Both the position numbers and the translations under genes were made by a program. Below, piece after piece: positions 1 to 30,932 of a DNA stretch of 30,932 nt. Below the pieces are notes generated by a model. The model was not told the DNA's origin. It saw only the letters and a program-made list of their open reading frames with translations, and did not search any database. The stretch covers positions 1 through 30,932 of the forward strand of contig CANROQ010000001.1 of the NCBI GenBank assembly GCA_947632295.1. Direction: 5' to 3'. Every line of letters begins with the position of its first letter. The stretch's first letter is position 1. This stretch comes from an uncultured Bacilli bacterium (GTDB taxonomy: Bacteria > Bacillota_I > Bacilli_A > RF39 > UBA660).

Positions 1-453
1 TATTTTTGTTAAATCAAATATTTTATATTCTAACTTTTCTATAAATACTTTATTATCATCTTCCTTCAAATCAACTACACAATTTACTTTATTTGTTAAG
101 TTATAATTTAAAATTGCGTATACTTTTAATCCTTGTAATTTACTATAATTATCACCTTTTCTTAAACAATGGTTGGTAATAACATTACTAGAATAAAATA
201 ATAATCTTTCCTTAAAATTATGTTTATCGATATTTTGTAATTCAAGAATAACTATTTCATCATCTACTTCTAACAATATATCGACTATTCCTGCCTTCCC
301 AACTTTATTATTTTTAATAAGTTCAGGATTTAAATATCTTATTTTATTTGCTTTAACATCAAATAAATCTAATAATAATATTTTTAAATATTTTTCTTTC
401 ATAAATATTTTTTTAAATAGATAATCATTTGTAAGAGTATAAATTTGTTTCAT
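1..453 (-). CDS. Rpn-family (PD-(D/E)XK nuclease / 'putative transposase', PDDEXK_2-like) protein, truncated by the window edge; absent from the ORF track
   Basis: Manual translation from ATG at 453: MKQIYTLTNDYLFKKIF...KAGIVDILLEVDDEIVILELQNIDKHNFKERLLFYSS...KLEYKIFDLTKI, 151 codons open to position 1. Has the NDxxFKxxF and D...ExQ motifs; about 65% identical by hand alignment to 23955-24803. Confidence 0.85.
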   Translation of the reverse strand, partial: MKQIYTLTNDYLFKKIFMKEKYLKILLLDLFDVKANKIRYLNPELIKNNKVGKAGIVDILLEVDDEIVILELQNIDKHNFKERLLFYSSNVITNHCLRKGDNYSKLQGLKVYAILNYNLTNKVNCVVDLKEDDNKVFIEKLEYKIFDLTKI

Positions 454-470
454 AATTAACCTACAGTTAA

Positions 471-499
471 ATTATACATTTTATTCATACTTTTGACAA
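471..499 (-). promoter_or_regulatory. sigma70/sigmaA promoter of Rpn copy 1
   Basis: Minus strand TTGTCA-17 nt-TATAAT, conserved upstream of the second Rpn copy. Confidence 0.75.
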
Positions 500-581
500 G
501 TATTTTTATAAAATATATTTTAACTTATTACACCTCCTTATTTATAATATACTAGATAAATTTTTAAAATCCCTTTTAAAA

Positions 582-610
582 ATCAAAAAAAATGCTTAAA
601 AAAGCATTTT
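582..610 (-). terminator. Intrinsic terminator of the desulfurase-trx-Trx/CcdA operon
   Basis: 9-bp stem AAAATGCTT/AAGCATTTT followed by a T-run on the minus strand, just after the stop at 618. Confidence 0.65.
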
Positions 611-617
611 AATCTTA

Positions 618-1814
618 TTAAAAATTAAATTTTAAAATATTAGGGGCAAAAATCATCAATATTCCAATTAATAACATAATTATGCCACCTATTAAATGTG
701 CATATTTATTGTATTTATTAGAAATACCTGTTAATTTCATAGTAGTCATCGCAATAATAAAGACAATTAAATCATCTAATAAGAAGAAGAAGATATATAA
801 AATATTGTAAAACCAAGTTTGAGCATTAGATAAATCATTCATCGATAGTATTTGCGCAAATAAAATTGGTAAACCAGCTGAACAAGCAAGTTCTATAATA
901 TTAACTGAAACAGCTAAAACCATAACACCAAGAAGTGCTAATAAGAAACTATTTTCCGTTACGATTTCTTTAGCATGTACCATAATTTTTTTCTTTTGTT
1001 TATTATTAGTTACGCTACATCCAACATCTTTTCTTCTAACCTCTTTAATAAAATTATATAAATTAATACCACCACCTAATAAGGCTACGATACCAACTAA
1101 AATTTCAATAATATTAGATGACGTAAACATTCCAGCAACATTAACCCATGCCATCATAAAAGCAAAGTAAACAATCGCTGATGAAAGCAAAAAGGCAATA
1201 CCTAAACACCACATACGTTTACGATTTTTCATGCCAATCATTAAACTAATTAAAAAGATCAACACCCACATCGCACAAGGATTAAAACCATCCACTAAAC
1301 CAATAACAATAGAAACTAGTGGAAGTGATATATTTTTAGGATTTATCTCTCCTATAATTGGAATTGTAAACTTACAACTATTCGGATCAAATTCATCAGT
1401 TAAATCGTCTCTTACCTCGACAGTACCTAAATATTCACCTACTAAATCTCGATGTTCATGCTCAGAATAATAATTAATCGCACATCTTATTTTAGTACCA
1501 ATATCATCATTATAACCATTAAAATAAGTACTACCGATGACTGTTAAAGGAACGCCTCTAACATCCCAATCAGTCGTAGTTAAAAAATCAGTTAATAATT
1601 GTCTATTATCTTCATCTTTTTTTACCTCATACATCACAATATCTAAATTATCATATTGCTCAGCCAATTCTTTTAAATAAACTTTTTCTTCGGCACAATG
1701 TGGACAATCATAATTGTGAAATAAATAAAGAGTAACTTTTTCTTCAGCATTAACACCTACAATAGCCATTAAATAAATAACTAAAGAAAACACTATTTTT
1801 TTTACTAAATTCAT
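618..1814 (-). CDS. Exported thioredoxin/glutaredoxin-like domain (CPHC) fused to a CcdA/DsbD-beta-like multi-pass membrane domain
   Basis: Signal peptide MNLVKK...VNA, then YDCPHC, then several TM helices with DGFNPCAM and ELACSAG cysteine motifs. Start moved to ATG 1814 because of the AGGTG SD. Confidence 0.75.
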   Translation of the reverse strand: MNLVKKIVFSLVIYLMAIVGVNAEEKVTLYLFHNYDCPHCAEEKVYLKELAEQYDNLDIVMYEVKKDEDNRQLLTDFLTTTDWDVRGVPLTVIGSTYFNGYNDDIGTKIRCAINYYSEHEHRDLVGEYLGTVEVRDDLTDEFDPNSCKFTIPIIGEINPKNISLPLVSIVIGLVDGFNPCAMWVLIFLISLMIGMKNRKRMWCLGIAFLLSSAIVYFAFMMAWVNVAGMFTSSNIIEILVGIVALLGGGINLYNFIKEVRRKDVGCSVTNNKQKKKIMVHAKEIVTENSFLLALLGVMVLAVSVNIIELACSAGLPILFAQILSMNDLSNAQTWFYNILYIFFFLLDDLIVFIIAMTTMKLTGISNKYNKYAHLIGGIIMLLIGILMIFAPNILKFNF

Positions 1815-1815
1815 T

Positions 1816-2076
1816 TTAAACACCTAAATTCTCAAATATTTGTTCTAATTCTTTTTTACTTTTTTCGCCAATAATTCTTTTTATTTCAACATCTTTATCA
1901 ACAATAATCACAACTGGTAATAAGTCACCAATTTGATATTTTTCAACTATATCAGCATTCATATCATAATCATATTCTTCTAATTCTAATTTATACTTAT
2001 CGACGATTTCTTGATATCTAGGATGCATAATTAAACAACTAGGACACCATACTGAACTAATTTTAATTAATTTCAT
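1816..2076 (-). CDS. Small cytoplasmic thioredoxin-family protein
   Basis: WCPSC motif, cis-Pro-like LLPVV segment, AGGTGAT SD; abuts the downstream gene. Confidence 0.85.
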   Translation of the reverse strand: MKLIKISSVWCPSCLIMHPRYQEIVDKYKLELEEYDYDMNADIVEKYQIGDLLPVVIIVDKDVEIKRIIGEKSKKELEQIFENLGV

Positions 2077-2088
2077 TTTATCACCTAA

Positions 2089-3216
2089 CTATTTCAATTT
2101 TAATTGATTGTAACATTTATCAAACGCTACTAAAAATTTATCAATATCTTCATCAGTCGTTAAATATGATAAACTAATACGAATACTCGAAGACGCACGC
2201 TTTTCATCATGAGTTAAAGCAAAGACCGCCTTTGATTTTGCATTATTACTAGAACAAGCACTTTGCGTAGAAATATAAATATCATATTCTTCTAAAGCAT
2301 GAAGCATCGTTTCAGGTTTTACGCCTAAAATACTTAAATTTAAAATATGTGGTAGACAATACTCATTACTATTAATAGTAACATCTAAATATTTTGCCAT
2401 ATGCTCAACTATTTTTTTATTTAAACTGCCTACATAATCATAATTATTATTTTTAAATATTAACCTTAAGGCTTTCGACATCGAAGCAATCAAGGATGTA
2501 GTTGGAGTTCCACTACGATAGATTGTCGTACTTTTACCACCATGAATTAATGGTTCTAAATTGATACCATCTTTTTTTATTAAGCATCCTATACCTTTGA
2601 TACCATAAAATTTATGAGCAGAAAAACTGGCCAAATCAACATTTTCAAAAAAATTTTTAGAAATTGGATATTTACCAATACATTGAGTTGCATCGGTATG
2701 AAAAAAACACTTAGGATACTTTTTTAATAATTTACCAATTTCTTCGATTGGTTGACGCAAACCTAACTCACTATTAACAGCTGAAATACTAACCAATACT
2801 ACCTCATCATCGATTAAATTTTCTAACGCCTTTAGATCAACTCTACCATAATTATCTAATGGAGTAAAAATAACCTCAAAACCTAATTTTTGCAAATACC
2901 CCAGCGGTCCATATATCGATGAATGTTCTAATTCAGTCGTGATAATTTTTTTACCACGATTTTGATATTGTAAAGCAATTCCTTTTATCGCTAAATTATT
3001 TGATTCACTTGCCCCACTTGTATAAATAATTTCTGATTCTTTAACATTTAAAAGTTCAGCAATTTGTTTGGTAGCGCCTTCAATTAAATTTTTACTAGCA
3101 ACACCTAATTTATGTAAAGAATTAGGATTACCTATAAATTCTAAAGAAACTTTATTAAAAGTGTCTAATACATCAGTATTTACAGGCGTCGTTGCTGAAT
3201 AATCTAAATATGTCAT
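2089..3216 (-). CDS. iscS: Cysteine desulfurase (IscS/NifS family, class V aminotransferase)
   Basis: YLDYSATTP, FTSGASE-like YTSGASESNN, SAHKFYG PLP lysine, RSGT, catalytic SACSS. Confidence 0.92.
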   Translation of the reverse strand: MTYLDYSATTPVNTDVLDTFNKVSLEFIGNPNSLHKLGVASKNLIEGATKQIAELLNVKESEIIYTSGASESNNLAIKGIALQYQNRGKKIITTELEHSSIYGPLGYLQKLGFEVIFTPLDNYGRVDLKALENLIDDEVVLVSISAVNSELGLRQPIEEIGKLLKKYPKCFFHTDATQCIGKYPISKNFFENVDLASFSAHKFYGIKGIGCLIKKDGINLEPLIHGGKSTTIYRSGTPTTSLIASMSKALRLIFKNNNYDYVGSLNKKIVEHMAKYLDVTINSNEYCLPHILNLSILGVKPETMLHALEEYDIYISTQSACSSNNAKSKAVFALTHDEKRASSSIRISLSYLTTDEDIDKFLVAFDKCYNQLKLK

Positions 3217-3231
3217 GTTATCACCTTTTAA

Positions 3232-3259
3232 ATTATATCATATTAATTATTATTTTGAA
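3232..3259 (-). promoter_or_regulatory. Promoter of the iscS operon
   Basis: Minus strand TTCAAA-16 nt-TATAAT with an extended -10 TG, upstream of AAAGGTGATAAC-ATG. Confidence 0.55.
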
Positions 3260-3350
3260 TATAAAATAATAGTAATACTTTTAAATTTCATAAATTTATC
3301 ATATTTTTTGAACAAATTTCGATATTTTCGAACTTTTTTCAAAAAAGGTA

Positions 3351-3379
3351 TTGCCAAATTATCAAAAATAAGTTATACT
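3351..3379 (+). promoter_or_regulatory. Promoter of the tRNA pair
   Basis: TTGCCA-17 nt-TATACT, about 20 nt before tRNA-Ile. Confidence 0.7.
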
Positions 3380-3398
3380 TTAGTAGTCATCGATTAAT

Positions 3399-3475
<77 letters not shown>

Positions 3476-3482
3476 TTAATTT

Positions 3483-3559
3483 GGCCCGTTGGTGAAGTGG
3501 CTTAACACACATGCCTTTCACGCATGCATTCACGAGTCCGAATCTCGTACGGGTCACCA
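3483..3559 (+). tRNA. tRNA-Glu (UUC)
   Basis: GGCCCGT/ACGGGTC acceptor stem, anticodon arm CATGC-CTTTCAC-GCATG, encoded CCA; T-loop reads TCCGAAT rather than TTCGAAT. Confidence 0.93.
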
Positions 3560-3571
3560 AATTAAATAGAT

Positions 3572-3593
3572 ACTTCCATTTGGAAGTTTTTTT
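3572..3593 (+). terminator. Intrinsic terminator after the tRNAs
   Basis: ACTTCC-attt-GGAAGT followed by a T-run. Confidence 0.75.
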
Positions 3594-3635
3594 GTATAAT
3601 TTTTTAAATATCACTCATAACAAAATGGTGATATA

Positions 3636-5102
3636 ATGAAAAACGAATCCATTTGGAAATTAGAAAATAGACCTTTTCAAACCAAAATATTAAACAATGA
3701 TATAACTACTGATGTTTTAATTATCGGTGGTGGAATAACAGGCATTTCATCGGCTTTTTATCTAAAAGACTCTAACTTAAAAATCACGCTTATAGAGGCT
3801 AATACCATTGGAAGTGGTGCTACTTTAAATACAACGGGAAAAATGACTTTTCTACAAGGACTTATTTATCATAAATTAGAAAACATCTTCGATTTTAACA
3901 CTAGTTTAAAATATCTTCAGTCACAACTTGAAGCCATTAATTTAATTGAACAAAATATAAAAACATATAATATCGATTGTAATTATTTAAAAAATTCCTC
4001 TTATGTTTATACAAATAACGAAAAAGAAATTAAAGAATTTATTAAAGAACAAAATTTTTTTGATAAAATAAATCTTAAATATAAAATTATAGATAAATTA
4101 CCAATTGATCTAGATTGTAAGTATGGTATTAAAGTTGAAAATACAGCCGTTTTTCACCCCATTAAATATCTATATCGATTAACTGAAGAAATTTTAAAAA
4201 ATAACATCGACATTTATGAACATACTACGGCTTTAAAAATTGAAGAAAGCGATCAAAAATATCGAGTTTATACTAAAGACGGTATCATTACTGCCAATAA
4301 AATAGTTGTTGCGACCCACTACCCTTTTTTTATCGTACCAGCCCTAATTCCTTTTAAGACACATTTAGAAAAAGAATATGTACTTGCTTCTAAAATAGAT
4401 AAAATTAAAGAATTTAACGCTATAACAAATAAAAATCCAATTGTTTCTACTAGATATCATCAAGATAAAAACAATTATATTATCTTTGCCAGTATCGAAA
4501 GCAAATTAGCCAAAAATTTAAATAATGAAGCCAATTTTAGTCGTTTAATCAAAAAATTTGAACATCAATTTGAAAATAAAATAACTAATTTATGGTTCAC
4601 TTATGACTTAATAACTAATGATAAATTGCCAATTATTGGTGAGGTTAAACGAAATTTTTATATTGCAACTGGTTTTAATAAATGGGGCATGACAAATGGT
4701 ACTATTGCAGGTAAAATTTTAAGTGATTTAATGACTAATCAACCAAATCAATATATTGAACTTTTTGAGCCTAATCGTGAAATTACAATGGAACAAATAA
4801 AAAATTTTTTCATCGATGGCTTTACTAGTGCTTCGTCTTTTATCGACAGTAAAATAAATAAAAATAAAGAATTTTACGAAAATGTCGAATTTAGAACAAT
4901 CGATAATATTTCATGTGGTATTTATACTGATGAAAATAAAAAGCAACATATCGTCAAAAACAAATGTCCACATATGGGTTGCAGTTTAATTTTTAATAAT
5001 GAAGAAAAAACATGGGATTGCCCATGTCATGGTTCTAGATACGATTTAGACGGTAATGTTATAAAAGGACCTAGTAATCAAAATATTAGATTTAAACACT
5101 AA
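3636..5102 (+). CDS. FAD-dependent oxidoreductase with C-terminal Rieske [2Fe-2S] domain (YhfW-like)
   Basis: IIGGGITG dinucleotide-binding motif, ATGFNKWGMTNG, Rieske ligands CPHMGC...WDCPCHGS. Confidence 0.9.
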   Translation: MKNESIWKLENRPFQTKILNNDITTDVLIIGGGITGISSAFYLKDSNLKITLIEANTIGSGATLNTTGKMTFLQGLIYHKLENIFDFNTSLKYLQSQLEAINLIEQNIKTYNIDCNYLKNSSYVYTNNEKEIKEFIKEQNFFDKINLKYKIIDKLPIDLDCKYGIKVENTAVFHPIKYLYRLTEEILKNNIDIYEHTTALKIEESDQKYRVYTKDGIITANKIVVATHYPFFIVPALIPFKTHLEKEYVLASKIDKIKEFNAITNKNPIVSTRYHQDKNNYIIFASIESKLAKNLNNEANFSRLIKKFEHQFENKITNLWFTYDLITNDKLPIIGEVKRNFYIATGFNKWGMTNGTIAGKILSDLMTNQPNQYIELFEPNREITMEQIKNFFIDGFTSASSFIDSKINKNKEFYENVEFRTIDNISCGIYTDENKKQHIVKNKCPHMGCSLIFNNEEKTWDCPCHGSRYDLDGNVIKGPSNQNIRFKH

Positions 5103-5104
5103 AA

Positions 5105-5947
5105 TTAATTAGTATTTAAATCTTTTTTTATAATTTTTCTATTAATTATAAATAAAATTAAAAAGGAAATTAGCATTAAAACTAAATTTAAAATATAGTT
5201 TTCTTTCATTATAATCATACACGTAAAAATATTCATAATATTTGAAGCCATATGCACAATAATTGGGGCCTTAATATTTTTATATTTTTCATAGACATAT
5301 ATTAAAATAAAACCTAAACAAAAGGCATACAACATTTGAATAAAATTACTATGAAAAAAAGTAAAAATAAAAGTTGTCAGTAAAATTGCCCGCATTTGTG
5401 GATTAAATTTTTTTAATTTATTAAAAACAATTCCTCTAAATAATAATTCCTCTAAAATTGGTCCTAGTAGGCCTGTACAAATTATATAAGTTAAAATACT
5501 AATATTTATAGCCGAATAATTATTTGTAAAATGAACTGCATAATTAAAACTACCAATAACTAAATTATAACTCAAATTTAAAATAATTCCTAAAATAATT
5601 AAAATTCCAATGGTTTTAATATTTAATTTTTCCATATAATCTTGTTTATAATTATAATATTTTTTATAAAATATAATTCCAAAAATTACAAAAGTAATAC
5701 AAGTAATAAAAATAGAATTATCGTTTACAAAAGTTTCAAATTTGTCTATATATGTATCTGTTTCTATATATTCATTAAAAATAGTTTGTAATTGTTCCTC
5801 ACTAACATCAGGATTTTCTAATTTAATTGCGTTATATTCTTTGTTTATAAATCCTGTTGTAAAAACTGTTAACAATAAAAATTGACCAATTACAAATATA
5901 ATTGGCCAAATTAATACTTTAACAAATTTTTTTGTATAATCTAACAT
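5105..5947 (-). CDS. CPBP (Abi/CAAX) family intramembrane glutamic protease
   Basis: GPILEELLFRG, FxxxH (FTFFH) and PIIVHMASN motifs; multi-TM. Confidence 0.88.
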   Translation of the reverse strand: MLDYTKKFVKVLIWPIIFVIGQFLLLTVFTTGFINKEYNAIKLENPDVSEEQLQTIFNEYIETDTYIDKFETFVNDNSIFITCITFVIFGIIFYKKYYNYKQDYMEKLNIKTIGILIILGIILNLSYNLVIGSFNYAVHFTNNYSAINISILTYIICTGLLGPILEELLFRGIVFNKLKKFNPQMRAILLTTFIFTFFHSNFIQMLYAFCLGFILIYVYEKYKNIKAPIIVHMASNIMNIFTCMIIMKENYILNLVLMLISFLILFIINRKIIKKDLNTN

Positions 5948-5952
5948 CTAAA

Positions 5953-6840
5953 TTATTTTTTATCCTTAAACATTTCGCTCAAGGTTGAACCTATACTGGC
6001 AACATTTTGTAATTCAGATGGAACAATTATCTTAGTTGCTTGACCATTAGCTACTTCAGCTAAAGTTTCGAAACTTTTTAAAGTTAACACAGCTTGATCA
6101 GCCTTAGCCTCTTTTAATAATTTGATACCTTCAGCCTCTGCTGTTTTTATTTTTAATAATGCTTCTGCCTCACCTTCAGCCTCTTTAATTTGGGCTTCTT
6201 TTTTAGCCTCAGCACGTAAAATAGCGCTTTCTTTTTCACCTTCAGCAATTAAAATACTAGATTTTTTCTCTCCTTCTGCTTGAAGAATTTTCTCACGTCT
6301 TTCACGTTCAGCACGCATTTGTTTTTCCATTGTTTCTTGAATATCTCTAGGTGGAATAATATTTTTAACTTCGACACGATTAACTTTAATTCCCCAAGGA
6401 TCAGTAGCTTCATCCAAAATAGAACGCATTTTTGAATTGATAATATCTCTCGATGTCAAAGTTTGATCTAACTCTAACTCACCAATAATATTTCTTAGCG
6501 TTGTTGCAGTTAAATTTTCGATTGCATTAATTGGATTTTCAACTCCATAGGTATATAATTTAGCATCTGTTATTTGAAAATATACGACAGTATCGATTTG
6601 CATTGTAACATTATCTTTCGTAATAACTGGTTGTGGTGCAAAATCCATAACGATTTCTTTTAAATTAACTTGATTGGCAATTCTATCTACAAAAGGTATT
6701 TTAACATGTAACCCATTAGCCCATGTCGAATAATATGAACCAATTCTTTCAATAACATAAGATTTTGCTTGTGGAACAACTTTGATATTTGGAATTATCA
6801 AAACGACTGCAAGCACTAATAAAATTATAAAAAATTCCAT
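5953..6840 (-). CDS. SPFH/band 7 (stomatin/QmcA-like) membrane protein
   Basis: N-terminal TM, VITKDNV, TTLRNIIG, WGIKVNRVE, coiled-coil AERERREKILQAEGEK. Confidence 0.92.
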   Translation of the reverse strand: MEFFIILLVLAVVLIIPNIKVVPQAKSYVIERIGSYYSTWANGLHVKIPFVDRIANQVNLKEIVMDFAPQPVITKDNVTMQIDTVVYFQITDAKLYTYGVENPINAIENLTATTLRNIIGELELDQTLTSRDIINSKMRSILDEATDPWGIKVNRVEVKNIIPPRDIQETMEKQMRAERERREKILQAEGEKKSSILIAEGEKESAILRAEAKKEAQIKEAEGEAEALLKIKTAEAEGIKLLKEAKADQAVLTLKSFETLAEVANGQATKIIVPSELQNVASIGSTLSEMFKDKK

Positions 6841-6844
6841 AAAA

Positions 6845-7267
6845 TCACTCTCCTATTTTCTCTACTTTTAATTTAACGCCATCAATTTCTAACACTTTGA
6901 CGACGCTATCGATATCGATTTTTTGATCAGCATAAGCCGACCATTTCTTGCCATCAACTTTAACTTCACCAATCTTATTTCTATCTATATTTTCGGTAAC
7001 AATTGCCTCCATACCTATTACCCTATCTAAATTAGTTGGTTCCTTTTTTTTGACTATAAATTTTTGTAAAACAGGTCTAGTTGTAATTAATAAAATTGTA
7101 CCTAAAACTGCAAAAACACCGAATTGTAACATAAAATTTTTAAAAAATAACGATATAATTAACGCAACCAAAGCACTAACTACATACCAAATAGTTGTTA
7201 AATTAATCGACATAATTTCAACTGATGTTAATAAAATTATAATCATTACCCAAATAAAAGAATTCAT
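6845..7267 (-). CDS. NfeD-family (YbbJ-like) membrane protein with OB fold
   Basis: TM helices followed by VIGMEAIVTE...GEVKVDGKKWSA; adjacent to the SPFH gene. Confidence 0.88.
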   Translation of the reverse strand: MNSFIWVMIIILLTSVEIMSINLTTIWYVVSALVALIISLFFKNFMLQFGVFAVLGTILLITTRPVLQKFIVKKKEPTNLDRVIGMEAIVTENIDRNKIGEVKVDGKKWSAYADQKIDIDSVVKVLEIDGVKLKVEKIGE

Positions 7268-7283
7268 AATATCACCTAATTAA

Positions 7284-7312
7284 ATTATACTATGTAATTC
7301 GGCAAAATACAA
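7284..7312 (-). promoter_or_regulatory. Promoter of the nfeD-SPFH operon
   Basis: Minus strand TTGTAT-17 nt-TATAAT before AGGTGATATT-ATG. Confidence 0.65.
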
Positions 7313-7343
7313 CAAAAAAACATATAATTTTCATTATATATTT

Positions 7344-7829
7344 TTAAAATTCTTTAACATTATAATCAAAAATTTTATAATCTAAATTGTGTAGATAAAT
7401 AGAATTATAAGGAGCATATACTAATATTTTATTAATTTTTATACCATCAAAATAAACCATATTGGCTTCATCCATATAATTATTATTTTTAAGTAAACTA
7501 ACATAACTATTAGTAAAACTATTTATATTAGTCCTATTGTCATAAAGTGGATTAAAACTATAATAATTCAATTTGAATTTCAAATCTTCATCATATATTT
7601 TATCTAAATTCGGATAAAGGCCCATAATTTTAATATTAGCATCATTAAAATAATCAAGCAAATTATTAGTATTCAAGATTATATCTTTAGAACTAATATA
7701 AAAATAATCATTATCATAATTATTTATATATTCATTTTCATTAAACACTAACTCTGTTTCAATTTGCTTATTAGAATAAATAACAAAAATAAGTAAAATA
7801 GTAAATACTAATAAAGATAATTTTTTCAT
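7344..7829 (-). CDS. Hypothetical exported/membrane-anchored protein
   Basis: Signal-like N-terminus MKKLSLLVFTILL; AAGGTGATACC SD supports a start at 7829. Confidence 0.6.
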   Translation of the reverse strand: MKKLSLLVFTILLIFVIYSNKQIETELVFNENEYINNYDNDYFYISSKDIILNTNNLLDYFNDANIKIMGLYPNLDKIYDEDLKFKLNYYSFNPLYDNRTNINSFTNSYVSLLKNNNYMDEANMVYFDGIKINKILVYAPYNSIYLHNLDYKIFDYNVKEF

Positions 7830-7932
7830 GGTATCACCTTTTATAGCATTTACTAAATTTATAAAAATAACCAAAAAAAGACAAATTTATACAAAAAAAG
7901 TAAAATTTTTCACAATTTTACTTTTATATAAC

Positions 7933-9528
7933 TTATTCTTTTGTAACTTTAATATCTAAGAATAATTTAAGTTCGTCTTCAGTAATTGGACTATCTAATT
8001 TTTCATATTCAACACGATAAACATGTTCATCATCAAGTTGATAACAAACCGTTGCTTTATAAGATTTACCATATGAAGTTTCATAAGATAATAATTTATA
8101 AGCAAATTCTTTATTATTTACTTTTAATGTTTTTTCTTCACTTAATTCGACATTTTTATAATTAGATTCTTTTTCATAATAAGATTTATCATATTCTATA
8201 TCTTCAAATCTTTCAGTTTTATTATCACTATAATTTGAAAGTGTAACATCAAGATCATCACTATGATAAATTTTAAAAGTTTCATCATTTACACTACTTG
8301 CTTCAAAACCTTCTGGCATTTTATATGTTACTTTAAAACCATAATCAGTAATAGCATAATCATCAACATATTCTTCATTATCTATATCTTCATCATAATC
8401 AGTATTAGGTAATTCACCAATATTACCCAAAGAATCAAAATCGATTTCTTTGGCATTTTTTGCCTCATTTGGTATTGTAATTGTTGAAACTTTATTAATA
8501 TCTTTATATTCAATTGATAAATTTAACTTTTCAAATTCAATTTCACCAGCAGCAACTTCATTAATCCAATCAGCCATATCAAGAGTGAATTTAGATACAT
8601 AGTTATCTTTTTTATCAATATAAATACCAATTACAAAACCTTTTTCTAATTTCATAGCCTCAATTTCGCTATCACTTAATTCAACTTCTTCTAAAGCCTC
8701 ATCGATTTTTTTAATATATTCTTCATTAATAACTAATTCATAATAATCTAAACCGTCAATATCACTAGTTTTCTTTTGTATAAAATCAATATTTTTGATT
8801 TTTTCTTCAATTTTATCTAGGTCAATTTCTTCATCAGAACTATTAATTGATTCATTTACTAAATCTTCAAAATTTATTTCTCCTAAAGTAATTTTTGACC
8901 AAGTACTATTATCAACTAAAGCTTCCGGTAATTTAAAATAAATTACGCCATTTTTTTCATCACTTAAATCTACATAAGCAGGTATTTCAATAGAAACTCC
9001 ACTATATGAAGCATTGATATTAATTTTAGCCATTTTATTTTTAATATCAATACTGTTTTCTAAATTGAAATTCATTGCAAAACTATCTTCGCCTTTAGTT
9101 TCAACATCGGCTTTAATAGCCATAGTATAACTATTTAAATTTTCCATATTATTGAATGCTTTTTCAATAGCATCAATAGCCTTTTCATCTTTTTTAAATA
9201 AGAAAAAATATAAAGCTGTTGCAATACCAGCTAATACAACTAAAATAGCTAATATAATTAAAAATGCTTTACTAGTTGAACCTTTTTGAATATTTTCCTT
9301 TGAAATATTATTCATTGATGGTTCTTCTTTTTTTTCTTCTTTTTTAACATCTTCATTAGTAACTTGTTCTTCTTGAACATCTTCTTGTACTTTTACCTCT
9401 TCAGTAGTTGCTTCTTCTTTGACATCCTCTTTTGTTTCTACAGTTTCGTCATCTTTGACTTTATGACCACAGTTTGTACAAAAAACAGCATCCTTTGACA
9501 ATTTTTCGCCACAATTTTCACAAAACAT
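7933..9528 (-). CDS. Zinc-ribbon domain, single-TM surface protein
   Basis: MFCENCG...FCTNCG double CxxC, acidic linker, TM helix, large acidic extracellular part. Confidence 0.75.
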   Translation of the reverse strand: MFCENCGEKLSKDAVFCTNCGHKVKDDETVETKEDVKEEATTEEVKVQEDVQEEQVTNEDVKKEEKKEEPSMNNISKENIQKGSTSKAFLIILAILVVLAGIATALYFFLFKKDEKAIDAIEKAFNNMENLNSYTMAIKADVETKGEDSFAMNFNLENSIDIKNKMAKININASYSGVSIEIPAYVDLSDEKNGVIYFKLPEALVDNSTWSKITLGEINFEDLVNESINSSDEEIDLDKIEEKIKNIDFIQKKTSDIDGLDYYELVINEEYIKKIDEALEEVELSDSEIEAMKLEKGFVIGIYIDKKDNYVSKFTLDMADWINEVAAGEIEFEKLNLSIEYKDINKVSTITIPNEAKNAKEIDFDSLGNIGELPNTDYDEDIDNEEYVDDYAITDYGFKVTYKMPEGFEASSVNDETFKIYHSDDLDVTLSNYSDNKTERFEDIEYDKSYYEKESNYKNVELSEEKTLKVNNKEFAYKLLSYETSYGKSYKATVCYQLDDEHVYRVEYEKLDSPITEDELKLFLDIKVTKE

Positions 9529-9768
9529 ACTTTCAACTCCACTTTCTATATCATTATAATATGATAATGCAACAACGAATATTCAAACTCAGTTGTGCTA
9601 GTTATATTATAACAAATTTTTTTAAGAAAGCAACTAAAACTTTAACATTAATGTAGAAAATATAAAGTTTAAACTATAATTTTGAAAATAATATTACTTG
9701 ACACTTAGAATTAAGTATATATTTATTTTTTTTGTCGTTTAATGTATAATTATGATAGGTGATAATAA

Positions 9769-11772
9769 ATGAAAAATAAAAATCATAATAAAAACTATGA
9801 CAATATGGAAACCTTTAACGATATCATGAGTCGAAATGATCGAAAGAATTATCAAAAATTGTTAAAAGAAGAACAACAAAATAATGAAAATAAGCAAGAT
9901 ATTAAAGAAGAAATCAAACATGTAGAAAATAAACAACCAAAAGCAATTGATAAAGAAATAATACATGAATGTAAAACAAAAAAATCTATTGGTCTTATCA
10001 TTTTTTCAATTATAAGTTTAATTTTAAGTTTAGGTTATTTAGGTTTCAATTTAATTTTTGCAAAAGACGAAATTAATAATACTTTTTTAATTGTTAATGC
10101 TTCTATTTTAGCCTTGTTTGCTTTATTTTTAACATTAACAATGATTATAAGTAAACTAAAAGTTAAAAATATTTTAGGAATATTTACATCTATCATCTTT
10201 TCAGGATTTATTATTTTTAATTTTTTAGTTGCTAAAGATATTATCAACCTACCTACTCAAGCCTTATTAGAAAATTTTACTGGTAAATCTATTACAGAAG
10301 CATTAAAGTGGGCTAAAGAAAATAATATTGATGTAAAACAAATTTATGAATATAGTGATAATATTTTGGAATATAACATCATAACCCAAAGTGTATCACC
10401 TAACACATTATTAAAAAAAGTAGATGAAATAACATTCACCGTATCGTATGGTCCAAATTATGATAAAATTGTATCAATTCCTAATATGGTCGGTTGGGAA
10501 ATTGATTCAGCTATTAAAACAATAAATGAAAATTTTTTAAACAATGTTAATATCGAATATGAAATAAACGATGAGGTTAAAAAAGATATAATTATAAATC
10601 AAAGTACTAGTGGTCAAATTAGAAGAAATGATGAATTGACACTTACCGTATCATTAGGTCGTGAAGATGAATTAGAACCAGTTGAAATGATTAATTTACA
10701 AGATAAAAGTTTATTTGAAGCAACTCTTTGGTTAAAAAGACATGGTATTAAATATGAAATAGAATATGTTTTTTCAGATAAAGTAAAAAAAGATTTTGTC
10801 GTTGGTCAAAAAACAGAAGTTGGAGAAATGGTTGATCCAAAAGAAGATACAGTAACACTTGTCATATCTAAAGGTAAAAAAATAATAGTTCCTGATTTAA
10901 CAAAAATGACAGTTGATGAAGTTACAACTTGGATTATGGAAAATAATTTAAAAGTAAGCTTTGAGTCAAAATACGATTCTTCAATTGAAGCTGGAAAAAT
11001 AATTGAAGCAGATTATAGCGAAAATGATGAAGTTGAAGCTGGTACTATTATTACTGTCACAATTTCAAAAGGGCCTTTAAAAATGCCTAAATTTAATAAT
11101 GTAACCGAATTTAGAAATTGGGCTAATAGTAATTCAATAGAATATCGTGAAGAATATGAATTTAATGATGAGATAAATAATGGAGATATTATTAAAACTA
11201 TTCCAGAAGCTGATACAGTCATTAATTATTCCGATACTATTATTATAAAAATTTCTTATGGAAAACCAGTTACTATTCCAAACTTTATTGGAAAAAGTCG
11301 TGGTGAAATCGAAAATACTTGCTATAATATCGGATTAAATTGTACATTCTATTATAACGGTTATTCTAATACGCCTTATGATATCGCTCAAAATCAAAAT
11401 AAAGTAGAAGGAGCACAAGTTGTAAGTGGAACTTATGTAAGTATTGGTTTAAGTAGCGGTCCAAAACCTGCTGAAAACAATCAACCAAATAATGATAAAC
11501 CACAAGAAAACCCACCTACTAATCAATGTACAAGTACTGAACAACATAGATTAAAAATTGAAAAAGATTGGATTATGGGTGGTTCTGCCCAAGCTACAAT
11601 TAATACACTAACACAAAAATTGAAAGAAAAATATCCTAATGTTAAATTTGATTTTGGAAAAGATAGTTGTAATCTCCCAGCTGGTTATATATCAGAAAAA
11701 TCTCCAATTACAAATAATTCGACAATAAAAGATTGTCAAGATAAAGCATATACAATTATTGTTTGTGAATAG
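9769..11772 (+). CDS. Membrane protein with about six tandem PASTA domains and no kinase or PBP domain
   Basis: About three N-terminal TM helices, then repeated (V/I)PN(F/L)xG...II.Q...(V/I)S.G units; AGGTGAT SD. Confidence 0.85.
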   Translation: MKNKNHNKNYDNMETFNDIMSRNDRKNYQKLLKEEQQNNENKQDIKEEIKHVENKQPKAIDKEIIHECKTKKSIGLIIFSIISLILSLGYLGFNLIFAKDEINNTFLIVNASILALFALFLTLTMIISKLKVKNILGIFTSIIFSGFIIFNFLVAKDIINLPTQALLENFTGKSITEALKWAKENNIDVKQIYEYSDNILEYNIITQSVSPNTLLKKVDEITFTVSYGPNYDKIVSIPNMVGWEIDSAIKTINENFLNNVNIEYEINDEVKKDIIINQSTSGQIRRNDELTLTVSLGREDELEPVEMINLQDKSLFEATLWLKRHGIKYEIEYVFSDKVKKDFVVGQKTEVGEMVDPKEDTVTLVISKGKKIIVPDLTKMTVDEVTTWIMENNLKVSFESKYDSSIEAGKIIEADYSENDEVEAGTIITVTISKGPLKMPKFNNVTEFRNWANSNSIEYREEYEFNDEINNGDIIKTIPEADTVINYSDTIIIKISYGKPVTIPNFIGKSRGEIENTCYNIGLNCTFYYNGYSNTPYDIAQNQNKVEGAQVVSGTYVSIGLSSGPKPAENNQPNNDKPQENPPTNQCTSTEQHRLKIEKDWIMGGSAQATINTLTQKLKEKYPNVKFDFGKDSCNLPAGYISEKSPITNNSTIKDCQDKAYTIIVCE

Positions 11773-11795
11773 GCAAAAAAATTGCCTATTTTTTT
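11768..11795 (+). terminator. Intrinsic terminator of the PASTA gene
   Basis: AATAGGCAA-aaaaa-TTGCCTATT followed by a T-run. Confidence 0.8.
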
Positions 11796-11833
11796 ATAAA
11801 TACGCAATATTTGATAATTTTTTACTTGTTCGC

Positions 11834-11862
11834 TTGTTTTAATATATTACAAATTGTATAAT
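11834..11862 (+). promoter_or_regulatory. Promoter of the small peptide (putative toxin) mRNA
   Basis: TTGTTT-17 nt-TATAAT, about 70 nt before the ATG at 11931. Confidence 0.6.
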
Positions 11863-11930
11863 ATTATAGGAATATTTAGTTAGCTTAGGTACTATTCTCC
11901 TTTACTTTTAAAGTGGAAGAAGGTGAAATT

Positions 11931-12023
11931 ATGAGAAAGCAAGAGCAATATCTTTGCACAATCATAATACTCCTTATTATCGTGATTTTTATCATTTTAA
12001 TAAAAATAGTACCAACTGTATAA
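11931..12023 (+). CDS. 30-aa single-TM peptide, putative type I toxin (MRKQEQYLCTIIILLIIVIFIILIKIVPTV)
   Basis: GAAGGTGAAATT SD in the style used across this window; basic N-terminus plus a long hydrophobic stretch; own promoter and terminator; convergent antisense unit. Confidence 0.7.
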   Translation: MRKQEQYLCTIIILLIIVIFIILIKIVPTV

Positions 12024-12033
12024 GTCGGTACTA
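12000..12033 (-). terminator. Terminator of the antisense RNA
   Basis: Minus-strand RNA UAGUACCGAC-UUAUACA-GUUGGUACUA (10 bp including a G-U pair that is an A-C mismatch on the plus strand) followed by UUUUUAUU. Confidence 0.7.
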
Positions 12034-12048
12034 ACACAAAATTTTTTT

Positions 12049-12090
12049 GGAATAGTACCTAACTCTTCAAAACTAGGTATTCCTTTTTTA
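12049..12090 (+). terminator. Terminator of the peptide mRNA
   Basis: GGAA(tag)TACCTA...TAGGTA-TTCC bulged hairpin followed by a T-run. Confidence 0.6.
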
Positions 12091-12117
12091 TTATATGCAA
12101 GTTTCCTTGACATATTA

Positions 12118-12146
12118 ATAATATCATATTTTACAATCTTTGTCAA
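12118..12146 (-). promoter_or_regulatory. Promoter of the antisense RNA
   Basis: Minus strand TTGACA-17 nt-TATTAT with an extended -10 (TGa). Confidence 0.7.
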
Positions 12147-12250
12147 AAATTTTGATAATATCATAAATATTAATAATTACAAAATAATATTTATTTTTAT
12201 ATACGAATTTATGAAAATACTTTTATAATAAAAACCAAATTTTAAATATT

Positions 12251-12276
12251 AAAAGAGGATTAGCGAATCCTCTTTT
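12251..12276 (-). terminator. Terminator of the glucosaminidase gene (possibly bidirectional)
   Basis: AAAAGAGGATT-agcg-AATCCTCTTTT, an 11-bp perfect stem at the stop codon. Confidence 0.8.
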
Positions 12277-15200
12277 ATTCAACTATCATCAAAATTCTAT
12301 ATCGATTATTTTTATCAACTTTAAATGAATACTTTTTATTATTTTGAACAAATGTAGTATTAATTTTTCCATTGAAAACATCTTGTAACTCTCCAAAGTC
12401 AGATACATTTGAACTAGTCGCAACATTAATAGAATAAGTTCCTTTTGGTATATTTGATACATCTAATGTTGCATTATACCATGCTCTAGTTTTATCAAAA
12501 CCATCTGGCACTCTTAACTCTACAGTGTATTCACCATTATCAATACTACCAATATCATAAGTAAATTTCTCGAAAGTATCAACATTTTCAAAATATAATG
12601 TTCTTTTTACATTTGTATTTGCTGCATAATCACCACCAATAATATGTGAAACACCTTTTATAACTAACTTGCTATTTTGAAAGTCAATTGTATCATATTC
12701 ATTATAAATATTATATCTAGAATTGGCATTTTTTTCACTAACAAAATCATCTCTAATAAATAATTGAATTGGTACTTCACGACTATCATAATTATTTATA
12801 ATCAATGCATTTTTATTTTTTCCTTTAAAAAATGGAGCCATTTCAAAACCAAATACATTAGAAACAATACTTTCAGCAACTTTATTATCTGCTAATGCAG
12901 CCACTGACAATGTATAATTACCATTAGCTAAACTATCGATATCAATATTACCTTCAAACCACGAATATGTATAATTAAATCCATTTTCAGATTCTATTTC
13001 AAAAGGCATATCATCTTTTTTTACAATTCTATTTAATTTTTGAGTTTTTATATTACCTTTTTCATCAATTAGACGCAATTCATATTTAATATCAGTATTC
13101 AAATCATTATTAATTCCTAAAATTTTTAAATAACCTTTTATTTGTAATTTATTATCAACATTTTTTAAATATTCGAAATCAAATTCTCCATCAGTATTAG
13201 CTTTTAAAACTTTATCACTAGAACTTTGGTTATTATTAGAATCAGATTTATCTCCAGTAGATGGTACATTATTATTAATACCAATTATTAATTTAACAGT
13301 TTTACTAACACTAAAATTACTTTTATCTTTTACTGTATAAGTTACACTATATTCACCAGGTACATTAAAATCAGCATTAGTATCATATGTTAATCTTGAA
13401 GTAATATCGCCATCTTCTGTATCACTAGCAGTTACATCTTTTAATAAATTAACATTATCTCCAACTTTTATAGTTATATCTTTAGCATTAATAGTTGGTT
13501 GAGAATTTGAAACATATAAATCAGATGCTTTTACATAACCATAACTATATTCACGATTATAGTTATCAGTTACTATATTTTTATTTTCATCTAAACCAAT
13601 TTCCGTATAAACTTTATACCACCAATTATTATTAGCCTGAATTTTATCTAACACTATTAATGGAATATTAATAACATCTTCTGTATCATTATTTACATTA
13701 TAAATTTGTTTAGAATTTTCATTTGGTTCAGCATAAACGAAAATATCACTACTACCTACTTTAATTCCTATTGTATTATATAAATAATCAGCTTTACCAT
13801 AAGAATTATCAGCAAAGAAATAATTTTGAGCAGCTTTTTCACCCCAATATGGATCTGATGCATACATAACGTTCATACCACTACCCTTGTTTCCATAATG
13901 TGTTCCATGATAATATGAATGGTTTGGATTATTATAATTTTCACCTGTTAGACGAGCATGTTCATAAATTGAATCACTGATAGATTTATATGTTGTAGCA
14001 CAGCCAAATGGACAACTATCATAAGCATTATGACCAAATAAATTATTTTTAGCAAACGCTAAAGCACTAGTACCAGTTGCACTTTCATTAATTGCGGCTG
14101 AAAATGTAAGCAAAGCATTTACACCATATAACTCTTGACTAGCAATAAAACTTGCACCTTCACCTACCATTTGTGAAATACCATTTCGATTGATGCCACC
14201 GATAAAATTACCATTATCATCGACATATTTTGTATCGGCAGCTGGTTTAGAATAATAACCTTTTTGCTCAATAATATAATTTAAGTCATCAGCCGTATAT
14301 GATGTTTGTGAACGATTAGGTAAATATAAATAATAAGCAAAGAATGGATTATTTTTATTGATAGCGTTATCATAATTATCATTTTTATAATCATCTAACA
14401 TTTTAATTAAATCATCATAAAAGTAATTTCCATCAAAACTATAATATATTTTATAGGCAGTTAAAAAATCTGGAGATGGTCCTAAATTAGTATAAGTCGA
14501 TGCTTCTACACCTGAAGTATTATAAGCAAAATAATGCAATAAATTTCCTGTTTCTCCCCAATTTTGATAATAAGTTTTTAACCCTGTTTCAACATCTTCA
14601 GAAATTCCATTATCAACATTAGCTATCCAACCATCGCGACCATTGTACCATATTTTATACCAAGTAAATCCGCCATTTTCCTTTTTTTCAGTATAAGAAA
14701 ATATTTGACCACTGACTACATAACCTATGTAATTACTACTAGAACTAGCATCTTCTCGAACATTTAAAGCATCCTTAATATTTTCATTAATTCTTAAATT
14801 ATTGGTATATAACTTTGTAATTGGAACTATATTTAAGTAGTCACCAGTAGAATCACCCAAATCAGCCCAACCTGTAAAACCACTAATTTTTAATTTAACA
14901 CGATTAGTATTTGGATCATAATCAATAAAAGCAGCATCTAGGCCATAAGATGGATGAGTATATGTATAGTAAACGCTACTTGTCGATGTTTGATATAAGT
15001 TAATAGTTGTATCTCTTGGATTAAATTTTACCATAGCGTATTTAGCATTAATAAGTTTACCATTTCGATATATAACTGCTACTTTCGAAGCATCAGACTT
15101 ATGTTCATTCATTTTTTGTTTAGCTTCATTATAATCAGTATATTTTCCAATTTCGGTTAAACTACCATCTTTATTTAATTCGGAAACGACATATTCAACC

Positions 15201-15292
15201 TCTTCTGCTTTTACATTAAATTGAATACCAATAGGAAATAAATAACAAAATAAAATATTTATTATTAAGAATATATTTAATATTTTTTTCAT
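12275..15292 (-). CDS. Secreted multidomain GH73 glucosaminidase/autolysin with SH3b and Ig-like (DUF5011-like) domains
   Basis: Signal peptide; SH3b-like LNVRED...TWYKI...GWI; GH73 YGVNAL...INESATG...NNLFG and YASDPYWGEK; Ig-like PTINAKDITIKVGD...VTASDTEDGDIT. GGAGG SD supports a start at 15292. Confidence 0.85.
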   Translation of the reverse strand: MKKILNIFLIINILFCYLFPIGIQFNVKAEEVEYVVSELNKDGSLTEIGKYTDYNEAKQKMNEHKSDASKVAVIYRNGKLINAKYAMVKFNPRDTTINLYQTSTSSVYYTYTHPSYGLDAAFIDYDPNTNRVKLKISGFTGWADLGDSTGDYLNIVPITKLYTNNLRINENIKDALNVREDASSSSNYIGYVVSGQIFSYTEKKENGGFTWYKIWYNGRDGWIANVDNGISEDVETGLKTYYQNWGETGNLLHYFAYNTSGVEASTYTNLGPSPDFLTAYKIYYSFDGNYFYDDLIKMLDDYKNDNYDNAINKNNPFFAYYLYLPNRSQTSYTADDLNYIIEQKGYYSKPAADTKYVDDNGNFIGGINRNGISQMVGEGASFIASQELYGVNALLTFSAAINESATGTSALAFAKNNLFGHNAYDSCPFGCATTYKSISDSIYEHARLTGENYNNPNHSYYHGTHYGNKGSGMNVMYASDPYWGEKAAQNYFFADNSYGKADYLYNTIGIKVGSSDIFVYAEPNENSKQIYNVNNDTEDVINIPLIVLDKIQANNNWWYKVYTEIGLDENKNIVTDNYNREYSYGYVKASDLYVSNSQPTINAKDITIKVGDNVNLLKDVTASDTEDGDITSRLTYDTNADFNVPGEYSVTYTVKDKSNFSVSKTVKLIIGINNNVPSTGDKSDSNNNQSSSDKVLKANTDGEFDFEYLKNVDNKLQIKGYLKILGINNDLNTDIKYELRLIDEKGNIKTQKLNRIVKKDDMPFEIESENGFNYTYSWFEGNIDIDSLANGNYTLSVAALADNKVAESIVSNVFGFEMAPFFKGKNKNALIINNYDSREVPIQLFIRDDFVSEKNANSRYNIYNEYDTIDFQNSKLVIKGVSHIIGGDYAANTNVKRTLYFENVDTFEKFTYDIGSIDNGEYTVELRVPDGFDKTRAWYNATLDVSNIPKGTYSINVATSSNVSDFGELQDVFNGKINTTFVQNNKKYSFKVDKNNRYRILMIVE

Positions 15293-15319
15293 TAATAAAC
15301 CTCCTATCTCAACTATTTT

Positions 15320-15348
15320 ATTATACCATAAAAAGCGACAATATTCAA
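15320..15348 (-). promoter_or_regulatory. Promoter of the glucosaminidase gene
   Basis: Minus strand TTGAAT-17 nt-TATAAT with an extended -10 TG. Confidence 0.7.
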
Positions 15349-15444
15349 CAAAATAAAAAGGAAACTGTAACACTACAGGTTCCCTCTGTATTATAAAAAA
15401 TAATACACTATATTATATGTCATACAACAATTAATATTACCTAA

Positions 15445-15473
15445 TTGACAAAAGTATTTAAAACATATAAAAT
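15445..15473 (+). promoter_or_regulatory. Promoter of the pgsA-like gene
   Basis: TTGACA-17 nt-TAAAAT. Confidence 0.7.
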
Positions 15474-15494
15474 TAATATGAAAGGATGTCGAAC

Positions 15495-16013
15495 ATGATT
15501 AAATACATTCCAAATATTTTAACTGCATTACGTATAATAAGTATTCCATTTATTGTCATTTTATTTACATTTAATAAAATTGAATTGGCTATCATTATCG
15601 CAATCATTACAGCTATTACTGATTGTTTTGACGGATTTATAGCTAGAAAATTCAATGTAACAAGTGAATTTGGAGCAAAATTAGATGCAGTTAGTGATAA
15701 ATTTTTTGCAATTGGGCTTTTAATCACATTATCGATAAAATTTCATCTTCTATTTTTGAGTTTAGGTTTAGAAATTATAATCGCAATTATCAATCTATAT
15801 TTATTTTATAAAACTAAAATTACAAAATCACTATTTATTGGAAAAATAAAAACATGGTTTTTATTCCTAACAGTTATTTTAGGATTTATTGCCTGTTTTA
15901 ACGATAATTTTATATTATCTATGAATGTTATGTTTATAACGACAACAATCTTGCAAATATTTAGTATTATAAATTACATTGTTACATATACAAAAAGAAA
16001 GGTTAAAAATTAA
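15495..16013 (+). CDS. CDP-alcohol phosphatidyltransferase (PgsA-like)
   Basis: IPNILTALRI and the DxxDGxxAR...GxxLDxxxD signature (TDCFDGFIARKFNVTSEFGAKLDAVSDK); AAAGGA SD before ATG 15495. Confidence 0.9.
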   Translation: MIKYIPNILTALRIISIPFIVILFTFNKIELAIIIAIITAITDCFDGFIARKFNVTSEFGAKLDAVSDKFFAIGLLITLSIKFHLLFLSLGLEIIIAIINLYLFYKTKITKSLFIGKIKTWFLFLTVILGFIACFNDNFILSMNVMFITTTILQIFSIINYIVTYTKRKVKN

Positions 16014-16017
16014 CCTT

Positions 16018-16701
16018 TTATTTTGCATTTAAAATATCAATTACTTCACTAAAGTTATGTACGATAACTTTACTAACACTCTTAATATTTTTATCAGCAT
16101 GTTCAAATGAAAAACTATTAAAATTTCGACACATTTCTATATCATTAATGTTATCCCCAACAGTATAGATATTTTCACTTTTTAAATTATAATTATTAAT
16201 TAAAAATTTTATTGCTTCATATTTAGAAACTTTTTTATTCCGTATATTAATATGATCATTACTTAAATAAGCATAAACTAAAGGAAATTTTTGATTTATT
16301 TCTTCAACTAAATTTTCACATTTATTTCTATCAATAAATTTTCCCGCAATAGTATTAGCGTGTGTTCCACTAGCGATATTATCATTTTCAATAAAAGAAA
16401 ATGATATATTTGAATCACTATCTAATAAATTACATATGGGATTAATTAATTCTCTATCGATATCGCATACAAATAAATTATTATGCTTATTATCATAAAT
16501 AGATGCTCCATCACTACATATTAAATAACTATATTTTATTTTATAATCTAAAATATCAAGTTTAAGATTATTAATACTTCTTCCTGTTGCAATAATAAAT
16601 ATATTTCCATGATCGACAAAATCATTAACTTTTTTTATATTATTTAAATAATCATCATCAAAAAAAGTACCATCAAAATCACTAATTAATATTTTCATCA
16701 T
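16018..16701 (-). CDS. HAD-superfamily (Cof/IIB-like) hydrolase
   Basis: SDFDGT motif I, ATGRS, SK, VGDNIND motif IV. Confidence 0.88.
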   Translation of the reverse strand: MMKILISDFDGTFFDDDYLNNIKKVNDFVDHGNIFIIATGRSINNLKLDILDYKIKYSYLICSDGASIYDNKHNNLFVCDIDRELINPICNLLDSDSNISFSFIENDNIASGTHANTIAGKFIDRNKCENLVEEINQKFPLVYAYLSNDHINIRNKKVSKYEAIKFLINNYNLKSENIYTVGDNINDIEMCRNFNSFSFEHADKNIKSVSKVIVHNFSEVIDILNAK

Positions 16702-17365
16702 TATTTATACTTTCTTTTTTCATTTGAACATTAATATCAAATAAATCATTAATATCGATTTTTTCTTGATTTAATGCCTCAATTAACTTATATTCTTTAT
16801 TATCAATAACCGCAATGATGTCATCAACTGAAGAACAAGTCATATAATATACATATTCATTATCACGATATATTTCAATATAATCAGTAATACAAAGATC
16901 AGATTTATCAAATAAATCGATATTGCCATTGATATTACCTAAATATAAATTATCGAATTTTTTGCTATTGTATCGTTCTTTTATAGTTTCTAAATTAAAA
17001 TTCTTAGAATCTTTATAAATTAAAGAAATTTTACTATAATCAAACGAATAATTTTCATTATTTACTGTATAATTAATTTCTTTTAAATCATTAATAAGAT
17101 AAAACAAAATAGAAGCATTTTTTTCTAAATTTTTATATTCATAGTCTTCGATGTCATACGAAATATTTAAATCATTATCTTTAATTTCATAATTTTTAAT
17201 ATTTTTTCCATAATCAATTGACTTCAAAATTCTTTCTATCTTTTCATCATCAGCAAGATTGGTATTTTTTAAAATTTCTAAATTTAAATTATTATTTTTA
17301 TATACCAAAATAAACGCTAAAATTATTACTAATCCTAATAAACACATTTTAATTTTATTTTTCAT
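16682..17365 (-). CDS. Hypothetical membrane-anchored protein (DUF4825-like region, tentative)
   Basis: N-terminal TM; LNISYD...LEKNASILFYLI segment resembles my recollection of DUF4825; not verified. Confidence 0.5.
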   Translation of the reverse strand: MKNKIKMCLLGLVIILAFILVYKNNNLNLEILKNTNLADDEKIERILKSIDYGKNIKNYEIKDNDLNISYDIEDYEYKNLEKNASILFYLINDLKEINYTVNNENYSFDYSKISLIYKDSKNFNLETIKERYNSKKFDNLYLGNINGNIDLFDKSDLCITDYIEIYRDNEYVYYMTCSSVDDIIAVIDNKEYKLIEALNQEKIDINDLFDINVQMKKESINNDENIN

Positions 17366-17375
17366 AAATCACCAA

Positions 17376-17813
17376 TTATCTTTCAGCAACACAACTTATT
17401 CTTAAATCAGCATCAGGTGTTATAATTTCATAATCAAACTCTTTGCCATCATAAGTAATTTCTATTGCAATATTAGGATCAAAGTATTTATCTTTTCCTT
17501 CACAAAGCGGATTAGATAAATTAATATCAGCAGACCCATTGTTTTGTAAATCTCCAAGTGTTATTGTCGTTTTACCACCTTTATATTTTACTAAATTTTG
17601 AATAGCTGTATTAATATTAGGATGAGCTACTGCATCAGTAACGTAAGTAGCTGCACTTGACTTAATCAATTTAATTTGCGTTTGATATAAATCTTCTTTT
17701 GTATCTTTCAAACTTTTTAAAACATTTGGAATAGCAATCAGTGCAAGTAGGCCAACAATAGATATAACAGCCAATATTTCTACTAATGTAAATCCATCTT
17801 TTTTGTTATTCAT
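17376..17813 (-). CDS. Type IV pilin / pseudopilin (ComGC-like) with class III signal peptide
   Basis: KKDG/FTLVEILAVISIVGLLALIAIP: G-F cleavage site and Glu5; two Cys in the C-terminal part. Confidence 0.9.
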   Translation of the reverse strand: MNNKKDGFTLVEILAVISIVGLLALIAIPNVLKSLKDTKEDLYQTQIKLIKSSAATYVTDAVAHPNINTAIQNLVKYKGGKTTITLGDLQNNGSADINLSNPLCEGKDKYFDPNIAIEITYDGKEFDYEIITPDADLRISCVAER

Positions 17814-17875
17814 TAATATCCCTCAATTCTAAATATATTTTAACATATTTTCAAAAAAAAATAAATATAAACAAT

Positions 17876-17895
17876 AAAAACCCCTCAGGGTTTTT
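17876..17895 (-). terminator. Terminator of the 50-aa ORF
   Basis: AAAAACCC-ctca-GGGTTTTT immediately after the stop at 17898. Confidence 0.75.
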
Positions 17896-17897
17896 AT

Positions 17898-18050
17898 CTA
17901 CATCATATCTTCTAGCTTATCATTAGCTTTCTTTATGGCTTTTTTGGCAGTATTATCAACTGCTTTCATCATTGGTTTACTGTATTTTTGGTATGCTAAT
18001 ACGGCACCAGCACCCATTGCCATAAACGCAATGTCTTTTCCTAGTTTCAT
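17898..18050 (-). CDS. 50-aa small protein missed by the ORF track (MKLGKDIAFMAMGAGAVLAYQKYSKPMMKAVDNTAKKAIKKANDKLEDMM)
   Basis: GAGGTGATATT SD, ATG at 18050, TAG at 17898, terminator directly after; short hydrophobic anchor plus amphipathic helix. Confidence 0.8.
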   Translation of the reverse strand: MKLGKDIAFMAMGAGAVLAYQKYSKPMMKAVDNTAKKAIKKANDKLEDMM

Positions 18051-18134
18051 AATATCACCTCACAGCTAATCAATATGACAAATGTATGTATACTAATAAT
18101 ACATACATTATTATCATTTTCTAAAATTTAAAAA

Positions 18135-20336
18135 TTATGCTATCAAATGATCTAATAAAGTCGTTTTTCTATTATATTCACTATTATTAAACACAGCATA
18201 TCTAAAAGCTTCTTCTTCACCTAATAATATTAATTTTCTTTTTGCACGTGTAACAGCAGTATAAATTAATTTTCTATATAACATTCTTTTATGTGAATTG
18301 CTTAAAATTACAACTACCATTTCAAATTCGCTTCCTTGAGATTTATGAATACTAATCGCATAACCATGTTTAATTTGGGCAAAATCTTTTGGTACAAATT
18401 TGACAATATTTCCATAAAAATCTATATATATTTCTGTTTTTTTACTATCACTTTCACTCGCATCAATAATTTTTTTGATGTATCCAATATCACCATTATA
18501 AATATTTTCATCAGGAATGTTAACTAATTCTAAAACTTTATCATTTTCACGATAAATAACATTTCCAATTTTAATTTCTTTTTTAGTAATATCAGGAGGA
18601 TTAAATATAGATTGAAGTTCTAAATTAAGACTATCGATACCGGCTTCACCATAATACATTGGAGCCATAACTTGAAAATCATGACAATCATAATCCTTAT
18701 TTAATATTTGCTCACATAGATAATGTAAATTATTTTTTATACTTCTAGTTGGACAATTTAAAAAAGTATAATCATCTTTAGTTGTTAAAAAATCACTTAA
18801 ATCATTATCTTTTATTTCATAGGCAAGTGTATTGATATAAGAATTTTCTTTTTGACGATATAACATTTCTAAATATATAGTAGGAAAAATATTGCTCATA
18901 ATTAAATCTTTCAAGACTTGTCCGGGACCTACGCTTGGTAATTGATTGTAATCACCTACTAAAATCAATTGGATATTAGACGTTAAACCTTTTAATAAGC
19001 TATTAAAAATATTTATATCTAACATACTCACTTCATCGACAATGATTAATCTACTGTAATCTTTATTATATTCATTAACACCAAAAGAATTATTTTCTTT
19101 ATTCCATTTTAAAAAACGATGAATAGTCATAGCAGGAAAATTTGTAGAATCAGCTAGCCTTTTACTAGCTCTTCCAGTTGGCGCTAACAAAGCCACATTT
19201 TCTAACATTTTTTGATTATCATAATCATTTAGCATTTGATATAAACTAACAATAGCTTTAACAATCGTTGTTTTACCTGTTCCCGGTCCACCAGTAATTA
19301 TTGTAATATTATTTTCCAAAGAATGCCTAATTGCGTCTTTTTGTTTTTCATTATATGTGATATTATTTATTATTTCCAATTCATGTAATTTTATATCTAA
19401 ATCTTTATTTTTTATCTTTGTTTTATTATTTAATTTTTTTAAAGTATTACTGATATTTAACTCTGCATCATAAATATCTTTTATATAATATTTTTCACCA
19501 TCATTTACAATTTTTTCTTCATAATGTAGATCTTGCAAATATTGTTTTAATGTATCGACATCTATTTGAAAATGTAAAAATCCAAATAATGCTTCATACA
19601 ATTCATCAATCAAAAAATAAGTATCACCATTATTAAAAGTCAAATTATTCATAATATAAATTAACGAAGCTTTAATTCTTCTCTCATCATCACTTAAAAT
19701 ATTCATTTTTTGAGCTATTTCATCGATTTTTAAAAAGGAAATATCATCGATATCATCAATTATTTGATAAATATCATTTTCTATTTGCATAATAGTATTT
19801 TCACGATATTTATTATATATAGCTAAACTATCTTTCATAGAAAAACCAATTTCAGTTAAATAAACAATAGTTTTATGACTATCTTCATAACTAATTAAAG
19901 TATCATAAATTAATTGCCTTTTTTGTGTATTTAAACCTTTGACCAATAATAAACTCTTTTGATCTTGAATAATCAAATCTAAAGCATTTTGACCTAATTT
20001 TTCAACTATTTTAGTAGCCATTTTAACACCAATACCAGGAAATAAATCACTGGATAAAAATTCGATAATACCATCAATATCATCAGGTTTTAAACGCTCA
20101 TAATCGTGAACATTATATTGAAGACCATATTTAGGATGTTCTTTTGCCTCGCCATAAAATATATATAATTCATTTTCGTTTAATTGGTCAAAAAAGCCAG
20201 TAAAAGTTACCGTTTTCCCAACAAAATTTTCCATAATTGGTTCATTAGTTTCTTTAATTTTAAAAATTCCAACTGTATAACCTTTTTCAGTCGAAAAAAT
20301 ACTTCGCTTATAATTTCCTTTAATAAAGTTAGGCAT
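18135..20336 (-). CDS. recD2: ATP-dependent RecD-like DNA helicase
   Basis: N-terminal HPKYGLQ and HhH LFPGIG regions, Walker A GGPGTGKT, IVDEVSM, VGDYNQLPSVGPG, HKSQGSEF, YTAVTRAK. Confidence 0.95.
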   Translation of the reverse strand: MPNFIKGNYKRSIFSTEKGYTVGIFKIKETNEPIMENFVGKTVTFTGFFDQLNENELYIFYGEAKEHPKYGLQYNVHDYERLKPDDIDGIIEFLSSDLFPGIGVKMATKIVEKLGQNALDLIIQDQKSLLLVKGLNTQKRQLIYDTLISYEDSHKTIVYLTEIGFSMKDSLAIYNKYRENTIMQIENDIYQIIDDIDDISFLKIDEIAQKMNILSDDERRIKASLIYIMNNLTFNNGDTYFLIDELYEALFGFLHFQIDVDTLKQYLQDLHYEEKIVNDGEKYYIKDIYDAELNISNTLKKLNNKTKIKNKDLDIKLHELEIINNITYNEKQKDAIRHSLENNITIITGGPGTGKTTIVKAIVSLYQMLNDYDNQKMLENVALLAPTGRASKRLADSTNFPAMTIHRFLKWNKENNSFGVNEYNKDYSRLIIVDEVSMLDINIFNSLLKGLTSNIQLILVGDYNQLPSVGPGQVLKDLIMSNIFPTIYLEMLYRQKENSYINTLAYEIKDNDLSDFLTTKDDYTFLNCPTRSIKNNLHYLCEQILNKDYDCHDFQVMAPMYYGEAGIDSLNLELQSIFNPPDITKKEIKIGNVIYRENDKVLELVNIPDENIYNGDIGYIKKIIDASESDSKKTEIYIDFYGNIVKFVPKDFAQIKHGYAISIHKSQGSEFEMVVVILSNSHKRMLYRKLIYTAVTRAKRKLILLGEEEAFRYAVFNNSEYNRKTTLLDHLIA

Positions 20337-20376
20337 AAAATCACCCTATTCTATAATAGAAAAAAAATTATAATAA

Positions 20377-21024
20377 TTATAATTTTCTTCCATGTGTTAT
20401 TGATTCTTCAATTGCATCATCAACTGTTTGTTCTAATCCAGCATATTTAATTTCTTCAATACCATTTTGTCGTCTATTTTGATTAAATTCTTCAATATAT
20501 TGTTGATTAGTCTTACTATTTATTTCTTGCTCTTTCATATCAGTTTTAATTAAACTATAGGCAATACCACCCATAGTAACTATTATAAAAGCACCTGCAC
20601 CGATTATATTTAAAATCTTTTCACGTTTTTGACTATTTTTAACTCTAATATTTTCTGTTACCATATTATCTAAAAGTGATATATATTTGCTTCGACTATT
20701 AATGTTATCATTACTACTTTGAACTGGAACAGTAATTGTTTTAGTTCCAAAACTATTATTTTTTATTTGAATAGAGATAGTTGAATAAATCTTTTTATTA
20801 TTACTAAAATTAAAATGATAGTTTAAATATTCATCATTTGGATTAGTTTCTTTTATAACTGAAGAAATATTGCCATTTTTTATGGCATCACTTAAAGTAT
20901 TAATAACATCATCTTTATTATATATTTCATTTGTAAAATTTCCATCTTTACCTACTTTTTTAACAGTAGGATTTACATCCCCATCTAAAAATTTAAATAT
21001 TTCAACATTATTGTAGATTTCCAT
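20377..21024 (-). CDS. Hypothetical protein with one C-proximal TM helix
   Basis: 215-aa ORF with GGAGAT SD in operon position after mtaB; no recognised family. Confidence 0.6.
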   Translation of the reverse strand: MEIYNNVEIFKFLDGDVNPTVKKVGKDGNFTNEIYNKDDVINTLSDAIKNGNISSVIKETNPNDEYLNYHFNFSNNKKIYSTISIQIKNNSFGTKTITVPVQSSNDNINSRSKYISLLDNMVTENIRVKNSQKREKILNIIGAGAFIIVTMGGIAYSLIKTDMKEQEINSKTNQQYIEEFNQNRRQNGIEEIKYAGLEQTVDDAIEESITHGRKL

Positions 21025-21069
21025 TATTAATCATCTCCAATAAAAATATACTATTTTTTTTATTTAAAG

Positions 21070-22371
21070 TCAATTAAAGGCGTGAACCTCTTGTAAAGTA
21101 GCAAGACAATAAGGATAATCTATATCTATAATTGTTACTTCGACATCAGTATTAAGATAATCAATCGAACCTTGACATTTTATTAATAAATAATTACCAG
21201 TGTGTCCAATTAAATAACCGTCTTTATATACTTCAGGAATAAATATCATTTTTTGCGATAAAAATTTTTTCATATAGTTCATTTCTAATTCTTTAGATAA
21301 AGTCAATAATTTATTAACACGTTCTTTTTTTACATTTTCTAATATTTGATTAGGCATATTTTCAGCTTTAGTTCCTTTGCGTACAGAATATGGAAAAACA
21401 TGAATTTTTGAAAAATTTATCTCTTTTATATTAGCAATTGTTTCTTTGAAATCTTCTTCACTTTCATTTGGAAAACCAACAATAACATCAGTCGTAAGTG
21501 ATATATTTGGTCTAATTTGTCTTATTCTTGCTACTTTATCCTTAAAATACTGAATATTATATTTACGATTCATCTCTAACAATGTTTTATCGCATCCCGA
21601 TTGTAATGGAATATGTAAATGATCGACAATAATATTACTTTTACTCATGATATCTAAAACATCATCAGTTATTTCGGTAATTTCAATAGAAGAAATTCTA
21701 ACTCGTTCTACACCTTTAATTAAAATAATTTCCGATAATAAATTAGCTAAATTATAATTTTTTAAATCACTTCCATAATGTCCAGTATGAATACCAGTTA
21801 AAACAATTTCACGATGACCATTTTTAACTAAATCAGTTATTTCATTTAATACATCATTGCGATCCTTACTTCTAACATCCCCTCTAGTATAAGGAATTAT
21901 ACAATAAGAACAAAAATTATTACAACCATCTTGAATTTTAACAAAAGCTCGAGTTTTATTAAAATTATCTAATTTCATACATTCAAAATTAACTTTATTT
22001 ATATCATATATATCGATTATTTGTCGATGTAAAGTTTGATATTCTTTAATATAATCTACTAATTTTGTTTTATTTTTATTTCCTAATACAATAGAAACTC
22101 CAGGAATTTCGGCTACCTTTTGACTTTCCACTTGCGATAAACATCCTACTACAATAATTATAGATTTAGGATTTTTTCGATAAGCTTGTCTAATCATTTT
22201 AAACGATTTATTTCCAGCCGTATTCGTTACAGTACATGTGTTAATTACATAAATATCAGCTATATTATCACCAATAGTTTCTTTATATCCATTTTTTTTC
22301 AAAATAGATGACATAATACTTGATTCATAAGTATTAACTTTACAGCCTAATGTATAAATATAAAAAGTCAT
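21070..22371 (-). CDS. mtaB: tRNA t6A37 C2-methylthiotransferase
   Basis: TLGCKVNTYES, INTCTVT, radical SAM CNNFCSYC, LTGIHTGHYG, HVFPYSVRKGT; AGGAG SD supports a start at 22371. Confidence 0.93.
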   Translation of the reverse strand: MTFYIYTLGCKVNTYESSIMSSILKKNGYKETIGDNIADIYVINTCTVTNTAGNKSFKMIRQAYRKNPKSIIIVVGCLSQVESQKVAEIPGVSIVLGNKNKTKLVDYIKEYQTLHRQIIDIYDINKVNFECMKLDNFNKTRAFVKIQDGCNNFCSYCIIPYTRGDVRSKDRNDVLNEITDLVKNGHREIVLTGIHTGHYGSDLKNYNLANLLSEIILIKGVERVRISSIEITEITDDVLDIMSKSNIIVDHLHIPLQSGCDKTLLEMNRKYNIQYFKDKVARIRQIRPNISLTTDVIVGFPNESEEDFKETIANIKEINFSKIHVFPYSVRKGTKAENMPNQILENVKKERVNKLLTLSKELEMNYMKKFLSQKMIFIPEVYKDGYLIGHTGNYLLIKCQGSIDYLNTDVEVTIIDIDYPYCLATLQEVHAFN

Positions 22372-22470
22372 AATTCCACTCCTAATCAAAATCAATAACA
22401 ATTATAACATGCTTAATAGTCAGTAGTAAATATCTTAATTAAAAACTAAAAATTTTTTTACATTACATAA

Positions 22471-22500
22471 AAATAAAAGACTACTTTATAGCGTAGTCTT
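22471..22500 (-). terminator. Terminator after the DUF308 gene
   Basis: AAGACTAC/GTAGTCTT stem followed by TTATTTTT on the minus strand. Confidence 0.7.
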
Positions 22501-22529
22501 ATAATAAACTTTAAATTTCAATAAATAGA

Positions 22530-23069
22530 TTATTTTATCACATCAGGATTAATATTTTTTGGTGTTATAATATATTGAACAATTTCCATTATAGAATAAA
22601 TAATCAATACTAGACCAATTGCTTTGAATACTAAATTAGATTTTATAATTATATATAGACCACATATAATCATTAAAATAGATACACCTAATACAAATGT
22701 CCAAAGTTTTAATTTAAATTCTTTTAATTTTAAAGCATAAATTAATTTAATTATTCCAGAATATAAAATCCATGCTCCCATGATAATTCTAATTAAAAAT
22801 TCGATAGCCGAAGAACAAAAAATTATAACAATACCAACAATAATAGCCACAATGCCAACAATCAAATCACCAGTATTGTTTATATTCATTTTTTTACTCA
22901 TTCGATAATAAGAAAACATCTTTCCAATACCTAAAATAATAAATAAAGCACCAACTATATAGGTAACAAATTTTACAACTCCTTCAGAATTAGAAAATAA
23001 CAAAATCCCAACAATTAAAAATAATATGGATATTAATAAACTAGTTGTATCCTTTTTTATATTTTTCAT
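22530..23069 (-). CDS. HdeD/DUF308 family membrane protein
   Basis: Repeated GlxxIixG TM pattern, about six TM helices. Confidence 0.75.
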   Translation of the reverse strand: MKNIKKDTTSLLISILFLIVGILLFSNSEGVVKFVTYIVGALFIILGIGKMFSYYRMSKKMNINNTGDLIVGIVAIIVGIVIIFCSSAIEFLIRIIMGAWILYSGIIKLIYALKLKEFKLKLWTFVLGVSILMIICGLYIIIKSNLVFKAIGLVLIIYSIMEIVQYIITPKNINPDVIK

Positions 23070-23157
23070 CACAAACACCTCTTATCTAAATTATATTATA
23101 CTACTTATCAAATATTTTTAAAAGTATCTTAATAAAAATTATTATTTAAAAAAGATT

Positions 23158-23802
23158 TTATTCTTTTAACTTCAAACTTTTAATGTTTTCTTCATAATTA
23201 GAATTTTTAGTTATATAACTACCGACCACTACCATATCACAATTTTGACAGTATTTTATAGTTTCATCGTTAACACCACCATCAACTTCAATTATATATT
23301 TATAATTATTTTGGTTTCTTAATTCTAATAAACTATCTATTTTTTGTTTTGATGAAGGTAAAAATTGTTGACCGCCAAATCCAGGATTAACAGACATTAC
23401 TAAAACTAAATCGATAAAATCTAAAAATGGCAATAAGCAATTAACATCAGTTTCGGGTTTAATTGAAATACCCACTTTAATATTATAACTTTTAATTAAA
23501 GTAATTATTTCCATAGGATTTTTTACTGCTTCATAATGAAAAGTTATGTATTGTGGATTTAGACTAGCAAATTCATTAACGTATTTTTTAACATCTTCAA
23601 CCATTAAATGAACATCTAATTTACTTGATTTTAAAGTAGATATCTCTCTTACTTCATCAATAGTCCAAGTTTTATTTGGAACAAATTTTCCATCCATAAT
23701 ATCTAAATGGATATAATCAATTAAACAAGCATTAAGTTTTTCTATATTTTTATTTATATAGTCATCATTTTTAAATGACAAAATAGAAACAGATAATTTC
23801 AT
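23158..23802 (-). CDS. rpe: Ribulose-phosphate 3-epimerase
   Basis: HLDIMDGKFVPN, DVHLMV, LVMSVNPGFGGQ, IEVDGGVN; AGGTGA SD before ATG 23802. Confidence 0.95.
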   Translation of the reverse strand: MKLSVSILSFKNDDYINKNIEKLNACLIDYIHLDIMDGKFVPNKTWTIDEVREISTLKSSKLDVHLMVEDVKKYVNEFASLNPQYITFHYEAVKNPMEIITLIKSYNIKVGISIKPETDVNCLLPFLDFIDLVLVMSVNPGFGGQQFLPSSKQKIDSLLELRNQNNYKYIIEVDGGVNDETIKYCQNCDMVVVGSYITKNSNYEENIKSLKLKE

Positions 23803-23824
23803 GATATTCACCTATCCTAAATAT

Positions 23825-23853
23825 ATAATAACATTTTAAGTTTAAAATTTCAA
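23825..23853 (-). promoter_or_regulatory. Promoter of rpe
   Basis: Minus strand TTGAAA-17 nt-TATTAT with an extended -10 TG. Confidence 0.6.
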
Positions 23854-23954
23854 TATCAACTATAGAGGTTAAAAATGATAAAACCATAATAAATAAAAAA
23901 TTATAATACTAATATTATAATCTTTAATAAGAATTATCTTATACTCACTGTTAT

Positions 23955-24803
23955 CTATCGTAATGCCTTTATTTCTTCAATTGATAGATTAGTGTATTTA
24001 GAAATTAAGTCAACATCTACTTTTTCTTCTAACATATTTTTAGCAATATTTATAGTTTGATTTTTTTTACCTTCACTTATTCCTTGACTAAGTCCTAAAG
24101 CCTTCCCTTGATTAAATCCAGCATCTACGCCTCCTTTATAAATTGATTCATAATCCAATTTTTCATTCATCATCATTTTATATATATCTTCCATTTTTTG
24201 ATATTCCTCCTCGTTTTTATTATATATTTCCATTTTTTCTAATATTTCTTTATATTCTTCATTTTCAATTATTTCTTTTAACTTTTCTAAATTATTATTT
24301 TTAAATAAATTTATTATTTCATAATACTTTCCTTTTTTATCATTCTCATCTATTTTTGTTAAATCAAATATTTTATATTCTAATTTATTTAAAAATAAAT
24401 CGTTAGTTTCTTCTACTTTTAGGCGAATTGTTTGTTCTAACTCTTTTGACAATTCGTAATTTATTATCGCATATACTTTGATACTTTTTAAATTTGAATA
24501 ACTTTCACCTTCCTTTAGACAATGATTGGAAATTACATTACTAGAATAAAATAATAATCTTTCCTTAAAATTATGTTCATCTATATTTTGTAATTCTAAT
24601 ATAACTATTTCACCATCTATTTCTAATAATATATCAACTATTCCAGCTTTTTCTTGTTTATTATTTATAACTAATTCCGGATTTAAATATTTAATATTGT
24701 AAGCATCAACATAAAAAAATGTTTTTAATAATATCTTTAAATATTTTTCTTCAGTGAATATTCTTTTAAATAGATGATAATTCATTAAATTGTAAAATTT
24801 CAT
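23955..24803 (-). CDS. Rpn-family PD-(D/E)XK nuclease ('putative transposase')
   Basis: LFKRIF, GIVDILLE...ILELQN, RLLFY; typical C-terminal GxxxG repeats and IAKNML...ISKYTNLSIEEIKAL tail. Confidence 0.88.
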   Translation of the reverse strand: MKFYNLMNYHLFKRIFTEEKYLKILLKTFFYVDAYNIKYLNPELVINNKQEKAGIVDILLEIDGEIVILELQNIDEHNFKERLLFYSSNVISNHCLKEGESYSNLKSIKVYAIINYELSKELEQTIRLKVEETNDLFLNKLEYKIFDLTKIDENDKKGKYYEIINLFKNNNLEKLKEIIENEEYKEILEKMEIYNKNEEEYQKMEDIYKMMMNEKLDYESIYKGGVDAGFNQGKALGLSQGISEGKKNQTINIAKNMLEEKVDVDLISKYTNLSIEEIKALR

Positions 24804-24821
24804 ATATTAACTACCAGTTAA

Positions 24822-24850
24822 ATTATATAATTTATTTTTACTTTTGACAA
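24822..24850 (-). promoter_or_regulatory. Promoter of Rpn copy 2
   Basis: Minus strand TTGTCA-17 nt-TATAAT, homologous to 471-499. Confidence 0.75.
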
Positions 24851-25028
24851 GTATTTTTTACTAATTTCGACTAATGGCATTCAAGATACATAATAATATA
24901 CACTTCATTACCTCGAACTTTTTTATCTTGACTAAAACTATTCATTTTCACTATATACATACGTTTTTTCACTTTAAATTTTTATATAACATCTAAAAAT
25001 GTAAATCACTCACATCATTGGCTATCAC

Positions 25029-25052
25029 AAAAAAAAGACCATATTGGTCTTA
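25029..25052 (-). terminator. Terminator of the tcdA-rsmE operon
   Basis: AAGACCA-ata-TGGTCTT followed by a long T-run on the minus strand. Confidence 0.75.
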
Positions 25053-26051
25053 TTCTAAATTTTTTCGAAATTCTTTTAATGCGCTTAAGAAAGCATCATC
25101 TCTTTTTATTTGATCGGTTAATGGATCAAGATTCATAGTCGTCTCTAAGTCATACTCATTAGTTTTCTCTTTTTTAATCATCATATCTTTAAAATTTGGA
25201 ACTTTTGGATAATCTAATGTTGCTTGTCTTCTTCCAAATACTGGAGAAATAAAATCAGTTGTAACAAATTTTTTCTTTTTTTTAGGTTCAACATCCTCTT
25301 TAGGAATATCATTTTCAGTATCAAATGCCTCTTTAACATTATCAATACTCATCATGTCATTGACATTATCTATTAATTTTGTATAACTATCCTTCAAACT
25401 ATCAGTTGGTTCAATTTCAGTTGATTCATTTTCAAATCGTTCATCAGCTAAAATTTCAGAAGTAGTAAGTTCATTTTTTCTTTGCAATAATTCTTTATAA
25501 CTAATTATAGATTTTTCTTCTTGTTCTTGTTCAAAAATTGCCACTGCATCTTGATCTTTTTGTTCTTCTAAGTCATGTTGCATTTTCTCTAATACTAATT
25601 CTAACTCAGATTTTGGTGCTTTAGAATTTTCTATTTCCTTGTTATCTTTAGTTTCAGTTAAAATTTTTTTATCGTCATTATTATCTTCAATATTAATATT
25701 TTCCAATTCTATATTAGAAGTAATATCATCATCATTATTTTCTTCAAATGATTCAATTTGATCATCCTCTAGAATTTTTGCCATTGCCATTTTACCATCT
25801 AACTGGGAAATTTTTTCTTCGATTTCTTTATCAAATTCACCATAATAACTAGCTTTAGTTGACATTTCTTCTATATTATCTTCAAAATTATTATCATCTA
25901 CTTTTTGAAATTCAATATCTTCTTCTAGAGAAGAAACATATTTTTTATGATGTAAATACACAAATATTAAAACTACCCCAACAATTAAAAAGACAATAAT
26001 ACCATAAAACAATAAATCATTACTAATTATCATATTAAAAATTTTGCCCAT
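25050..26051 (-). CDS. Hypothetical single-TM protein with acidic low-complexity cytoplasmic region
   Basis: GGAGTGAT SD supports a start at 26051, coupled to the rsmE stop; N-terminal TM; C-terminal FISPVFG motif. Confidence 0.65.
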   Translation of the reverse strand: MGKIFNMIISNDLLFYGIIVFLIVGVVLIFVYLHHKKYVSSLEEDIEFQKVDDNNFEDNIEEMSTKASYYGEFDKEIEEKISQLDGKMAMAKILEDDQIESFEENNDDDITSNIELENINIEDNNDDKKILTETKDNKEIENSKAPKSELELVLEKMQHDLEEQKDQDAVAIFEQEQEEKSIISYKELLQRKNELTTSEILADERFENESTEIEPTDSLKDSYTKLIDNVNDMMSIDNVKEAFDTENDIPKEDVEPKKKKKFVTTDFISPVFGRRQATLDYPKVPNFKDMMIKKEKTNEYDLETTMNLDPLTDQIKRDDAFLSALKEFRKNLE

Positions 26052-26052
26052 A

Positions 26053-26769
26053 CTAATCACTCCATAACTCATAATTAATAACACTTAGAAGAAATAATGG
26101 AACTGTTTCAACACGCAATATTCTATTACCTAATGACACAGGGATAAAATTATGTTCAACAAAATAATTTTCTTCTTTAACTGTTAGACCACCCTCGGGA
26201 CCTATCACTAATAACAGTTTATCACATTCTATATGTTTTTGCAAAAAAAATTTAATATTTTTTATGTCATTTTTTGTCGAGCAAACATATTTTTGCCCTT
26301 CAAAATCAATCAATTCGGTTATTTTTTTTACATTAGTTACAATAGGAATATCTACTCTTTTAGACTGTTCACTAGCTTCTTTGCAAATCCGTTGCCAGCG
26401 AATAATTCTATCTTGTTCTTTTCGCACATCTAATTTAATAATACTTCGTTCAGCTATAAACGGAATAATTTTATTGACCCCTAATTCTGTACTCTTTTGT
26501 AAAATAAAATCCATTTTTTGTTCCTTTAAAAGAGGTACAGCTAACACAACTTCTAAATTTTTATTAATTGATTTTTCTAATTTTTCAAGTATCAATATTT
26601 TAATATTACTATTTACATTTTCTAGACAGCATATATATAATTCTCGATTGAAAACAACTTCAATTTTATCACCATCAAACATGCGCATAACTGTTTGAAT
26701 ATGAAATAAATCATCACTACCTAATATGAAATAATTATCAATTTTACTTTTTGCAAAATATCGTTGCAT
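26053..26769 (-). CDS. rsmE: 16S rRNA m3U1498 methyltransferase
   Basis: HIQTVMR, ILQKSTELGV, EASEQSKR, IGPEGG, SLGNRILRVETVP. Confidence 0.93.
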   Translation of the reverse strand: MQRYFAKSKIDNYFILGSDDLFHIQTVMRMFDGDKIEVVFNRELYICCLENVNSNIKILILEKLEKSINKNLEVVLAVPLLKEQKMDFILQKSTELGVNKIIPFIAERSIIKLDVRKEQDRIIRWQRICKEASEQSKRVDIPIVTNVKKITELIDFEGQKYVCSTKNDIKNIKFFLQKHIECDKLLLVIGPEGGLTVKEENYFVEHNFIPVSLGNRILRVETVPLFLLSVINYELWSD

Positions 26770-26778
26770 ATTAATCAC

Positions 26779-27324
26779 CTAACTCAATAAAAAATCAGCA
26801 AAACAATCAAAAACCATTGTAAAAAAATCAATAATTCGATAAAATGTTCCTTTTAATTTGTTTGTTTTAGCCTTTGAAGTATCAATTTCTAATATAAAAT
26901 CATCATTTTTATACTTAGTAATTTTTATTTCAACTATATAGCGGCGATATTTCTTAATTAAATCATCTAGATCATATTCAGAAATCTTGCCATAATAATA
27001 AATTTTTTTCTTATTGAAATAAATAGTATCATTAATAAATGTTCGAAAATGTTCTTTACAATCACTAATTTCACAAATGCTATAATCAATTTTTTTCTTT
27101 TTATTCGTTTTACGAATTTTTTTTATCTTAATCTTTTTTGTAGGTTTATATTTAGTAGATTTAGAATACTCAATTGTTTGATTTATATTTAACATTAGAA
27201 AATGATCAATATTATTATTGTTTTGAACTGCCGAAATCAAATCTTCATCAACAATTCCCAATGTAAAAACATTACCTTGAAGACTTTTTATAATTTTTAA
27301 TAATGATTGTTTCATTTTCTTCAC
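26779..27324 (-). CDS. Hypothetical basic protein
   Basis: ORF overlaps the tcdA stop and abuts rsmE; no family recognised. Confidence 0.6.
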   Translation of the reverse strand: MKKMKQSLLKIIKSLQGNVFTLGIVDEDLISAVQNNNNIDHFLMLNINQTIEYSKSTKYKPTKKIKIKKIRKTNKKKKIDYSICEISDCKEHFRTFINDTIYFNKKKIYYYGKISEYDLDDLIKKYRRYIVEIKITKYKNDDFILEIDTSKAKTNKLKGTFYRIIDFFTMVFDCFADFLLS

Positions 27325-28001
27325 CTCACAATATCATTGATTATATAACTAGCACAAAGAATACCAGCTGTCGATGGAACTAAACAATTTGATCCTATTA
27401 TTTTACTGCCTGTTTTTATTGCTGGCTCATCGCTACATACAACCATAACTTTAGAAGTAATATTTTCATCTCTAACCATCTTTCTTAAAATGCTAGCAAT
27501 CGAATCATACGTAGTTTTACGAATATCCATAATTTTTAAACGACTTGGATCCATTTTGTTGCCTGTGCCCATGGCCGAAATAAATTTGATATTTCTTCTT
27601 TGAGTTTGTCTTATTAATTCTTTCTTAACTTCTATTGTATCACAAGCATCAATAATATAATCTATTTTTTCCAAAAAAAGTTCATCAATATTACTATTAT
27701 TAATAAATTTAGTAATTTTTTTGACTTGACAATTTGGATTTATATCAAAAATTCTTTTTTCCCAAACATCAGTCTTATAATTTCCTATGTTAGATTGATA
27801 AGTCATAAGTTGCCTGTTTAAATTAGTAATATCAATTGTATCATTATCAACAATGATTATTTTTCCTATACCACTTCTTACAATTGATTCTAATGCATAA
27901 CTCCCTACACCACCAAGACCAATAATCAAAACTGTCGTATTTTGTAATTTAAATATATTATCACTACCAACTATTAATTCTAATCTAGATAATTGATTCA
28001 T
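27321..28001 (-). CDS. tcdA: tRNA threonylcarbamoyladenosine dehydratase (ThiF/E1-like)
   Basis: IIGLGGVGS, DNDTIDITNLNRQ, IIDACD, SAMGTGNKMDP. Confidence 0.9.
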   Translation of the reverse strand: MNQLSRLELIVGSDNIFKLQNTTVLIIGLGGVGSYALESIVRSGIGKIIIVDNDTIDITNLNRQLMTYQSNIGNYKTDVWEKRIFDINPNCQVKKITKFINNSNIDELFLEKIDYIIDACDTIEVKKELIRQTQRRNIKFISAMGTGNKMDPSRLKIMDIRKTTYDSIASILRKMVRDENITSKVMVVCSDEPAIKTGSKIIGSNCLVPSTAGILCASYIINDIVR

Positions 28002-28045
28002 ATTATCACCAATTTAATTATAACATCAATTAAAATAAAAAAAAA

Positions 28046-28217
28046 GCCTAGAAGAAGGCGCCTATAACGACAAAACCTAGTCTCCCAGGTGGGCATCACA
28101 TTATTGATTTTAGGATCTTTGCAAAAACGCAAATATTCAACACCACCAACAAATTAGATTCCCAATCGTTTTATTTTAGTAGGTTTTTCTTAAATGGCTT
28201 TCCCATATCTTCTAGAC
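28046..28217 (-). ncRNA. ssrS: Probable 6S RNA
   Basis: 5' GUCUAGAAGA pairs with 3' UCUUCUAGGC; AAAACCUA/UAGGUUUU inner stem; apical UUUGC/GCAAA hairpin; GCCCACCUG...GGUU motif typical of Firmicutes 6S; U-tail; upstream of tcdA as in B. subtilis (6S-1 before yrvM). Confidence 0.75.
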
Positions 28218-28223
28218 ATTATT

Positions 28224-28253
28224 ATTATACCACATTATTAAAAAAATATGCAA
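28224..28253 (-). promoter_or_regulatory. Promoter of the 6S-like RNA
   Basis: Minus strand TTGCAT-18 nt-TATAAT with an extended -10 TG. Confidence 0.7.
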
Positions 28254-28261
28254 GTAATATA

Positions 28262-28292
28262 GAAAAAAAATAAAGTTATACGAAACTTTATT
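28262..28292 (-). terminator. Terminator of the pilC-prepilin peptidase operon
   Basis: AATAAAGTT-6 nt-AACTTTATT followed by a T-run on the minus strand. Confidence 0.7.
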
Positions 28293-29066
28293 TTACACTA
28301 AAGAATATAAAAAATTAACGACATTAAATTTAGTTAATAAAATTACGATGGAACCTAAACCTAATAATGGCCCAAAAGGTATAATATGGCTTTTTTTAGT
28401 AACTAAAATTATAAAAGCAATAGGTAAACCAATCAATGAACCAACAAATATCGAAAAAATTGCTTTAGGTAATCCTAGCACCATTCCAATAATAAATAAC
28501 AGTTTAATATCTCCTCCACCCATTGACTCGCGTTTAAACATAAAATCACCTAATAATTTAATACCATACATTATAATAAAAGAAATTAAACCATTAATTA
28601 TCGGTAAATAAAAGTGAGATATACCAATTTTAATAACTAATTCAATAAATAAAATTATACCAAATATTAATAAAACAGTATCTGGAATTATAAAATATAA
28701 AAAATCACTAACAAAGATAATCATTAACATAGATACAAATGTTAATGAAATAACTAAATCATAAATATTATTTTTAAATGCTAAATAACATAAAACAAAT
28801 AAAACACCTGTTAAAAATTCAAATATTGTATAAAACCAAGATATTTTTTGTTTACATTTACTACATTTTCTACCTAAAAATAAAAAAGAAAAAATAGGAA
28901 TTAATTCATATGGTTTTAATTTATGACCACAATTAGTACAATGTGAAGATGGAAATACTATTGATTCTCCTTTAGGTAAACGATAACCAACCACATTATA
29001 AAACGATCCTAATACCGCACCAAATATAAAAAACACTATACAATAATAAATTTCCATCATACACAA
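28293..29066 (-). CDS. Prepilin peptidase / N-methyltransferase (A24; PilD/ComC-like)
   Basis: GSFYNVVGYRLP, CTNC and CSKC zinc motif, MGGGDIKL catalytic Asp, IPFGP. Confidence 0.93.
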   Translation of the reverse strand: MCMMEIYYCIVFFIFGAVLGSFYNVVGYRLPKGESIVFPSSHCTNCGHKLKPYELIPIFSFLFLGRKCSKCKQKISWFYTIFEFLTGVLFVLCYLAFKNNIYDLVISLTFVSMLMIIFVSDFLYFIIPDTVLLIFGIILFIELVIKIGISHFYLPIINGLISFIIMYGIKLLGDFMFKRESMGGGDIKLLFIIGMVLGLPKAIFSIFVGSLIGLPIAFIILVTKKSHIIPFGPLLGLGSIVILLTKFNVVNFLYSLV

Positions 29067-29069
29067 CTC

Positions 29070-30806
29070 CTATTGAATTTCATTATACATGCTGAACATT
29101 GGAATAATAATAGCTAAAACGATAAAACCTACACCAACTGCTAAGAAAATAATCAAAGCTGGTTCTACAAACGCCTTAATACGCGTTACCGCATTACGAT
29201 GTTGATCCTGATAATAAGTAGAAACTTTACTCATCATCTCTGGTAATTGACCTGTCATTTCACCAGTTACAATCATTTCGTAAGCAGGAATTGGGAAAGC
29301 CCAATGGTTTTTAAAAGCCAACGAAATTTTTTCACCTTTTGCAAGATTATTTATAGTATCTAATATTAAATTTTTATATATTTCATTATTAGTAACTTTA
29401 TTCAAAATTTCCATACTATCCGTAATAAATACATTATGTTTTAATAGTGATGCAAAAGTCTTTGTAAACATAGTTACTTCGTTATAGATAATAATATTTC
29501 CAAATATTGGTAATTTCATTAAAAATGTTTGCATAGCCATTCTAAAGGATTTAACATTTTTATACAACCACATTATAATTATAATTAATATAACAATAGC
29601 AATTAATATCCAAACAATATTAGCTTGTAAGAAATTACTAATTGCCATAACCATAAGCGTATAAGCAGGAATCTTAGATGAATCAAGTGAATCGTAAATT
29701 TCAACAAATTGTGGAACAACATATACCATAATAAAAGTCATAACTGCAATCGCTACTATAAAAATTATTGAAGGATAAGTTAAGGCAGTTATCATTTGTT
29801 TTCTAGTTGCTTCAGCTTCAGTATAATACTGTTCCATATCATCCAAAGCTTCTGGTAATTCTCCGGTTAATTCGGCTGCTTTAACCATATTAATTAATAA
29901 TTTAGGGAAAGCTGCGCCTTGTTTTTCCATAGCCACACTAAAATTTTCACCCATTGTCAAATCGTACATTATAGACTTAAAAATTCTTTGATAACTTTTT
30001 TGTTTATATTGACGACTTAAAATTCTAATTGCGTCTACTAATGTAATACCAGCTTTAATATAAGTAGATAATTGAGTAATCATAAAAATTAAATCTTTAG
30101 TTTTTATTTTAGTACGACTTGAAGAATAATTACTATGGAACATTTTAATCCATTTAGAAGTTCTAATGCTATAAACTTCATAACCTTCATTCAATAAAAA
30201 TGAATGAACTTCAACTTTAGAAAAAGCATCAAAATAACCTTTTATAATTTTTCCTCTAGTATCTTTAGCAACATATTCATAAATTTGCTTTTCACTACTT
30301 TTAACCGCATCTTCACCATTAAAATCTAATAGCAATACTTGTCTTGGTAAATTTTTTCGATCACGACTTTTTTGTTTCATTTCATCATTTTTTTGTTTAA
30401 TTTTCTTAGGTATAGAGAAAATAGCAGCAAAAAAATCATTAAGAACATCTTTAAATTTACGTTTTTCACGTTTAGAGAAGAACATATTTTCTTCTTCTTT
30501 TTCACGCTTTTTAGCAGCAATACGTTCTTGTTCAGCCAAATATTTACGTTCGGCTGCTCTTTGTTTGGCTTGTACTTTTTCTATTTTGCTTAATTTTTTA
30601 TTTCGTTTTTGCTCTTGTTTTAAAAGATGTTTTTCACTTTTTTGGCTTTTATTAATTACATATCTAATCGGAAAAGTTAAAAACTTAAATATACTTGACA
30701 CAACAAAATAAACGCAAAAATTTATGACTAAAAAGCCATACCAAAAATTTCTTAAAATGAATGATATTATATTTAAAGGTGCTAATAATATCTTTTTAAT
30801 CATCAC
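29070..30806 (-). CDS. Type II secretion system F family / PilC platform protein with long N-terminal extension
   Basis: YEYVAKDTRGK, QLSTYIKAG, AAELTGEL, YP, GEMTGQL, EPALI, IIIPMF. Confidence 0.92.
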   Translation of the reverse strand: MMIKKILLAPLNIISFILRNFWYGFLVINFCVYFVVSSIFKFLTFPIRYVINKSQKSEKHLLKQEQKRNKKLSKIEKVQAKQRAAERKYLAEQERIAAKKREKEEENMFFSKREKRKFKDVLNDFFAAIFSIPKKIKQKNDEMKQKSRDRKNLPRQVLLLDFNGEDAVKSSEKQIYEYVAKDTRGKIIKGYFDAFSKVEVHSFLLNEGYEVYSIRTSKWIKMFHSNYSSSRTKIKTKDLIFMITQLSTYIKAGITLVDAIRILSRQYKQKSYQRIFKSIMYDLTMGENFSVAMEKQGAAFPKLLINMVKAAELTGELPEALDDMEQYYTEAEATRKQMITALTYPSIIFIVAIAVMTFIMVYVVPQFVEIYDSLDSSKIPAYTLMVMAISNFLQANIVWILIAIVILIIIIMWLYKNVKSFRMAMQTFLMKLPIFGNIIIYNEVTMFTKTFASLLKHNVFITDSMEILNKVTNNEIYKNLILDTINNLAKGEKISLAFKNHWAFPIPAYEMIVTGEMTGQLPEMMSKVSTYYQDQHRNAVTRIKAFVEPALIIFLAVGVGFIVLAIIIPMFSMYNEIQ

Positions 30807-30855
30807 ACATCACCAATATCCTTTATTTTACGTCCACTTATTTATTCTAATATAG

Positions 30856-30883
30856 ATTATATCATAAATACATAATTTGTAAA
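30856..30883 (-). promoter_or_regulatory. Promoter of pilC
   Basis: Minus strand TTTACA-16 nt-TATAAT with an extended -10 TG. Confidence 0.55.
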
Positions 30884-30932
30884 ACATTTTTTTTAAATTT
30901 CATATAATATTTTAGAAGGGAGTATATAATTA

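Follow-up and report, generated by a model that had tools for sequence, protein, structure and literature searches.

The described systems closest in layout to the locus analysed here are bsrG/SR4 and txpA/RatA, both of which belong to the families with an antisense RNA on the 3' side (PMC8594479). In bsrG/SR4, which is located on the SPbeta prophage of Bacillus subtilis, the Shine-Dalgarno (SD) sequence of the toxin mRNA is held in a helix, and the duplex formed by the two RNAs is degraded by RNase III (PMC8309996). In txpA/RatA of B. subtilis and sprG/SprF of S. aureus, the two genes are arranged tail to tail and the 3'-side antisense RNA overlaps the end of the toxin ORF (PMC8594479). At Fst-type loci the two RNAs interact outside of their overlap (PMC8594479), and the Fst peptide is characterized by the motif APxxxGxxx and a charged C-terminal tail (PMC8309996). 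[quoted passage not shown]

Here we analyzed a locus in a stretch of 30,932 nucleotides (the window) from the genome of an uncultured Bacilli bacterium, the assembly of which is 1.06 Mb in size, has 25% G+C and is 81% complete. The source of the window is rabbit-gut DNA metagenomes, and searches for sequencing runs turned up DNA metagenomes of rabbit and other guts but no RNA run. Between two convergent cell-wall genes of the window lies a cassette of about 330 bp (positions ~11834-12146), with a layout that agrees with the one given for type I families of Gram-positive bacteria in PMC8594479 and PMC8309996. The cassette is a real, unannotated gene pair and represents a new family of the type I toxin-antitoxin kind, which is itself known, with a function that we infer. 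Probably, though not with certainty, it acts as a self-contained type I toxin-antitoxin-like unit.

Gene signals of the cassette and its peptide

The cassette is situated in the gap from 11773 to 12274, in which there is no gene call. The first-pass annotation had claimed two complete convergent units in this gap, and every feature on its list, the SD sequence included, was found at the place given for it. The features are collected in Table 1.

Table 1. Positions of the cassette features and of the two flanking genes in the window
Feature	Position	Strand	Description	Basis
PASTA gene	9769-11772	+	667-aa product with six PASTA repeats	
Toxin mRNA promoter	11834-11862	+	−35 TTGTTT (11834-11839), 17-nt spacer, −10 TATAAT (11857-11862)	sequence read
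Predicted toxin mRNA	11869-12090	+	about 222 nt, from G11869 to the T-run	
Panhandle 5' arm	11869-11899	+	pairs with 12049-12083	folding
5'-UTR anti-SD	11897-11903	+	CUCCUUU	pairs with the SD in nascent-transcript folds
Shine-Dalgarno sequence	11919-11925	+	GAAGGTG, 5 nt before the ATG	sequence read
Peptide gene	11931-12023	+	30 aa, stop codon included in the span; charged N-terminus and one transmembrane helix (predicted)	
ORF-internal segment	11961-11975	+	AUCAUAAUACUCCUU, predicted to pair with AUG and SD	
SL3 terminator	11999-12033	-	stem 12033-12007, U-run 12006-11999; toxin stop codon in the loop	scan
Predicted antisense RNA	11999-12111	-	about 112 nt: SL1, A-rich linker, SL2, linker, SL3 terminator	
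Dual-use segment	12049-12089		antisense SL2 (-); 3' arm of the mRNA panhandle and T-run terminator (+)	
SL1	12096-12112	-	antisense 5' hairpin CAAG-GAAA-CUUG, directly after the predicted start at ~12111	
Antisense RNA promoter	12118-12146	-	TTGACA (12146-12141), 17 nt, TGaTATTAT (−10 at 12123-12118)	
Glucosaminidase/SH3 gene	15373-12275	-	1032-aa product	

The minus-strand promoter was the best match in a scan of 2 kb, agreeing with the consensus at 11 of 12 positions and carrying the TG in addition. An extended −10 element was seen in the antisense promoters of all 83 cassettes that were scored, and in 66 of these 83 the antisense promoter outscored the toxin promoter, being nearer to the consensus. 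For the plus-strand promoter the earlier claim held as to position, but the −35 element agrees with the consensus at only 3 of 6 positions and a generic scan did not list this promoter. The block 'cgcTTGTTTt ... TATAAT' was found again in other cassettes. The TG of the toxin promoter directly abuts TATAAT and is not of the canonical TGn form. Two different types of toxin promoter occur within one of the peptide subfamilies described below (subfamily A), which suggests recombination between cassettes.

As to the terminators, the minus-strand stem had been described as perfect on that strand only, and indeed its single G-U pair becomes an A-C mismatch on the plus strand. The plus-strand terminator needs to be read with more reserve than before: a hairpin (12049-12083) and a T-run (12084-12089) are present, but the hairpin is weak locally and its stretch folds better on the minus strand, and in the mRNA the same stretch pairs with the 5' end instead. 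The predicted RNAs overlap from about 12000 to 12090, in agreement with the proposed overlap of about 90 nt at their 3' ends, and the predicted antisense RNA matches the final ~90 nt of the mRNA with perfect complementarity.

The peptide gene has its ATG at 11931 and its stop codon ends at 12023, and the product is the one that had been quoted. For comparison, 114 distinct cassettes were fetched, which comprise at least five peptide subfamilies, A to E, with peptides of 24-31 aa. Each of these peptides starts with a short charged segment, continues with about 20 hydrophobic residues and often ends in K or KK. In subfamily A, nearly all intact copies encode 30 aa, of which 16 residues are invariant; the charge lies at the N-terminus, and the sole proline is residue 28. 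A single helix covering residues 3-29 was predicted by AlphaFold2 with a pLDDT of 90.5. In each subfamily the length of the ORF is constant in nearly all intact copies and an SD sequence is always there, and in four of the five subfamilies the ORF is the most conserved segment. When the variable columns were summed across subfamilies, 63, 39 and 77 of them fell on codon positions 1, 2 and 3 respectively; with U at position 2 specifying hydrophobic residues, a low variability of this position is to be expected of a transmembrane peptide. The first-pass annotation had made its reading depend on conservation of the ORF at homologous loci, and the ORF does show coding-type conservation there, with one transmembrane helix predicted. 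A protein encoded by the opposite strand was rejected, because the lengths of the longest minus-strand ORFs vary from 13 to 81 aa within subfamily A; the 55-aa minus-strand ORF of the window is not conserved.

It had also been proposed that the peptide may belong to a new family, and the searches of Pfam, NCBIfam, PADLOC, Rfam and PDB agree with this proposal. Six peptides compared with Pfam and NCBIfam at E<=1 gave no family match, PADLOC gave nothing meaningful, and a profile search of PDB returned a chance match only. When the window was searched against Rfam at E<=10, the matches were at chance level (for example, GibS with 22 bits against a threshold of 115 bits) and no antitoxin RNA was among them; five other cassettes searched at E<=0.1 gave only a tRNA. 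Full-text searches of the literature brought up no account of loci of this kind in these bacteria. In addition, a subfamily-A profile was run against 1.84 billion representative proteins and returned 10 entries, all of which are mis-called ORFs extended at one end, showing that gene callers almost never report the peptide.

Distribution, neighbouring genes and decay of the family

Further cassettes were found in the genome from which the window comes. Its contig 2 carries three tandem copies 475 bp apart, the first of them 5'-truncated, which encode a different peptide of 25 aa, and its contig 89 carries a further cassette with a third peptide. The conserved block that follows the mRNA terminator was found in at least 118 stretches of species-representative genomes, and among the matches listed nearly all are from uncultured gut Bacilli or 'Tenericutes' MAGs of rabbit, mouse, chicken, goat and human. 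One of the host genera, Ca. Faecimonas, belongs to order RF39, family CAG-611 according to Gilroy et al. (PMC8035907). Of 401 host-family genomes, 123, representing 91 of 214 genera, carry a 19-nt core of this block, the antisense 5' motif, with 1-11 copies each, which means up to 11 copies in a genome of about 1 Mb. A reversed control pattern of this motif gave 1 match, and none of the 137 genomes searched from the rest of the class, which represent 25 other families, has the core. From the other side, the subfamily-A toxin half alone was found in 31 of 251 host-family genomes, and a convergent promoter lies beside all of the 21 intact subfamily-A toxin genes found in this way (20 scored by script and 1 by eye; genes cut by a contig end were excluded). 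Most cassettes were found via the antisense 5' motif, an ascertainment that inflates the apparent conservation of SL1 and of the antisense −10 element as well as the excess of antitoxin-only remnants.

Comparison of copies from many genomes revealed 60-90% identity within the unit and ~30% in the flanks, and in subfamily A the similarity begins at the toxin −35 element and ends just past the antisense −35 element. An identity of ~30%, as seen in the flanks, is the background for sequences of such composition. At the PASTA/glucosaminidase junction of four congeners, the genes are 45-100 nt apart and the cassette is absent; a fifth congener has the cassette. The cassette is a discrete unit with presence/absence polymorphism. 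The comparison of copies shows that its features are selected and not due to chance.

The 131 ORFs that adjoin cassettes represent 108 Pfam families, mostly housekeeping. Among them, integrases, transposases and phage proteins are neither recurrent nor enriched, there is no recurrent partner gene, and genes for immunity, export or modification do not recur either. No match to the cassette was found in phage records, plasmid records or IMG/VR. The neighbourhood bears on the possibility that the product is a leaderless secreted peptide, bacteriocin- or PSM-like, which acts against competitors and for which the antisense RNA is a brake on expression. The peptides are short, cationic and hydrophobic, have no signal peptide and occur in several diversified subfamilies per genome, as might be expected of such a product. 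Besides the want of recurrent immunity, export and modification genes, however, the peptides are almost uniformly hydrophobic instead of amphipathic and have no match in Pfam or NCBIfam, and we hold secretion against competitors to be extremely improbable.

Several decayed copies retain the antisense gene and lack either the start of the toxin gene or the entire 5' half. Examples are a 16-nt deletion of the SD/ATG region in locus L185 and a number of 5'-truncated orphans. These patterns of decay fit an addiction module. An alternative is that the cassette encodes a small, non-toxic membrane protein under antisense control, i.e. a benign modulator that acts on the envelope or on some membrane protein and the level of which is tuned by the antisense RNA. 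Gram-positive bacteria have many small membrane proteins that play regulatory roles. Moreover, the gene pair as such is well supported, and the cassettes sit among housekeeping genes and not among mobile elements, all of which would suit a modulator of this kind. On the other hand, the variable number of copies, the tandem arrays, the patchy presence, the decay and the antitoxin-only remnants are typical of selfish toxin-antitoxin loci. A benign modulator would also leave the diversity of the neighbours without a fixed partner, the systematically stronger antisense promoter and the predicted silencing of the mRNA in several redundant ways (see below) unexplained. We consider a benign role unlikely, if still worth keeping in mind, and prefer to regard the peptide as a putative toxin.

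Structure of the two predicted RNAs

The predicted toxin mRNA has a minimum free energy of -66.7 kcal/mol (z = -7.4 versus shuffles), and in this fold the ~30 nt at its 5' end and the ~35 nt at its 3' end form a panhandle. In all five subfamilies the cognate panhandle duplex has a predicted energy of -30 to -36 kcal/mol, versus -9 to -25 kcal/mol for non-cognate duplexes between subfamilies, and the panhandle covaries between subfamilies. In 78 of 85 cassettes (these cassettes are related, so that p-values overstate the evidence in this and the following counts) it is stabler in the plus-strand RNA than its mirror is in the minus-strand RNA, with 2.3 versus 1.0 G-U pairs. This plus-strand bias argues against inverted repeats at the level of DNA.

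Inverted repeats of DNA are what would be expected if the cassette were a non-coding repeat, MITE- or REP-like, or just a convergent promoter/terminator pair, in which case the ORF would be incidental and the pairing would reflect terminal inverted repeats. Such a reading finds some ground in that the cassette is a short multi-copy unit with presence/absence polymorphism and without a gene call, and in that two of its segments are inverted relative to each other. However, these segments are internal, since conservation runs about 35 and 60 nt further, into both promoters, and DNA repeats would show no bias towards plus-strand pairing with G-U pairs. In addition, the fixed length of the ORF, the constant SD sequence, the low variability of codon position 2 and the lack of transposase or integrase enrichment nearby all speak against a non-coding repeat, which is very unlikely in our judgement. 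A MITE in particular was rejected on the strand bias of the panhandle.

The antisense RNA is predicted to fold into three hairpins (z = -4.2), a layout that is common to all five subfamilies. SL1 is almost invariant in the copies ascertained by the motif; in copies found from the toxin side, the stem CAAG/CUUG is replaced by UGAU/AUCA or GGAG/CUUC and the GAAA loop is kept. In SL2, an alignment of 71 antisense RNAs showed compensatory double changes in 6 of 8 pairs. Here 98% of the cells are paired; sliding the partner column lowered this to 21-35%, and none of 500 shuffles reached the observed score. The minus strand is favoured for the SL2 segment in 74 of 85 cassettes, with its G-U pairs on the antisense strand. 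SL3 was not aligned across subfamilies by MAFFT, and the evidence for it consists of a strand bias, the minus-strand form of the region being the stabler one in 59 of 85 cassettes with homologues that carry G-U pairs existing only on that strand, and of a terminator hairpin in 84 of 85 antisense RNAs. For the region of the SD hairpin in the mRNA, 75 of 85 cassettes favour the plus strand. Strand bias is absent in subfamily B in the two tests where it was checked. These comparisons support a strand-specific structural selection on both RNAs.

The segment targeted by the apical loop of SL2 coincides with an exposed internal loop of the mRNA panhandle. Its predicted unpaired probability over 85 cassettes is 0.85, and that of the rest of the last 45 nt of the mRNA is 0.27. 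The 5' end of the mRNA resembles the sequence of the antisense RNA and does not complement it; both of them pair with the 3' UTR of the mRNA.

We then consider the translation start. In the model of the window mRNA, the AUG is paired with codons 11-13 in all states once this part of the ORF is transcribed, and the SD sequence is mostly paired, at first with the 5'-UTR anti-SD and later with the CUCCUU inside the ORF. The ORF-internal segment that would pair in this way is nearly invariant in the subfamily-A alignment, wobble positions included. The unpaired probability of the SD sequence was 0.17-0.32 across all modelled states (nascent, full-length and antisense-bound), and the 5' end was clamped only in the finished transcript. 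Averaged over 85 cassettes, the SD core was unpaired with a probability of 0.19, the AUG with 0.15 and the 5' end with 0.09. Thus no 'on' state is predicted, the SD and AUG being buried in the nascent, full-length and antisense-bound models alike. Predicted SD access in the window mRNA was 0.32 with and 0.29 without the antisense-binding region blocked; since antisense binding leaves it unchanged in the model, a translational effect like that of bsrG/SR4 finds no support there. An alternative pairing of four sites was predicted for the nascent window transcript. Pairing of site 1 with site 2 is possible in subfamilies A-C, where the cognate combination has an advantage, and this advantage is little in D and E, so that the four-site scheme is partly supported by the models. 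The toxin mRNA is predicted to be folded into a translationally inert form, a prediction backed by covariation and strand bias.

Proposed action and comparison with described systems

Our preferred reading, a type I toxin-antitoxin-like unit, would work as follows. A moderately strong promoter would give rise to the mRNA of ~222 nt, encoding the single-helix membrane peptide that is presumed to be the toxin. The primary transcript would be translationally inert, its 5' end being clamped to the 3' UTR in a panhandle of ~30 bp, and it would be silenced further by pairing of the SD with the anti-SD and of the AUG with codons 11-13. From the near-consensus convergent promoter, the antisense RNA of ~112 nt, presumably the antitoxin, would be made in abundance. 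The apical loop of its SL2 would contact the sole exposed internal loop of the mRNA panhandle, and pairing would then spread over about 90 nt and open the 5'-3' clamp. The long duplex would be cut and the mRNA broken down, in the way that RNase III acts on bsrG/SR4 and txpA/RatA. Consequently, the peptide would be made only once the short antisense RNA runs out. The anatomy of the unit and the selection on it are in silico results, and in this scheme we infer transcription of the unit, toxicity of the peptide, neutralisation by the antisense RNA, decay triggered by the duplex, and a step that makes the mRNA translatable.

A more far-reaching version of the scheme is that the cassettes form a modular, mobile family of addiction elements peculiar to one lineage of gut Bacilli with reduced genomes, whose ends recombine around the toxin/SL2/SL3 cores. 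The 'constant' ends would then be the two promoters and the GNRA-capped SL1, and the cores would be interchangeable, so that mutually orthogonal toxin-antitoxin pairs would coexist within one genome. Since SL1 is not part of the stretch that is complementary to the mRNA, it could dock a host factor (RNase or chaperone) which sets the turnover of the antitoxin. No transposase of its own would be needed for the cassette to spread. Taken as a whole, this modular version is rather improbable in our estimation.

As a putative toxin-antitoxin family, the cassettes add hundreds of loci in a large, uncultured gut lineage of small genomes. The five subfamilies retain one RNA design with changed sequence and so form a natural covariation data set, which addresses how a toxin mRNA is silenced, how an antisense RNA finds its target and how paralogous pairs avoid cross-talk. 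The family could also yield compact, orthogonal RNA regulators.

With respect to the class, type I loci have a small (<60 aa) hydrophobic membrane peptide on a dedicated short mRNA, which is predicted here as well, together with a cis- or trans-encoded antisense RNA gene complementary to the toxin mRNA, which is indicated here by the gene signals. The tail-to-tail type I architecture that had been claimed for the window is present and is conserved across the five subfamilies.

The cassette resembles bsrG/SR4 in its small single-transmembrane peptide, its convergent, 3'-overlapping cis-antisense RNA and its SD sequence, predicted to be buried. It differs in the peptide, which has 30 aa here versus 38 aa and has its charged end at the N-terminus, and in the antisense RNA, which at about 112 nt is shorter than SR4 (about 180 nt). 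The 5'-3' panhandle and the conserved GNRA-capped 5' hairpin are unlike bsrG/SR4, and the cassettes are not on prophages, whereas bsrG/SR4 is on SPbeta. Homology to BsrG was not found, there being no relation in Pfam, NCBIfam or PDB; the two are set apart by these library searches.

With txpA/RatA and sprG/SprF the cassette shares the tail-to-tail layout, and the expected mode of action is likewise duplex-triggered mRNA decay. The searches gave neither a toxin match in Pfam or NCBIfam nor an antitoxin RNA match in Rfam that would place the cassette in these families. The peptides are roughly half as long as TxpA (59 aa), and the antisense RNA is much shorter than RatA.

With Fst/RNAII (par of pAD1) and SprA1/SprA1as, the cassette has in common the convergent RNAs and the helical membrane peptide of ~30 aa, as well as a structured 5' end and a sequestered SD sequence in the toxin mRNA. 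The difference from Fst is that the complementarity here is the 3' overlap itself. Furthermore, the Fst motif and the charged C-terminal tail are absent from the subfamily-A alignment, and there is no Pfam match.

Finally, the predicted silencing of the mRNA recalls Gram-negative type I systems. In hok/Sok and aapA/IsoA, a long-distance 5'-3' interaction keeps the full-length mRNA inert, and metastable structures form during transcription. The antisense RNA of the cassette would target the 3' UTR, in contrast to the 5' region or translation start that is targeted in these systems, and the peptides are unrelated; the likeness lies in the 5'-3' panhandle, which covaries, and in the alternative pairing of site 1 with site 2 that is possible in subfamilies A-C.

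Flanks of the window cassette

The gene on one side of the cassette encodes a PASTA-repeat protein with an N-terminus rich in lysine and glutamate and with hydrophobic segments. No kinase or transpeptidase domain was detected by Pfam in this 667-aa protein. On the other side, the cassette is separated from the terminator of the glucosaminidase gene by a highly A+T-rich spacer, a counterpart of which is absent from the junctions of those congeners that do not carry the cassette.

Features of the window flanks and of other cassette loci in the same genome assembly (G000)
Feature	Location	Strand	Details
PASTA-repeat protein	window 9769-11772	+	667 aa; six PASTA repeats
A+T-rich spacer	window 12147-12274		~125 nt; between cassette and glucosaminidase gene terminator
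Glucosaminidase gene terminator	window ~12252-12277		aaaagaggattagcgaatcctctttt
Tandem subfamily-B cassettes (L002/L003/L005)	contig 2, 12813-13810		three copies; 475-bp spacing; 25-aa peptide
Subfamily-C cassette (L004)	contig 89, ~2990-3300		
Lone subfamily-A antisense terminator hairpin (L006)	contig 3, 16966-17020		

Other cassettes and a probable remnant

On the toxin side, the first copy of the subfamily-B array no longer has a promoter, an SD or a start codon, but its antisense gene is retained whole. The antisense 5' hairpin (SL1) of the subfamily-C cassette carries a different loop (GCAAG-UGAC-CUUGC); therefore, tallies based on the 19-nt SL1 motif undercount the cassette family. The lone hairpin on contig 3, which is probably the leftover of a cassette, lies close to a putative tRNA-gene-like stretch, as judged by eye. 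At another cassette locus, L032, a tRNA (752-825, Rfam match) immediately follows the cassette.

Stop codons and promoters within subfamily A

In three database ORFs (P0001, P0006 and P0007), the subfamily-A peptide extends beyond its normal stop (e.g. ...IVPTV-S-VGTN...), the stop codon within the antisense terminator loop having been lost in these copies. The toxin promoters of this subfamily also vary. When loci L040, L107 and L118 were compared with the window, L009 and L041, two unrelated promoter blocks were found, the first being 'cgcTTGTTTt...TATAAT' and the second having 'tgtttgaTATAAT' or 'tgtttggTATAAT' as its 3' end. Because both blocks drive the same peptide subfamily, this sequence comparison suggests that promoters have been swapped among cassettes.
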